A stretch of DNA of 64,000 nt from Candidatus Latescibacterota bacterium (GTDB lineage: Bacteria; Latescibacterota; UBA2968; UBA8231). The DNA lies in assembly GCA_965223905.1 (NCBI GenBank), contig CBDCXV010000001.1, positions 224,001 through 288,000 on the forward strand. Direction: 5' to 3'. Below the pieces are notes generated by a model, which saw nothing but the letters and a program-made list of their open reading frames with translations, was not told where the DNA came from and did not search any database. How positions within the stretch are numbered: position 1 is the stretch's first letter; every line of letters begins with the position of its first letter. This document shows positions 1 through 64,000 of this stretch, piece by piece. The position numbers were made by a program, and so were the translations under genes.

Positions 1-358
1 GGCGCCGCAGGCCGAACAGCGCCACTCCGGCTGTGATCAGAAGGCCGACCGACAGGATGGTTGCCGAATCCCATTGCCGCCGCCTAGTGCCTCGCTCCGG
101 GACGGGATCAGACCCGCCTTCGACGCCAACGCGTTCCCACAAATGCTCTGGGACTTCCCGGGAAGGCACCTCTTCGGGGATCACGGCGCGGTCGACCACG
201 CCTTTGACGCGGCGAAACAGGTCGAGCAACTCCCGCGCCTGTGGTTCGAAGACAATCCGTTCTCCGATTTCGGCCAGCTCCTCGCTGTCGAGCTCACAAT
301 CGATGTATTTCGACAGCGGTTTTTCCAGTTTCTCCTTGCTCCACGGCAGTATCGACAT
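1..358 (-). CDS. Membrane-anchored anti-sigma factor (partial, runs off window start)
   Basis: Not in the ORF track. Manual translation from ATG at 358 (GAGAGG SD upstream): MSILPWSKEKLEKPLSKYIDCELDSEELAEIGERIVFEPQARELLDLFRRVKG...ATILSVGLLITAGVALFGLRR. LSxYIDxEL resembles anti-sigma N-termini, a TM helix follows, and it lies 29 bp downstream of the ECF sigma gene. Confidence 0.7.
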   Translation of the reverse strand, partial: MSILPWSKEKLEKPLSKYIDCELDSEELAEIGERIVFEPQARELLDLFRRVKGVVDRAVIPEEVPSREVPEHLWERVGVEGGSDPVPERGTRRRQWDSATILSVGLLITAGVALFGLRR

Positions 359-387
359 ACGTTGCCTCTCGATCCCGGTGGGCGCGC

Positions 388-1038
388 TCAGACGAGCCCG
401 TGCCGGCGCAGTTTCGGCAGCAGCCTGCGGCGCGCGCTGTAAATTCGGGAACTGACGGTTCCGATCGGGACCCCCAGCACGCGGGCAATCTCTTCGTACG
501 ACAGTTCTTCCATGCTGTTGAGCATCAGGGCTTCGCGAAGTCCCTCGGGCAGTTCGTCCACCAACCTGAGCACCACGCGCCGGGTTTCGGCAGAAATACA
601 CTCCGCTTCCGGATTGGCGGAGAATGCTCGAGGATCCGGGGGGTTGAACAAATCGTCGTTTCCGTGGTGCAATCCCAGCCGGTACCAGTTGCTGCGCGAG
701 CGGTCGCGGCGACGATTGAGGCTGAGGCGCAGGACGATGCGCAGAATCCAGGTTTTCAGCGAGGAATTGCCGCGAAAGCTGACCAGCGCCGCGTGAATCT
801 TCACGAATGCGTCCTGAACGACTTCCTCGGCGTCTTCAGGATCCAGCAGCACCCGGTAGGCCAACCCGTACGCCAGGGAGTGAAATTCCCTGACAAGTTC
901 GGCGAAGGCCGAGCCGTCTCCGGCCACTATGCGGCCAATGCGCTCCTCTTCGCCCGCGCCGACTTCGGGTCTCGCGTTTTCGACGAGCTTCAACTCTGCT
1001 CTTCTGCTGGGCGAAGATCTGTCTGCAGGTGACCCCAT
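388..1038 (-). CDS. ECF-family RNA polymerase sigma-70 factor
   Basis: Region 2 (DAEEVVQDAFVKI...FRGNSSLKTWILRI) and region 4 (LSYEEIARVLGVPIGTVSSRIYSAR). Start placed at ATG 1038; the track extends it to 1107. Confidence 0.92.
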   Translation of the reverse strand: MGSPADRSSPSRRAELKLVENARPEVGAGEEERIGRIVAGDGSAFAELVREFHSLAYGLAYRVLLDPEDAEEVVQDAFVKIHAALVSFRGNSSLKTWILRIVLRLSLNRRRDRSRSNWYRLGLHHGNDDLFNPPDPRAFSANPEAECISAETRRVVLRLVDELPEGLREALMLNSMEELSYEEIARVLGVPIGTVSSRIYSARRRLLPKLRRHGLV

Positions 1039-1124
1039 GATAGATACCCCAATCGACACCGATGCCTGTATGCCTGTTCGGCGAAAGCGAGCCCCGACGA
1101 CAGGCATATTGACATAGCTATTTG

Positions 1125-1137
1125 TAAAATAAGAAGA
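1125..1137 (+). promoter_or_regulatory. Putative -10 element (TAAAAT), possibly giving a leaderless transcript
   Basis: TAAAAT at 1125-1130 in an AT-rich patch, 6 nt before ATG 1137; no clear SD. Confidence 0.4.
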
Positions 1138-4100
1138 TGGATCTTCTCATCGGGCGTTGTCAATTGCTCGCTAAGGCAACCATTGTTTCCCTGTTTGCCG
1201 GTTGCGGGGCAGTATCGGCGGTAATGCCGGACGAGGGTCTGGAAGCGAGGCTGAAGGACCGAATCGAGCGGCTGGCGGCCATGGGCTCGAGGGTTACCGG
1301 ATATCCCGGCGCCTCCGCAGCCCCGAGATACCTGACGGACTACCTGAAAAACCTGGGTGTGCCCGAAATCCACCAGCGGCGGTTTCACACTCCCGTCCCC
1401 CTCGACCATGGGGCCGTCCTGCGCCTCGCAGTGGGACCGGATACGAGCGCGTACGAGCTCCTCCACATGTTGCCCAACCTGGTACGCACTTCCACCGTCC
1501 CCTTTCCCGGAATCACCGGTCTCCTGTTCTACGCCGGAAGCGGTGAACCTTTCGAGATGGAGGGTTCCCGAATCAAGGGAGCCGTCGCCGTCTTCGAATA
1601 CGACTGCGGCCGTCGCTGGGTTCGCGCCTTCGACCTCGGCGCGGAAGCCGTCATCTTCCTGGCGCCCTCCGACCCTGGAGGCAGCCATCGTTGGGAAAGC
1701 TCGCAGAAGTATCTGACGACGCCGGCCGACTTGCCGCGATTCTACGCCCCGGCACCCGCGAGCATGGCACTGCGGGCCGTGCTGTCCGACACCTCGCGGC
1801 AGGTGCCCGGACACCGTGCGGTCATCTCCGGAAGCATGGTCTGGCACAACGTGACCGGCCAAACCGTCGTCGCCGTGATTCCGGGCACTGACCCCACCCT
1901 TGCCCACGAGGCCGTAGTTGTCGGCTCGTACTACGACGCCATCTCCGCAGTGCCGGCCATGGCTCCGGGGGCCGATCAGGCGAGCGGTGTGGCTGCCTGG
2001 ATGGAGCTGGCTGCCGCTCTGGCAGCCAGCCCGCCCCGGCGCACCGCCGTTCTCGTGGCGACGGCAGGGCACTTTCAAGCGCTGGCAGGAATGCGCGATT
2101 TCATCGCTTTCCTGCGCTCCTTCGACACGGCGGGGAAAGGAAGCGTCGAGAGTCCCCAAGCTCCCTCACTGGATCAGCCGTTGAGAGCCCTTCTCTCCGA
2201 TCTGGAGATCGAATGCTACATCGGCCTCGACCTTAGTTCCCGCAGCCGGCAGCTGGCACTCTTACAGGGCGGCCCACCGTACCGAGTGCGCCGAATCCCA
2301 CCTTCGATTTTCGACCCGATCACCTCGTTTACCGAGACGTACGAGGAGCGCCACCTTCGGGGTGAGATGATTCTCGGCGGGGCGTTGAAGCCCCTGCGCC
2401 GGCGCCGGCTCATCGGTGCCCTGCCGGAGCGGATTCCGGTCTCCGGGTCGGTGGCTGCGCTGTCCGGTATGCTGGGGGTGACCCTGGTTTCGGCAGGGGA
2501 CGAACGCTCCCGTTTCGATTCACCGGGCGATCTCCCCGGGGGGTTGGAGTACGCCGACCTCGCGGCACAGACCCGCTTCGTCGTGGCCCTGATCCAACAC
2601 CTTATCGACGCAGATATCGACATGTCCCCCGAGGGCGGGAGCGACTCCTTCGGCAGGCTTGACGGGCGCGTTGTGAGTTGGGGTCCACACAGTTACCAGC
2701 CGGACGAACCGGTCGCTGGAGCTCTCGTTCGCGTGCGCACTTTCGGCAAGGCGACCGTGGGGGTGCGCGCGGATCCGCTGGCGATGACCGGCGACGACGG
2801 GCGCTTCACGGTGACCGGTCTCGAGGCCCGGACGCTCTACCTTAAACCGGCGCATCTCGAGGCCTACGTGGTCGATCCAGCGTCAGGCAAGGTAGTCGCC
2901 GCTCTCGATCGCGGTCCGCTCGGAATCGGCAAATACCCCGCCGAAGTCATCATGGACGATCTCGAGAAGGAGTGCACCCTGGTGACTTTCCCTTGCGCCG
3001 GGGTGACCCTTTTCGACCTCGTGGACCCCCGCCGGCTGGCGGTTCTCGACCAGGTCCGGATCCTGGAGTCTGGAAAAGAGGCGGAACCCACGAGCTTCGG
3101 CTACTGCCTCCCACCCACAGCCGCTCAGGTCGAGCGCAACGCCTACCACCACCTCATCGGACCCGACACCGAAAGCACAGCGGTGCTGTTCGTTCCTCCC
3201 GGCACGGACTTCAAGGTGATTCTTGCCGGTGGCCGCTTCGGCCTCGGCCGCCGCGGCCTGCTTCTCAACAGCCGCCCGAATGCCGCCACCGGTTCCGGGT
3301 ATCCGGCGAGCGCTTCCCGAGTGCCGGCGACGGCATTGCACCTCGCCCGCGACACCCACCGGCTCAACCGCGATCGCCTGCAGCAACTGGAATCGCACGG
3401 AATCAGCAGCTCGCTTCTGACGGACTTGAACGGCGCCGCGGAAGCAGCTCTGAGAAAAGCAAGCGCCGCCTGCGAAGAGGGCCGCAACAATGCCTGCACG
3501 GGAGGGAGCCGCCGCGCCTGGGCGCTCGCATCGCAGGCATACGGGGCGACGCAGAGTCTGTCTGCCGGCGCCGTCCAGGGTGTCGTGTTCGTTTTGTTTC
3601 TGCTGATTCCCTTCGCGGTCCTGGCGGAACGCCTGTTGCTGGCGAGCCGTGGAATCCGCGGTCAGGTCGTCGGCTCGGTCGCCGTTTTCGCAGTCGCCTT
3701 CACCGCCCTGCGATCTTCTCACCCTTCCTTTAAACTGTCGCTCTACCCCTCGCTGATCCTGCTCGGATTCGCCATCCTGTCCCTGAGCCTGACGGTGATC
3801 GGTCTGGGGATAGCGCGCCTCAACGCGCAGCTGCGGGCGGCCGAATCCTCCGCATCCATCCTCCACCGCGCCGGCACCGCGAGGGGGGGGGTTCTCTGGC
3901 GTGCCTTCGCGCTGGGTGTCGCACAGATGCGCCGACGTCCCTGGAGAACGGCGCTCACCGCGGCGACACTCGTGCTGTTGACCTGCACCCTGACCTCGTT
4001 CACATCGGTACGGGCCGGTCATCGTTCCAACCGCACCCCGATCTCCGGCCACCTCCCGGACCGTGCCAGCCTCCCTGCCCTTGTAGTGCGCATGCCCGAG

Positions 4101-5570
4101 TTCGCCGCCATCGAGGCCCCCGTGATCGACCACCTCGCGTTGCGTTTTGCCAGTGGTACGATCGTGCCGCGCAGGTGGTACCTGAAGCCGGTGCAAGTGC
4201 GGAGCCGTACCGGCAACAGCCGTATCGAGGCGGTTGCAGGGGTTTCGGCTTTCGAAAACCGCGTCAACCCGATCGACGACGCCCTGCTTGCAGGGCGATG
4301 GATGGACCCCGGTGAACTCGCCTGTGTGCTGCCGGCGAACCAAGCGGACCTTCTCGGCGTGCAAGACGACCACCTCGGTACCGCCACCGTCCGCGTCCTC
4401 GGCACTGACTACCCGGTCGTGGGCATTATCGACGCCGAGCGCTTCGACCAGCTACGCGATATCTCCGGCGACCCGTTGACACCCCTCGACTTCGAAGTCC
4501 ACCAGCCGGACGAGAAACGGGTCGGCATCGATCGCGATGGCCTGCAGCCGGCCTTCGTCCACTTGTCCAGCCGACAGATACTCTTCCTCTCCAACGACAC
4601 GGTGGCGCGCTGGGGGGAGTGGTCCCGCGTCGCCTCGATCGCCGTCCTCTTCGAGAATCCGGGGACCGCCCGCCGGGAGATCGACGAAATGGCCCTGACC
4701 TCCGAGCTCAACCTCTTCGCCCGCCTGGACGACGGTACCTTTCGCATCAACACCGTCGGAGTACGCGTCTTCAGCGGCCAGCGCGGTGTTTGGATCCCGC
4801 TGTTGATCGCTGCACTGATCGCCTTCAACACCATGCTGGGAAGCGTGTACGAGCGCCTTTCCGAGATCGGGACTCTGAACGCCATCGGACTCGCCCCAGG
4901 TCACGTGGCCGGGCTCTTCCTCGCCGAAGCCGGCGCCTTCTGCCTGCTGAGCGCGGTGCTGGGATCTCTCCTCGGATTCGGAATCGCCCAGGCCGGCACC
5001 TTCGACCTGCTTCCCGGGCTGACAGTCAACTATTCGTCTCTGTCGGCTGTCGCCACCGTGGCCGCGGTGATGGCCGTGGTCCTCGCCTCGGCGGCCTACC
5101 CTGCGCGCATGGCCTCGCGGATCTGCACGCCGGGGATCGAGCGCAGCTGGACCTTGCCGCCACCGCGGGGAGACCTCCTGACGCTGTCGCTGCCCTTCTC
5201 CCTGAACCGGAAAGAGGCCCACGGCTTCGCGCGGTTCCTGCGCGAATACCTCGGGGCTTTCGACGATCAATCGATCGGGGCGGTGTTCTACGCCGAAGCC
5301 ATCGCGGAGAAGTCAGCGGGAGAAATCGACGCCCGGGTCTGGTTGGCTCCTTTCGACCAGGGAGTTTCCCAGACGGTTCGGCTGATTCCCATGCCCGATG
5401 TCGACCAGCGGTTCTTCACGTTCAGAGCAGCCATACAGCGGCTTTCCGGAAACGAGTCCACTTGGTGGCGGGCAAACCGGATTTTCGTCGACTCGCTTCG
5501 CAAGCAGTTTCTCATCTGGCGCAACCTCGCAGCTGAGCACCGGGCCGCCTACCTGGAGACAGGGCCATGA
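1137..5570 (+). CDS. Large exported/membrane fusion: PA domain + M28-like (degenerate) peptidase fold + beta-sandwich + MacB/FtsX-like permease
   Basis: N-terminal signal (possible lipobox LFAGC); PA-like LFYAGSG...IKGAVAV; M28-like VVVGSYYDA...APGADQASGVAAWMELA; carboxypeptidase-regulatory-like GRVV...EPVAGALV...TGDDGRFTV; TM cluster; MacB/FtsX signatures RRRPWRTALT and VYERLSEIGTLNAIGLAPGHVAGLFLAE. Confidence 0.8.
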   Translation: MDLLIGRCQLLAKATIVSLFAGCGAVSAVMPDEGLEARLKDRIERLAAMGSRVTGYPGASAAPRYLTDYLKNLGVPEIHQRRFHTPVPLDHGAVLRLAVGPDTSAYELLHMLPNLVRTSTVPFPGITGLLFYAGSGEPFEMEGSRIKGAVAVFEYDCGRRWVRAFDLGAEAVIFLAPSDPGGSHRWESSQKYLTTPADLPRFYAPAPASMALRAVLSDTSRQVPGHRAVISGSMVWHNVTGQTVVAVIPGTDPTLAHEAVVVGSYYDAISAVPAMAPGADQASGVAAWMELAAALAASPPRRTAVLVATAGHFQALAGMRDFIAFLRSFDTAGKGSVESPQAPSLDQPLRALLSDLEIECYIGLDLSSRSRQLALLQGGPPYRVRRIPPSIFDPITSFTETYEERHLRGEMILGGALKPLRRRRLIGALPERIPVSGSVAALSGMLGVTLVSAGDERSRFDSPGDLPGGLEYADLAAQTRFVVALIQHLIDADIDMSPEGGSDSFGRLDGRVVSWGPHSYQPDEPVAGALVRVRTFGKATVGVRADPLAMTGDDGRFTVTGLEARTLYLKPAHLEAYVVDPASGKVVAALDRGPLGIGKYPAEVIMDDLEKECTLVTFPCAGVTLFDLVDPRRLAVLDQVRILESGKEAEPTSFGYCLPPTAAQVERNAYHHLIGPDTESTAVLFVPPGTDFKVILAGGRFGLGRRGLLLNSRPNAATGSGYPASASRVPATALHLARDTHRLNRDRLQQLESHGISSSLLTDLNGAAEAALRKASAACEEGRNNACTGGSRRAWALASQAYGATQSLSAGAVQGVVFVLFLLIPFAVLAERLLLASRGIRGQVVGSVAVFAVAFTALRSSHPSFKLSLYPSLILLGFAILSLSLTVIGLGIARLNAQLRAAESSASILHRAGTARGGVLWRAFALGVAQMRRRPWRTALTAATLVLLTCTLTSFTSVRAGHRSNRTPISGHLPDRASLPALVVRMPEFAAIEAPVIDHLALRFASGTIVPRRWYLKPVQVRSRTGNSRIEAVAGVSAFENRVNPIDDALLAGRWMDPGELACVLPANQADLLGVQDDHLGTATVRVLGTDYPVVGIIDAERFDQLRDISGDPLTPLDFEVHQPDEKRVGIDRDGLQPAFVHLSSRQILFLSNDTVARWGEWSRVASIAVLFENPGTARREIDEMALTSELNLFARLDDGTFRINTVGVRVFSGQRGVWIPLLIAALIAFNTMLGSVYERLSEIGTLNAIGLAPGHVAGLFLAEAGAFCLLSAVLGSLLGFGIAQAGTFDLLPGLTVNYSSLSAVATVAAVMAVVLASAAYPARMASRICTPGIERSWTLPPPRGDLLTLSLPFSLNRKEAHGFARFLREYLGAFDDQSIGAVFYAEAIAEKSAGEIDARVWLAPFDQGVSQTVRLIPMPDVDQRFFTFRAAIQRLSGNESTWWRANRIFVDSLRKQFLIWRNLAAEHRAAYLETGP

Positions 5571-7548
5571 GCACCACGAACCCTGCCGCCAACCGCGGGG
5601 AGGTGCAGGCAGAGTATCGCGATCTGCTGGCCACTCCACGGGAGTTCGCGGACGGCTTCACGGGGCGCACGGTACTTGGGGCATTCTTCATTGGCTTCCT
5701 GATGATGCCCGGAGCGATTTACATGGGCCTGATCGCTGGTTCGAGTCTCGGGCCGGCGGCGGAGTGGGTTACCATAATCCTGTTCGCCGAGGTGGCGCGG
5801 CGCTCATTCGCCCCTCTCGGCCGCCAGGAGATCTACGTCCTGTACTACATCGCCGGCGGACTGACGCACGTCATCGGCGGTGTCATGCTGGCCGGGGGAC
5901 CCTTCGCCAGCCTGATCTGGCATCAGTACCTCGTCCAGTCCCAGGTCGGGCAGGCACTCGTCATAGCCGAGCAGATCCCGGCCTGGGTTTCCCCTCCGGC
6001 CGATTCCCCCGCCATTGTCGAACGTGATTTCCTGCACCGGGACTGGCTCCTCCCCGCGATGCTCCTGGTAGCCGGGCAGGTGCTGGCACGCGCCGAGTGG
6101 TTCGGCCTCGGCTACCTGCTCTTCCGCGTCACCTCGGACGCCGAGCGCATGCCGTTCCCACTGGCGGCGGTTGCGGCGCAGGGGGCCACCGCCCTGGCCG
6201 AAAGCGATCAGGCGCATGCGAGCTGGCGCTGGCGCCTGTTCTGTATCGGCATGGGAATAGGGATCCTGTTTGGAACGGTGTTCATCGGGCTGCCGGCCCT
6301 GTCCGGTCTCGTCGCCGCGCGTCCCCTCGAGCTCCTGCCCATACCGTGGATCGACTTCACCCGCGACTTCGAGAACCAGCTCCCCGCGGCCACCCTAGGA
6401 ATCGGCACCGACCTCGGGCTTGTCCTCGCCGGATTCGTCCTGCCCTTCTGGGTTGTCGCCGGGTCGTTCGCCGCAGTTGCTTTTCAGACGGCTGCCAACC
6501 CGATCCTGCAGCAGGCGGGTCTGCTCGAGCGCTGGCAACCCGGGATGGATGCGATTGCGACACACTTCTCCAACGACCTAGACATCTGGCTGAGTGTATA
6601 TATCGGCACCGGCGCCGCGGTGGCCGCCGCTGGAATCGCCCAGGCGGCAACCTCCTTCCGCCGCAATGGCAAAGGAAAGGGTGCCCCCCCGCCACCAAGC
6701 CGAGGGGACTTTCCCCTGTGGGCTGCGGCGATGGCATACCTGCTGGCAGCTGCCGGGTACGTCCTCCTGTGCCGGCAGCTGCTTGCCGATGATCGCTTTC
6801 CCCTGCTATTCCTGCTCGCCTTTGCGTTCCTGCTGACCCCCCTGATCTCCTACGTCAATGCCCGCATGATCGGCCTGACCGGACAGACCGCCGGGATCCC
6901 CCTGGTGCGCGAGGGGGCCTTCCTGCTCAGCGGCTATCGCGGTGTCGACATCTGGTTCGCGCCCATTCCCTTCAGCGATCACGGACGACGCGCCCAGCTG
7001 TTCCGCGAGGTGGAACTGACGGGGACCCGTTTCACCAGCATCCTCAAGGCGGAACTGCTGATTCTGCCTGTGGCGCTAGGGTGCGGCTTTCTTTTCTGGG
7101 CTCTGATCTGGAAACTGCAGCCGATTCCGTCGCTGGCCTTTCCGTTTGCCCAGAAGTACTGGCACCTGTTCGCCATGCGGCAGTTTTTGTGGTTCTCCTT
7201 TACGACCGAGGGTGGTCTCGATCTGCCGGAGGTCGTGCATTCCGGCTGGGTCGCAGCGCCTTCTCTCTCACCGGCGTCGCGCTCGTCGCCGCCAGCGTGT
7301 GGGGATTCCCGCTGGCCCTGGTTTACGGATTCATCCGCGGTCTGCAGTCAATGCCCCATCTGCTCATACCCGAAATGCTGGGGGCATGCCTCGGCCGCTA
7401 TTACTTCGAGCGCCGCTTCGGACGCAACCGCTGGCGCCGCTGGGCGCCCGTATTGATGGCCGGCTTCGCTTGCGGCAACGGCCTGATCGGCATGGCCGCC
7501 GTCGCCATCGTCCTGATCGCCCGCTCCGTCGCTCAGCTTCCTTACTGA
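5567..7548 (+). CDS. OPT-like polytopic membrane protein (putative peptide transporter), frameshifted near 7256
   Basis: ATGA overlap with the upstream gene; many TM helices; ERMPFPLAAV motif. The hydrophobic C-terminus (AFSLTGVALVAA...RSVAQLPY, stop 7548) continues in another frame (track ORF 7081..7548). Confidence 0.7.
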
Positions 7549-7555
7549 GAACTCG

Positions 7556-9481
7556 ATGCCGGTGACAACCCCGCGTTCCATCGCTTTGGCTGTCGCCGCC
7601 ATTTTCCTAGGCTCCTGGTCGATTCAGCGAGTTGATCTCGTTTACGCGGGACCCTCCCTGACTTACGGCCCGCTTCCCGCACTGCCGATTGCCCTATTGC
7701 TGCTCCTGGTCCTCCTGCGCCGCCTAGGGGCTGGCTGGCTTCAGTTCAAAGAGGGCGAACTGCTAGGGTGTTACCTGATGACTGCTGTCGGCCTTCCGTT
7801 GGCGGCCGGGGGGTACACCCACTACCTGCTTCCCGGGCTGGTCACCGGTTTTTTCCAGTTCAGCGACCCTGCCGGGCGGTACTACCCCTTTCTCAAACTG
7901 ATTCCCGACTGGATGGTGCCTGGCCGCGAAGGCAGCCTCGCCGTAGACGGGTTCTTCCAGGGTCGAGTCGACGTGCCTTGGACAGCCTGGGCGCTGCCCC
8001 TGATGGCATGGGCAGCGCTCGCCATCGCCTTCTGTGCCGCCATGTGGGGGTGCATGACGCTGCTGCGCAAGCGCTGGCTTCAGGAGGAACGCCTGCGCCT
8101 CCCACTCGCCGAACTGCCCCTGACTCTCGCGCTCAACGGTTGGGAACTGCTGCGCAGCAAGGCATTCGCGGTCGGCGCCGCGGTGCCGGTCCTGATCTAC
8201 GGGCTGAACGGACTCCACCACTACCACGTTTTCCCGGCGGAAATCCCGCTGTCCTTCAACTTCGCGGAAGTGCTGACAGAACAGCCGTGGGCAGCCATTG
8301 CTCCTTTCACCTCGCGGTTCGAATTCACCGTCTCCCCATTCCTGGTCGGGATCGCCTACCTGCTGTCAGTCGAAGTCGCCTTCAGCACCTGGTTCTTTTT
8401 CCTTCTGACCCGGGGGCAACTCCTCGTCGCCGAACTATTAGGGCGAAGTGGCGATCAGGGCGTCTTCATCGGGCTCGGGGGACAGTGGCGGGAATGGCCA
8501 AATTTCACACCCCACCTGCATGCACAGGCCCGCGGCGGCCTGCTCTGTCTGGCAGTGCTGAGCCTTTGGGCTGCGCGCAAGGCACTTGCCGATGCCTGGC
8601 GGCTAGCGCTGTGCAACCGGGGCCATGAGCGCCTGGGCTTTCTTTGCTTGACGGCTGGCAGTGCCGGCCTCCTCGCCTGGGGGCACGCTGCCGGCCTCTC
8701 GCTCCCCCTAGGGGCAATCTTCGTCCTCATGCTGCTGCTGACGGCCATCGGGATGGCCCGCCTGCGCCTGGACGCCGGTCTACCCGTGGTCAGCGTTTAC
8801 TTCCTAGTTCCCAACCTTCTCTTCTTTGCCCGGGGAACCGGCCCGGGTGTTTTCAGCCCTTCCGAATACGTCGCCCTTGCGTTTCTCAACCTCCTGAGCT
8901 ATTCCGGAATCGCCGCGGTGACTATGCTGCACGTCGAAGGCTGGAAGATGTCCGGGGCGCTGCGCACCGGCGCCACTCATATCGGGGCAGCCGTCGGGGT
9001 GGGCTTGCTCGCGGGTCTGGCCTGTGGTTTCTGGTCGATGCTTGAACTGGTGTACGATCCGGGGATCTTTACCCTCGATCGCCACGGCGGTGCCCGTTCG
9101 GCAGCCCGCCTGGGCCGCTACTACCACTACCTGTACTCCGAGGCGGGAACCCGCCCGGCTGGTCCCGACCTCATCAGAATGGGCGCCGTGGCAGCGGGAT
9201 TCGCCGTCACTGCAGCTCTCTCATTTCTGCGCACCCTGTTCACTCAACTGCCGTTTCACCCGGCCGGATTCGTCTACGGAACCGGTATCGGCTACCTGAT
9301 CTGGGGGTCCGCGCTGATCGGCTGGACCGTCAAGGTTCTCGTAGTCCGTTACGGAGGAGCTGCGCAGTATCGCCGCCTGCGCCCCTTCTTCATGGGGCTG
9401 ATCGTGGGAGACCTTTTGATGCGTCTGATGTGGGCCGCGGTTTCCCTGCTCGGCGAGCCCGGAGGCGGGTACCGCATTTGA
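7556..9481 (+). CDS. OPT-like polytopic membrane protein (DUF6785/DUF6784-like)
   Basis: 641 aa, many TM helices; W...EERLRLPLAELP motif; C-terminal LPFHPAGF...WTVKVLVVRYGG...YRRLRPFFMGLIVGD; 7 bp after the previous stop. Confidence 0.75.
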   Translation: MPVTTPRSIALAVAAIFLGSWSIQRVDLVYAGPSLTYGPLPALPIALLLLLVLLRRLGAGWLQFKEGELLGCYLMTAVGLPLAAGGYTHYLLPGLVTGFFQFSDPAGRYYPFLKLIPDWMVPGREGSLAVDGFFQGRVDVPWTAWALPLMAWAALAIAFCAAMWGCMTLLRKRWLQEERLRLPLAELPLTLALNGWELLRSKAFAVGAAVPVLIYGLNGLHHYHVFPAEIPLSFNFAEVLTEQPWAAIAPFTSRFEFTVSPFLVGIAYLLSVEVAFSTWFFFLLTRGQLLVAELLGRSGDQGVFIGLGGQWREWPNFTPHLHAQARGGLLCLAVLSLWAARKALADAWRLALCNRGHERLGFLCLTAGSAGLLAWGHAAGLSLPLGAIFVLMLLLTAIGMARLRLDAGLPVVSVYFLVPNLLFFARGTGPGVFSPSEYVALAFLNLLSYSGIAAVTMLHVEGWKMSGALRTGATHIGAAVGVGLLAGLACGFWSMLELVYDPGIFTLDRHGGARSAARLGRYYHYLYSEAGTRPAGPDLIRMGAVAAGFAVTAALSFLRTLFTQLPFHPAGFVYGTGIGYLIWGSALIGWTVKVLVVRYGGAAQYRRLRPFFMGLIVGDLLMRLMWAAVSLLGEPGGGYRI

Positions 9482-9532
9482 CAACCGAAGTCGTTCAATC
9501 GTAACATTTTGCCAGTTTTGCTGCTCCAAAGA

Positions 9533-9572
9533 GCGGTGTATATTCCCCATCTGCGGTGTATATTCCCCATCT
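9533..9572. repeat. Perfect 20-bp tandem duplication GCGGTGTATATTCCCCATCT x2
   Basis: Units at 9533-9552 and 9553-9572, read directly. Confidence 0.95.
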
Positions 9573-9573
9573 A

Positions 9574-10788
9574 ATGAACTCGCCGGTACACAGAGCTTTC
9601 ACAGAAATACTGCGGAGGCTTCCAAAATTTGCCCCGTCCGTTTCTGCGGGGATCGTCCTAGCCATGTTCGCCTTGGGGCTGTCCCTGCCCGATGCAGGGG
9701 CCGAGACCGGCGAACCCGTAGCCGCAGACAGCCTTCGCAAATACCGGTTTCTCGCCAAAACCGCTCGCGAAAAGAAGCAGACTGAAGACGCGCTGCGATA
9801 CTACGGGCAGGTGATCCACTACAAGCCCGACGATCTCAAAGCCCATTATTTCAGCGGCAGCCTGCTCGCAAACAAGGGAGACACGGCGGCAGCGAAACGG
9901 CACTTGCTCATCTGTGTCGCCCTCGACTCCCTGCACGTCAACAGCAACGTGCTGTTGACGCAACTCTACCTGCGCCAGGAAGATCCCGATTCGGCTTGGG
10001 TGTTCCTGGAGCCCGTTTTCGACATCAAGCCCGCAGTCTCGAAGTACCACCGGTTCAGGCGCCAAATCGCGGATCTCCATCGCATCCAGGGAAACCACAA
10101 AGCCGCTATTTCTCACTACGAAGCGCTGGCAGCCAACAGCGAAACCGACGCGCGTCAGATCTTCGAGCTGCTCTCCCAGCTGCACGAAGCCAATGGCGAC
10201 ACGGAACAGGCTCTTGCCTTGAGTTCGCGCGCCTTGTCGTCCCCGGCCTCCGAAACGAGCCCGTCCGCGATTGAAATACTCAGCCGCGTGCTGGAGCTGC
10301 AGGCCAGTAGCGGTGATCGTTCAGGTGCCTACGAAACGCTCAGACAGTTGGTGCGCCTCGACTCCCTGAGCAGGTATTCCTACTTCGACCGCATGGCTGC
10401 GATCGCTACCGATGCCGGCGATCTTTCGCAGCAGGTGGAAGGGCTCGAGGGTATGGTCGAAGCCCAACCACATGACCTGGGCCCATTGGCTACACTGGTC
10501 GAGCTCCACCTGAAGGGCAACGATCTCAACGCTGCTTCGACCTGGCTGCGTAGGGGCCTCAAGGTCGACAAAAAGGACGGCCACCTGCTGCTGCTTCAGG
10601 GTGAGCTGTTGATACTGCAAGGAGACGAAGATGCGGCAATTGCCGCTTTCGAACGGTCGCGACAGGATCCCGAGTGGGAAAAAGTCGCACAACAGCGCAT
10701 CTGGCAGCTGCGACCCCCGGAAACTGAAGAAGAGAAGCTGAAACGGTCATTCTTCGGAGCAAGTGAAGAAGACCAAACCGGTGGCTGA
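9574..10788 (+). CDS. Exported tetratricopeptide-repeat protein
   Basis: Hydrophobic signal (GIVLAMFALGLSLPDAGA) followed by repeated TPR-like helices; start uncertain (9556/9574). Confidence 0.8.
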   Translation: MNSPVHRAFTEILRRLPKFAPSVSAGIVLAMFALGLSLPDAGAETGEPVAADSLRKYRFLAKTAREKKQTEDALRYYGQVIHYKPDDLKAHYFSGSLLANKGDTAAAKRHLLICVALDSLHVNSNVLLTQLYLRQEDPDSAWVFLEPVFDIKPAVSKYHRFRRQIADLHRIQGNHKAAISHYEALAANSETDARQIFELLSQLHEANGDTEQALALSSRALSSPASETSPSAIEILSRVLELQASSGDRSGAYETLRQLVRLDSLSRYSYFDRMAAIATDAGDLSQQVEGLEGMVEAQPHDLGPLATLVELHLKGNDLNAASTWLRRGLKVDKKDGHLLLLQGELLILQGDEDAAIAAFERSRQDPEWEKVAQQRIWQLRPPETEEEKLKRSFFGASEEDQTGG

Positions 10789-10834
10789 ACAGTCGCCAAA
10801 CGGGCCAACGCTGGCCTCCAGCTGAGGAGAGATT

Positions 10835-11458
10835 ATGTGGGAATTGTTTCAGGATGGTGGATGGGCGATGTATCCACTGGTAGTACTGCTGGTGCTCGGA
10901 ATCGCCATTGCCATCGAAAGACTGATCAACCTGAGCCGAGCAGGTATCGACGCAAACGCGTTTTCCCAGAACCTTGAAGAGGCCCTGAGGTCTGGCGGGC
11001 CCGACGAGGCCGCACGGATCTGTTCGGAAACGCGGGGGCCCGTCGCCTCGGTCATCCACGCCGGTTTGTTGCGAATGCACCGCGGCATCGATCACGTGGA
11101 AAAGGCGATCGACAATGCCGGAGCAGTGGAGATGGCTTTCCTCGAACGAGGTATGGTCTGGCTTTCCACGGTCGCCAACCTCGCTCCCATGATCGGCTTC
11201 CTCGGGACAGTGAGTGGGATGATCACCGCTTTCCAAGCGATCGAAAGGGCCGGCGACGTTGAACCGTCCATGGTTGCCGGAGGAATTTCGGAGGCGCTTA
11301 TCACTACGGCATCCGGTCTTATCGTCGGTATCATCATTCAATTCCTTCACAACTTTTTCGCATCCAGGATCGACCGTATCATCGCCGACATGCAAGAGCA
11401 TACTGCCGGTTTCGTCGACCTGCTGGCGGAAACGGGTCAGGCTGACGCCGCGCAATAA
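10835..11458 (+). CDS. exbB: MotA/TolQ/ExbB proton channel protein
   Basis: LSTVANLAPMIGFLGTVSGMITAF...AGGISEALITTASGL; GAGGAG SD. Confidence 0.93.
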   Translation: MWELFQDGGWAMYPLVVLLVLGIAIAIERLINLSRAGIDANAFSQNLEEALRSGGPDEAARICSETRGPVASVIHAGLLRMHRGIDHVEKAIDNAGAVEMAFLERGMVWLSTVANLAPMIGFLGTVSGMITAFQAIERAGDVEPSMVAGGISEALITTASGLIVGIIIQFLHNFFASRIDRIIADMQEHTAGFVDLLAETGQADAAQ

Positions 11459-11498
11459 AAGCGCCGCAGAGCCAATCCACTGACAGCGCCGGAATCGG

Positions 11499-11912
11499 AT
11501 GAACTGGAAACGAGGGCACAGAGTCCCGCCGGAGATACCTACCGCCTCGATGGCGGATATCGCCTTTCTTCTGATTGTCTTCTTCCTTGTGACGACGACG
11601 ATGAATCAGGACAAGGGCCTGTCTTTGCACCTGCCGCCGTTTGGTGAAAGCAAAGAGATCAAGCAGAAGAACATCTGCAACGTCTGGATCAACGAACGGG
11701 ACGAAATCGCCTTCTTCGAAAACGAAAATCTGACCTTGGTTTCTTTCGGTGATCTCCGAGGCCAGATACAGAGCCGACTCGCGGCCAACGACAAACTTAT
11801 CATTTCGCTGAAGGCGGAACGCGGGGCCACGTATCGGATGTTTGTCGACGTACTCGACGAACTCAAACTGGCGGGCGCGACCCGCATCTCGATCGCGGAG
11901 CCTGAGCAGTGA
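11499..11912 (+). CDS. exbD: Biopolymer transporter ExbD/TolR
   Basis: EIPTASMADIAFLLIVFFLVTT with the conserved TM Asp. Confidence 0.92.
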   Translation: MNWKRGHRVPPEIPTASMADIAFLLIVFFLVTTTMNQDKGLSLHLPPFGESKEIKQKNICNVWINERDEIAFFENENLTLVSFGDLRGQIQSRLAANDKLIISLKAERGATYRMFVDVLDELKLAGATRISIAEPEQ

Positions 11913-12328
11913 AGTTCAACCGCAAAGCAACGGTCGCCAGTGTGATCCCGACAGCTTCCATGGCGGACATCTCTTTTCTGCTGCTGGTTTTTTTCATGGT
12001 GTCGACCGTGTTTGTCCGCTACCGCGGCATTCCGGTTGAATTGCCCGACGCAAAAAGTGTCGAAAAACTCGAGATGAGGAGGCATGTGACCAGCGTCTGG
12101 GTCAGCAAAACCGGTTTGGTCAATATTGACGACCAAACGGTTCTGCTCGAACAGGTGGGGCAGCTCATCTACTCCAAACTGAGCGCGAATCCTCGGCTGA
12201 TAATCTCCATCAAGGGAGATGGCGAAGCCGAATTCGGTGTCATTTCCGATGTCCTGCAGGAGCTGCGCAAAGTTGAGGCATTGCGCGTCAATTTCGCCAC
12301 CGACCGGGAGAAGCAGCCACAGCCATGA
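11909..12328 (+). CDS. exbD: Biopolymer transporter ExbD/TolR (second paralog)
   Basis: IPTASMADISFLLLVFFMVST; GTGA overlap. Confidence 0.92.
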   Translation: MKFNRKATVASVIPTASMADISFLLLVFFMVSTVFVRYRGIPVELPDAKSVEKLEMRRHVTSVWVSKTGLVNIDDQTVLLEQVGQLIYSKLSANPRLIISIKGDGEAEFGVISDVLQELRKVEALRVNFATDREKQPQP

Positions 12329-13011
12329 CCAGCGCCGGCATCCCGCAGCGGCCTTGGAAAATGCCGCGACGAAAAGCGCCTGAAGCGGATCTTCGGCAGA
12401 CCTACCGCAAGGCCTTCTGGCTCTCGGTTGCCGCCTCCACCGCAGCTCATGCCCTGCTATTCATCATTTTTCCATCGTTCGAAGTCGAAGCCTTCGAAAA
12501 GCCGCAAGCCCCGGTCATTATCGAGCTGGAGCAGATACCGGAAACCCGCCAGGAACGGCGTCCGCCGCCTCCGCCACGACCCGTCGTCCCGATTCCCACC
12601 GACAGCGAAGACATTCCTGACGACGTTACCATCGAAACTACTGAACTTGACCTTTTCGACGATTTGGCACCCCCGCCTGAATTTGACGAGCTCCCCAGCA
12701 TAGAGGTCGAAGAAGAGGAAGAGGAGATTGTCGACCTCTGGAAGGTCGAGAAGAAACCGGTGCGGAAGAAGCAGGTTCGACCCGAATATCCGGTGATCGC
12801 CCGAAAAGCAGGTATCGAGGGCTCGGTAACGGTCACCGTACTGATCGGCAAGGACGGCAAGGTCGAGGCGATCGGTCAGATAGTCGGCAACGAAATCTTC
12901 CACGAAGCCGCCAAGGCGGCCGCCCTGAAAACGGAGTTTACACCCGCGATCCAGAACGACAAGCCGGTCAAAGTGTGGGTTAGTCTCCCGTTCAAATTCC
13001 ACCTCAATTGA
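12325..13011 (+). CDS. tonB: Energy transducer TonB
   Basis: TM helix with SxxxH (STAAH), Pro-rich linker, C-terminal PEYPVIARKAGIEGSV...FTPAIQNDKPVKVWVSLPFKF. Confidence 0.92.
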   Translation: MTSAGIPQRPWKMPRRKAPEADLRQTYRKAFWLSVAASTAAHALLFIIFPSFEVEAFEKPQAPVIIELEQIPETRQERRPPPPPRPVVPIPTDSEDIPDDVTIETTELDLFDDLAPPPEFDELPSIEVEEEEEEIVDLWKVEKKPVRKKQVRPEYPVIARKAGIEGSVTVTVLIGKDGKVEAIGQIVGNEIFHEAAKAAALKTEFTPAIQNDKPVKVWVSLPFKFHLN

Positions 13012-13198
13012 ACCTTTGGCTGCGCTGATCCACGCGATCACGGTTGCCATTTAGGATATTTACATCTCGGAGGTGCTCTTGATGCATCGATTTTGGAAGC
13101 CACCGAGATCCCTCCAAGCATCTCCCCGCCGGTAGGTACACACATCCCCGAATAACGCCACCTCGTGCACAACAACAAAGGTGGTCGGGAGGTCGCAC

Positions 13199-13654
13199 AT
13201 GCGTTGCCCGTTTTGCGATCATCAGGACGACCGCGTGGTCGACTCGAGGTCGTGCCGCGATGGCCAAGCCATCCGCAGACGCCGGGAGTGCATCAACTGC
13301 AATCAGCGGTTCACCACCTACGAATACATCGAACACGCGCCGCTGACCATCATCAAGCGTGACGGCAGTCGGGAGCCTTTCGACCGAGGCAAACTCCTCG
13401 AAAAGATTCGCCTCGCCTGCTACAAGACACCCGTCTCCAGCGATCAGATCGAAGAACTCGTCGACCAGATCGAAAGCGAGTTGGGCAACCTCACCGAAAA
13501 GGAAGTGCCGAGCATTCAGGTTGGTGAGCTGGTCATGGATGCGTTGCGCAGGTTGAACGAAGTCGCCTATGTCCGATTTGCGTCGGTATATCGACAATTC
13601 AGGGACAAGAGCGATTTCGTCCGCGAGTTGGAGCAGCTCTCGCCGGCCCCTTGA
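13199..13654 (+). CDS. nrdR: Transcriptional repressor NrdR
   Basis: MRCPFC...DSR...IRRRRECINCNQRFTTYE zinc ribbon, ATP cone, VAYVRFASVYRQF; GGAGG SD. Confidence 0.97.
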   Translation: MRCPFCDHQDDRVVDSRSCRDGQAIRRRRECINCNQRFTTYEYIEHAPLTIIKRDGSREPFDRGKLLEKIRLACYKTPVSSDQIEELVDQIESELGNLTEKEVPSIQVGELVMDALRRLNEVAYVRFASVYRQFRDKSDFVRELEQLSPAP

Positions 13655-13820
13655 GAACCTTGGCGGCGCTCCACCCATTTTGCGAGGCGCCGCACTAAAC
13701 GCCTGCTCGCCTGCAAGGGCAAATTTCCGCCTCCGTCAGGCATCCACCACCGTAGAAAATCGACGTTTTTGAGCCTCCTCAGCCCCGCCGGGAGATCGAT
13801 CCCGGTCTTTTTGAAATTCC

Positions 13821-13850
13821 TTGACACGCTCGAATCAAGGGCTGTATATT
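13821..13850 (+). promoter_or_regulatory. Sigma-70 promoter of nrdJ
   Basis: TTGACA (13821-13826), 18-bp spacer, TATATT (13845-13850). Confidence 0.7.
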
Positions 13851-13860
13851 CGAGACGTTT

Positions 13861-13907
13861 CTACAAGATCTTGTGTTCCGCTTGGTAGACAGCAGGAGAT
13901 AATGTGG
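13861..13907. promoter_or_regulatory. Tandem NrdR boxes
   Basis: CTACAAGATCTTGTGT (13861-13876, palindromic core ACAAGATCTTGT) and degenerate GCAGGAGATAATGTGG (13892-13907), 31-bp periodicity, compared with consensus acaCwAtATaTwGtgt. Confidence 0.75.
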
Positions 13908-14050
13908 TTCCCAGCGGAACTGATGTCCTCTTGTATTCTCCCCGCATATCCTCCTGTATATACTGATTTTGGGGCCTTTTGGGCTGGCGCTGAGCTTGGC
14001 CCAAAGGCGGAGCCCGTATTTTGCGCGCGATGCGCACAAGAGAGGGAAAA

Positions 14051-16444
14051 ATGTCGTCCAATATCCATGAATCAGGGGCCTCCGAAACCGCAGACGATAC
14101 CGCGGCAAAGAAAGGCCATCGCCTCGAGGACTTACTGGCTCAGGTGGAAGGTCGCGGCTACAGGCGCAACGGCCACGACGACATTCTGAAAAATGCGGCA
14201 GACGCAGGGACATACTATGCCGGCAATGATCTTGCGATCGATGTTCTGCGCAGCAAGTACCTGGCTCCGGGAGAGACCGGACCCCTGCAAATGTGGGACC
14301 GCATCGCCCGGGCGATGGCCTCGGTAGAAAAGGAGGAGGCCCACTGGTACAACCGCTTCTTCACCCTTCTTCTCGACTTCAAGTTCATCCCCGGGGGTCG
14401 AGTTATGCACGGGGCAGGCCGTGACGAAGCCCGCCGCAAACCTACGCTCTCCAACTGCTACGTCATTCCCATAGAACAGGACAGCCTCGAGGGTATTTAC
14501 CGCTGCTTGAGTGAATCGGCGATGGTGTACCGGACCGGCGGCGGGGTCGGTACTGACCTGTCGTCGCTGCGGCCCAAGGGTGCACCGGTCAACGCGACCG
14601 TCGACCGGTCTCCGGGGTGCACCGCTTTCATGAACCTGTTGAGCGAAAGCACCAACGCGGTGTCCCAGGCGGGCAGGCGAGGTGCGCTGATGCTGACTCT
14701 ACGGGTCGATCATCCCGACATCGAGGACTTCATAACCATCAAGAATGACGTTACCCGAACCAAGGTGCAGTACGCCAACATCAGCGTTCTGATAACCCAC
14801 GAGTTCATGGAAGCCGTCCTTGGCGACACGGACTTCGACCTCAGGTGGGGAGGAAAGGTGTACCGCACCGTGCGCGCGCGGGATCTGTGGAACACCATCA
14901 TCGCCAATGCCCATTCCAGCGCTGAGCCTGGGATCATCTTCTGGGACACGATGAAGGAGTACCACAACGTCGAATATGCCAATCCGCTGACCAGCACCAA
15001 CCCCTGCGGCGAACAGCCCCTGGCTTCGTACACTGCGTGCAACCTCGGCAATCTCAATCTGGTGAAGTTCGTCCATGAAGACGGCACATTCGATTTCGAG
15101 GATCTGGCCGAGAGCACCCGGGTCGCGACCCGTTTTCTCGACGACGTCATCGATTACAACATGGACAATCACGCCCTTCCAAAGATCAGAGAGGCGGTGG
15201 AATCGGACCGTCGCGTCGGGCTGGGTATCACAGGCTTGGCGGACGCGCTGATACTCATGAAGCTGAGGTACGACTCGGACGAGGCGCTCGACGCGGTCGA
15301 GAAGGTGATGCAGACGATCTGTTACTCCTCCTACGAGACTTCCATCGACCTTGCGAGCGAAAAAGGACCCTTCACGCTGTTCGACTGGAACGGCATTTCG
15401 CAAAGCAAGTTCATTCAGAGTCTGCCGAAGAGCATTCAGGACCGCGCAAAGAAAAATGGCTTGCGCAACGCGACCCTGATCACGGTTCCTCCGGTCGGGA
15501 CCGGGTCCATCGTCGCCCAGACGACTTCGGGCATCGAGCCGATCTTCTGCACCAGCTACAAGCGGCGAGTCAAACAGGCAGACGGAGAATCTTTCCGCGA
15601 GTATAAAGTGTATCACCCGCTGATTCAGCGCCTCTTCGGCGACGACGAGAACCTGCCCGACTACGTCGTAAGTTCACACGAAATCGATCCGTATTCCCGT
15701 GTAAGGATGCAGGGGATCATACAGAAGTACACCGACAGCAGCATCTCTTCGACGATCAATCTGGCGGAGGAAACAAGTGCAGAGACGGTGGGGGACATCT
15801 ACATCACCGCCTATAGGGAGGGCCTCAAGGGCGTAACCGTCTACAGGGAGGGAAGCCGCCAGGGAATCCTGCAGACCGCAGACAGTCAGAAGGAGAAGCA
15901 GCCACCGCAGAAAGAGGATACTCCTGCAGCCGAAGCTCCGTCGGCTTCCAGGCGCAGCGAGCGCGGCTACCACCCGCGCCGCCGGCCGGCGGTCACCACC
16001 GGTGTGACCGAACGCATCCGCACCGGGGAGGGCAACATTTACGTCACTATCAACGAGGACGACCAAGGACTGTGCGAGGTTTTCAGCACCATCGGCAAGG
16101 CGGGAGGAAACGCCGCCGCGCAATCCGAAGCGATCAGCAGACTGATTTCGATAGCGCTGCGCTCGGGAATCGACCCGCAGGAAATCGTGAAGTCCCTGAA
16201 GGGTATATCCGGACCCACCCCGGTCTGGGAAGACGGCGAACTGATCCTGTCGGCACCTGACGCCATAGGCCGCGCTCTCGAGCGCTTTCTGCAGCGTGGA
16301 GTGGAACCTGGTGCCGAGTCCGCGGGCTCGGATCCCGATAGCAGGGAGGCCAAATCGAGCGCCACCTGCCCGGAGTGCGGCTCGACAGTCGTGCACGAGA
16401 GCAACTGCCTCAATTGCAAGCACTGCGGCTGGTCCAAGTGCTGA
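14051..16444 (+). CDS. nrdJ: Class II (adenosylcobalamin-dependent) ribonucleotide reductase
   Basis: PGGRV, LSNCYV, TNPCGEQ, RRVGLGITGLAD, PPVGTGS...SGIEP, KGVTVYREGSR; C-terminal TSCPD-like domain and CPEC...CLNCKHCGWSKC; no nrdB nearby. Confidence 0.95.
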   Translation: MSSNIHESGASETADDTAAKKGHRLEDLLAQVEGRGYRRNGHDDILKNAADAGTYYAGNDLAIDVLRSKYLAPGETGPLQMWDRIARAMASVEKEEAHWYNRFFTLLLDFKFIPGGRVMHGAGRDEARRKPTLSNCYVIPIEQDSLEGIYRCLSESAMVYRTGGGVGTDLSSLRPKGAPVNATVDRSPGCTAFMNLLSESTNAVSQAGRRGALMLTLRVDHPDIEDFITIKNDVTRTKVQYANISVLITHEFMEAVLGDTDFDLRWGGKVYRTVRARDLWNTIIANAHSSAEPGIIFWDTMKEYHNVEYANPLTSTNPCGEQPLASYTACNLGNLNLVKFVHEDGTFDFEDLAESTRVATRFLDDVIDYNMDNHALPKIREAVESDRRVGLGITGLADALILMKLRYDSDEALDAVEKVMQTICYSSYETSIDLASEKGPFTLFDWNGISQSKFIQSLPKSIQDRAKKNGLRNATLITVPPVGTGSIVAQTTSGIEPIFCTSYKRRVKQADGESFREYKVYHPLIQRLFGDDENLPDYVVSSHEIDPYSRVRMQGIIQKYTDSSISSTINLAEETSAETVGDIYITAYREGLKGVTVYREGSRQGILQTADSQKEKQPPQKEDTPAAEAPSASRRSERGYHPRRRPAVTTGVTERIRTGEGNIYVTINEDDQGLCEVFSTIGKAGGNAAAQSEAISRLISIALRSGIDPQEIVKSLKGISGPTPVWEDGELILSAPDAIGRALERFLQRGVEPGAESAGSDPDSREAKSSATCPECGSTVVHESNCLNCKHCGWSKC

Positions 16445-16481
16445 AACAAAAACGACCGCGCCCTGACAACGCGGTTCTGGA

Positions 16482-16526
16482 AATAAAAAAGGGACGTGAT
16501 CCGACCTGATCGCGTCCCTTTTTATT
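16482..16526. terminator. Bidirectional intrinsic terminator
   Basis: AATAAAAAAGGGACGTGAT-loop-ATCGCGTCCCTTTTTATT inverted repeat between convergent genes. Confidence 0.88.
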
Positions 16527-16538
16527 GTCTCTCCGATT

Positions 16539-17297
16539 TCAGTTCACGTCGAGAACGAGTCCGTCGTACGCCAACTCAACATTGTCGGGCAGGAAGACAT
16601 TTGTTGCTTCGTGATCCAGTTCGTGCGCGATGTGTGTGAAGAAAGTCCGCCTCGGCTTCAGTTCGTCGACGACATCGAGCGCCTCTTCTATGTTGAAGTG
16701 GGTCGGGTGTTCGGTGTGTCGCAAGGCGTCCAGAACGAGCACGTCGAGATCGCGCAACTGGGCCATGGATTCCGGCGGGATCCGATTGCAGTCCGTCACG
16801 TAGGCGAACTGCCCGATGCGGAACGCGAGCACCGGCAATCTTCCGTGATACACGGTGATGGGATGGATCTGCAGGCCGAACAGCGTGATCGTACCGTTGA
16901 TCAGGTGCAGGTCCAGCCGTGGAAGCGACTGCGGATAAGGTGAATCGAAAGCGTAATCGAACACCCGGTTGATGCGCTCCAGGGTGTTGTGATCGGCAAA
17001 ACAGGGCAGTGGTTCGTCGCGGCCGAAGCAGTAGCACCGCAGGTCGTCGAGTCCATGCAGGTGGTCGGCGTGGCCATGCGTAAACATTACGGCATCGAGG
17101 CGGCGAACTTCGTAGCGAAGAGCCTGAGTGCGTAGATCAGGCGTAGTGTCGACAAGAAGGACCCGATCTCCAAACTCGATCAGTATGGAACAGCGGAGCC
17201 GCTTGTTGCGGGGATTTTCCGACAGGCAAACCGGGCAGTCGCAGCCGATGCGGGGAACCCCGACCGAGGTCCCGGTCCCCAACAGGGTTACCTTCAC
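16539..17297 (-). CDS. MBL-fold metallohydrolase (PhnP-like)
   Basis: LLGTGTSVGVPRIGCDCPVC, THGHADHLHGLDD, AYVTDC, HPTHF, THIAH, AYDG. Confidence 0.92.
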   Translation of the reverse strand: MKVTLLGTGTSVGVPRIGCDCPVCLSENPRNKRLRCSILIEFGDRVLLVDTTPDLRTQALRYEVRRLDAVMFTHGHADHLHGLDDLRCYCFGRDEPLPCFADHNTLERINRVFDYAFDSPYPQSLPRLDLHLINGTITLFGLQIHPITVYHGRLPVLAFRIGQFAYVTDCNRIPPESMAQLRDLDVLVLDALRHTEHPTHFNIEEALDVVDELKPRRTFFTHIAHELDHEATNVFLPDNVELAYDGLVLDVN

Positions 17298-18064
17298 TGC
17301 GGGCTCCGAGAATCTGCGCTCGGCAAAGTCAGCACATCGGGACCATCGTCGGTGACTGCGACGGTGTGCTCGAAGTGGGCGACAGTGGTGCCATCCCGCG
17401 TCGAAGTTGTCCAGCCGTCTTCGGCGACGACTACGTCCGGTTTACCCATACTGAGAATCGGTTCAATGGCGACGACGAGGCCCGGCTGCAACTTCGGTCC
17501 CCGCCCCGGGGAGCCATAGTTTGGAATGTGGGGAGCTTCGTGCAAAGCCCGCCCGATTCCATGGCCTCCGAACTCACGGACGACCGACATGCCGTTGGCC
17601 TCCGCCCGAGACTGGATGGCATGAGAAATATCCGATAAACGTCCGCGCGACCGGGCTTTGCTGATACCGTCATGGAGGGCCGCGCGGGTCGTGTCGAGAA
17701 GATGCTGCTGGGCACTCGTGATGAAGCCCACCCCGAGCGAAAAAGCGCCATCCCCGAAATAACCATCCAGCTTGACGCCGACGTCAACGCTTAGGATATC
17801 TCCGGTGTGAAGCGCTTCGGGCCGCGGGAATCCGTGCACCGCTTCGTCGTTTACGGAAGCACATATGCTGGCAGGAAAGCCGTGATACCCTTTGAATGCG
17901 GGGTGGGCGCCATGGCCTCGGATCGTTTCTTCGGCCAAACGGTCAAGTTCGAGGGTTGAAACACCGGGCCGTGCGGCTGCTACCAGCGCCTGCTGAACCA
18001 AAAACACGATACGGCAACTGGCACGGATCTTCTCGATCTCCTCCGGAGTTCTTATCGTGACCAT
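17294..18064 (-). CDS. map: Methionine aminopeptidase type I
   Basis: FPASICASVNDEAVHGFP, DVGV...GDGA, GHGIG..LHE.P, AIEP, AHFEHTV. Confidence 0.96.
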   Translation of the reverse strand: MVTIRTPEEIEKIRASCRIVFLVQQALVAAARPGVSTLELDRLAEETIRGHGAHPAFKGYHGFPASICASVNDEAVHGFPRPEALHTGDILSVDVGVKLDGYFGDGAFSLGVGFITSAQQHLLDTTRAALHDGISKARSRGRLSDISHAIQSRAEANGMSVVREFGGHGIGRALHEAPHIPNYGSPGRGPKLQPGLVVAIEPILSMGKPDVVVAEDGWTTSTRDGTTVAHFEHTVAVTDDGPDVLTLPSADSRSPQ

Positions 18065-18342
18065 GGTGTCAAAGGTCCTGCCAGCCGATTGTCGGCACCC
18101 GGGAAAAATTCAACCGGATGTCCATTTGTGGTTGTTTTTAAAGAAGGTTGTGGGACTTTGGCAATTACGGAAAATGTGTGTGGACGGAAATTGTACCGGG
18201 GTTGCTGGAGGTTTGCTATGCTCTGAAGCGCTCTATATATTGGGAAAAATGTGGCGGCATTGGCAAAATTGAGGTATCCGACTCAATATGCAGATTTAGA
18301 TCTTATTGGCTTAAAGCATATCAACAACTACGGCACAAGGTA

Positions 18343-20598
18343 ATGGCAAAATCACTCGTTGTAGTAGAATCACCTGCAAAGGCGACCACAATCAACAAGA
18401 TTCTCGGCAAGGACTACCTGGTCAAGTCCTGCATGGGACATGTGCGCGACCTGCCTCCAAAGGAGTTGGGCGTCGACGTCGACAACGATTTCAATCCCCG
18501 GTACGTCACCATCAGGGGCAAGGGAAAGATTCTGGCGGACTTGCGCAAGGCCGCCCGGACAGCGGACGAGATCTATCTCGCAACCGACCCGGACCGCGAA
18601 GGCGAGGCGATAGCCTGGCACGTTGCCCACGCAATCGGCAACAAGGATGACCTTCCGGTCAAACGCATCCTGTTCAACGAAATCACCCCGAAGGCAGTGC
18701 GCGAGTCGATCGCCAAGTCGGGAAAGCTCGACCTCAGAAAGGTCAACGCCCAACAGGCACGCCGCGTGCTCGACCGCTTGGTGGGGTACGAAATCAGCCC
18801 GTTGTTGTGGAAGGTGATACACGCAGGCCTGTCGGCCGGGCGGGTGCAATCGGTCGCCCTTCGTATGATCTGCGAGCGAGATGCTGAAATCAACGCCTTC
18901 GAGCCGCAGGAGTACTGGACGATCGATGCCTTGCTCAAACAGAAAAATGGTTCTGCCACTCTTTCTGCCGAAGGCGAACTTCCTGCCTTCACGGCGCGAT
19001 TGCTGCAGCACCGCAACGAGAAGCTCGTCATATCGAACCAGGAACAGGCGGACGCCATCGTCGCCGATCTGCGCAAGGCGGATTTCGCCGTCAAGCAGGT
19101 GAAGCGGAAAGAGCAGCGGCGGCGGCCCTCACCCCCTTTCATCACCAGCACTTTGCAGCAGGATGCGGCCCGGCGACTGCGCTTCACCGTCAAGCGCACC
19201 ATGGCTGTGGCACAACAGCTCTACGAAGGGATCGAGGTACAGGGGGAGACTCGTGGTTTGATCACTTACATGCGAACCGACTCGGTGCGAGTCTCCGATG
19301 ACGCCATTGCCGAGGTCCGCGAGCATATCGGCAAGACGTACGGAGAGAAGTACCTTCCTTCAAAACCGAATGTCTACAAAACCCGGCGCGGAGCGCAGGA
19401 CGCTCACGAGGCGATCCGACCCACGTACCTGGACCTGCTTCCCGGTGAGCTGAAAAACAGGTTGAGTCCGGACCAGGCCAAGCTCTACACCCTCATCTGG
19501 AAACGCTTCGTCGCTTCGCAGATGGGACCCCAGGTTCTCGATATCACCAGCGTCGACATTTCCGCCGCCGACTATCTGCTGCGAACCACCGGGTCGCGTA
19601 CGAAGTTCCCTGGGTTCTCCGTGCTCTACACGGAAAGCAGAGAAGATGAAGGGGACAGCGAGAGGACCCAGTTCCCTCCCGGAATCGCAGCCGGACAGGA
19701 GCTCGACGCCCTGCACCTGAAGCCGGAACAGCATTTCACCAAGCCTCCCCCTAGGTACTCCGAAGCATCCCTCGTAAAAGAGCTCGAGGCGAAAGGTATC
19801 GGCAGACCCAGCACCTACGCGCAGATCATTAGCACCCTGCAGGATCGGGAGTACGTGGAAAAACTGGACCGCTACTTCGTGGCCACGGAGCGCGGACAAA
19901 CGGTCAACAAGCTTCTTATCGAGACCTTTCCCACCATCTTCGACGTCCGCTTTACCGCAAAAATGGAAGACGAACTCGACCGCATTGAGGACGGCAAGGA
20001 GAACTGGGTGGAGACGGTGCGCCAGTTTTATGGATCCTGGAGCGATTCCTTGAAGGATGCGAACTCGCGACGTCGCGAGCTCAAGCAGTCCCTGCAGGAA
20101 GAGACCGACATTGTCTGCGAGGATTGCAATCGCAAAATGGTTGTGAAGTGGGGCCGAAACGGCCGTTTCCTCGCATGCCCGGGCTACCCGCATTGCAAGA
20201 ATACCAAACCTCTCGAACAGGATCAGGAGCAGGGGCGGACCGACGAAAAGTGCGAGCTTTGCAGCTCTCCAATGGTCGTCAAGACCGGGCTCTACGGACG
20301 CTTTCTCGCCTGCAGCGGATACCCCGATTGTCGCAACGTCAAACCGTACTCGCTCGGGATATCCTGCCCGGAGCAGGACTGTGGTGGTGAAGTGGTGGAG
20401 AAGCAATCCCGAAAGGGGAAGGTGTTCTACAGCTGCAATCAGTACCCGAATTGCAGGTTCGCCAGCTGGGACAAACCGGTGGAAGGTCCCTGTCCTCACT
20501 GCGAAGCGCCGCTCCTGTACGAAAAGAACAGCCGGAACGGGGCGCCGATGCTGCTCTGCCGCGTGTGCGAAAACCGGTTCGAAAACACTGCCGCTTGA
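18343..20598 (+). CDS. topA: DNA topoisomerase I
   Basis: LVVVESPAKA, ATDPDREGE, SAGRVQS, GLITYMRTDS, GIGRPSTY, C-terminal Zn ribbons; start set at MAKSLVV. Confidence 0.98.
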   Translation: MAKSLVVVESPAKATTINKILGKDYLVKSCMGHVRDLPPKELGVDVDNDFNPRYVTIRGKGKILADLRKAARTADEIYLATDPDREGEAIAWHVAHAIGNKDDLPVKRILFNEITPKAVRESIAKSGKLDLRKVNAQQARRVLDRLVGYEISPLLWKVIHAGLSAGRVQSVALRMICERDAEINAFEPQEYWTIDALLKQKNGSATLSAEGELPAFTARLLQHRNEKLVISNQEQADAIVADLRKADFAVKQVKRKEQRRRPSPPFITSTLQQDAARRLRFTVKRTMAVAQQLYEGIEVQGETRGLITYMRTDSVRVSDDAIAEVREHIGKTYGEKYLPSKPNVYKTRRGAQDAHEAIRPTYLDLLPGELKNRLSPDQAKLYTLIWKRFVASQMGPQVLDITSVDISAADYLLRTTGSRTKFPGFSVLYTESREDEGDSERTQFPPGIAAGQELDALHLKPEQHFTKPPPRYSEASLVKELEAKGIGRPSTYAQIISTLQDREYVEKLDRYFVATERGQTVNKLLIETFPTIFDVRFTAKMEDELDRIEDGKENWVETVRQFYGSWSDSLKDANSRRRELKQSLQEETDIVCEDCNRKMVVKWGRNGRFLACPGYPHCKNTKPLEQDQEQGRTDEKCELCSSPMVVKTGLYGRFLACSGYPDCRNVKPYSLGISCPEQDCGGEVVEKQSRKGKVFYSCNQYPNCRFASWDKPVEGPCPHCEAPLLYEKNSRNGAPMLLCRVCENRFENTAA

Positions 20599-21584
20599 GC
20601 AGTGCCGGCCGAGGCCGCGCGGCCCTGGAGAGCGAACCTCTACCCGATTCTACCGCACGATCCGAGGACGCCCCGAACCCCTCTGCGCCCCTCGAAGACG
20701 GCATCGCCCACTTTCTACATCACCTGCAGAAGAGCGGCCGCCCCGCTTCGACCATTGGTGCATACCGCTCCGACCTGAATCAGTTCGCCCTCTTCGTGCA
20801 TCCGCGAACGGCAGACGCGTCGATCGGTTCCATCGGCCGCGGACTGGTAGGCAAGTTCCTGTGCGAACAAAAACGGAAAAACAAACCTGCAACCGCCCAG
20901 CGAAAACTTTCCGCGGTGAAATCGCTGTTTCGCTTCCTGCGGCGCTCCGGCGTTCGCGATGACGACCCCGCAGCCGGACTGAGGGTCGGCACCAGACCGC
21001 AACCCGTAGAGCCCCGCCTCGGAAAGGAGGCTCTTGCCGAGGTGATCGAAAAAACGCCGGCCGACAGCTTCGCCGCGGTCCGCGACCGCGCTATCATCGA
21101 AATCCTGTACGGAGGTGGGTTGCGGCTCGGGGAGCTGGTCGCGCTGAATCTGACCTCGCTGGAACTCGGATCGGGAATGTTGAAACTCGGCCCGCCGGAC
21201 GCACCGAGGCTCGTGCCGATCGGTTCTCGTGCCGCGGCCACGATGAGGGAATACCTGCTGTGCCGGGCGGACCTTCTGGTCGACAAGGAGATTGCCGGTA
21301 TCGACGCCGGCGCCCTTTTCCTCAACACCTCGGGTAAGCGCCTCCACCGCAGGACGGTGCAACGCATCGTCGAACGCCTGCTGACCTCGGTGAACGGGGG
21401 CGGCCCGCGAACATTGCGGCGCGCCTGCGCCGACCACATGCTCGGAGCCGGTGCCGACGCCGTCGCCGTCGCCGAAATGCTGGGGCGGAGAACCCCTGCT
21501 TCCGCCAACGCCTCCACTGACGATGAAATGGTGCTGCTGGGCCTGCGCACCACCTACGCGGGCAGCCACCCTCGAGACCACTGA
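20595..21584 (+). CDS. XerC-like tyrosine-recombinase-fold protein with degenerate catalytic motifs
   Basis: TIGAYRSDLNQF, RKLSAVKSLFRFL, RDRAIIEILYGGGLRLGEL, C-terminal Y..SHPR; follows topA with a TTGA overlap. HxLRH reads RTLRR and LGH...Y reads LGR...S. Confidence 0.82.
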   Translation: MSSAGRGRAALESEPLPDSTARSEDAPNPSAPLEDGIAHFLHHLQKSGRPASTIGAYRSDLNQFALFVHPRTADASIGSIGRGLVGKFLCEQKRKNKPATAQRKLSAVKSLFRFLRRSGVRDDDPAAGLRVGTRPQPVEPRLGKEALAEVIEKTPADSFAAVRDRAIIEILYGGGLRLGELVALNLTSLELGSGMLKLGPPDAPRLVPIGSRAAATMREYLLCRADLLVDKEIAGIDAGALFLNTSGKRLHRRTVQRIVERLLTSVNGGGPRTLRRACADHMLGAGADAVAVAEMLGRRTPASANASTDDEMVLLGLRTTYAGSHPRDH

Positions 21585-21689
21585 CCGGGACATCCTCGAA
21601 GACGAGTACCTCAGCCGCTACGTTCTGTGATTACTCGATCCTGTCCGCCGGCCGGAGCACTGTCCTCCCCTGTCGGCGAGCCTCCCCGT

Positions 21690-23333
21690 ATGCCGCCCTG
21701 CATCCCGGATCCGGGACCACGTCGGCACTGGTTTTCCCTGCTCCTGGTCGCCGTCGCCTTCTCCGGAGCACACTGTGCCAAGGTCGGCAGGCCACCGGGC
21801 GGGGAGGTCGACAGGACGGCCCCGGAAATCGTCGGCCATACCCCGGCGGCCGACGAAACGGAGGTGGCGGTGGAGAGCGCCATCGTTCTCCGTTTCAGCG
21901 AAGGAATGGATCGCAGGCGAACCGAGGAGGCGATCTTCATCGCTCCGCGAGCCGAGCTGGGCTTCCGTTGGAAAGGTCGCACGCTCGAAGCCTCCCCTGG
22001 CCGCCTTCTCGAGAAGCAGACCTACGTGATCACCGTCGGGACCGACACCAGGGACCGGCGCGGCAACTCGCTGCCGGAACCGTACACCTTCGCCTTCGCC
22101 ACCGGGGAGGAATTGAATCAGGGGCGGCTCCACGGCCGCGTCTACGAGGAAGCGAGGCCTGCGGCCGGGGCCCGGGTATGGGCCTACGATGTCCGCCACT
22201 TCGAGGGACGCGCAGGCAGCGATCTCCCAGACTATCAGACGCAAGCCTCGCAGGACGGCTCATACGAATTCAAACGCCTTTCCGCAGGGCGTTTCCTCGT
22301 GATCGCATTTGGCGATAAAAACCGCAATTCGCGCCGGGACGCCGGCGAATCACTTGCCCTGCCCGCCCGCATTCACGACCTCTCGCAGAGCCAAAATGTC
22401 CATGCAGGAGATCTGCTGATGGTCAAAGGACAACTGACCGCCCCCCGGCTGAAGCGGGTACAGGCCCTCGACGAGAACCGACTCCTCCTGGCCTTCGACC
22501 GCGAGGTGAACCCCCTGGACTCCGAAGTTGAAATCAATGGGCTCGAGGTGCAGGCAGTCTATTCCAAGGCCGGCGACCGAACCAGGCTGTACGTCCTCAC
22601 CGGCCCCCAGCAGGCAGGGGCAAAATACCGTTTCGCCAGGCTCGTCGTAGAGAAGCAGCAGGTTTCGTGGGACCAGCCGTGGCGCGCCAGCACCCGAAAG
22701 GACAAGAAGGCTCCTTCCGTGGTCTCGGTTACCCCCTCGAAAATGGGAGCTGCCGGCGATTCACTGGCGCTCGAGTTCGACGAGGGGATGTCCACGGATA
22801 CCCCGGGCGATGATTTCTGGATCGAGACCGACTCGACCACGTCGGTAGACGGTACCTGGAGATGGGAAACTCCGACGCGGTTGGTGTTGGTTCCGCACGA
22901 GTCCCTGAAACCGGGATCCAATTCCCTGCGAGGCCGGCTCGGACATCTGAGCGACCGCGCCGGCCTCGCCCCGGCCGACAGCCTTGTCGAGCTCGACTTC
23001 GAGGTGCTCCCGGCATCCGAGCTGCCGTCTCTCTCCGGGACGGTCAGTGGGGAATCCCTCCTCGATCTGAGCGAAGTGATGGTAGTCGCCAGGCCTGTAT
23101 CGGGTGAGGGCACCTACACCGCCGATTCCGACAGCAATGGAGCCTTCTCCCTCGAGAAGGTGCTTCCCGGAGAGTATTCGGTGATGGCGTTTGCCGACCG
23201 CAACGGCAATCGCGTAGCGGATGCCGGTACCCCGGATCCCTTCACGCCGGCTGAAGCGGTTTCGGTCTCCGCCGACAAGGTGGTGGTTCGCAGAGGACAA
23301 TTGGCCGCTGGAATCGACCTCGAGCTCAGGTGA
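21690..23333 (+). CDS. Ig-like (Big_5/SbsA-like) domain lipoprotein
   Basis: Signal, then CAKVGRPPGGEVDRTAP; FSEGMD; DRRGN; repeated AFxDxNxN motifs; start uncertain (21627/21690). Confidence 0.78.
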   Translation: MPPCIPDPGPRRHWFSLLLVAVAFSGAHCAKVGRPPGGEVDRTAPEIVGHTPAADETEVAVESAIVLRFSEGMDRRRTEEAIFIAPRAELGFRWKGRTLEASPGRLLEKQTYVITVGTDTRDRRGNSLPEPYTFAFATGEELNQGRLHGRVYEEARPAAGARVWAYDVRHFEGRAGSDLPDYQTQASQDGSYEFKRLSAGRFLVIAFGDKNRNSRRDAGESLALPARIHDLSQSQNVHAGDLLMVKGQLTAPRLKRVQALDENRLLLAFDREVNPLDSEVEINGLEVQAVYSKAGDRTRLYVLTGPQQAGAKYRFARLVVEKQQVSWDQPWRASTRKDKKAPSVVSVTPSKMGAAGDSLALEFDEGMSTDTPGDDFWIETDSTTSVDGTWRWETPTRLVLVPHESLKPGSNSLRGRLGHLSDRAGLAPADSLVELDFEVLPASELPSLSGTVSGESLLDLSEVMVVARPVSGEGTYTADSDSNGAFSLEKVLPGEYSVMAFADRNGNRVADAGTPDPFTPAEAVSVSADKVVVRRGQLAAGIDLELR

Positions 23334-23342
23334 CGCAGCGAA

Positions 23343-23693
23343 ATGCGCTACCTCCAGATCCTCGGGGCCCTCTTGATTCTCGGCGTTATCGGAATCATCC
23401 AGTTCTCACGGCTGAAGCCGGAAGAAGCCGGCGAGATCGAGCTGACGGCCCGACTGGAGGCGTTTTACCTGATGCAGACGGAATACCGCAAGGAGCACCA
23501 GGTGTTTTTCAACCCGCAGGCGGAGCCGTACCGCAGCCAGTTGTCCTGGCTGGAGGAATGCGACTGCGAGGTGCGCTGGAGCCGCGAGGGGTTTTCCGTC
23601 GTCGCCCGCGCCGACTTCGACGGGGACGGAATCAGCGGGGTCTGGTACATCGGCCACGAGAGCCCCGAGATCGAGAAGCTGGCCGCGGACTAG
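23343..23693 (+). CDS. Small pilin-like membrane-anchored protein
   Basis: N-terminal TM; helix ELTARLEAFYLMQTEYRKEHQVF; C-terminal FSVVARADFDGDGISGVWYI. Confidence 0.55.
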   Translation: MRYLQILGALLILGVIGIIQFSRLKPEEAGEIELTARLEAFYLMQTEYRKEHQVFFNPQAEPYRSQLSWLEECDCEVRWSREGFSVVARADFDGDGISGVWYIGHESPEIEKLAAD

Positions 23694-23718
23694 CGCCAAC
23701 TTTCCCGACGGCAAGCCG

Positions 23719-24612
23719 CTACCGGTCCACCGGGTACACGTGTGACTCCACCCGCCCTCCCTTCGGGTAGGACCCGATTACGGCGACGCTGGCGGCGATT
23801 CCCCCTGCTTCGGCAAGCGCCTGATCGACCGGCTCTTCACCGACAGCCCCCTCAAAGTCGACGTACACGTCGTAGAGGTACGGCTCGCCGAGTCGTTTGC
23901 GCGACTCGACTCTGTGCAGTCGGAGCTGTCTCGATGCCAGGCAGGTCAGAATCTCACCCAGATCCCGGGCAGAATCCGCAAGGCTGATCACGGCGCTGGT
24001 CTTCATGTCGTCACTGCAGCTTTTCCCTGGGGCTCCGGCGACCACGAGAAAGCGGGTGTAGTTGTCCCGGCGCGATTCGATTGCCGAGGCGAGGACCTTC
24101 ATCCCGTGATCCGCGGCGGCCTGCGCCGGTGCGATGGCGGCATCCTCGAGCTGCCCCGCCTCCTTGATCATGGCTACGGCGCCGGCGGTATCGTACACCT
24201 CGTACAGCTCGACACCGTCGAGGGCGGACAGGAACTCCTCGCACTGGGACAGCGCCTGTGGATGAGAAGAGATGCGGCGAATCCGCGACAGGTCGCTGGC
24301 GGGGTTGCCGATCAGGCAGTGGCCGATGCGCAGCGCCAGCTCGCCGACTACCGGCAGCGGACTGCGAAGGAACAGGTCCCAGACCTCGTGGATACTGCCG
24401 GTCAGGGAGTTGTCGACCGGCGCCATACCGAAGGCTGCACTGCCCCCCCTCACCGCCTCGAACAGCTTTTCGAATGAAGAGCAGGCCACCAGGTCGAAGT
24501 TCGGGCCGAAGTATTCAAGAGCCGCCAGCTCGCTGTTGCTGCCTCGTTCTCCCTGTATGGCGATGCCCGTAAGCGATGAGGAGGAGGGCACGGCTCGATC
24601 AGTCCGGATCAT
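23719..24612 (-). CDS. pheA: Prephenate dehydratase (PDT + ACT)
   Basis: IAIQGERGSNSE, PVDNSLTGSI, SHPQALSQC, DTAGAV, NYTRF, ESR; start at MIRTD (24612) inside the over-long track ORF. Confidence 0.9.
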   Translation of the reverse strand: MIRTDRAVPSSSSLTGIAIQGERGSNSELAALEYFGPNFDLVACSSFEKLFEAVRGGSAAFGMAPVDNSLTGSIHEVWDLFLRSPLPVVGELALRIGHCLIGNPASDLSRIRRISSHPQALSQCEEFLSALDGVELYEVYDTAGAVAMIKEAGQLEDAAIAPAQAAADHGMKVLASAIESRRDNYTRFLVVAGAPGKSCSDDMKTSAVISLADSARDLGEILTCLASRQLRLHRVESRKRLGEPYLYDVYVDFEGAVGEEPVDQALAEAGGIAASVAVIGSYPKGGRVESHVYPVDR

Positions 24613-24614
24613 CG

Positions 24615-25409
24615 CTATACGGCGATGGCCATCGGAATGGGAGGATGCGGGCGGTAGTTGACCAGCCTGAAGTCTTCGAGGCGGAAAGAGAAGATGTCCT
24701 GGTTGCGGTCCTCTATTACCACCTGCGGCAGGGGGCGCGGGTCGCGGCCCAGTTGTTCGCGCAGCGACTCCACGTGGTTGCTGTAGATGTGAACGTCTCC
24801 GCCGGTCCACACGAAGTCGCCGGGAACGAATCCGCAGACCTGGGAGAGCATCATCGTCAACAGGCTGTAGCTGGCAATGTTGAACGGCACCCCGAGCCCG
24901 ACGTCGCAGCTGCGCTGGTAGAGTTGGCAGCTGAGCTTGTCGCCTGCCACGAAGAACTGGAACAGGCAGTGGCAGGGAGGCAGCGCCATGAGGTCGAGCT
25001 CTCCGACGTTCCAGGCCGAAACCACGAGCCTTCGACTGTGTGGATTGCTGCGCAACATCGCCACGAGCTCCCCGATCTGATCCACGGTCCGCCCGTCCGG
25101 GGCCGCCCACGAGCGCCACTGTTTTCCATAAATGGGACCCAGGTTGCCGGAAGCGTCTGCCCATTCGTCCCAGATTCCGACGGCGTGGTCGCGCAGGTAG
25201 GCGATGTTCGTGTCGCCGCGGAGAAACCACAACAGCTCGTGGATGACGGCGCGCAGGTTCAGCCTCTTGGTGGTCAGGCAGGGAAACCCCTCGCCGAGTT
25301 CGAAGCGCATCTGGTGTCCGAAGACGGCCAGGGTACCGGTTCCGGTCCGGTCCGGTTTTTCGACTCCTTCGTCGAGAATGCGATCGACCAGCTGCAGGTA
25401 TTGTTTCAC
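24615..25409 (-). CDS. thyA: Thymidylate synthase
   Basis: GTG start VKQYL; [48 protein letters not shown]; 264 aa. Confidence 0.97.
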
Positions 25410-25524
25410 GGGTTTTTCTGCCAGAAAATTGCCATTGGGAGTCGGCCACAATATAGGAAAGCGGGATCGACACGTCCGACACGGGGTCGTGTTCCAACCT
25501 CTCAATCTGCCGCAAGTTCAAGTG

Positions 25525-25552
25525 TTGACAGCACTTCCAGAGCCTGTATACT
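25525..25552 (+). promoter_or_regulatory. Sigma-70 promoter for the tRNA pair
   Basis: TTGACA (25525-25530), 16-bp spacer, TATACT (25547-25552). Confidence 0.8.
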
Positions 25553-25563
25553 TGCTTTTCCGA

Positions 25564-25637
25564 GGCGGCGTAGCCAAGTGGTAAGGCCGAGGCCTGCAAA
25601 GCCTTTATCCCCGGTTCGATTCCGGGCGCCGCCTCCA
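25564..25637 (+). tRNA. tRNA-Cys(GCA)
   Basis: GGCGGCG acceptor stem, GCCAAGTGGTAAGGC D arm, anticodon loop CTGCAAA, GGTTCGATTCC T arm, encoded CCA. Confidence 0.96.
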
Positions 25638-25679
25638 TTTTACTTTTCATGCCGCGCACAGCCCTCGTGCGCACCCGGG

Positions 25680-25768
25680 GCCGGGATGGCGAAATTGGTA
25701 TACGCGATGGACTTAAAATCCATTGGCCGTTTACGGCCGTGCCGGTTCGAATCCGGCTCCCGGCACCA
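25680..25768 (+). tRNA. tRNA-Leu(TAA)
   Basis: GCCGGGA acceptor stem, anticodon arm ATGGA-CTTAAAA-TCCAT, long variable arm, GGTTCGAATCC, encoded CCA. Confidence 0.96.
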
Positions 25769-25916
25769 GAAAAAACCACTGCTCGCGAGCTTCGCAAGCC
25801 TCTGAAAACGAGGCTCCGATCCCTTGCCGCCTGACCTCGGCCAATCCGGCTTGGCGGCGGCCCAACCGTGAAACAGCTGCACTCACCCCTGCAACGGTAG
25901 AAAGCCGAGGCTTGTC

Positions 25917-26792
25917 GTGGACAACCATGTAGGGTTCTTCCTCAACCTCGATCAGGGAAGCATGAGCGACGAGGAAGTCGTAAAGATGCTCGCCGAGACC
26001 GGGTATCAGTGCATCGAGTACGGACTGCAGCACCTCAATCCCCGAACCAGAAGCCCGTCCCAGTTGCGGCAACTGGTGGCAATGACGGAAGCCGGAGGGC
26101 TGACGGTGTCCGAATGGGTGATTCAGCGCGAATTCGTACATCGCGACGAGGCGGTCCGCAGGGATGAGCTCGAGCTGACGAGCGAGTGCATCCGCGCCGC
26201 CGGCGACCTGGGGATCGGGGTGGTCAACTGCTTTACCGGGCCGGCCCCCTTCATGGGTCTGGGAGCACCGGTCCTGCACCAGGAGATCTCCGAAGGGGAG
26301 GCCTGGGACATGGTCTGCAGCGGCTTCGAAGAGATCATTCCCGTCGCGGAAAAGGCGGGGGTCCGGATCGCCGTCGAGGCGGTCTACGGGATGGTATGCC
26401 GCGAATACTACACCCTGGCGGAGCTGCTGCGCCGTTTCGACTCGGACCACCTCGGGGTCAACTACGATCCCTCCCACATGGCGCTCCATTACAACACCGT
26501 TCCCTGGACCGTCCACCAGCTCGCGGAGCGCATTTTCCACTGCCACGTCAAGGATACGGCGGGGGTTCCCGGCAAGGTGTTGGGAGATACGTTCCTGTTT
26601 CCGTTCCTCGGGGAGGGCCGCGTCGACTGGTCCGGTTTTTTCGCCGCCATGAAACAGATCGACTACCAGGGCTGCCTCAGTGTGGAGTTCGAGGCGTTCG
26701 ACTACTTCGACGTAACCCTGAAGAAAGACCTCACCCGCGCCGCGCAGCTGTTCTACCGCGATTTCCAGAGCCTGAACGAACAGTTCGGGTAA
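25917..26792 (+). CDS. Sugar phosphate isomerase/epimerase (xylose-isomerase-like TIM barrel)
   Basis: IAVEA, NYDPSH, HCHVKD, GEGRVDW, SVEFE metal-binding motifs. Confidence 0.88.
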   Translation: MDNHVGFFLNLDQGSMSDEEVVKMLAETGYQCIEYGLQHLNPRTRSPSQLRQLVAMTEAGGLTVSEWVIQREFVHRDEAVRRDELELTSECIRAAGDLGIGVVNCFTGPAPFMGLGAPVLHQEISEGEAWDMVCSGFEEIIPVAEKAGVRIAVEAVYGMVCREYYTLAELLRRFDSDHLGVNYDPSHMALHYNTVPWTVHQLAERIFHCHVKDTAGVPGKVLGDTFLFPFLGEGRVDWSGFFAAMKQIDYQGCLSVEFEAFDYFDVTLKKDLTRAAQLFYRDFQSLNEQFG

Positions 26793-26935
26793 ACGGGCTG
26801 ACCGCACCGCGGCGACTGGAGATGGTGTCTGCCTGTTCCAGCGAAGGCAACGCGGCAAGCCGCGGCCGAATTCACGCGGAATTGTGCAAGGCAGGCACCG
26901 GGTGGCCGCTTCCACCCGGAACACTTTCCGCGGGG

Positions 26936-27523
26936 CTACGGCTTGCTGGCAAGCAGCTGGACCACGGCCTCGCGCCTTCCGCTTTCAACCTCGTTCTCCA
27001 CCTCGGCAAAATGCAGCAGTTCCCAGCCGGCAAACGCGCGCCGCAATTCCTCCGGATCGACGAGGTGGTCGGAATTGCTCGGGCCCCAGCCGAATTTCGC
27101 CTGGGCCTTCGCATAGGTTTGAAACAGGAAATGGCCGCCGCACTTGAGCGCGGCCCTGACAGATGGGAAAAGCGCCGGTTCGTGGAAGTAGAGGTTCGTC
27201 ACGAGATCCCATTTCTCCACACCGGCGTCGAAGGACAGCAGGTCGGCTGCAATCGTCTCGACTCCGACGCCTCGTTCGCCTGCAAGTCGGCGGCACCACG
27301 CCAATCCCGCGGGGGAGATGTCGACGGCGGTCACCGCGAACCCCTGTTCCGCCAGATAGACGGCGTTCCTGCCGGCTCCCGCGGCCAGGCACAGGGCGCG
27401 TCCCGGCTTCAGTTCCCCAACCGCCTGCACGAGAAACGGCACCGGCTCCCGGTTGGGCTCGAATCCGTCCGCCCTGTACCGGGATTCCCATTTCTCCTTG
27501 GGGGACGGTGACTGGCGTGTCAT
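26936..27523 (-). CDS. Class I SAM-dependent methyltransferase (TehB-like)
   Basis: WESRY, ALCLAAGAGRNAVYLA..GFAVTAVDIS. Confidence 0.88.
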   Translation of the reverse strand: MTRQSPSPKEKWESRYRADGFEPNREPVPFLVQAVGELKPGRALCLAAGAGRNAVYLAEQGFAVTAVDISPAGLAWCRRLAGERGVGVETIAADLLSFDAGVEKWDLVTNLYFHEPALFPSVRAALKCGGHFLFQTYAKAQAKFGWGPSNSDHLVDPEELRRAFAGWELLHFAEVENEVESGRREAVVQLLASKP

Positions 27524-27526
27524 ATT

Positions 27527-28822
27527 GTGAAAACCTTCAATACCACTGCTTCAGGAGATAGTCCCTTGGCCGCCAACCAGGCAACCATACACTCCCGCGC
27601 CTTCTACGGCGACGAGGAAATCACCCTGACCTTTCCCGAGGGATGGGAGGTCACCGTGCTCGCTCCCGATGTGGCCCCCGCTCTCGGGGAATCCCAGCGC
27701 CGAGCGGCCTTCGACCAGCCGATCGGGACGCCGCGGATCGCCGACATGGCGCGCGGAAAAAAGAGCGCCGCCATCGTCGTCGACGATCTCAGCCGGCCGA
27801 CCCCGGCCAGCGAGCTGATCCCCTCGATACTGCGCGAACTGTCCGAAGCCGGCGTTCCAGCGGGTGAGATCCGCTTCGTCGTCGGTTGCGGCTCGCACCG
27901 GCCCCTGACCAGGGAAGAGATGGCCCTGAAAGTCGGTGCCGACATCGTCCGCGACTTTCCCGTCACCTGTCACAACTTCATGAGCGGAAAGCTGCGCGGC
28001 ATGGGCAACCTCGAAGACGGCACACCCGTCTTCATCGATCCGGTCGTCGCCGCTGCCGAGTTCAAGATCTGTCTCGGAGGCCTCTACCCGCACGGTTCGA
28101 TGGGATTCGGCGGCGGTTCCAAGCTGATTCTCCCCGGCATCTCGGGATTCGCGACGATGTTCTGCTTCCACACCTTCTACCCCGGTCGCGGCCATGCGGT
28201 CATCGATAATCACGGGGATCAACGCGACGGGAGAGATGTCTCCGAAGAGGTCGCCCGCCTTGCCGGGCTCGACGTCATCGTCAATGCCGTGCTCAATCAA
28301 AAACGCGAAGTGGCCGGGCTGTTCGTCGGTGATTTCGTCGCCGCCCACCGCAAGGCAGCGGCGTTCGCCAGGAAAACCTACGCGACTTCCATCCCGGAGC
28401 AGGTGCGGCGCCAGACCGATCTGCTCGTAGTCAACTGCTACCCCCTCGACTCCGACCCGATCCAGACCGGCAAGGCGTTTTGGCCGCGGCGGTACTTCGA
28501 CCGCACCTACACGGTCGCCATCAACCCCGCCTGCGACGGAATCTCCTACCACGGCCTGTACGACCGCCTGAACTACGAGCGCTTCCTGGAGAAGGAAAAG
28601 TCCCGGCCTGCGGCTGAATTCCCGCCTCCCCGAATCGGCAAACCGGACCAGGCACTGGTCTGGTCGGAGCATTTTCCCGTTGCGGATTTCTACGAAAGAC
28701 ATCCTCAGGACGTCCTCTTCCGCGATTGGGAAGAACTGTTGTCACAGCTTGCGGCCAAGCTGCCGGGCAACGCTCGGGTGGCCCTGTTCCCGTTCGCCAG
28801 CATCCAGGTCCTCGCCGACTGA
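27527..28822 (+). CDS. Lactate racemase LarA-superfamily protein
   Basis: PIGTPRI, DDLSRPTP, GSHRP, PHGSMGFGGGSKLILPG. Confidence 0.85.
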   Translation: MKTFNTTASGDSPLAANQATIHSRAFYGDEEITLTFPEGWEVTVLAPDVAPALGESQRRAAFDQPIGTPRIADMARGKKSAAIVVDDLSRPTPASELIPSILRELSEAGVPAGEIRFVVGCGSHRPLTREEMALKVGADIVRDFPVTCHNFMSGKLRGMGNLEDGTPVFIDPVVAAAEFKICLGGLYPHGSMGFGGGSKLILPGISGFATMFCFHTFYPGRGHAVIDNHGDQRDGRDVSEEVARLAGLDVIVNAVLNQKREVAGLFVGDFVAAHRKAAAFARKTYATSIPEQVRRQTDLLVVNCYPLDSDPIQTGKAFWPRRYFDRTYTVAINPACDGISYHGLYDRLNYERFLEKEKSRPAAEFPPPRIGKPDQALVWSEHFPVADFYERHPQDVLFRDWEELLSQLAAKLPGNARVALFPFASIQVLAD

Positions 28823-28912
28823 ACGGAGCCTGCCCGGCAATTCGGCCCAACCAACCGCAAAAACCATCGGGGGATCCAGGCAAGGCAGGGCGCCAAACCG
28901 TAGCAGCGGACG

Positions 28913-29860
28913 CTACTTCCGGTCTCCTGTGCCGTAGCCCCCGTCGAAGAACGTCTTGAGGCCGGGGTGCTCCTGGATGTAGCTCTTGAGCTCGAGCACG
29001 ATGTTCTCCTGCAGCTGAATGCTGAGCCCGCCGTCGACAGGCAGGACCACGCCGGTGATGAAAGCGGCCTCCTCCGAGCAGAGAAAGGAGACCGCGTTGC
29101 CGATGTCCTCCGGCACCCCGGTGCGCCGCACCGGATACTGCAGCTCGTGCAGTCTGAATCCGGCTTCGTTTGCAACCTCCGACCACAGCTTCTCCAGGCC
29201 CTCGGTTACAATGTGTCCCGGGGCAATGGCGTTGACGGTGATTCCGAGCGGCCCGAAGTCGATCGCCATCTGGCGCGTGAGCCCGATTACCGCGGCCTTT
29301 CCGGATTCGTACACCATGGTCCCTGCCGCCTGCAGCAGACCGTGCACGGAGGAGATGTTGACGATGCGGCCAACCTCCATGGGCGGGGGAGAGCCGTGGC
29401 GTAGCCCGCCGCCCGCCCACGGCCCCGGATCGAACCCGGACGGCGGGCCCGAATCCGTCATCGCCGGCACCCCGTACTTGGCGCCGAGGAAATGGGCCAT
29501 CACCAGCAGGTCCATTCCCTTCCGCCAGGAATCGACGTCCACCTCGAGAGCGCTGCCGTCGGAAAATCCGATCACTCCGTAGGCGTTCTGAACGAGAATG
29601 TCGAGGCGTCCGTACTCGTCGACGGCGCGCTCCACCATGCTCCGGGCGACCTCTTCTTTCGATACGTCGCCGCGCATGGAGGACGCCGTACCTCCCGACT
29701 CCCGGATCCGCCCGGCGCTGGCATCAGCTCCGGCCTCGTCGATGTCGACGATGAGGACCTTCGACCCGTCGGCAGCCAGCTTGCGGGCGATTCCGGCGCC
29801 TATTCCGGTAGCCCCACCGGTAACGATGGCTGCCTTGCCCTGGTGTTTCATCTGGTTCAT
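28913..29860 (-). CDS. Short-chain dehydrogenase/reductase
   Basis: TGGATGIG, NA, NISS, YESGK, VNAIAPG, VDGG. Confidence 0.93.
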   Translation of the reverse strand: MNQMKHQGKAAIVTGGATGIGAGIARKLAADGSKVLIVDIDEAGADASAGRIRESGGTASSMRGDVSKEEVARSMVERAVDEYGRLDILVQNAYGVIGFSDGSALEVDVDSWRKGMDLLVMAHFLGAKYGVPAMTDSGPPSGFDPGPWAGGGLRHGSPPPMEVGRIVNISSVHGLLQAAGTMVYESGKAAVIGLTRQMAIDFGPLGITVNAIAPGHIVTEGLEKLWSEVANEAGFRLHELQYPVRRTGVPEDIGNAVSFLCSEEAAFITGVVLPVDGGLSIQLQENIVLELKSYIQEHPGLKTFFDGGYGTGDRK

Positions 29861-30045
29861 GGTCCTTCCCTCCTTTTTGGGTCAAACTGTCCGCTCCTCC
29901 CTGCAGCGGTCAAGCCCTTCGTGGCAACTCCGCCACAGTTTGGTTAGCCTCAAGGTCCCGTTGGACTCATCCTGTCTGTGGCCTCCGCCGGAGAGCTGGC
30001 CGCGTCAACGAGCTTCACTCCATCACCTTCAGCCCGCACGAATCG

Positions 30046-30948
30046 TTGAACACTTCCAGCCGCTTCGCGCCGGTTCTGGCTGCCTCGACCGCCTGCATCC
30101 TGGGCGGAACGATGGCAGTCGCCATGCGCTACCTGGTATCCTCCATCGACCCGGTCACCCTCGCCATTTTCCGCACCGGCGCAGGTGTCCTCTGTCTGTT
30201 GCCGGCGGCCTTGCTGACCCCGGGTCCGCGGTTCGCGCGGCGCGACCTGCTGCCGATTGCCCTCCTTGGAGTGATGTTCTTCGCGCTGTTCGGTCCCGGG
30301 TTCGCGACCGCCCTGAAGTACACCACCGCAACGCGTGCCGCTACCGTAATGGCCCTGGCGCCGATCGTCACCCTGCTGGCTGCGGCGGCGCTCGGGCGCG
30401 AGTCGCTTACGCGCAACAAGCTGCTGGGGGCCCTGCTCTCCATCGCCGGAGTCGCCGTCGTCGTTAGTGAGCCGGCTTCTTCGAACGCTGCCAAGGAAAG
30501 CCTGCGTGGAGACGCGATCGTCCTCGGGCTGGTCTGCCTGATCGCCCTTTTCAACACCTTGAGCCGTCCGTTCCTGCAGCGCTACCCACCGGTTCGCGTA
30601 ACGACCTGCTTCATGGCTTGCGGATGGGTGGCGATGTTCTCGGTATCGCTGGCCGCGGACTGGATCGAGCCGTTCCCGGAGCTTTCGGCCTTTCAATGGC
30701 TCGTTCTCCTCTACCTGGGCACCGTCGTCAGTGCCGTTCCCTCCTTCCTCTACCACTGGGCCCTGGGCAGGATCGAGGCAGGGCAGGTGACGGTGACTCT
30801 GGGGTTGAACCCGATTTCAGCGGCGTTTTTCGGAGTGCTGCTGCTCTCGGAGCCGCTCGCGTGGCAGCTTCTGGCCGGACTCGTGCTGGTTCTGGCGGGG
30901 ATTTATCTTTCCGCCCGCCCGCTGGCGAAGAAACCCTCCCGACCTTAG
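30046..30948 (+). CDS. DMT/EamA-family transporter
   Basis: About 10 TM helices in two EamA repeats; LNPISAAFFGVLLLSE. Confidence 0.88.
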   Translation: MNTSSRFAPVLAASTACILGGTMAVAMRYLVSSIDPVTLAIFRTGAGVLCLLPAALLTPGPRFARRDLLPIALLGVMFFALFGPGFATALKYTTATRAATVMALAPIVTLLAAAALGRESLTRNKLLGALLSIAGVAVVVSEPASSNAAKESLRGDAIVLGLVCLIALFNTLSRPFLQRYPPVRVTTCFMACGWVAMFSVSLAADWIEPFPELSAFQWLVLLYLGTVVSAVPSFLYHWALGRIEAGQVTVTLGLNPISAAFFGVLLLSEPLAWQLLAGLVLVLAGIYLSARPLAKKPSRP

Positions 30949-30953
30949 CGACC

Positions 30954-32449
30954 GTGCCGGCCAGACCGAATCTGCTGTTCATCATCGCCGACCAGCTGCG
31001 CCACGACTTTCTCGGCTGTTTCGGCGCCCCTTTTATCGATACCCCGAACATTGACCGCATCGCCCGCGAAGGGGTGCTCTACGAACAGGCGTACAGCCCC
31101 CACCCCGTCTGCGTGTCGGCGCGCGTCGCCCTGCTGACCGGCCTGGACGCCGTCAAGACAGGGGTCACCAACAACGGCCAGTTCCTGCGCCCGGATCACG
31201 CCGAAGCAGGTCTGCCTACGTGGCCTCAGATGCTGTCTGCTGCCGGGTATTTCACCAGCGCCATCGGCAAGATGCATTTCTATCCCTGGGATGAGGCGTT
31301 CGGCTTCGACCACCGCGTCATCTGCGAAGACAAGCGCTGGCTGCTGATCCAGGACGACTACTTCCACTTTCTCGCCCGCCACGGCCACCGCAAGTACCAC
31401 GGTAACGAGCACGAGGGGTATCACGAGAACCTCGGGGCGATTGTCAGCCTGCTGCCCTGGGAGTGCTATTGGGATCGCTTCGTAGGTCGCGAGGCAGCGG
31501 GCTTTCTGCGCACATGCCAAAGCAGGCCGTTCGCGGCGATGGTGAGCTTTCCGGGGCCTCACTGCCCGTACGATCCGACCCCGGAATACCTCGCCCGGTT
31601 CGACGAGGCGGACATGCCGGCTGCCGTTCCGGAAGTGGAGGGAGATCACCCCGGGCTCCGCCGCCTCAACATCGAGGGCAACAGGCTGCCCTGGAACGGC
31701 GTCGACTACAGCGAGTTCACCGAGGCGCGCAAGCGCAGGATTCGCGCCCATTACGCGGCGATGGTGAAGCAGATCGACGACCAGGTCGGCGAGATCCTTG
31801 CGGTCCTGGAAGAAAACGGGACTCTCGACGACACGCTGGTTCTGTTCACCTCGGATCACGGAGATTGCCTCGGCGACCACAACCTCATTGGCAAGGGGAT
31901 CTTCTTCGAGGGCAGCTGCCACATTCCGCTCGTCGTCAGCCGCCTCGAAGTGGAGGCGTGCCCCATCGTCCACCGTCTTCGAGCCGCTGCAGCGACCTGG
32001 TTTCCCTGACCGACGTTACCGCCACCCTGCTCGCTTTCGCCGGCGTCGACCTGCCGGAGTACATGGACTCGCTGCCGCTGCCCGGCCTCGGCCTGCCCAC
32101 GCGGCAGCGCGACGTTTTGATCGGAATGCTCGGAGGCGCCTGGATGGCGTACGACGGGCGCACCAGGCTGGCGAAGTACTCGACCGGCGAATCGCTGATG
32201 TTCGATCTCGCCGAAGACCCGGGGGAACAGCGCGACCTGCTGAAGCGCAACGGAGGCGGGAAGGTATTTCGCGATCTCGACGCCGCCATCACCTCACAGG
32301 TCATGCGCTCGATCGAGTTCGGACACCTCGACAAGCAGGTGTACGTCTCCGACCTGTCCGCGGACCCGCGCTTCGGCGCCCGCGGCTGGCGGCGCCGGTT
32401 TCCGAAGCCGCTGGGAGAGGAAATGCGCAGGGCCGGCTACGCCGGCTGA
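30954..32449 (+). CDS. Sulfatase-family hydrolase, frameshifted near 31935
   Basis: RPNLLFIIADQLR, CVSARVALLTG, GKMHF, PHCPY, TSDHGD, HIPLVV; the C-terminal part (DLVSLTDVTATL...FDLAEDPGEQRDL) is in another frame ending at 32449. Confidence 0.82.
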
Positions 32450-32521
32450 TTGCGCTGTCGACCGGGGGAGTTTGGCGCGCGCCTCGTAGATTACCCTTCT
32501 GACGCAGCCGGCGGGAAACCC

Positions 32522-33715
32522 ATGGACTTTTCCATCGACAGGCATCACGACGAACTCCGCCATCGGGCACGCGAGTTCTGCGAGCGCGAGATAGGCCCCC
32601 ATGTTCGTGCCTGGGACCGCGCCGGAAGCTTCCCCGAGGGCATGGTCGCAAAGCTTGGCGAAGAGGGATTCCTAGGGCTGTGCATCCCCGAGTCCGAGGG
32701 GGGCCGGGGGCAGGATTACCTCGCTCTCGGACTGTTGTGCGAGGAGCTGGAGCGCGCCGACTCCGCCTTCCGGGTACTGCTCTCCGTTCACCTCGGGCTC
32801 AACACGCTGGCGCTCCTGCAATGGGGCACCGAGGAGCAGAAACGGCGCTTCTTGCGGCCACAGGCGCAGGGCGAGAAACTCGCGGCCTTCGGGCTGACGG
32901 AACCGGAAGCCGGCAGCGACGTCTCCGCCCTCAGGTGCAGCGCCAGACGCGAGGGAGATGCCTATGTCCTCAACGGGGACAAGAGCTGGATCGGCTTTGC
33001 CGATGCCGCCGATCACTTCCTGATATTCGCCAGGACAGGTCCCGGCCCCGGCAGCAGCGGCATCTCCGCCTTCATAGTGGAGCGGGGGGCGCCGGGTCTG
33101 CGTACGTCGAGCATCGAGCACAAGCTCGGCGGACGCGCCGGCAACACCGGCCGCGTTTCGCTGCACGACGTAGCAGTCCCCTTGGAGAACCGACTGGGAG
33201 GCGAAGGAGAGGGCTTCAAGATCGCGATGAGCGCCCTCGACAACGGGCGCTACACGGTGGCTGCCGGCGCCGTCGGGTTGATCGATGCCTGCCTCGAGGC
33301 AAGCGCGAGCTTCGCCCGCGCCCGGGAGGCTTTCGGCAAGGCGATCGGCAGGCAGCAGCTCGTGCAGCAGAAAATCGCGGAAATGGTTGCCGGCAGGGAC
33401 ATCGGGCGCCTGCTCTGGCAAAAGGTCGGCTGGCTGAAAAACCAGGGCCGGCGCTGCACCCGGGAGGTTTCGCTCGCCAAGTGGATCAACTGCCGCAACG
33501 CCTTCGCCGCGGCCGATGCCGCGGTGCAGATTCACGGAGCGCGCGGGTACAGCGACGAGTTCCCGGTGGAGCGCTACCTGCGCAACGCCCGCGGCGCCCG
33601 CATCTACGAAGGGACCGAAGAGATTCACCAGGTCCTGCAGGCGGAATACGCACTCGGCTACCGCGGGGACAAGCCTCTGAAACGGGAGCTTCCCAGGTTC
33701 GGCGGAGCAGGCTGA
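32522..33715 (+). CDS. Acyl-CoA dehydrogenase
   Basis: FGLTEPEAGSD, NGDKSWI, QIHGARGY, IYEGTEEI. Confidence 0.95.
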   Translation: MDFSIDRHHDELRHRAREFCEREIGPHVRAWDRAGSFPEGMVAKLGEEGFLGLCIPESEGGRGQDYLALGLLCEELERADSAFRVLLSVHLGLNTLALLQWGTEEQKRRFLRPQAQGEKLAAFGLTEPEAGSDVSALRCSARREGDAYVLNGDKSWIGFADAADHFLIFARTGPGPGSSGISAFIVERGAPGLRTSSIEHKLGGRAGNTGRVSLHDVAVPLENRLGGEGEGFKIAMSALDNGRYTVAAGAVGLIDACLEASASFARAREAFGKAIGRQQLVQQKIAEMVAGRDIGRLLWQKVGWLKNQGRRCTREVSLAKWINCRNAFAAADAAVQIHGARGYSDEFPVERYLRNARGARIYEGTEEIHQVLQAEYALGYRGDKPLKRELPRFGGAG

Positions 33716-33734
33716 AACCCGGGCTTCGCACACC

Positions 33735-35366
33735 ATGTACGAAAGAGATCTGCAGCAACGACCCGCCAACTACGTGCCGCTGACGCCCCTCAGCTTCCTG
33801 GCGCGGGCGGCCCGGGTATACCCGACAAAGAAGGCGGTCATCTACGGCGAGCAGGGGCGCGACTACGGCACTTTGTACGGCCGCTGCCGCCAACTGGCGT
33901 CGGCGTTGCACGACACCGGCGTCGGGAAGGGTGACACCGTGTCGGTGCTGGCGCCGAACGTTCCCGCCATGGTGGAAGCCCATTTTGCCGTGCCGATGGC
34001 GGGGGCCGTTCTCAACACGATCAACACCCGCCTCGATGCCGCCACCGTGGCCTTCATCCTCACCCACGGGGAAACCAAGGTGCTGCTCGTCGACAGCGAG
34101 CTGGCCGGCCTCGCCGCCGAGGCGCTCTCACGCATGCGGGGGGAGGACGCGCCGCTCGTCGTCGCCATCGATGACGAGCTCGCCGACACGACAGGAGCGG
34201 GCGGGGTTGTCGGAGAGGTCGAATACGAAGGGTTCCTCGCCCGCGGCTGCAGCGATTTCGCCTGGGAACCGCCTGAAAACGAATGGCAGGCGATCTCCCT
34301 CAACTACACCTCCGGCACCACCGGCAACCCCAAGGGAGTCGTCTACCACCACCGCGGCGCCTACCTGAACGCGCTCGGCAACGTCATGGCCCTGCAGATG
34401 AGTCCGCGCACGGTATACCTGTGGACGTTGCCCATGTTCCACTGCAACGGGTGGTGCCATCCGTGGGCGCTGGCCGCGGCAGGCGCCACCCAGGTCTGCC
34501 TGCGCAGGACGGAGCCGGCGGCGATCTTTGCCGCAATCGCCCGCCATGGAGTCACCCACATGTGCGGGGCTCCGGTCGTGCTCAACATGCTCATCCACGC
34601 CCCGGACGAGGTGAAACGGCGCTTCGACCACGAGGTGCAGGTCGCCTCCGGGGGTGCCTCCCCCCCGAGTGCGGTCATCTCCAGCATGGCCGAGATGGGG
34701 TTCCGGGTGCACCACCTGTACGGACTGACCGAGACCTACGGCCCGGCGACGCTGTGCGCCTGGCAGCATGGTTGGGACGATCTCGACGAGAAGTCGCAGG
34801 CCGAACGGATCGCCCGTCAGGGAGTGGCCTTGCCGACTCTCGAGGAGGTGCGCGTGTGCGATCCCGAAAGCTTCGAGGAGGTCCCCGCGGACGCGGCGAC
34901 CATCGGGGAGATCATGGTGCGGGGAAACACTGTGATGAAGGGGTACCTCAAGAACGGCGAGGCCTCGCGGGCGGCCTTCGCCGGAGGATGGTTCCACACC
35001 GGCGACCTGGGCGTCGTTCACGAGGACGGATACGTCGAGGTAAAGGACCGCTCCAAGGACATCATCATTTCGGGGGGCGAGAACATCTCGACCCTCGAGG
35101 TCGAAGAGGTCCTCTACCGCCACCCCGCGGTGATGGAAGCCGCGGTGGTCGCCCGCCCCGACGACAAGTGGGGGGAAACCCCCTGCGCCTTCGTCGCCCT
35201 GGCGCCGTCAGCTGAACCGGTCACCGACGACGAGCTCCTCAGGTACTGCCGCGACCACCTCGCTCACTTCAAGGCGCCCAGGACAGTAGTGTTCGGTGAG
35301 CTCCCCAAAACTTCGACAGGAAAGATCCAGAAATTCCTGCTGCGCGAGCGGGCGGCTGCCCTGTGA
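33735..35366 (+). CDS. Acyl-CoA synthetase (AMP-binding)
   Basis: YTSGTTGNPKG, YGLTETY, FHTGD, DRSKDIIISGGENI, LPKTSTGKIQK. Confidence 0.95.
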   Translation: MYERDLQQRPANYVPLTPLSFLARAARVYPTKKAVIYGEQGRDYGTLYGRCRQLASALHDTGVGKGDTVSVLAPNVPAMVEAHFAVPMAGAVLNTINTRLDAATVAFILTHGETKVLLVDSELAGLAAEALSRMRGEDAPLVVAIDDELADTTGAGGVVGEVEYEGFLARGCSDFAWEPPENEWQAISLNYTSGTTGNPKGVVYHHRGAYLNALGNVMALQMSPRTVYLWTLPMFHCNGWCHPWALAAAGATQVCLRRTEPAAIFAAIARHGVTHMCGAPVVLNMLIHAPDEVKRRFDHEVQVASGGASPPSAVISSMAEMGFRVHHLYGLTETYGPATLCAWQHGWDDLDEKSQAERIARQGVALPTLEEVRVCDPESFEEVPADAATIGEIMVRGNTVMKGYLKNGEASRAAFAGGWFHTGDLGVVHEDGYVEVKDRSKDIIISGGENISTLEVEEVLYRHPAVMEAAVVARPDDKWGETPCAFVALAPSAEPVTDDELLRYCRDHLAHFKAPRTVVFGELPKTSTGKIQKFLLRERAAAL

Positions 35367-35445
35367 GCAGGAAGCCCCTTCGGGCCTGCCAGCTCTTGCC
35401 GCGATGGGTTTCCCCAAACCGCAGCATCCCCCGAGAAAGGGGTGC

Positions 35446-35670
35446 TCAACCGGACAGCTCGGCGAGAACTTCCTCCATCGACCAAAGGCGCTCGGCATTT
35501 TCGATCAGTGCATCGATAATGAATGGATGCGCCTTGACCGTGCGGTTGTCGATGAACTCGAAGCCGGGGGACCAGTTACCCTTGGTATCCCTCGTATACA
35601 TGCTGCTGTCCTCTATGACGGTAATCTCGCCGTCTCGGCCTTCTGCGCCTTTGTACCTGTACTGGGCCAC
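35446..35670 (-). CDS. Small hypothetical protein (74 aa)
   Basis: GGAGG SD 7 nt before GTG at 35670; protein-like composition (MAQYRYKGAEGRDGEITVIED...EEVLAELSG). Confidence 0.5.
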   Translation of the reverse strand: MAQYRYKGAEGRDGEITVIEDSSMYTRDTKGNWSPGFEFIDNRTVKAHPFIIDALIENAERLWSMEEVLAELSG

Positions 35671-36220
35671 GATCTTCCTCCCGTGATCAGCTCCTGTGCA
35701 CTGTTGGATAACACGCAAATCGCGTGCCAATAACACACCCGAAACTGTCTGATTCGAGCCAACTCATTGTTGCACATGGTAGTTGGGGAAAACATTCCAG
35801 GTGGCGACAATTCTCCTGCAGGATTCGAGAACCGAGGGTTGCACTCAGGAATCTGGTACGGGGTCATGTTTTTCTATATAGGAAAAGGTTGCAGCATGCA
35901 CCCGGTGATGGACCAAAGCACGGGACAGAGACCATGGAACCGGTCCCGGCGGCGGTATGCATAGCACGGCACACACCCCGTTTCCGACAGGTTACAGCCG
36001 AGGGGCTCCGCGTTTCCTCGACGCACTGTCCCGCACGATTCGGGACAGATTTGCCAGTCAAGAGACTGTAGCCTGCGCCCGATGTTGGGGTTCTTTCGGA
36101 CGAATCCCCAACTGCGACGGCCAAGCCGCTGAGTTTCCGGCTCATGGTTTACCGCGTTCTCCTCCCGGCGCACATGGTGACTTTGAGCAACCGGGCCCGC
36201 AATGCTTTCTTTCCGGTGAA

Positions 36221-36499
36221 ATGCCGAAAGTCGAAATCTACCTTAGCCCGTTCTGCGGGTACTGCTGGAAGGCGCGCCTGATGCTGTGGCGAAAGGGGAT
36301 TCGATACACCAAGATCCCCATTCGCTTCTACCTCGGCTTCAAGCTGCCGACCGCGAATTTCCAGGAAATGCTGCGTCGCACCGGTGGAGATCGCACAATC
36401 CCTCAGATCTTCGTCGACGGGGAGTATCTGGGTACCGAGGAGACCCTCGACGAGCTCGACCGCCTGGGTGAGCTGGAGAAACGCCTGGGAGGCGCCTGA
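36221..36499 (+). CDS. Glutaredoxin
   Basis: CGYC active site; RTIPQIFVDGEYLG. Confidence 0.88.
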   Translation: MPKVEIYLSPFCGYCWKARLMLWRKGIRYTKIPIRFYLGFKLPTANFQEMLRRTGGDRTIPQIFVDGEYLGTEETLDELDRLGELEKRLGGA

Positions 36500-36505
36500 G
36501 CGACG

Positions 36506-37414
36506 ATGGAGATGCTCGACTACAAGGCGGAAATGCTGGGTGACGTTGCCGGTCTCTTCACCAGGGGGGTCGCGAACGTGCCCAACTGCTGGCCGGTGGA
36601 CGATGCGGATTTCGCCGGGGGGATCGCCGCGGTCTCAGGAGGCGAATGCGACGGCGGACCTCCCGTCGAGGACCAAGCTCTGTCCGTGGCGACGGTCAGG
36701 GGCGAGGTCGTCGGATTCGCACATTTCGGCATTGACCGCCGGGACCCTGACGAACCTCCGCGCGGAGCGATCTGCTTCCTCTATTACGAGCGCGGCTGCC
36801 GCTCCGCCGGCCAAGGGCTGCTCGCCGCGACCGAGAGTACGTTCGCGGCGCGTTCCCTCACCGAAGTCTGCGCCTTCGACTCGAGCTACCGCTACCGCTT
36901 CTACTGCTTTCCCCACGCCTACCTCTCCGATCACCTCGACCACGTCAGCGCCCTGCTGCAGTTCAACGGCTACCGGCTCACGGGGGGCGAGGTCTTTCTC
37001 AACGGACTCGACTACGAAACCGCCGAGCTGCCGCACGCCGACCTCGACTTCGACCTCGCAGTAACCTGGCCCCGTGAAAGAGGCCGGCGCCCCGGCTGCC
37101 ACGTTTTGGCGCACCGGGACGGAGAAACCATTGGTGAATGCAAGATCACCTGCGGCGGCGACTACTCGCGCCACCCCGATGCCCAGGATTTCGGCTTCGT
37201 CGACTGGCTGGGGGTGGAGAAGCCGTATCAGCACCGGGGCCTGGGAAAGCTGTTGTTGTTTCATGCCCGCAACGAGATGCTGGCAGTCGGATACCGACAC
37301 ACCGCCATCAGCACCGCCCGCCACAACAACCGCGCCTTTCTTTTCTACAGCAATCACGGCTACCGCGTCGTCGACTGGACCTACCAGTTGAGCAAGTCGC
37401 TCGACCCGGCATGA
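36506..37414 (+). CDS. GNAT-family N-acetyltransferase (tandem GNAT)
   Basis: LGVEKPYQHRGLGKLL...NNRAFLFYSNHGY. Confidence 0.85.
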   Translation: MEMLDYKAEMLGDVAGLFTRGVANVPNCWPVDDADFAGGIAAVSGGECDGGPPVEDQALSVATVRGEVVGFAHFGIDRRDPDEPPRGAICFLYYERGCRSAGQGLLAATESTFAARSLTEVCAFDSSYRYRFYCFPHAYLSDHLDHVSALLQFNGYRLTGGEVFLNGLDYETAELPHADLDFDLAVTWPRERGRRPGCHVLAHRDGETIGECKITCGGDYSRHPDAQDFGFVDWLGVEKPYQHRGLGKLLLFHARNEMLAVGYRHTAISTARHNNRAFLFYSNHGYRVVDWTYQLSKSLDPA

Positions 37415-37496
37415 GGGGGGCGACAGCGCCGCCTGGGTCTCTCGAGGAGGTCCTGGTTCATGCCTGCCTCCGGCGGGCGTGAGCTGCGGTCAGGCG

Positions 37497-38744
37497 ATGG
37501 GCACCGGAGCTCATGATCCCTACGCCGCCTTCCGGGTGGCGAACTTCCGCCGCTATCTGTACGGCCGCGTCGGCCTCGCGGTCGGCACCCACGTTCAGGA
37601 AATCGCCGTCGGCTGGGAGATGTACCAGCGCACCGGAGAGGCGCTGGCTCTGGGGATGGTCGGCTTGGTGCAGGCGGTGCCCTGGATGGCACTGGCTCTT
37701 CCCGCCGGGTACCTGGCGGATCGCTTCGACCGGCGGCGGGTGGCCCTGCTCAGCCTGACCGGGGCCACCCTCACCTCGCTGGGACTGGCAGCCCTGTCGA
37801 TTGCTGAGGGACCGGTAGAGGCGATGTACGCCCTGTTGCTTCTCGATGCGGCCTCCAACGTCCTCGGAAGTCCGGCGCGTACAGCCCTGCTGCCGCAAAT
37901 CGTGCCGCGACCGGTCTTCCACAACGCCGTCACCTGGAACAGCAGCATGTGGCAGCTGACATCGGTGCTGGGTCCGGCCGCAGGCGGTCTGGTGATCGTC
38001 TGGTCGGTTCCCGCCGCCTATTTCTGCGCCGCCGCAGGTTCCCTCGTTTTCATCTTCATGTTCGGCCGCATCCGACTGCAGCGGGACGAACGCGAGGCAG
38101 CGCCGACCTCCGCGGCCATGATTCTGGGAGGTGTCCGCTACATCTGGCGCTCGCGGCTGGTGCTCGCCGCGGTCAGCCTCGACATGTTCGCCGTGCTGTT
38201 CGGCGGCGCCGTCTACCTGCTTCCCATCTTCGCCAAGGACATCCTCGAGGTGGGAGCCGGCGGCCTCGGCTGGCTTCGCGCCGCCCCTGCGGCCGGGGCT
38301 TTCTGCATGGCCATCCTGCTGGCCCACTTGCCGCCGATGCGGAAGAGCGGTCGCAATCTCCTGTGGTGCGTCGCCGGATTCGGGATGGCCACCATCATCT
38401 TCGGCCTGTCGGCCTCGTTCTGGCTGTCCCTCGCCATGCTGTTTCTCACCGGCGCCTTCGACCAGGTGAGCATGGTGATCCGCCACACCCTGGTTCAGCT
38501 GCTGACCCCGGACGAGATGCGGGGCCGTGTCACCGCGGTCAACAGCGTCTTCATCTCCGCTTCCAACAACCTGGGCGGCATGGAATCAGGTCTCGTCGCG
38601 CATTGGTTCGGTCCGGTTTTCTCGGTGGTAAGCGGCGGTATCGGCTCGATCCTGGTGGTCGCCCTCACCGCAGCCGCCTCGCCCCGGCTGCGACGGTTCG
38701 GATCGCTGCGCGACGTGCAGAGCGAGCGCCACCCGGTTTCTTGA
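37497..38744 (+). CDS. MFS transporter (EntS/DHA3-like)
   Basis: AGYLADRFDRRR motif A; about 12 TMs; PDEMRGRV. Confidence 0.92.
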   Translation: MGTGAHDPYAAFRVANFRRYLYGRVGLAVGTHVQEIAVGWEMYQRTGEALALGMVGLVQAVPWMALALPAGYLADRFDRRRVALLSLTGATLTSLGLAALSIAEGPVEAMYALLLLDAASNVLGSPARTALLPQIVPRPVFHNAVTWNSSMWQLTSVLGPAAGGLVIVWSVPAAYFCAAAGSLVFIFMFGRIRLQRDEREAAPTSAAMILGGVRYIWRSRLVLAAVSLDMFAVLFGGAVYLLPIFAKDILEVGAGGLGWLRAAPAAGAFCMAILLAHLPPMRKSGRNLLWCVAGFGMATIIFGLSASFWLSLAMLFLTGAFDQVSMVIRHTLVQLLTPDEMRGRVTAVNSVFISASNNLGGMESGLVAHWFGPVFSVVSGGIGSILVVALTAAASPRLRRFGSLRDVQSERHPVS

Positions 38745-38770
38745 CACTCCCGGGATCCGGCGGCGACAAT
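38741..38770 (+). promoter_or_regulatory. Putative sigma-70 promoter
   Basis: TTGACA (38741-38746), 18-bp spacer, GACAAT (38765-38770). Confidence 0.5.
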
Positions 38771-38810
38771 AGTAGACCGGTTCAGACAGCCGCCTGATCT
38801 CCCACCGACT

Positions 38811-39917
38811 ATGCACATGAAAATCACCGGCGTACAGACCGTTCGAGTACCGACGCTGCGCCACGCCGAGCTGGGGTACCTCGTGCTCGTCCATACGGAC
38901 GAGGGAATTACCGGCCTCGGTGAGGTCGCATCCGACTGCCACCGCGACACCGTGGCGCACGCGATCGGGCAGATGGACCTCATCGGGCGCGACGCGAGCC
39001 GCATCGAGTCGTTCTGGCTGTCGTTCGGCCTCCGCGACACGTTCTGGCGCGGCGGACCGATCTGGTACTCCGCGGTCAGCGCGGTCGAGCAGGCGCTGTG
39101 GGATATCAAGGGCAGGCAGCTCGGCGTTCCGGTGTACGAGCTTCTCGGAGGGCGGGTGCGGGACCGGATCAAGCTCTACACCCACACCCGCTTCGGCGAC
39201 ACGACTCCCGGAGATTTCGCCGCCTCCGCGGCCGACGCCGTTGCCGCGGGATTCTCCGCGGTGAAGTTCGATCCACTCGGCAACGCCCATCAGTCCATGA
39301 GCCCGCAGGAGATGCGCCTCGCCGTCGACCGCGTACGCGCGACCCGCGAGGCGATCGGTCCCGACGCCGGCCTGCTGATCGAGGGGCACGGCCGCCTGAG
39401 TCCCAACATGGCGATCCGCATGGCCCACCGCTTCGAGGAGTTCGACCCGTTCTTTTTCGAGGAGCCGGTCGCGCCGGAGAACGTCGATGAAATGGCCAAG
39501 GTGGCGGCCTCGGTGAATGTTCCGATCGCCACAGGGGAGCGGCTCTACACCCGCTGGGGATTCCGCGACCTGCTCGAAAAACAGGCCGCCGACTACATAC
39601 AGCCCGACCTATGCCACTGCGGCGGGTTCGCCGAGGGACGCAAGATCGCCGCCATGGCCGAGACCTACCACGTGCACGTGCTGCCCCACAATCCCAACGG
39701 TCCCATCTCGACGCTGGTCGGCCTGCATCTGGGCGCTTGCACCCCCAATTTCGAAATGCTCGAATACCCGCGCCGTCCCGACGACGTGGTGCCTCTCTTG
39801 AAGGGTGTGCCGGAACCATCCGGCGGGCATATCGACGTGCCCGACGGACCGGGATGGGGTGTCGAAGTCGACGAAGAGGTGCTCGCAGACCTCGTGGCCC
39901 GCCAGGAAGGAATTTGA
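38811..39917 (+). CDS. Mandelate racemase/galactonate dehydratase-like enolase-superfamily enzyme
   Basis: TDEGITGLGE, ALWDIKG, KFD, FFEEP, IATGERL, QPD..HCGG, PHNP. Confidence 0.92.
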   Translation: MHMKITGVQTVRVPTLRHAELGYLVLVHTDEGITGLGEVASDCHRDTVAHAIGQMDLIGRDASRIESFWLSFGLRDTFWRGGPIWYSAVSAVEQALWDIKGRQLGVPVYELLGGRVRDRIKLYTHTRFGDTTPGDFAASAADAVAAGFSAVKFDPLGNAHQSMSPQEMRLAVDRVRATREAIGPDAGLLIEGHGRLSPNMAIRMAHRFEEFDPFFFEEPVAPENVDEMAKVAASVNVPIATGERLYTRWGFRDLLEKQAADYIQPDLCHCGGFAEGRKIAAMAETYHVHVLPHNPNGPISTLVGLHLGACTPNFEMLEYPRRPDDVVPLLKGVPEPSGGHIDVPDGPGWGVEVDEEVLADLVARQEGI

Positions 39918-39921
39918 ACCA

Positions 39922-40965
39922 ATGCCAGATACGTACAATGCCGCCATCATCGGCCTGGGGTTCATCGGCGGAGGGGACCAGGTCTCGGGGGATGCCCTGG
40001 GGCAGCGCGTGGAGAACCTCGACGGCACCCACTTCAGCGCCCTTTCGCAGCATCCCAGGATCGAGCTGGTCGCCGGCAGCAGCCGCGACGAGGGGCGGCG
40101 ACAGCGCTTCGCCGAACGCTCCGGGGGCTGCCGCACCTACGCCGACTGGAGCGAGCTACTCGACCGGGAGCAGATCGACATCGCCAGCGTCGCCACCTAT
40201 GCCCCGCAGCACGCCGAGGTCGCCATCGCCTGCGCCCGGTCCGGGGTGAAGGTGATCTACTGCGAAAAACCGGTTGCCCAGACCTTGCCCGACGCCGAGG
40301 CGATGCTCGAGGCCTGCGCGGAGTCCGGAACCCTCTTGGTCGTCAACCACAACCGCCGCTTCACCGCCGACTTCCGCTTGCTGCGCGACCGCATCGCCGC
40401 CGGTGATCTCGGCGATCTCACCTCTATCTCGGTGCAGTGGCCGGCAGGCAGACTGGGTAACGTCGGAACCCACGTCTTCGACGCGGTGCGCATGGCCTCG
40501 GGCCGCAAGGTCGAAGCGGTGTCCGGCACCCTCGACCTTGCGGGCAAGCCGGACTGCCGCGGTCCGGGTTTCAATGATCCGGGCGGCTGGGGTCTGCTCC
40601 GCCTCGAAGGAGGGCTGATCGCCACCGTCGACGCCGCCGACTACGCAACCATCCCGATGCGCGTCTGCTTCAACGGCACCAGTGCCAGGGCGGCCTGCGA
40701 GTTCGAGGAAATTGCGATCGAATTCGCCTCCGGCGGCAGTGAGCGCCTCACCGCGCCGGGTCCGCAGAGTTCCGCCATGGACGTCGCCGTGGGGGAGATC
40801 GTCGACTGGCTCGACGGCAGGGGGGCCTTTCTCTACGACGCGCAAGAAGCGGTCGACACTCTCGAAACCATCGTCGCCTTCCACGCCTCCCACCGCCGCG
40901 ACGCGGCCTGGACGGCGCTGCCCCTGCGGGGAGCCGACCGCGAGATCGTAGTCAACAGCGGCTGA
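39922..40965 (+). CDS. Gfo/Idh/MocA oxidoreductase
   Basis: AIIGLGFIG, CEKP, NHNRRF, GTHVFD. Confidence 0.92.
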   Translation: MPDTYNAAIIGLGFIGGGDQVSGDALGQRVENLDGTHFSALSQHPRIELVAGSSRDEGRRQRFAERSGGCRTYADWSELLDREQIDIASVATYAPQHAEVAIACARSGVKVIYCEKPVAQTLPDAEAMLEACAESGTLLVVNHNRRFTADFRLLRDRIAAGDLGDLTSISVQWPAGRLGNVGTHVFDAVRMASGRKVEAVSGTLDLAGKPDCRGPGFNDPGGWGLLRLEGGLIATVDAADYATIPMRVCFNGTSARAACEFEEIAIEFASGGSERLTAPGPQSSAMDVAVGEIVDWLDGRGAFLYDAQEAVDTLETIVAFHASHRRDAAWTALPLRGADREIVVNSG

Positions 40966-41174
40966 AAGGGGCAGCCGGCGTCCGGCGAGGACGACGAAGG
41001 CCGCCAGCTTCACCCCCGCTTCAGGTGCTCGATTTTGTGTCCTGTCCAGCTCAGGTATCCTGCCAATTCTTCCGCCGATTGATCCCCTCGGCCGCTGGAT
41101 TTTGGCAATTTTTTTTTCGTGACGGGACACTCGCGGGCTATATACAGCCAATCAACTCAAGAAAGGATACCGAT

Positions 41175-41897
41175 ATGTTCGGGAAAATCACCAACGAGCA
41201 CGGGGAAACGATCGATTATACTTGTCACGACGGCGGCGGCGACAGCCTTGCCGTACTGGGACACGGCGTTACCGGAAACAAGGACCGCCCCTTCGTGAAA
41301 GCCCTCGCCGAGGGCCTGTCCGCGGCCGGCATCTCGGCGTTGCGCCTTTCGTTTTCCGGCAACGGCAGGTCGGGCGGCCGCTTCCAGGACTGCACGGTCA
41401 GCAAGGAGGTCGCCGATCTGGGAGCCGTCCTCGACGCCGTCGGTGACCGCCGCGTCGGCTACGTCGGTCACAGCATGGGGGGAGCGGTCGGCGTCATCCG
41501 CGCCAGCGAGGACGAGCGCCTGCGATGGCTGGTTTCGCTAGCGGGCATGGTTCACACCGAAGCCTTCGCGCAGCGCGAGTTCGGCGACGTCGTACCCGGC
41601 TCCGGGTTCATGTGGGAGGACGAGGATTGTCCCCTGTCACAGGTCTTCATGGACGACATGGCCGCCATCTCCACCGTCGCCGATCGCGGCGCTGCGATCG
41701 GCGTTCCCTGGCTGCTGGTCCACGGCAGCGAGGACGATGTCGTGCCGCTCGAGGATTCGCGCGACATCGTGGCCCGGGCCGGAGAACCGAAGCGCCGCCT
41801 CCTCGAGATCGAGGGGGCCGACCACGTCTTCAGCGATGGCGCTACCGAGGCCATGGTCGCGGCCGTTGTCGAGTGGATTCAGGAGTCGGCTGGATAG
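41175..41897 (+). CDS. Alpha/beta hydrolase
   Basis: GHSMG nucleophile elbow, HGSEDDVVP, GADH; AAGGA SD. Confidence 0.92.
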   Translation: MFGKITNEHGETIDYTCHDGGGDSLAVLGHGVTGNKDRPFVKALAEGLSAAGISALRLSFSGNGRSGGRFQDCTVSKEVADLGAVLDAVGDRRVGYVGHSMGGAVGVIRASEDERLRWLVSLAGMVHTEAFAQREFGDVVPGSGFMWEDEDCPLSQVFMDDMAAISTVADRGAAIGVPWLLVHGSEDDVVPLEDSRDIVARAGEPKRRLLEIEGADHVFSDGATEAMVAAVVEWIQESAG

Positions 41898-42721
41898 ACC
41901 TGCGACGGGTCTGCGACCCATCTCTCGGTGCCGCTTCGGGCCAATAGCACCCCGTCCGACAGGGAGGTGAAGTCGCTGCCCGTTTTCACGAACAGGTGCG
42001 GGTCTCTCCGGTACTCGGCGATGCCCTCCGCGAGCACGTCGCAAGCTCGGAGCAAACGGCAGATCGCGTTGCCGGCCGTCCCCTTTCTCACCAGTCCCCG
42101 TCCTTCGAGCAGGCACCCGAACTTGTTGAAGTCGTTGCCGGCGAACCCTTTCTTCGGGCTGAAGGCGCAGGTCGGCAGGCTCCTGCGGGAACCGTCGGCC
42201 TCCACGACCTGTGCCTCGACCGGCACCCACTCGCGGTACGGCACCTTGACCATCTGCTCGACGACGTGAAACTGGGTGCAGCGGGTGTACGGTACGCCGA
42301 GCAGCAGGATATCGGCATCGAGCTCGAACAGCTGCCCGAAGGGGCCGTCGGCGGCCCACGCGGAGGCTCCGTGGCGACAAGTGAGCTCGGCGCTCCGAGG
42401 TCCTGCCGCGGCGACGGAATGAAGGTAGTGCCGGCTGCGCCGGGCATCCGGAAGGCAGCGTACCTCCTCGGAAATCGCTCCCATCTGCGAACGGTCCCGC
42501 CGCGGATCGAAAACCGGGCCGGGATGGGAGAAGGTAAACGCCGGCACTGCCAGGGTGCCGTCGCTTCCGAGCACCTCGCGGATCGCAGCAACCACTTCAT
42601 ACGCTCCGCCGGCGACGCTACCGATGCTGCTCAGCGAGCTGTGCACGAACAGCACCGAGCCCCTGCGCACCCCGATTTCACCGAGGGCGGGGGCGATCTG
42701 TTGTCGCGTTATTCCGGTCAT
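41879..42721 (-). CDS. AAC(3)-family (Antibiotic_NAT/YokD-like) N-acetyltransferase
   Basis: VHSSLSSIG..AGGA, GTLAVPAFT, MGAISE, RRSRH..HS, LLLGV...CTQFHVVE. Confidence 0.9.
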   Translation of the reverse strand: MTGITRQQIAPALGEIGVRRGSVLFVHSSLSSIGSVAGGAYEVVAAIREVLGSDGTLAVPAFTFSHPGPVFDPRRDRSQMGAISEEVRCLPDARRSRHYLHSVAAAGPRSAELTCRHGASAWAADGPFGQLFELDADILLLGVPYTRCTQFHVVEQMVKVPYREWVPVEAQVVEADGSRRSLPTCAFSPKKGFAGNDFNKFGCLLEGRGLVRKGTAGNAICRLLRACDVLAEGIAEYRRDPHLFVKTGSDFTSLSDGVLLARSGTERWVADPSQVYPADS

Positions 42722-42835
42722 CGTATGATGTAGGCCATGCTGGCGGGGGAAAGCCCATACCACGCTCCGCCATCCGCCTGTTGCGGCCCTTGCTTTCGCG
42801 GTTTCGGGTTGCCGGCGCAAACACTGGAGTCACTC

Positions 42836-43918
42836 ATGGAAAATCAGTATCGGGTCGGAATCGTCGGGTGCGGGGGCATGGGCCGCTCGCATGCCCAGGC
42901 GTTCGCGGGCCTCGATAAAACGTTGGTAGTTGCGGCCTCGGACATCGACGCCCAGGCGGCGCAGGCACTTGCCGTGGAGCATTTCATCCCTGCCGTTTAC
43001 GGCGACTACCGCGAGATGCTGGAGAAGGAGGATCTCGACATCGTCAGCGTACCGACCTGGCAGGGGGTGCGCGCCGAGATCACCGTCGCCGCGGCCCGGA
43101 GCGGCGTCAAGGGGGTGATCGGCGAGAAGCCGATGGCCGATTGTCTCGGCGGCGCCGACGACATGATGGAAGCCTGCAGCAGGCACGGCGTCAAACTGGC
43201 GATCGGGCATCACGGCCGTTTTACGCCAACCCTGAACGAGATTCGCCGGCTGGTCGCCGACGGCGCCATCGGCGAGCCGACGATGCTGTACCATCGCGCC
43301 AAGCCGAATGCCGGGCTGCTCAACACCGGGACCCATGCCGTCGACAGCTGGCGCTACATCCTGGGTGATCCGGAAACCGAGTGGGTCATCGGCAATTTCT
43401 CACGCACCACCGATCGCTGGGAAAGGCGCAGTCCCTGCGAAGATCTGTGCATGGGACTGGTCTGTTTTGCCGGTGGAGCCCGCGGGGTGTACGAAGGGGA
43501 CCTGCCTGAGCCGGCCGCATCGATGCCGGTGATTTCGGGCACCGAAGGCCAGATCCGCACCGAGAACCAGGGCCCTATTCCGTCGGGGCGAATCTTTCTG
43601 CAACGCTTGGATCACAGCTCGTGGATCGAGGTCGAACCTCCCCCGGTGCCGACGACGCAATACCAGGAACTGATCGATTGGATCGAGGGAAAGGTGGCCG
43701 ACCACCGCGGCAACGGTCGCCAGGCGCGGGCAACGCTGGAGGTCCTGATGGGGATCTTCGAGTCGCAGCGCACAAGAAACGTGGTGACCATGCCGTTGCG
43801 GACCCGCGAATTCCCGCTGGACCTGATGATCGCCGACGGCAGCCTGCCGGTGCTGGTAGAGGGGCGTTACGACCTTCGCCGGCCCTTCCCCGAAGAGTTG
43901 GAACGAAGTAAACCATAG
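42836..43918 (+). CDS. Gfo/Idh/MocA oxidoreductase
   Basis: GIVGCGGMG, GEKPMA, GTHAVD; GGAG SD. Confidence 0.92.
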   Translation: MENQYRVGIVGCGGMGRSHAQAFAGLDKTLVVAASDIDAQAAQALAVEHFIPAVYGDYREMLEKEDLDIVSVPTWQGVRAEITVAAARSGVKGVIGEKPMADCLGGADDMMEACSRHGVKLAIGHHGRFTPTLNEIRRLVADGAIGEPTMLYHRAKPNAGLLNTGTHAVDSWRYILGDPETEWVIGNFSRTTDRWERRSPCEDLCMGLVCFAGGARGVYEGDLPEPAASMPVISGTEGQIRTENQGPIPSGRIFLQRLDHSSWIEVEPPPVPTTQYQELIDWIEGKVADHRGNGRQARATLEVLMGIFESQRTRNVVTMPLRTREFPLDLMIADGSLPVLVEGRYDLRRPFPEELERSKP

Positions 43919-43935
43919 GCGGACCCGGGAATCTG

Positions 43936-44370
43936 ATGGTGGAAAAAACCGCATACCCGATGTCCGGCCCGATCGCCGGGGAGGGTGCCTTCTCAGGACC
44001 GCTGGCGTTTTCGAACGCCGTCCGCGTCGGCAGCGGTGATCTGCTGTTCGTTTCGGGCCAGCTGGCGTTCGACGACGACATGAACATTGTCGGCACCGGG
44101 GACATGCGCGCGCAGACGAGACAGGTACTGCTCAACATCGGCAAGGCGTTGGAGGCGGCAGGTGCGACCTTCGACGATGTAGTGCGGGTCCAGGTTTTCG
44201 TCACCGATCTGAGCGATTTCCGCGCCATTCACGAGGTGCGCCTCGAGTTCTTCGACCGCGGCCGGCTGCCTTCCTCGACCCTGGTCAAAGTTGCCGGGCT
44301 CGCCCACCAGGACGCCATGATCGAAATCGACGCCGTCGCCGTGGTCGGCCCGGGGGAGGCTGCCGTATGA
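43936..44370 (+). CDS. RidA/YjgF-family protein
   Basis: LFVSGQ, DVVRV, PSSTLVKV, IEIDAVA. Confidence 0.9.
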   Translation: MVEKTAYPMSGPIAGEGAFSGPLAFSNAVRVGSGDLLFVSGQLAFDDDMNIVGTGDMRAQTRQVLLNIGKALEAAGATFDDVVRVQVFVTDLSDFRAIHEVRLEFFDRGRLPSSTLVKVAGLAHQDAMIEIDAVAVVGPGEAAV

Positions 44371-45197
44371 GAGGAGCGATGCATCTTTCCGACGCACAAA
44401 TCCGGCAGTTCTGCAACAAGGGGTACGTCGCCGGCCCACCCGTTCTCGACGACAGGCAGATCGACAAGCTGAAGCGCCGAATCGACGGGCTGCTCGACGG
44501 CAGCGTCGACCACCCCGAGCACCTCATGGGGGAAACGGTGGAACGCTCCCGCGCCAAGGGCCAGCTCCCGTCGCAGAAGATCGTCAACCTTTTCCGCTAT
44601 GACCCCGTTTTCGCCGATGTCCTGGCAAACGAGGCTATCGGCAGCCTGGCCCACGACCTCGCCGAAGCGCCGGTGCGCGTCTGGGAGGACCAGATGATCT
44701 ACAAGCCCCCGCGCGAGGAGGCGGCGGTGCTCGCGTGGCATCGCGACTACACCTTCTGGGACCACGTCGGTCCGCCCGAGCTGTTCACCTGCTGGATCGC
44801 CCTCGACGACGCAACCGCCGCCAACGGCTGCATGTGCGTTGTTCCGGGGAGTCACCGGTGGGAGATGCCGTTCAGACGCGAGGACGTCGACGTCGGCGAC
44901 CCGCACTGGGTACTCGAGCAGGAGGGTGTTCCAGAGGGGGCCGATCTCACCCCGGTTCCCTGCGAGGTAAAGGCCGGACACTGCCACTTCCATCACTGCA
45001 GAACCCTCCACGGATCGTACGGAAACAGCACCGACAACCCCCGCTACAGCTACATCCTGCACCTCATGCCCGGCACCACGCGCCGCCTCGGCGACAGCTG
45101 GAACGAGCGCATGGCGCGCGTTGAAAACGTCGACGTCGGCGAGGTGGTGCAGGGCCCGCAATACCCCGAACTGGCCGCGCCGCCGGCAAGCCCATGA
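44367..45197 (+). CDS. Phytanoyl-CoA dioxygenase (PhyH)-family Fe(II)/2OG enzyme
   Basis: WHRD, WIALDDA...NGCM..VPGSH, LHGS..N....R. Confidence 0.92.
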   Translation: MRGAMHLSDAQIRQFCNKGYVAGPPVLDDRQIDKLKRRIDGLLDGSVDHPEHLMGETVERSRAKGQLPSQKIVNLFRYDPVFADVLANEAIGSLAHDLAEAPVRVWEDQMIYKPPREEAAVLAWHRDYTFWDHVGPPELFTCWIALDDATAANGCMCVVPGSHRWEMPFRREDVDVGDPHWVLEQEGVPEGADLTPVPCEVKAGHCHFHHCRTLHGSYGNSTDNPRYSYILHLMPGTTRRLGDSWNERMARVENVDVGEVVQGPQYPELAAPPASP

Positions 45198-46213
45198 GCG
45201 AGCTGAGAATCGGCGTGGCCGGACTCGGCCACGGGCGCACCCTTCTCGGGGCCAACGACCCGCAAGGCCGCGATCTGCCGATGCGGGTGACGGCCCTGTG
45301 CGAGAAGCGGCCGAAGCTCCTGGAAAGCATCGCGCGGGAGTACGGAATCAATCAGGCAACCACGGAGTACGACGAGCTCGTCGCCCGGGACGACCTCGAC
45401 ATCATCGGCATCTACACACCGGGACCTCTGCACTCCGAACAGATCCTCAAGGCCCTCGACGCAGGCAAGCACGTCATGGTCACCAAGTCGATGGTCTACA
45501 CCATGGCGGAGGTCGAAGCGGTCGTCGAGGCCGTCGACCGCTCGGGGCTGGTGCTCCTGGTTACGCAGACGATGCGCGGGCGCTACGACCTGATGGAGGC
45601 AAAGCGCGCCTGCGACGCCGGGGAAATCGGCGAGCTGTTTCTGGGCGAGGCCCATTACATCCACGACCTGCGGCCGGTGTACGACTACTCGCCGTGGCGC
45701 CTCACCATGCCGCAGGACCTCATCCTCGGCGGCGCCTGCCATCCGATCGACCTGCTGCGCTGGTTTTTCGGCGATATCGAGGAGGTGCACTGTTACGGCC
45801 TGCGCAGCGGCGTGGCCCCGGATTACCCCCAGGAGGACAACTTCGTCATCAACGTGCGCTTCGCCGGCGGCGCCATCGGCCGCGTCGCCGCCTTCCTGGG
45901 AATGGTGCATCCCCCGGGCATTGGCGGCATCAGCCTTACCGTGTACGGCACCAGGGGGACCATCCGCGACAACCGCAAGGCGCTCGATCCGCGAGGCCTC
46001 GTTCCCGAGTCGGAACACACCGCTGAATTCCCCGGAGGCCGCGGTCACTACGGCGAGATGCAGGTGATGATGCGCCACATGGCGGACTGCGTTCTGAACG
46101 GGGCGGCCCCGTGGGTAGGCGTACGCGACGGAGCCCGGATCGTGTCGACGGGCCTCTCCTGCTGGGAGTCTCTTCGCAGCGGGGCGCCGGCAAAGGTGCG
46201 CAACGAGTTCTGA
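45194..46213 (+). CDS. Gfo/Idh/MocA oxidoreductase
   Basis: GVAGLGHG, AGKHV, variant TKSM in place of EKP, CHPID. Confidence 0.9.
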   Translation: MSELRIGVAGLGHGRTLLGANDPQGRDLPMRVTALCEKRPKLLESIAREYGINQATTEYDELVARDDLDIIGIYTPGPLHSEQILKALDAGKHVMVTKSMVYTMAEVEAVVEAVDRSGLVLLVTQTMRGRYDLMEAKRACDAGEIGELFLGEAHYIHDLRPVYDYSPWRLTMPQDLILGGACHPIDLLRWFFGDIEEVHCYGLRSGVAPDYPQEDNFVINVRFAGGAIGRVAAFLGMVHPPGIGGISLTVYGTRGTIRDNRKALDPRGLVPESEHTAEFPGGRGHYGEMQVMMRHMADCVLNGAAPWVGVRDGARIVSTGLSCWESLRSGAPAKVRNEF

Positions 46214-46244
46214 CTGCGCACCCCAACCCCCACGGCGCAGACCC

Positions 46245-46433
46245 TCACCCCCGCTCGGAAACCAACTGCCCCCCGACGGCCCAATGATCGGACTCGTACT
46301 CTTCGATCACGACCATGGTACCATCGCGCGGGGATTGGCAAATGTCGACAATGGCATCGGTGATGGCGGCGACAAGCTTCTTCTTCTGGTCATCCGAACG
46401 ACCCGGCAGCATCTTGACTTCGATGAATGGCAT
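46245..46433 (-). CDS. 4-oxalocrotonate tautomerase-family protein
   Basis: 62 aa, N-terminal Pro (MPFIEV), GRSDDQK, WAVGG; GGAG SD. Confidence 0.93.
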   Translation of the reverse strand: MPFIEVKMLPGRSDDQKKKLVAAITDAIVDICQSPRDGTMVVIEEYESDHWAVGGQLVSERG

Positions 46434-46483
46434 GTTGCGCGTCTCCTTCCGGTGTAGCCCACTGGTGTGGAATGATGAGTGTA

Positions 46484-46819
46484 ATGGATCGTGAAACTGT
46501 ATTGCAGTGGCTGGAGAAGTTTCGGGCGGGAACCCTCACCGAGAAAGACCTGGAGCAGGGTCTGGGCGCCAGCCGGACGCAAAGGTTGCTCTACCTGCAG
46601 TGCCGGTCAACAGCGGTCGATTCCGAGGTCCTCGGGATGGCCCTCGTCGAAAACGGAGAGCTCCTGGAGGGTCCCGGGAATCCCGGAGACTGGCCGTACG
46701 CATCGGTTGGTGAAGCAATGAGGGACGGCTGGCGGATCCTGAAATTTCCAGAGCTTTCGTTGCAGCTTCACGAAGACAAGACCGTCGGCTTCGGCTGCGA
46801 ATTCATCCTTGAAAAATGA
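46484..46819 (+). CDS. Hypothetical protein
   Basis: Coding-like ORF: QRLLYL...DSEVLG...WPYASVGEAMRDGWRI...CEFILEK. Confidence 0.7.
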   Translation: MDRETVLQWLEKFRAGTLTEKDLEQGLGASRTQRLLYLQCRSTAVDSEVLGMALVENGELLEGPGNPGDWPYASVGEAMRDGWRILKFPELSLQLHEDKTVGFGCEFILEK

Positions 46820-47008
46820 ACCCTTCAAGCTGTTTGGGTCGGCCATTTTGGACGCTCCTGGTCCATTCCCCCGCCGGCAAAAGTCTTCATCGACATGTTC
46901 CGCAAAGGATTCTCGATTCAGAGCTCTCGGAGCGAACGGCTCTGTGACTCGATTCGGGTCAGGTATGTAGCGGATCCTCCAAGGAATCCGTATATGGAAA
47001 AGGAAAAA

Positions 47009-48163
47009 ATGCCATCACCACCTTCGGCATACACCGAGGGGTACGAGAAGGCCCGTCTCTACGACCAGGCGGCGGCCGACAACTATATCAGGCACACCTT
47101 CATTGGCGACCCTGTGCTCGATCCGATAATGGAGGAACTCTCCTCGTTGTCTCCTGGCGACCTGCACCGGTTCATCAAGGCCGGCATAGAACAGCAGGAC
47201 GATGTGCTGCGCCGTGCGCCGCAACCCCTGCGCGATTTCTTCGAAAATCTTGAAGAGCCTCCCTGGCTCGACTACGAAGCCTTTCACTCAGGGCGCCGCG
47301 CCTTTCACGCCAACGTAAACCTCATGCTGGTCGCATTCGTTACCGGAGCGCTGGTGGAAGGCTTTTCGACGCTTATCGCCAAGTCTTTCAATATCACCGG
47401 GCGGGTGGCGTCGACCAAAAGACGCCTCCAGCAGAACAACCGCCACATGATGGATATTTTCTTCCCAGGCGGCCTGCAAAGAGCCGGTGATGGATGGAAG
47501 CTGTCCGTACGCATTCGCTTCGTACATGCTCGAATAAGGAGCATGCTGGCGAAATCCGGCGATTGGAATCACGAAGTCTGGGGCACACCGGTAAGCGCGG
47601 CGCACCTGGGTTTTGCCATCTCCGTCTTCTCCAAGCGCCTGTTGGAGTACTCGTTATTGGTGGGCGCGAGTTTCAACGAGGAAGAAAAAAAAGAGTGTCC
47701 TCGATGTCTGGCGCTACACCGGCTATCTCATGGGGATACCTGAGACCATCCTCTATGCCGACGCCAAAGATGCGGAAGAAGTTTACAAGATCAGCTATAT
47801 GTGCGAGCCGCCGCCGGACGCCGATTCGATAGCCGTGGCGAATATGCTGATCCAGGCCATTCCGGCAGTTGCGGATGTAACAGATCCGGTTGAAAAGGAA
47901 AAATTGACAGGTTTGGCCTACCGCCTTTCGCGCGCCCTCATAGGAAAACGGCTCGCTGACCAGTTCCAGTTTCCAAAGCCCTTTGCAGTGGGAACGCTGT
48001 TCAGTTACCGGATGAAAAACGCATTATTAGACTTCTGAAGGCCAAACAAGTGGTCAGATCAGAAAATTTTACTCAGCTTCTGCAAATTTCTGTGTATGAC
48101 GATGAAGGAGTGAGTTACAAAATGCCCGACCACGTCTACACATCGAAATCCAGCCCCTGGTGA
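47009..48163 (+). CDS. MpaB/Lcp-like (rubber-oxygenase fold, DUF2236) oxygenase with two frameshifts
   Basis: GDPVLD, PPWLD, VRIRFVHARIR, WGTPVS, VWRYTGYLMGIPE; frame shifts at A8 (47685-47692) and A5 (48015-48019); the restored C-terminus ends SYKMPDHVYTSKSSPW* at 48163. Confidence 0.78.
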
Positions 48164-48313
48164 GCGATGCCTGGTGTGACCGCCTCCCTTCCGTAACAGG
48201 AAGCCGGAAAATCGGCCGGATGGAACGAAGCCATCCGCGCTCGGCCGTGTCCATAGTGCCGCGCACTCGCATGGTTTAGCTCGCTCTCGCACTTAGTCGG
48301 TGATACTCGGGCG

Positions 48314-50605
48314 ATGACTCCTTCGTCGTTGGACCGCTACACATCCGCCATCTTGCGCCGTCGGTGGCTGGTCGTTGCGCTCGCAACGCTGGTCATGGTG
48401 GCCATGACGGCCGGCGTTCGCTTTATCACCGTTACAAACGATTACCGCGTTCTGTTCAGCGAAGACAATCCGCAACTCGCCGCTTTCGACGCCTTGGAGA
48501 ACACCTACTCCGTCTCCAATACGGCCCTGATCGCCGTTGCGCCGGACGAGGGTTCGGTATTCACCCGCGAGGCGCTTGGCGCGATTGAGGAACTGACCGA
48601 AGCTGCGTGGCGCGCGCCCTATTCCAGTCGCGTCAACTCCCTTACCAACTATACCCATAGCGAAGCACTCGAGGATGAGCTGATTGTCGCCCCGCTCGTG
48701 GAGGACGCCCATTCACTGAGCGATACCGACGCGCCCCGAATTGAGAGGATCGCTCTCGAGGCGCCCGAAATTGCCGGACGCCTGGTCTCCCAGGACGGGG
48801 GCACAGCCGGAGTGTCAATCAACTTCATCCTGCCCGAAAACCCCGATCAGGCAGTGGCCGAAATCACGGATTATCTCGATTCGCTCCTGTCCGAGGCCCG
48901 CACCAACCACCCCGGCATCGAATATTTCGTGACCGGCGATGTGGTCATGAACCGCGCGTTCTCCGATGCCACTCAGGACGACATGCAGACCCTCACTCCT
49001 GTCGTTTTCCTCATCATCGTAGGCGCGACAATCATTCTCCTGCGCTCGGTTCTAGCCACCGTGGCCATCGTCGCCGTGCTCCTGTTTGTCATCAACACCA
49101 CCATGGGGTTCGCCGGCTGGAACGGCGTGGTCTTCAGCCCTACCAACGCGGGGGTGCCGATCATTGTCATGGTCATAGCCATCGCGGATTCAATCCACAT
49201 CGTCACGAGTGTCCTGTTATGTATAAGGCGCGGTATGGACAGAAAAACGGCGATAGCCGAGTCCGTTCGTATCAATGCCTATCCGGTATTTCTAACCTCG
49301 GTCACGACGGCGATTGGATTCCTCACCCTCAACGCCTCGGATTCTCCTCCATTTCACGTCTTGGGGAATTACGTGGCGTTCGGTGTGTTATCCGCCTACG
49401 TCTACACCATGACGTTCCTGCCCGCATTGCTCTCGATTCTGCCATTGCGCGCCGCCCGTGCCCCGTCTGACAAGACTGCTTTCTTCGACCGCTTCGCGGA
49501 CTTTGTCATTGCCCGAAATAGATTCCTGCTTGGCTCCGTCACCTTGGTGGTGGTGATCCTGATATTCGGGATTCCGCGTATCGAGCTGAGCGATAACATG
49601 GCGCAGTACTTCGATGATCGTTACCAGTTCCGGCGCGATACGGACTTTGTCATTGAAAATCTGACCGGCCTGGACAAACTGGAATATTCGCTGAACTCGG
49701 GCCGCGAAGGGGGCATCACCGATCCGGAGTATCTGCGCAAGGTTGAGGCTTTCGCCGAATGGTACCGGAAGCAACCGGAAGTGACCCACGTCCAGGCATT
49801 TTCCGACATCATGAAACGTCTCAACAAGAACATGCACGGGGACGATCCGGCTTTCTATCGCCTTCCTGAAGACCCGGATCTCGCAGCGCAGTACCTATTG
49901 CTTTACGAACTTTCCCTTCCGTTCGGCAGCGACCTCAACGACCGCATCGACGTCGCAAAATCCTCCACTCGCCTTGTGGTCGTGACCAGGAATGCCTGGT
50001 CTCGAGATATACGGGAACTCGACAAGCGGGCCCAGGAATGGCTCCAGGGCAATATCCCTGCCTTTGCCCACGGAGCATCCGGGCTCAGTGTCGTCTTCGC
50101 GCACCTGTCACTGCGGAACATCAACAGCATGTTGCGTGGCACGATCGTGGCCATGGCCCTCATTTCGTTTATCCTGATTTGGGTATTCAAAAGCGTTCGG
50201 ATCGGGCTCCTCAGTCTGCTTCCGAATTTCATCCCTGCCATCATGAGCTTCGGCCTGTGGGGTTATATCGTAGGCCATGTCGGTATCGCCTCCTCCGTGG
50301 TCATCGCCGTTGTATTCGGAATAGTCGTCGACGACACCATTCACTTCCTGAGCAAATATCTGAAGGCCCGCAGGGAGGGCCATTCAGCGCAGGAATCCGT
50401 GCGCTCCGCCTTCCACACCGTAGGCCATGCTTTATCGACTACGACCGCAGTTCTGTCGGCTGGCTTTCTCGTGTTCGCCACATCGGGATTCGAGGTCAGT
50501 TGGGCACTCGGTCTTCTGGTAACGATCACCATCGTCTTCGCGCTTGTAGCCGACTTTCTTCTTCTTCCGACACTGTTGATGGCCATCGACCGGAGAAATC
50601 CATGA
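48314..50605 (+). CDS. MMPL/RND-family transporter
   Basis: Two repeats with IAIADSIH and GIVVDDTIHF; LTSVTTAIGF; about 12 TMs. Confidence 0.93.
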   Translation: MTPSSLDRYTSAILRRRWLVVALATLVMVAMTAGVRFITVTNDYRVLFSEDNPQLAAFDALENTYSVSNTALIAVAPDEGSVFTREALGAIEELTEAAWRAPYSSRVNSLTNYTHSEALEDELIVAPLVEDAHSLSDTDAPRIERIALEAPEIAGRLVSQDGGTAGVSINFILPENPDQAVAEITDYLDSLLSEARTNHPGIEYFVTGDVVMNRAFSDATQDDMQTLTPVVFLIIVGATIILLRSVLATVAIVAVLLFVINTTMGFAGWNGVVFSPTNAGVPIIVMVIAIADSIHIVTSVLLCIRRGMDRKTAIAESVRINAYPVFLTSVTTAIGFLTLNASDSPPFHVLGNYVAFGVLSAYVYTMTFLPALLSILPLRAARAPSDKTAFFDRFADFVIARNRFLLGSVTLVVVILIFGIPRIELSDNMAQYFDDRYQFRRDTDFVIENLTGLDKLEYSLNSGREGGITDPEYLRKVEAFAEWYRKQPEVTHVQAFSDIMKRLNKNMHGDDPAFYRLPEDPDLAAQYLLLYELSLPFGSDLNDRIDVAKSSTRLVVVTRNAWSRDIRELDKRAQEWLQGNIPAFAHGASGLSVVFAHLSLRNINSMLRGTIVAMALISFILIWVFKSVRIGLLSLLPNFIPAIMSFGLWGYIVGHVGIASSVVIAVVFGIVVDDTIHFLSKYLKARREGHSAQESVRSAFHTVGHALSTTTAVLSAGFLVFATSGFEVSWALGLLVTITIVFALVADFLLLPTLLMAIDRRNP

Positions 50606-51420
50606 ACAGCGCATGTTTCCCGGCGCTTCCGTTTTTCGCGTCCTGCCTGGTCATTCTGGCTTGTCTTTGCGCGCCGGCACCCGCTCGTTCCGAAAGCTCC
50701 ACTCCCGAGGAAACCGGGCTGCAAATCGCTCGCGATTCCCGCGCCCGCGAGGAAGGCTTCGGGAACTTTACGGCCCGGCAAACCATGGTGCTGCGCAACA
50801 AGCACGGACAGGAGAGCCGGCGTCAGCTCCGGGTAAAGGTTCTCGAGGTTTCCGGGGAAGGCGACAAAAGCCTTTTCGTGTTCGATGAACCGCGCGATGT
50901 GCAGGGAACGGCCTTGCTCGTTCACGCCCAAAGGGAAAGCGCGGACGATCAGTGGCTGTATCTGCCTGCACTGAAAAGGGTAAAGCGCATCAGTTCCTCG
51001 AACCGGTCCGGTTCCTTCATGGGCAGTGAGTTTGCCTATGAAGACATGACCGCCCAGGAAGTTGAGAAATTCACCTACCGGTACCTGCGCGACGAGCCTT
51101 GCGGCGATTTGACATGCACGGTCTCCGAACGCTTCCCCGTGGACAAGAAGTCCGGCTACAAGCGCCAGGTGGTCTGGTGCGACAAGGACGAACTTCGCGT
51201 CCGGAAGGTCGAGTACTACGATCGCAAGGATGCCCATCTCAAGACCCTGACCTTGGGGAACTACGAGCAGTACCTCGACCGTTACTGGCGCGCCGGCGAG
51301 ATGACGATGGAAAACCATCTGACCGGAAAGAGTTCCGTTCTGACCTGGACGGACTTCCAGTTCCGGACCGACCTCGACGACCGCGACTTCACACGGACCG
51401 GGCTGAGACGGGCCCGTTGA
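50602..51420 (+). CDS. LolA-like outer-membrane lipoprotein-sorting protein
   Basis: Signal peptide; PRDVQGTALL, DDQWLYLPALKRVKRISS, SFMGSEFAYED; ATGA overlap. Confidence 0.9.
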   Translation: MNSACFPALPFFASCLVILACLCAPAPARSESSTPEETGLQIARDSRAREEGFGNFTARQTMVLRNKHGQESRRQLRVKVLEVSGEGDKSLFVFDEPRDVQGTALLVHAQRESADDQWLYLPALKRVKRISSSNRSGSFMGSEFAYEDMTAQEVEKFTYRYLRDEPCGDLTCTVSERFPVDKKSGYKRQVVWCDKDELRVRKVEYYDRKDAHLKTLTLGNYEQYLDRYWRAGEMTMENHLTGKSSVLTWTDFQFRTDLDDRDFTRTGLRRAR

Positions 51421-52691
51421 TGCTGCTTCGTGCCGATCTGTGGCGTGTCGCTGCGGGCGCGGTCTCGGTTCTGGCACTGGTCCTGACCGCCGTTGCACAC
51501 GCCCGAATCGGAATAGATCACCACCAGTTTTCCGGACGATCCAGCATCGAAACCCGGTGGTTTCCCGAAAGGGCTGCTCATGCCGGCCAAGGCGGGCATG
51601 CCAGCGGGTTTTTAGCCGCGCCAAAGCTTTACCTCGAGGACGCCGAAGCCCGAAGCCTTACCCTGGCCCCGTTCTTTCGCTACGACAACTCGGACCCACG
51701 CCGCACTCATGCCGATTTGCGCGAAGCCTATCTGCTGCTGTTCGGCGAAATCGGCGACGGCGAATGGGAGCTGCGCGTGGGCGTCGGTCAGGTGTTCTGG
51801 GGCGTCACCGAATCGCAGCACCTGGTCGATATCGTCAACCAGATCGACTTCGTCGAACACCCAAACGGAGAGGCCAAGCTGGGGCAACCCATGGTCCATT
51901 TCACCTGGTCTGGAGCGTGGGGCGTAATGGAAATACTTGGGCTGCCCTATCACCGCGCACGCACCTTTCCAGGCCGGTCTGGCCGCCTGCGCCTTCCGCT
52001 CGTGGTTTCAGCTGAAGATGTCGATTACGAGAGCGAGGCTGAGGACCGGCAAGTGGATCTCGCCGCTCGCTACAGTCACAGCTTCGGACTCCTCGATATG
52101 GGTGTGAGTGCATTCAACGGCACGAGCCGGGAGCCATCTCTGCGTCTTGCCCTGAATCGTAGCGGCACACCAACCCTGGTTCAACATTACGCGCAGATTC
52201 GCCAGTTTGGACTGGACGCCCAGCTGACTGTCGGCTCCTGGTTGTTCAAGCTGGAGGGTATTCAACGCGCCGGTGCAATCAACCTGTCCGGCGAGGAAGA
52301 AGATTACGCTGCTGCCGTTCTTGGCGGGGAATACACCTTCTACTCAGTACTGGGGTCCGCCGCCGATCTCAGCCTGCTCGGGGAATGGAATTACGATGGA
52401 CGCGGCCGCAACGCTACCCCGAGCCGCTCACCCAATACGCTCGAGAACGATCTCTTCTTCGCCTCGCGGCTTGCGTTCAACGATGTTCAGGGTACCGAAA
52501 TTGTGGCCAGTATTCTGGGGGACCTGGACCGAGCTACACGGGCAATGGCCATCGAATCGGACCGGCGTCTATCCGACCGGTTGTCTCTGCATCTGGAGGC
52601 GATCCATCTCCTCAGCATCGACCAGGCAGATCTCCATTTCGAGACAAGACGCGACAGCTTCGCCGACCTTGGGCTGACGTATAATTTCTAG
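51420..52691 (+). CDS. Putative outer-membrane beta-barrel protein
   Basis: Signal peptide; DLREAY, GQVFWGVTE...VDIVNQ; terminal beta-signal LGLTYNF; TGATG overlap. Confidence 0.82.
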   Translation: MLLRADLWRVAAGAVSVLALVLTAVAHARIGIDHHQFSGRSSIETRWFPERAAHAGQGGHASGFLAAPKLYLEDAEARSLTLAPFFRYDNSDPRRTHADLREAYLLLFGEIGDGEWELRVGVGQVFWGVTESQHLVDIVNQIDFVEHPNGEAKLGQPMVHFTWSGAWGVMEILGLPYHRARTFPGRSGRLRLPLVVSAEDVDYESEAEDRQVDLAARYSHSFGLLDMGVSAFNGTSREPSLRLALNRSGTPTLVQHYAQIRQFGLDAQLTVGSWLFKLEGIQRAGAINLSGEEEDYAAAVLGGEYTFYSVLGSAADLSLLGEWNYDGRGRNATPSRSPNTLENDLFFASRLAFNDVQGTEIVASILGDLDRATRAMAIESDRRLSDRLSLHLEAIHLLSIDQADLHFETRRDSFADLGLTYNF

Positions 52692-52712
52692 CCGCCCGTA
52701 CTCCGATCCCGA

Positions 52713-53651
52713 CTAGCCGGGGACGGAGGCCTTTTCGAGGCCGACCGGAAGGCTGAAACGCACGTTCTCGACAATACCGTCCATGGTCGAGATTTCCAAG
52801 TCGGCGTACTCCTCCAGCTGCTCGATCAGCTCGTGCACCAGTTCCTCGGGTGTCGAGGCCCCGGCCGAAATGCCGATGCATTCCTTCCCCTGCAGCCATT
52901 CCGGATCGATCTTCGATGGATCCTCGATCAGGTAGCTCGGCACACCGCTGTCGTTGCTGACTTCGCACAAGCGGTTCGAGTTGGAGCTGTTTTGCGCCCC
53001 CACCACCAGCACCAGGTCCACCTCTTCGGCCAGGGATCGCACCGCGGCCTGCCGGTTCTGGGTCGCGTAGCAGATATCCTTTACGTCAGGTCCGACGATA
53101 TCGGGGAACCGCCGCCTCAGGGCTGAGATCACTTCCCGGGTATCGTCGACTGACAGGGTGGTCTGGGTGATGTAGGCGACCTTCTCCGGATCGCGCACCT
53201 CCAGCCCTTCCACTCCTTGCACGTCACTGACCAGAAGCACCGGTCCCGGAATCTGTCCCATGGTGCCCTCCACCTCGGGATGGTCCTCGTGACCGATAAG
53301 GATGATGTCGTACCCTTTGCCAGCGTAGCGGCGGCCCTCTTTATGCACCTTGGAGACCAGGGGGCAGGTGGCATCGAGCGGCCGCAGGCCGCGCACCGAT
53401 GCATCCTCCTCGACCTTCTCCGATACCCCGTGGGCGCTGAACACGGTGATTGCTCCATTGGGTATCTGTTCTATCTGTTCAACGAATCGCACGCCCTTGG
53501 CTTTGAGGTTTTCCACCACTCGCGGATTATGGACGATTTCATGCCGCACATAAATCGGAGGGCCGTACTGTTCCAGTGCCGCTTCGACGATATCGATTGC
53601 GCGCTCGACGCCGGCACAAAATCCTCGCGGTTGAGCTAATATGACTCGCAT
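52713..53651 (-). CDS. ispH: 4-hydroxy-3-methylbut-2-enyl diphosphate reductase
   Basis: [55 protein letters not shown]; alternative start 53666. Confidence 0.97.
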
Positions 53652-53662
53652 TTCTCTCTCTT

Positions 53663-54787
53663 TCATCGCTGGCCCGGTACACTCTCCAGACTACTGCCTT
53701 CACGAGTATCCGAATAAGGTAAGGGCTTTCCTACGGCCTGCCTTTTTTCGCCGATGCAAGGCAGGCTTCGTGTCAGCACCTTGAAGAGGAATTTGAGGGC
53801 AAGATTCGAACGCACAACAGTGCTGGTGACAACAGTGACCGCCCAAACGCTCCTCCGTGAAATCTTGACTTCCTGTCCGTCCTTGAACGTAGGGTTCGAG
53901 TGAATCCGGCGCAGGGTAAGCACGGCCATCCCCAAAGCCCAAAGACAATGACGACGGATTCCGGTTTCGTGGTTCGGAATGATCAGTGTGAACCGCAAGG
54001 CGTTCGCGAGGTGCTGGCGTGCGATCGCCAGCAGTTCGAGCAGCCCTTCGATGAAGCCGGGGTCTTCTTGTCCCGCCGGCAGGGTGCTCAGGTCGAAACC
54101 TTCTTCGAGGAATATGTCGCGCGGCAGCCAGCACGCACCCCGGCGCCGGTCGTCCCACACATCCTTGAGGATGTTGGTCATCTGCAGTCCCTGCCCGAAG
54201 GAGACCGAAAGGGCGAGCAGCTCTTCGCGATGTTCGGCAACCTCCGCGGAGTATTCGCAGAACAGTTCGGTGAGCATCTCGCCGACCACGCCGGCGACGT
54301 GATAGCAGTAACGGTCAAGGTGTTGGAGATCATCCAGGCCATCGGGCGTCGCGTTCAGCTGAAACTCGGCCATCCCACGCGACATGTTCGTCACGCAGCG
54401 TTCCAACGCGCTTCGCTGGGCAGGGCGAAAAGCGTGGGTAATGCGAATGACCCGGGCGGTGTTGGCGATCAGGTCCTGTTCGCTTTCGGTAGTCGAAGGG
54501 GACAGCAAGGCGCCGAGCTCGCTCGCGAAAGGCTCCGGTTCTTCCCGGCCTGCAACGACCTCGACGAAGCGTTCGGAGAACGCCTGCTTCTGTACGGGGG
54601 ACAGCACCGGCTCGTCTTCGATAGTGTCCGTGATCCGGCACAGCAGATAGGCATTGCCGACCACGTCGCGCAGCGAGCCGGGAAGCTGTGGAATGGTGAG
54701 GGCAAACGTCCGGGACACCCCTTGCAGGATGTCCGTCTGGTAGACGATATCGCTGTTCCTCATCTCCTTTGAGGGAGACCCCGTCAT
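53663..54787 (-). CDS. Squalene/phytoene synthase family, SQS-like (farnesyl-diphosphate farnesyltransferase)
   Basis: [52 protein letters not shown]. Confidence 0.9.
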
Positions 54788-54915
54788 TTTGGCACTGGCC
54801 CCGCTTTTCCTGGTGCAGTCCGCGTCAGTGGGAGTTTATATGGTCCTGCCTGGAGTCTGTCAAGTTGTTCAGGGGCAGCGGCTTCGTGCGGCCCGCGACC
54901 ACTTTTTCGTCCGTG

Positions 54916-56429
54916 TCAGGCCTTTGCCACCGCCGGAATGCCATACCGGTGAAGGGTGCTCTCCAGAGTCGGTTTGCCCAGGCGAATCCGTCGGTCGTTC
55001 AGCAGATAGGAGAACAGGTACCCGGCGCCGAGCATGAAGATCCCGATGAGGAAGCAGTACATGACCGCCCTGTCTGGATACCAGTCTTCCAGGGTCACGA
55101 AGCGGCCATCCTGAACGACGGTGTAGTAAACTGTCTGGAGTCCCTGCCGCCGGGCGGGTCCGAAAGAGACCTGCTCGCCGATCCCGAGATCGAAGTCCCG
55201 CACCGAGAATACCGCACCTTCAAGCCCCGCTCTGTCGGGCCTCTCCCCCCAGGCGCCGCAGGATCTCCGTCATCAGCTTGGCGTCGAGAAACCCCTCCAG
55301 ACTGACGAAGCTCTGAGGAAAGGGGCTGTATGGCTCACGCACAAGCTCCCCGGGGACCTTGGGATCGTGGCGCGCCATCAGCTCGCGATACTCACGTACC
55401 GCCGGAATGGAAGTATCCTCGTAGCTGGGGACCACCTGGGAGTTGATCAGAAAGCGGGTGTAATCCTCGGGATTATCCCGGCCCTCGCTGAGAAGCTGAA
55501 GGAGGTTTTCGCTCCCCACGAAGGAGAGGTTGGCTATCGGAACCCGGAGGCCCAGGTCCACGGCGTCGCGAGGGAAGCCGGCGCAAGCAGCATACGGACC
55601 GATACAGATCACCGCTTCCGGGGAAGCGGCCTGCAGGTATTTCCACCTGCCGCCTCATGCTTCCTGTGAACCTTTGTCCGCGGCGGTAGGTCGCCTCTCC
55701 GGCAATTCGCTCGCCGTGCGCCTTCAGGGCCGCCCGGACTCCGGCCCAGCCGCTGCGGCCATAGGCATCGGCCTGGTAGAACACGGCGATCCGCTTCCTG
55801 CCGACGCCAACGAAGTTGTCGACGACGAGCCCTGCTGTCTCCTGGCGGTAGGACGCACGCAGATTGAAGGCGAAGTCGCCATAGGGGGGCTCTCTCTGCG
55901 GCTGGGCGCCGGTAAAGGGAAAGAACAGGTAGACTTGCTCGTCCTGGAACTTCTTCAAGATGGGCAGCACCCTGGTCACGGTCGGTGTCCCCACATAGCC
56001 GAACAGCAGGAAAACGCGATCCTCCAGCATGAGCTTCATGGTGTTCCGTACGCAGGGGTCCGGTTGGTAACCGTCGTCGTAAAGCTTGAGGACGACCATG
56101 CGGCCGCCTACGCCGCCATTGTCGTTGACATGGTTGAAGTAGGCCCTGGCTCCGCGGTATAGCTCGCTGCCCAACCCCCGGGAAGGACCGGAAAACGCCG
56201 CGGACATGCCCAGGACGATCTCGTCCTCCGGAAGTGCCGCCTCGCGCACCCGGTCCCCATCGGGAAAAGCCTCCCGTTCCACCCGGTCGGATGCGGCGTG
56301 AAACCAGTTCGCCCAGGGCGCCGCCAGCAGTCCGGCAAGGCCGCTTCGAAGCAGCGACCTTCGGGTCAGGATCGGCGCCCGGTCGGCGCGAGCGTTCCCT
56401 TCACCGCTGGCGTGGTCACGAAGTTTCAT
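54916..56429 (-). pseudogene. Tat-exported type I periplasmic substrate-binding protein, split by two frameshifts and with a foreign-looking tail
   Basis: TRRSLL Tat motif, LGMSAAFSGP, YDDGYQP, GYVGTPT, NLRASY; continues in track ORFs 55220..55612 and 54916..55203; shifts near 55638 and 55247. Confidence 0.72.
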
Positions 56430-56483
56430 TCCGTTTCCTCGCTTCCGGGAAACCCGGTATCCTGAAATCCTCCAGGGCCTCGG

Positions 56484-56942
56484 TCAGTGTAGATTCTGAC
56501 GGATGAAATGCACGACTTCGGGAATGTGCTCGGTGGGGTCAACATCGCGCATGATCGCCGCCAGATTGCCGCCCGCGTCAATGACGAACGTCGAGCGCTG
56601 AAAACCCTTCCCGTCTTCGCCGCAAACCCCGTACGCGGCACAGACGGAGCCGTCCGTGTCCGACAGCAGGGGGGCGCTCAAATCATATTTTTGGATAAAG
56701 GCCTTGTGGCTGGTCAGGTCGTCTCGACTGATGCCGACCAGAACCGTTTCGAGGGCGTCGAACTCCGGTTTCGCATCACGGAAACCGATTGCTTCCCGCG
56801 TTCACCCGGGGGTATCGTCTTTGGGATAGAAGAACAGCACGACCTTGCGACCGCGGAGCTTGGTGAGGCTGAGGGTACCGCCGGTGCTGGCGGGCAACTC
56901 GAATTCCGGGGCCGGGTTTCCCGTCCGGACTTCATCCGACAT
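56484..56942 (-). CDS. bcp: Bcp/PrxQ peroxiredoxin with in-frame UGA (probable selenocysteine)
   Basis: GGAGG SD; APEFEL...VVLFFYPKDDTPG-TGA(56804-56802)-TREAIGFRD...VGISRD...LLSD...QRSTFVID, all in one frame, 152 aa. Confidence 0.88.
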
Positions 56943-57060
56943 TGCTAACCTCCTCTCCGAAGCCGACAATATATGACACCCAACAAAGCCTCCTAATGCG
57001 GCACCCGGGTGCAAACGCAGCCGAAGCCCATGGAGACAAAACTCCTGTGAGCGACAACGA

Positions 57061-57837
57061 ATGAAACTCACTTCCGAGCAGGTTTCCCGTTTCGAAGAAG
57101 ACGGTTTCCTTGTTGTGGAGAATCTGATATCTGACGAAGAGGTGACGGCACTCCGGCAGAGAACCGAGGAGGTCGCCTGTGGGCGCGTCGACTTTCCTCC
57201 CGGCAAGATCGAGTTCGAGCCGGGGTCGGAAGAACGGGGACGCGACATTCGCAACCTGCGCAAGATCAACCACCCCTCTTCCAGCGACGGTTTTTTCCTC
57301 GACCACGCCCGCAAGCCCGCCTTGCTGGAAGCGGTCGCATCCCTGCTGGGACCCGACATCAAGCTGTATGGCGATCAGCTGTTCGTGAAACCGCCGGGCG
57401 GGATCGAGAAGACCTACCATCAGGATTCACCCTACTTCAAAATCGAGCCGATGGCCCTGGTTACCGCCTGGGTTGCCCTCGACGACGTCACCCTCGACAA
57501 CGGCTGCATGTGGGTTGTACCCGGGAGCCAGCTGAACGGGGCGCTCGATCACAGCGAGCCCTGGCAGGTGGGTGACCGCCTCGACATGCGCATCCCGGAC
57601 AGCGCCATTGCCAAAGCCGCAGCCGCAAACGGCGAGCGGCCGATCACCATGAGGGCGGGCGGCTGCTCCTTCCACCACTCCCTCATCCTACATCGCTCCG
57701 GGCCCAACAAGACACCGCATTTCCGCCGCGGCATGGCCACCCACTACATGACCGCCCGGTCGCGGTGGACGGGGGTGCCGGAGGACAAGCCTGACTACCC
57801 GCTGCTGATGGGCAGGGAGTACTCCGGCTGCGTGTGA
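57061..57837 (+). CDS. PhyH-family dioxygenase
   Basis: YHQD, WVALDD...NGCM.VVPGS, LHRS..N....R. Confidence 0.92.
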   Translation: MKLTSEQVSRFEEDGFLVVENLISDEEVTALRQRTEEVACGRVDFPPGKIEFEPGSEERGRDIRNLRKINHPSSSDGFFLDHARKPALLEAVASLLGPDIKLYGDQLFVKPPGGIEKTYHQDSPYFKIEPMALVTAWVALDDVTLDNGCMWVVPGSQLNGALDHSEPWQVGDRLDMRIPDSAIAKAAAANGERPITMRAGGCSFHHSLILHRSGPNKTPHFRRGMATHYMTARSRWTGVPEDKPDYPLLMGREYSGCV

Positions 57838-57841
57838 TCCG

Positions 57842-58654
57842 GTGCTTGACGAGATGCCGAGCCATCTGAACACCGACCCGGCTCGATTCGGCGAACTTGG
57901 ATACTGCCTGTTTCGCGACGTCCTGACCGCGGAAGAGACCCGGCGCCTGCGCGCCATGCTCGACGAGGCCCTGGGGGATCCGCTGCCGCAACCTCCCGGC
58001 CGCGACGGCGCCATGGACCGGGACAACTACGTGGGCGAGCCCCATGTCCGGGACCTGCGCTGGCTCGACCTCTGCCGTCACCCCCGCGTCCTCGACGCCA
58101 TCGAGTCGATCCTGGGGCCCAACCTCATCCTTGTCTATTCCAGCGTCTTCATCAAGCTGCCCGCCTCCCCGGTGGAAGTGGGTTGGCACCAGGACAACAC
58201 CTTCTGGCCCAGCGTTCACGGCACCGACGTCATCACCTTGTGGCTCGCCGTCGACGACGCCGACGCCGCCAACAGCGCCATGAAGGTAATCCCCGGCTCC
58301 CACCGGGGGTGGATGGAGCTGGAGACGGTGGACTCCGGCGCCAACCAGATGCTGCGCAGGAGCGTGCCGGTCTCGCCGGAACAGGAGGGGTCGGCGGTGA
58401 CGCTCGAGATGAGCGCGGGCAGCTTGTCGATTCACGATTCCTTCCTTCTCCACGGCAGCGATGCCAACCGAAGCCGGCGGCGGCGGGCGGGGTATACGAT
58501 CCGCTACTGCAGCACCGACACTGCCTGGGTCGACCTGGACAACCACCCTCATCCGGTATTCCTGGTGCGGGGTCTGGCCGGCCCCAGGGGAGATCGCTAC
58601 ACCTGCCTGCTTCCCGCGGAAGAGGCGACCTGGGAGCTGCTGCGGAAATCGTGA
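57842..58654 (+). CDS. PhyH-family dioxygenase
   Basis: WHQD, WLAVDD, IPGSH, LHGS.AN.S.RRR. Confidence 0.92.
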   Translation: MLDEMPSHLNTDPARFGELGYCLFRDVLTAEETRRLRAMLDEALGDPLPQPPGRDGAMDRDNYVGEPHVRDLRWLDLCRHPRVLDAIESILGPNLILVYSSVFIKLPASPVEVGWHQDNTFWPSVHGTDVITLWLAVDDADAANSAMKVIPGSHRGWMELETVDSGANQMLRRSVPVSPEQEGSAVTLEMSAGSLSIHDSFLLHGSDANRSRRRRAGYTIRYCSTDTAWVDLDNHPHPVFLVRGLAGPRGDRYTCLLPAEEATWELLRKS

Positions 58655-58851
58655 GCGCCGACGCGGCATCCGGATACCGATCACTACGACGAAGAGGCGG
58701 TACCGGGGGTCTTCCCCGCCTGTCGATGCCGGACGTGAACACCCCCCTGCCCGGAGGCATCGGCTACCACGTCCGCGAAGGCACACATGACATCCGGCGA
58801 TACGACTGGGAGCAGCACCTCGACTTCGCCGACAGGCACCTGGAGCACTGA
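58651..58851 (+). pseudogene. Remnant of a CE15-like (glucuronoyl/acetylxylan esterase-type) gene
   Basis: C-terminal GIGYHVREGTHDIRRYDWEQHLDFADRH* plus an out-of-frame HYDEEAVP just upstream. Confidence 0.6.
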
Positions 58852-58854
58852 CCG

Positions 58855-59568
58855 ATGCTGCTTCCCGCAGTCAAAGCCCTGACCTTCGACGTCTTCGGCA
58901 CTGTCGTCGACTGGCGGACCAGCATCCTTCGCGAAGGGGAACAACTGACCAGGGAAAGGGGGATCGACGTCGACTGGGCGGCGTTCGCCGACGCCTGGAG
59001 GGGCGGGTACGAGCCGGCGATGGACCGGGTACGGCGAGGCCTGCTGCCGTGGACGAAAATCGACGCCCTGCACCGGATGATCCTCGACCGTCTGCTCGGA
59101 GAATTCGGTATCCGGGGATTGTCGGAAGAGGAGGTCGACCACCTCAACCGCGTGTGGCATCGGCTAGCCCCGTGGCCGGACGCGGTCGATGGCCTGCAGC
59201 GACTGCGCTCCCGGTACGTTGTCGCCGCCCTGTCGAACGGCAACGTCGCCCTGCTCATCAACATGGCAAAGCATGCGGGCCTGCCCTGGGACTGCGTTCT
59301 GTCGGCAGAAAATGCGCGTCATTACAAACCCGACCCGGGGGTGTATGAAACCGCCGCCGAGCTGCTGGACCTGCCGCCCCCGCAGATCCTGATGGTCGCC
59401 GCCCACCTTCACGACCTCGAGGGCGCCCGCGCCGTCGGCTACCGCACCGCCTTCGTGCCCCGGCTCCTGGAGTACGGCCCCGACGGAAACCCCGACCGTG
59501 AAGCGGACCAGCCATTCGACGTCACCGCGGCCGACTTTGCCGAGCTGGCACAGCTCCTGGACTGCTGA
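58855..59568 (+). CDS. Haloacid dehalogenase type II (HAD family)
   Basis: FDVFGTVVDW, LSNGN, YKPDP, MVAAHLHDL. Confidence 0.92.
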   Translation: MLLPAVKALTFDVFGTVVDWRTSILREGEQLTRERGIDVDWAAFADAWRGGYEPAMDRVRRGLLPWTKIDALHRMILDRLLGEFGIRGLSEEEVDHLNRVWHRLAPWPDAVDGLQRLRSRYVVAALSNGNVALLINMAKHAGLPWDCVLSAENARHYKPDPGVYETAAELLDLPPPQILMVAAHLHDLEGARAVGYRTAFVPRLLEYGPDGNPDREADQPFDVTAADFAELAQLLDC

Positions 59569-59581
59569 AACTCGCAATGGA

Positions 59582-60415
59582 GTGAAGATTTCCTTGATAT
59601 CGATCGCCCTCGGTCTCGCCGGTATCTATGCCCTGTACTGCGGCGTCCTGTTCGCCGGACAGCGCGCCATGCTGTTTCCCCGGCACCAGATCTCGGAGCC
59701 GGCCGCGGTGAAGCTAGGCCCCTTCGGCGCCGAAGTGATGCAGGTCGAGACCGGTTTCGGTCAGGTGGAAACCTGGTTCTTCCCGCCGACCACCGGCGGC
59801 GACGGACCCTGGCCGGCGGTCGTCATGGCCCACGGCAACACCGAGCTGATCGACCACTACCCGGCGACCTATCCCGAAAAGTTCATGCGCTTCCTCGATC
59901 TGGGAATGGCGGTGTACCTGGTGGAGTACCCAGGGTACGGCCGCTCGGACGGGTCTCCTTCCGAGGCAACAGTAACCGAGGGATTCGTCGCCGCCTACGA
60001 CAAGCTGATCGCAAGGCCGGACGTCGACGGCGAACGCATCCTCCTCTTCGGCCGCTCCCTCGGAGGGGGAGCGGTCTGTGCGCTGGCGGCGAAACGTCCG
60101 AGCAGGGCGATGATCCTGTTCTCGACGTTCTCGAGCGTCCGCGATATGGCCGGTGAATTCATGATTCCCCGGTTTCTCGTCCTCGACCCGTTCGACAATC
60201 TGGGGGTAGTGCGATCCTATCCCCGCCCGGTTCTCGTCCTCCACGGCACCGAGGACCGCTTGATCCCCTACGAGCAAGGGCGGAAATTAGCCGCCGCGGC
60301 CGCGCAGGGAACGCTGCTTACTTACACCTGCGGCCACGGCGACTGCCCGACCGATTGGGACGACTATTGGAGACAGGTGGCCGAGTTCCTCCGCAAGGCC
60401 GATTTCATGGAGTGA
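59582..60415 (+). CDS. Membrane-anchored alpha/beta hydrolase (ABHD13/17-like)
   Basis: N-terminal TM, HGN, EYPGYGRS.G.PSE, GRSLG, HGTED, GHGD. Confidence 0.88.
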   Translation: MKISLISIALGLAGIYALYCGVLFAGQRAMLFPRHQISEPAAVKLGPFGAEVMQVETGFGQVETWFFPPTTGGDGPWPAVVMAHGNTELIDHYPATYPEKFMRFLDLGMAVYLVEYPGYGRSDGSPSEATVTEGFVAAYDKLIARPDVDGERILLFGRSLGGGAVCALAAKRPSRAMILFSTFSSVRDMAGEFMIPRFLVLDPFDNLGVVRSYPRPVLVLHGTEDRLIPYEQGRKLAAAAAQGTLLTYTCGHGDCPTDWDDYWRQVAEFLRKADFME

Positions 60416-60432
60416 AAAAGGAGACTTCTCCC

Positions 60433-61290
60433 ATGCGTTTTACCGCCGAGCAGGTTCAGGATTACCATCGCGACGGCTTCACTTTTCTCGAAGGCTTTCT
60501 GTCCCCGCGGGAAGTTCAGGACCTTCTCGACGACGTCGGATCGATCTGCGCCGGCAACACCCTCGCAGACCACGACGAGACGCGCATGGAGATGGAGCCG
60601 AACCAGCCCCCGGACGGCAACAGCGTGCGGCGTCTGTACGAGCCCTGCTCCCACTACCCTGGCTTTCGGGACCTCTCGCAGTCCGAGAAGGTCCTCGACT
60701 GCCTCGAGCAGCTTCTCGGCCCCGACATCCTTTTCCACTACAGCAAGCTCAACATGAAACCGGCCGAAATCGGCTCGGTCGTAGAGTGGCACCAGGACCT
60801 GTCGTACTACCCGCTGACCAACCGCGACTCGCTGGCGATCCTCTTCTACCTCGACGACACCGACGAGGAGAACGGCTTCCTGCGGATGATACCGGGCCGC
60901 CACCGGGACGACCTTCTGCCTCATTCGGGCGACCGGTTCTTCCAGGGCCGCGTCACCGATGCGGTGGACGACTCCGGCGCCGTCGGCGTCGGTGGAAGGG
61001 CGGGAACCGCCATCCTCATGCACTGCATGACCCCGCACGCCTCGGCCACCAACCGCTCCAACCGCCCCCGCCGCACCCTAATCCTCAGTTACCGCGCCGC
61101 CGATGCCTACCCTGTCTACACCGGGGAAATGACCCACAAAACCGAGGCTTCGGTGCGGCTCGTCCGCGGCCAGCCCTTGCCGCTGGCCCGCTTCACGATG
61201 ACCCACTTCCCGATGCCTCTGTACAAAGGGGGAGTGACCGCTTCGCTTTACGAGCTCCAGAACCAGGCCAGGAAAGGTGAGACGGGGTAG
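60433..61290 (+). CDS. PhyH-family dioxygenase
   Basis: KLNMK, WHQD, YLDD...NG, PHAS..N.S..PRR; AAGGAG SD. Confidence 0.92.
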   Translation: MRFTAEQVQDYHRDGFTFLEGFLSPREVQDLLDDVGSICAGNTLADHDETRMEMEPNQPPDGNSVRRLYEPCSHYPGFRDLSQSEKVLDCLEQLLGPDILFHYSKLNMKPAEIGSVVEWHQDLSYYPLTNRDSLAILFYLDDTDEENGFLRMIPGRHRDDLLPHSGDRFFQGRVTDAVDDSGAVGVGGRAGTAILMHCMTPHASATNRSNRPRRTLILSYRAADAYPVYTGEMTHKTEASVRLVRGQPLPLARFTMTHFPMPLYKGGVTASLYELQNQARKGETG

Positions 61291-61325
61291 GGCTTTCGAA
61301 GGCCCTGCTCCACTCGCGGAACGAG

Positions 61326-62864
61326 ATGTCCGATTCGGCAGGTAGGGGAGGTTTGCGCTGGTGGCCCGCGGCGGCAATCCTCCTTCTCTGTGCCGCCGGC
61401 CTGATCGCAAACGGCCTGCGGGACGTCCCTCACCGTCAGGGCCAGACCTTCGTCGCATTTCAGATCCTTCTCCTGGGACTCCTCGCTCTCGCCGTCTGGT
61501 TGCTCTTCTTCTCGAGGCTGTCCTGGATCCGGCGGTGGCTGTGCCTCGGCATCGCCGCGCTGTTGCTGACGCTGTTCGGGACGCTTTTCCGCATCGAGGG
61601 GGTCAGCGGCGACTTCATCCCCATCCTCGCCTGGAGATGGTCCTTCGGCGATCCCGAACTGCCATCCGGCGCCGCCGGGACAGTCGCGGAAATCAGCGCC
61701 AGTTACCCGCAGTTCCTGGGGCCTGGCCGCAATGCCCGCCTGCACGGCGTACATCTCGATCCGGACTGGCAGCGGCATCCACCCAGGGAACTGTGGCGGC
61801 GCGAGATCGGGGAAGGCTGGTCGGCCTTCGCTGTGGCGAGCGGGCGCGCCGTGACCCAGGAGCAGCGGGGATCGCTCGAAACGGTGGTCTGTTACGACCT
61901 TCTGACAGGCGAGGTGGTCTGGGCTCACGCGGACAGCGCGCGGTATGAATCGACCCTGGCCGGCATCGGACCGCGGGCGACACCGACGATCGCGGGGGAT
62001 CGCGCGTACACGCTGGGGGCCACCGGCATTATCAATTCCCTGGATCTCGAGACCGGACGCCTGCGCTGGTCGCGCGACATCATCGCCGACAACGACGGGA
62101 AAATCCCGACTTGGGGGATCAGCGCGTCCCCCCTGGTTCTCGACAGCCTCGTCGTTGTCAGCGCAGGCGGTGTCGAAGGCCGCTCGCTGGTAGCCTATCA
62201 CGCCGACCGCGGCGACGTCGTCTGGTCAGGGGGGCGGGACCGCGCCGGGTACAGCTCCCCGTCGCTGGCCCTGTTGGCAGGGCGTAGACAGATCCTGGTC
62301 TTTGCCAGCAAGGCCGTGGTTTCGCATTCGCCGCTGAATGGCGAAGTGCTGTGGCGCGAACCCTGGCCGGGCGGCACCGAGTGTGTAGCCCAGCCCGTGC
62401 CTTTGCCCGGGGACCGGCTGCTGGTGTCGAGCGGGTACGGCATCGGCTCCAAGTTGTACGCCGTCGCAGCGACCCCGGGCGGCGGTCTGAGCGCCTCCCT
62501 CAGGTGGGAGTCGCCCCGTCTCAAGGCCAAGTTCACCAACGTCGTGTTCCGCGATGGTTTCATCTACGGGCTGGACGACGGGGTGCTCGTCTGTCTGGAC
62601 CCGGGTTCGGGCAAGCGGCGCTGGAAGAAAGGCCGCTACGGACACGGTCAGCTCATCCTGGTGGAGGACCTGTTGCTTATCCAGGCTGAATCGGGGGATG
62701 TCGTCCTCGTCGAAGCGAACCCGGAGCAGCATGTCGAACGGGGTCGCCTGAAGGCGCTGAGCTCGAAAACCTGGAACAACCCTGCACTTGCAGCACCCTA
62801 TCTGCTGGTTCGCAACAACCAGGAGGCGGCCTGTTTCGAGCTTCCCCTGCAGGAAGGCGCGTAG
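61326..62864 (+). CDS. Membrane-anchored PQQ-binding-like beta-propeller protein
   Basis: 3 N-terminal TMs; PQFLGPGRN, GWSAFAV, GPRATP, YSSP, repeated TG...W blades, TWNNPAL. Confidence 0.88.
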   Translation: MSDSAGRGGLRWWPAAAILLLCAAGLIANGLRDVPHRQGQTFVAFQILLLGLLALAVWLLFFSRLSWIRRWLCLGIAALLLTLFGTLFRIEGVSGDFIPILAWRWSFGDPELPSGAAGTVAEISASYPQFLGPGRNARLHGVHLDPDWQRHPPRELWRREIGEGWSAFAVASGRAVTQEQRGSLETVVCYDLLTGEVVWAHADSARYESTLAGIGPRATPTIAGDRAYTLGATGIINSLDLETGRLRWSRDIIADNDGKIPTWGISASPLVLDSLVVVSAGGVEGRSLVAYHADRGDVVWSGGRDRAGYSSPSLALLAGRRQILVFASKAVVSHSPLNGEVLWREPWPGGTECVAQPVPLPGDRLLVSSGYGIGSKLYAVAATPGGGLSASLRWESPRLKAKFTNVVFRDGFIYGLDDGVLVCLDPGSGKRRWKKGRYGHGQLILVEDLLLIQAESGDVVLVEANPEQHVERGRLKALSSKTWNNPALAAPYLLVRNNQEAACFELPLQEGA

Positions 62865-62950
62865 CAAGGCAGGTGGTTGTGGAGAGTCTTCGTTGGTCCG
62901 CTTGTCCACGAAGCGATTTCTTCAACCCACTCGCAGAGTGAGAGGTAATA

Positions 62951-64000
62951 ATGAAGGTTACGGCCATCGACATTCATGAAATACAGCTCGAGTACGTCGA
63001 CTGGATCGCCCATCAGCTGAACCACTACTACGGCCCCTCACGGCGCACCATCTACGAGGTGCAGACCGACGAGGGGCTGGTCGGCCTCGGCGAGAGCGGG
63101 CGTACCGAGCCGCAGGAGATCATCGACCAGTACATCGGCACCAACCCCTTCGACTGGATGGGAGACGAGACCTGCCTGGGTCTGGGCACAGCGATGTACG
63201 ACCTGATGGGCAAAGCCGCCGGCGTTCCCGTCTACAAGCTGATCGGACAGAAGTACCGCTCCTGGGTCCCGGTGGGGAGCTGGACCGTGTCTACGCACCC
63301 GGAGCGCATGGCCGAAGCCGTCGCACAATACTCCCGCCAGGGGTACACCTGGCTGAAGTACCACCTGTCCCCGTTCGAGAACGTCTTCGACCAGACCGAG
63401 GCGATGCAGAAGGTGGCACCCCGGGGATTCCGCATTCACTACGACTTCACCATGCACGGCACCGACGATCATCTGCCTGACCTGCTGGAGCGCCTGTCGG
63501 AGTACGAAATCGCCGGCTGTTTCGAAGACCCGCTGCCGCCCGGTGACATCGACGGCTACATCGAGCTGCGCGAGCGCAGCCGGCTGCCGATCGTGCTGCA
63601 TCACTTTCCGCTGGGGGCGACCTACGAGGTTTTCCGCAAGCCTGCCGATGCCTACATGCTCGGCCATGCCCGCATAGGCGACGCCATCCGCAAGGCCGGG
63701 CTGTTCGCCGCCGGCAACAGCCCCTTCATGTTGCAGAACGTCGGGGGCAACATCACGAGGGCGATGACGGTGCACATGATGGCCGCCTTCCCGACCGGCA
63801 CCTTCCACTTCTTCAGCGACTGCGAAACCTGGAAGAGCGACGTCACCAAGGAACGTCCGGAGCCGGTAAACGGGTTTCTGAAAGTGTCGGAAACCCCGGG
63901 CCTGGGAGTGTCACTGGACCGGGATGAGCTGGAGCGCCTGAAGAGCCTCTCCCTGCCGAAGCAGGAGAAGTGGATCATTAAATCGACGTTCGCCAGCGGT
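62951..64000 (+). CDS. Mandelate racemase/muconate lactonizing enolase-superfamily enzyme (partial, runs off end)
   Basis: Not in the track. From ATG 62951 (GAGG SD): MKVTAIDIHEI...TDEGLVGLGE...AMYDLMGKAAGVPVYKLIG...FEDP...PGLGVSLD. Confidence 0.88.
   Translation, partial: MKVTAIDIHEIQLEYVDWIAHQLNHYYGPSRRTIYEVQTDEGLVGLGESGRTEPQEIIDQYIGTNPFDWMGDETCLGLGTAMYDLMGKAAGVPVYKLIGQKYRSWVPVGSWTVSTHPERMAEAVAQYSRQGYTWLKYHLSPFENVFDQTEAMQKVAPRGFRIHYDFTMHGTDDHLPDLLERLSEYEIAGCFEDPLPPGDIDGYIELRERSRLPIVLHHFPLGATYEVFRKPADAYMLGHARIGDAIRKAGLFAAGNSPFMLQNVGGNITRAMTVHMMAAFPTGTFHFFSDCETWKSDVTKERPEPVNGFLKVSETPGLGVSLDRDELERLKSLSLPKQEKWIIKSTFASG

Follow-up and report, generated by a model that had tools for sequence, protein, structure and literature searches.

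We tentatively propose, at a confidence slightly below even, that three adjoining genes form one of seven paralogous receptor-permease modules of a conserved and undescribed type VII (MacB/FtsX-type) ABC envelope system, which would be driven by a common motor encoded in trans. The genes lie in the window, that is, the whole 64-kb stretch of DNA that was analysed (C1:224001-288000 of the genome designated G000), and are referred to as G1, G2 and G3 in their order in the triad. On the + strand, G1 (1137..5570; 1477 aa) encodes a predicted pseudo-aminopeptidase head fused to a MacB/FtsX half-permease, G2 (5567..7548) a predicted distant permease of the OPT superfamily, and G3 (7556..9481; 641 aa) a DUF6785 plus DUF6784 protein that is homologous to the G2 family.

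The preliminary description had the three genes tightly coupled by an ATGA overlap and a 7-bp gap. The overlap of G1 and G2 is present at 5567-5570, but G2 is not a single open frame in the window: the ORF as written runs from 5567 to 7456 (+, 629 aa), and the homology to intact paralogs jumps to another frame (7081-7548) near 7240-7260. In the contigs of all three DNA-type public runs (X1, X3 and X7, from three studies), an extra G was found behind position 7255, each time at full depth, although run X1 is possibly the assembly's own source and hence not independent of the window. Most likely, G2 is intact, with 660 aa and a stop codon at 7546-7548 once the extra G is counted, in which case the 7-bp gap before 7556 holds. 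A programmed frameshift in G2 was rejected, as the public-run contigs simply have one base more. The two frames in the window sequence could also be taken to mean that the locus is decaying, with G2 a true pseudogene and the triad non-functional; we consider this extremely unlikely in view of the frame-restoring G in the three runs, the clear homology to intact paralogs kept in both frames, and the several other DUF6785 genes that are split in the same assembly, which fits indel errors. One RNA run (X19) yielded only three short contigs (5754-5791, 7968-8219 and 8319-8474), which do not cover the G2 frameshift and are too little for a claim on transcription. A promoter and terminator scan of positions 300-14000 gave counts at or below the shuffle expectation, and therefore no operon claim was drawn from it.

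The N-terminus of G1 looks like a signal or lipoprotein-type signal. It is followed by a head of PA plus M28-like type whose metal site is remodelled (YYD, GADQ, GHF; 1206..2615, +, residues about 24-493), as supported by Foldseek and alignment to 2ek8, by an all-beta, sandwich-like region (2649..3305, +, residues about 505-723), taken from model secondary structure with blocks mostly above pLDDT 90, and by a modelled helical stalk with three extra membrane helices (3330..3842, +, residues about 732-902). Pfam M28 scored 27.1 bits on G1 against a cut-off of 21.3, with 72 of 193 positions covered, and the model of residues 24-800 (pLDDT 92.1) matched PA-domain M28 aminopeptidases, the transferrin receptor and GCPII; in Foldseek, the head matched 2ek8 at E 4.4e-22, as well as PaAP, BSAP, TfR and GCPII. 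The PA and M28-like domains named in the preliminary description thus hold. At the positions of H, D and EE of 2ek8, which we take to be the co-catalytic metal ligands and the catalytic Glu of M28, G1 has Y, Q and HF, and the same holds across 73 family members, so that the canonical metal and catalytic motifs were not found in this alignment. In the family columns, Q occupies residue 281 in 58 of the 73 members, and D does not appear in the list of the six most frequent residues there; H312 is kept in 68 and D267 in all 73. Together, alignment and models show a predicted periplasmic head with a PA/M28 aminopeptidase fold in which the canonical metal ligands have been replaced. The fold is common to G1 and the PA-domain M28 aminopeptidases and their relatives (2ek8, 8acg, 6hc6, 3kas and 3fed), including the transferrin receptor, an inactive M28 relative, and GCPII/PSMA, which is active; in contrast to those aminopeptidases, the G1 family conserves Y, Q and HF, and its head is fused to a membrane motor module.

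The MacB/FtsX module of G1 (3939..5126, +, residues about 935-1330) consists of TM1, a periplasmic domain, TM2, an ER..EIG coupling-helix motif (residues 1239-1244), TM3 and TM4; it is followed by a modelled, family-conserved alpha/beta cytoplasmic domain at the C-terminus (5175..5558, +, residues about 1347-1474) that has no Pfam match. Pfam FtsX (PF02687) matched residues 1222-1329 with 47.5 bits against a cut-off of 25.5. The model of residues 790-1477 (pLDDT 84.7) contains the four-helix unit with the periplasmic domain between TM1 and TM2, and it matched MacB, LolC/E, YtrF, HrtB, YbbP and the MacB periplasmic domain (Foldseek: MacB 5gko at E 4.1e-12, LolCDE, and the isolated MacB periplasmic domain 3ftj at TMt 0.59). 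The permease, the beta-sandwich and the extra membrane helices of the preliminary description therefore stand. The ER..EIG motif between TM2 and TM3 aligns to those of MacB and YtrF, and its residues (E450, R451, E454 and I455 of A2) vary little or not at all across 54 G1 sequences; in MacB, this coupling helix is described as the docking site of the ATPase (PMC5985334). G1 did not reach the LolC equivalog of NCBIfam (12 bits). From these comparisons and models, the base of G1 is a putative half-permease of the MacB/LolCE-like type, a single four-helix unit that includes a periplasmic domain and conserves the coupling-helix motif.

OPT transporters are secondary carriers, and their known members are importers. 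The assignment of both polytopic proteins to this superfamily, already hinted at in the preliminary description, holds at a distance and by a transitive route, through G2 homologs and a profile comparison of G2 and G3. Pfam OPT (PF03169) matched neither G2 nor G3, the C-terminal frame piece of G2 reaching 15.5 bits against a cut-off of 25.8; however, seven of the ten G2 homologs tested, in common with OPT and Yellow-Stripe-like transporters, were over this cut-off, and the G3 family was homologous to the full length of the G2 family (hhalign 98.9%, E 1.8e-17, 579 columns). G3 itself matched Pfam DUF6785 and DUF6784 (PF20581 and PF20580) with 300.3 and 87.5 bits, both over the cut-offs, and its clade of nine rows, all adjacent to G1, had an SH-aLRT of 100. 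The G2 family comprises 813 cluster representatives at E up to 0.001. Among PDB sequences, G3 had no match at E up to 10, and a G2-family profile gave chance-level matches only, with no solved OPT structure found; nothing in NCBIfam matched G2, G3 or a protein of ~300 aa discussed below, and no paper on DUF6785/DUF6784 was found in the literature. At the level of sequence, these results show G2 and G3 as two homologous, very divergent predicted permeases of the OPT superfamily that are kept beside G1 across genera. Roughly 45 DUF6785 paralogs were counted in G000, and since most of them stand without G1, DUF6785 permeases are not G1-dependent in general, a point against the favoured reading; further DUF6785 paralogs sit among GH-like, Gfo/Idh/MocA and secreted-protein genes, a hint of an uptake role.

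The triad behaves as a conserved unit, as had been suggested, with G1, the OPT-like gene and the DUF6785 gene staying together in orthologous loci at 44-82% identity. Seven G1 paralog loci were found in G000, six of them with an adjoining G2-type or DUF6785 gene, and a G2-type and/or DUF6785 gene was present in 17 of the 20 loci fetched around G1 homologs for gene-order comparison. One G1 paralog of G000 has a UPF0182 protein after it and not an OPT-like protein, which counts against the favoured reading. A search of genome contigs with G1 returned only L009, in which the gene is broken into many frames and which was left out of the counts.

The preliminary description saw no ATPase gene in the 64 kb, and this is correct for the window: PF00005 had no match there, the nearest lying at C1:321770, and an ABC ATPase was absent within 14 kb of any of the seven G1 loci of G000. 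The system as a whole is probably not without an ATPase. The genome search for an orphan LolD/MacB-type ATPase that had been advised found a single-copy gene beside a mini-FtsX (237 aa, no periplasmic domain) at G000:C1:853469-854992, about 625 kb from the triad. This ATPase is intact (Walker A, Q-loop, signature, Walker B and H-loop), and its best NCBIfam matches are LolD, MacB and YbbA. In families f7, f9 and f12 (loci L029-L032), G1, G2, the ~300-aa protein, PqqD, the mini-FtsX and the ABC ATPase form one string, and the mini-FtsX and ATPase of G000, each in single copy, are 58% and 76% identical to the genes of that string. In five genomes (G003, G005, G011, G016 and G035), each with a single G1 match, G1 and the mini-FtsX are no more than 5 kb apart on the same contig. 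Only families f7, f9 and f12, possibly one lineage, showed the cis arrangement, which counts against the favoured reading. In G000, the motor pair is flanked by glycosyltransferase/RmlD genes on one side and trp genes on the other and is not linked to any G1 locus, a further point against that reading. A complex prediction of G1 residues 919-1477 with the mini-FtsX, run without controls, reached 0.25 and 0.30 with the mark set at 0.32 and is weighed neither for nor against the pairing.

Of the 121 genomes sampled from the phylum, whose kinship makes them non-independent, 108 had matches to G1, 102 to the ~300-aa protein and 101 to the mini-FtsX, the last with a single match per genome; in family f10, all three were found in 0 of the 13 genomes. 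Homologs of G1, G2, the mini-FtsX and the ATPase occurred in all sampled families bar one. The mini-FtsX was found without G1 in none of the 121 genomes, and G1 without the mini-FtsX in seven, all 89% complete or less. The phyletic match rests essentially on one contrast, that of family f10 with the rest, and this also weighs against the favoured reading.

The genes flanking the triad were evaluated as well. A divergent ECF-type sigma factor (388..1107, -; Pfam Sigma70_r2 and Sigma70_r4_2), whose true start is probably further in, is kept beside the triad in L016, L018, L019 and L020, all of family f1. Downstream, a TPR protein, ExbB, two ExbD and TonB (9556..13011, +; Pfam) follow in the same direction, and their membership in the system is uncertain. 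Their synteny with the triad is limited to the same four loci, all of family f1; L021-L023 lack it, and in L017 the contig ends too early for a judgement. TonB/ExbBD was therefore not adopted as a part of the system. The presence of this set after the triad in family f1 is a hint of an uptake role.

In the proposed mechanism, G1 would pair, in the manner of LolC and LolE, with the single mini-FtsX and with a dimer of the ATPase encoded beside it, and one motor would be common to all seven G1 paralogs. We speculate that ATP-driven movement of stalk and head may capture or release a peptide-like ligand in the periplasm, that the ligand may be passed to the OPT-fold permeases and across the inner membrane for uptake, and that the Cys-rich ~300-aa protein and the PqqD-like peptide-binding protein (paralog locus E) might act on the cytoplasmic side. 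A bolder version, to which we give a rather low probability, is a hybrid primary/secondary machine in which one ATP motor (the mini-FtsX plus an ATPase dimer) would be time-shared by up to seven interchangeable pseudo-peptidase receptors, each mechanically gating or loading its own OPT-fold permease(s), so that capture would be under the control of ATP hydrolysis and translocation powered by the membrane potential. It counts against an uptake mechanism of this kind that the known type VII ABC systems do not carry out inner-membrane import and are not known to have an OPT partner (PMC5985334; PMC12646458).

Three other accounts of the motor and its direction were weighed. The mini-FtsX and ATPase could be the FtsEX or Lol system of the phylum, close to G1 in some genomes by chance; the ATPase does score 203.5 bits on FtsE and 225.2 bits on LolD models, and no FtsX/FtsE equivalog exceeded its cut-off elsewhere in G000. 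This is very unlikely, however, as the pair falls below the curated cut-offs for both systems (FtsX_Gneg 28.6 vs 255 and FtsE 203.5 vs 264.85; mini-FtsX 55 vs 362 on lolCE and ATPase 225 vs 308 on LolD), the ATPase is only the 8th best of 21 FtsE matches in G000, the TM1-TM2 loop of the mini-FtsX is too short for the periplasmic domain of FtsX or LolCE, a separate set of two ~410-aa permeases with an ATPase is found at C10:907900-911004, and the gene string with G1 turns up in each of three families. We also consider it unlikely that, in a reading close to the preliminary description, G1 works without a motor, as a passive receptor or scaffold gating or feeding two proton-driven OPT-like permeases, with the mini-FtsX and ATPase a separate machine. 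The lack of an ABC ATPase in the window and around the seven G1 loci, its absence from 16 of the 20 fetched loci, and the secondary-carrier nature of OPT transporters are all in line with such a module, but the conserved cytoplasmic ER..EIG motif is not easily accounted for unless G1 has an NBD partner, there is one four-helix unit in G1 whereas two permease units cooperate in known type VII systems (PMC5985334), and the cis linkage in f7, f9 and f12 together with the matching phyletic pattern speaks for a motor.

The remaining account reverses the direction: in an export, extraction or assembly machine, the ABC motor and G1 would extract or expel an envelope component or a peptide, maybe one recognised in the cytoplasm by the PqqD-like protein, with the OPT-fold proteins as the export or flipping route. 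It appears improbable to us, since OPT members are known as importers, the gene strings examined (f7/f9/f12) showed neither a precursor peptide nor a modifying enzyme, and seven diversified heads are more in keeping with nutrient receptors than with one export task. It draws, nonetheless, on the PqqD-like peptide-binding protein in the core gene string, on the glycosyltransferase and RmlD genes adjoining the motor of G000, and on the outward or periplasmic action of all characterised type VII systems (MacAB, LolCDE, FtsEX and YbbAP-TesA; PMC12646458 and PMC5985334).

The favoured ABC envelope system was compared with known machines. According to PMC5985334, LolCDE and MacB have in common with G1 the four-helix unit, the periplasmic domain between TM1 and TM2 and the ER..EIG motif between TM2 and TM3, and the two unequal FtsX-type subunits of LolCDE resemble G1 plus the mini-FtsX, with a LolD/MacB-type ATPase in G000. 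In contrast to these systems, G1 adds a periplasmic region of ~800 aa and three helices, the mini-FtsX is almost without a periplasmic part, the ATPase gene is remote, all NCBIfam scoring falls well short of the Lol and MacB cut-offs, and G1 is linked to OPT-fold permeases, unlike any described type VII system. In YbbAP-TesA of E. coli (PMC12646458), as in G1, a module of hydrolase fold in the periplasm goes together with an ABC base of type VII, and the fold search with the base of G1 also matched YbbP; TesA, however, is an active and separate esterase, whereas the hydrolase-like domain of G1 is fused and without the canonical M28 metal ligands, and YbbP has two permease units in one chain where G1 has one. 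Our literature search yielded no described system of this architecture, in agreement with the preliminary description.

If the model is true, it would mean a new job for type VII ABC mechanotransmission, in which a fused peptidase head with a remodelled catalytic site lets it cooperate with secondary OPT-fold carriers, and it would open a first way into the function of two large families not studied so far, DUF6785/DUF6784 and the G2 family. Given its presence, often in multiple copies, in most of the genomes sampled, G1 is likely central to how the uncultured bacteria of this phylum feed or build their envelope.

The candidate system at positions 1137-9481 of the window consists of three genes, as the preliminary description had it, all in the same direction. 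The first, G1 (a pseudo-aminopeptidase head on a MacB/FtsX base), is an open frame of 1477 aa at 1137-5570 (+), and it overlaps by ATGA with the second, G2 (a distant OPT-like permease), which as given is an open frame of 629 aa at 5567-7456 (+); the third, G3 (a DUF6785/DUF6784 protein), is an open frame of 641 aa at 7556-9481 (+). The first 618 residues of G1 were 81% identical to the closest named relative, from a Candidatus Latescibacterota MAG. The C-terminal stretch of G2 as given was not membrane-protein-like, and the real C-terminus was found in a second frame at 7081-7548: three intact paralogs from the assembly under study (G000, with the window at C1:224001-288000) aligned to the first frame up to residue ~546-564 and to the second from its residue ~66-77. 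Contigs of public DNA-type sequencing runs from three studies (X1, X3 and X7) were compared with the window, and all three runs carried an extra G behind position 7255 at full depth, with no further insertion or deletion listed between 5500 and 9500; X1 hardly differs from the window, which may derive from it. Since the extra G was present in all three runs, G2 is most likely intact: its 660 aa would end with a stop codon at 7546-7548, leaving 7 bp before G3. The length and gap reported earlier are right once this base is counted, but the frameshift in the window had gone unnoticed; apart from it, the anatomy of the three genes was correctly described. Several other DUF6785 genes are split in the same assembly, which fits single-base errors. 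In a same-genus relative (L009, OZ242214.1:5072461-5094314, and G079:C1:5082461), the G1 ortholog lies in many frames with internal stops, probably reflecting assembly indels rather than decay. Near-identical DUF6785 genes with the same neighbours are found on two small contigs (G000:C4:4089-6029 and C6:30524-32464; branch lengths 0 and 0.0016), suggesting redundant contigs in the assembly, for which the contamination estimate is 5.1%.

The PA and M28-like domains and the beta-sandwich proposed for G1 were borne out by domain and structure comparisons. Pfam M28 matched G1 with 27.1 bits, over only 72 of 193 positions. A model of the head (residues 24-800, built on 54 family sequences; pLDDT 92.1, pTM 0.92) gave as best PDB matches the PA-domain M28 aminopeptidases 2ek8 (E 4.4e-22), PaAP and BSAP, followed by transferrin receptor and GCPII, and showed an all-beta region and then a helical stalk at its C-terminal end. 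The head has the M28 fold but not the canonical catalytic residues: aligned to 2ek8, G1 reads Y, Q and HF where 2ek8 has its H, D and EE motifs, which we take to be the metal-site ligands of 2ek8. Across 73 family members, residue 265 was Y in 50 members and H in 16; Y266 was found in 70, D267 in all 73, Q281 in 58 (D was not listed there among the six most common residues), H312 in 68 and F313 in 59. The conservation of the replaced positions indicates, at the level of sequence, that the canonical two-metal site is lost from the head and that a remodelled pocket is under selection.

The extra membrane helices and C-terminal MacB/FtsX permease were likewise recovered. FtsX matched G1 with 47.5 bits (Pfam), and a model of the base (residues 790-1477; pLDDT 84.7) showed three extra membrane helices, a MacB-type TM1, a periplasmic domain and TM2 to TM4, in that order, with structural matches to MacB (5gko, E 4.1e-12), LolC/E, HrtB, YtrF and YbbP; the isolated MacB periplasmic domain 3ftj was also matched (TMt 0.59). 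The unit ends in an alpha/beta cytoplasmic domain of ~130 residues, for which no family match was obtained. The segment SVYERLSEIGTLNAIG, invariant or nearly so within the G1 family, aligned with the ER..EIG segment found in MacB and YtrF, which in MacB is the major coupling helix touching the ATPase (PMC5985334). The base appears to work like a type VII ABC permease, with three of the four defining features found; for the fourth, a bound ATPase, there is a candidate encoded in trans.

Pfam identifies G3 as a DUF6785 plus DUF6784 protein of full length, and no mention of either domain was found in the literature searched; for G2, Pfam gave no match. Relatives of G2 numbered 813, at E up to 0.001, in a search of 1.84 billion representatives. 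Because seven of ten scanned relatives passed the Pfam OPT cut-off (the other three had no OPT hit) and a profile of 30 DUF6785 paralogs matched one of 59 G2-family sequences (98.9% probability, E 1.8e-17, 579 columns), G2 and G3 are, judged by sequence profiles, homologs of each other and distant members of the OPT superfamily. The OPT-like character ascribed to them is one of distant kinship; neither reaches the curated OPT score. In a quick tree, the clade holding the window G3 (nine rows, SH-aLRT 100) consisted entirely of G1-adjacent genes, and a separate clade held most stand-alone DUF6785 paralogs. G000 yielded 58 DUF6785 matches, corresponding to ~45 genes, and 42 genes are close to full length (e.g. 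C10:1856274-1858283 and C11:1747043-1748908). Most have no adjoining G1; their neighbours encode CHU_C-type secreted proteins, TPR proteins, GH32- and GHL10-like proteins and Gfo/Idh/MocA oxidoreductases.

The triad is preceded by a divergent ECF sigma factor and followed by genes for a TPR protein, ExbB, two ExbD and TonB, with housekeeping genes further out. The interval from the G3 stop to the TPR gene holds a sigma-70-like site (9478-9507, +; 10/12 matches); such sites are no more numerous in the region than in shuffles. Alongside four G2-type genes and the DUF6785 genes, G000 holds seven G1 paralogs (30-32% identity to the window G1). G1 stands beside G2 and DUF6785 at locus A (the window), DUF6785 at B and G, G2 at C, G2 and a divergent DUF6785 at D, G2, a ~300-aa Cys-rich protein and a PqqD-like protein at E, and a UPF0182 protein at F. 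At locus F, the UPF0182 protein (959 bits) follows G1 at L014:12012-14831 (G000:C10:2125011-2127830), in the place of an OPT-like gene; a 2026 preprint connects such proteins, in Actinobacteria, with the regulation of FtsH (10.1101/2025.11.14.688347). At locus G (L015:5055-12002 (-); G000:C10:602054-609001), a 2315-aa frame runs from the C-terminal two thirds of G1 into the first ~110 DUF6785 positions, with the G1 head in a separate 453-aa frame, reflecting either a true fusion or further single-base assembly errors. A tandem DUF6785, G1, DUF6785, G1 was seen in another genome (L027, G073:C1:2338000-2357900). G1 was detected in 108 of 121 sampled genomes of the phylum and in none of 13 in family f10. 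The surroundings of G1 homologs were compared at 20 loci in 19 genomes: ten had a G2-type gene together with a DUF6785 gene, one G2 only, six DUF6785 only and three neither. The triad was kept, in two gene orders, by all window orthologs (L016-L020, L022 and L023; 44-82% identity).

No PF00005 match was found in the 64-kb window, as had been stated, nor within 14 kb of any G000 G1 paralog; the nearest such match, 14.5 kb away from locus G, adjoins a double FtsX permease of its own. In families f7, f9 and f12 (L029-L032), by contrast, G1 is followed in one string by G2, a ~300-aa protein, a PqqD-like protein, a 228-aa FtsX and a 245-255-aa ABC ATPase. The short FtsX and the ATPase each have a single homolog in G000 (58% and 76% identity); these two are encoded by adjacent genes at C1:853469-854992, flanked by glycosyltransferase/RmlD genes and trp genes. 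The G000 ATPase has all ABC motifs, and its best matches were LolD, MacB and YbbA, below every curated cut-off. In the neighbouring mini-FtsX (237 aa), the loop from TM1 to TM2 is only ~45-65 residues long, and the ER..EIG motif is present as in G1. A candidate ATPase partner is encoded in trans in G000 and in cis in the three families, and because the genome has this putative dedicated motor at another locus, the suggestion of an ATPase-less type VII permease most likely falls. Mini-FtsX was present in 101 of the 121 genomes, with one match each, and the ~300-aa protein in 102; both were absent from the 13 of f10. No genome had mini-FtsX without G1, and seven genomes (60-89% complete) had G1 without mini-FtsX. 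The two lay within 5 kb on one contig in five genomes with one G1 match each (G003, G005, G011, G016 and G035), and the mini-FtsX/ATPase pair was unlinked in genomes with several G1 copies. These patterns, drawn from related genomes with one absent family, are compatible with one shared motor. The ~300-aa protein is single-copy, soluble and Cys-rich, without a family match, and the PqqD-like gene lies directly downstream; at locus E the two occupy L013:4990-6000 (-) and the next downstream frame (G000:C10:795700-796999). Neither a precursor peptide nor a modifying enzyme was seen beside them.

The system fell below the curated scores of LolCDE, MacB and FtsEX. In the literature searched, neither a description of the combination of these genes nor a characterised system of such architecture was found, in agreement with the earlier claim; the closest published idea there is YbbAP-TesA, a type VII ABC system with a hydrolase partner (PMC12646458). 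The triad is a real, conserved and unpublished module. The folds, the loss of the metal ligands, the retention of the coupling motif and the conserved gene linkage are results of the analysis; beyond them, we infer that G1 and mini-FtsX would form an unequal LolC/LolE-like pair on an ATPase dimer encoded in trans, and that the seven G1 paralogs would exchange on the one motor. Speculatively, ATP-driven movement of the stalk might allow a peptide-like ligand to be captured or released by the pseudo-peptidase head and then passed to the OPT-fold permeases for uptake. Against uptake, the characterised type VII systems all act outward or within the periplasm (PMC12646458; PMC5985334), and a PqqD-like peptide binder lies on the cytoplasmic side, so export or extraction remains a serious rival. 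Weak hints of uptake come from the TonB set that follows the triad at four orthologous loci in family f1 and from other DUF6785 paralogs lying among glycoside-hydrolase-like, Gfo/Idh/MocA and secreted-protein genes.
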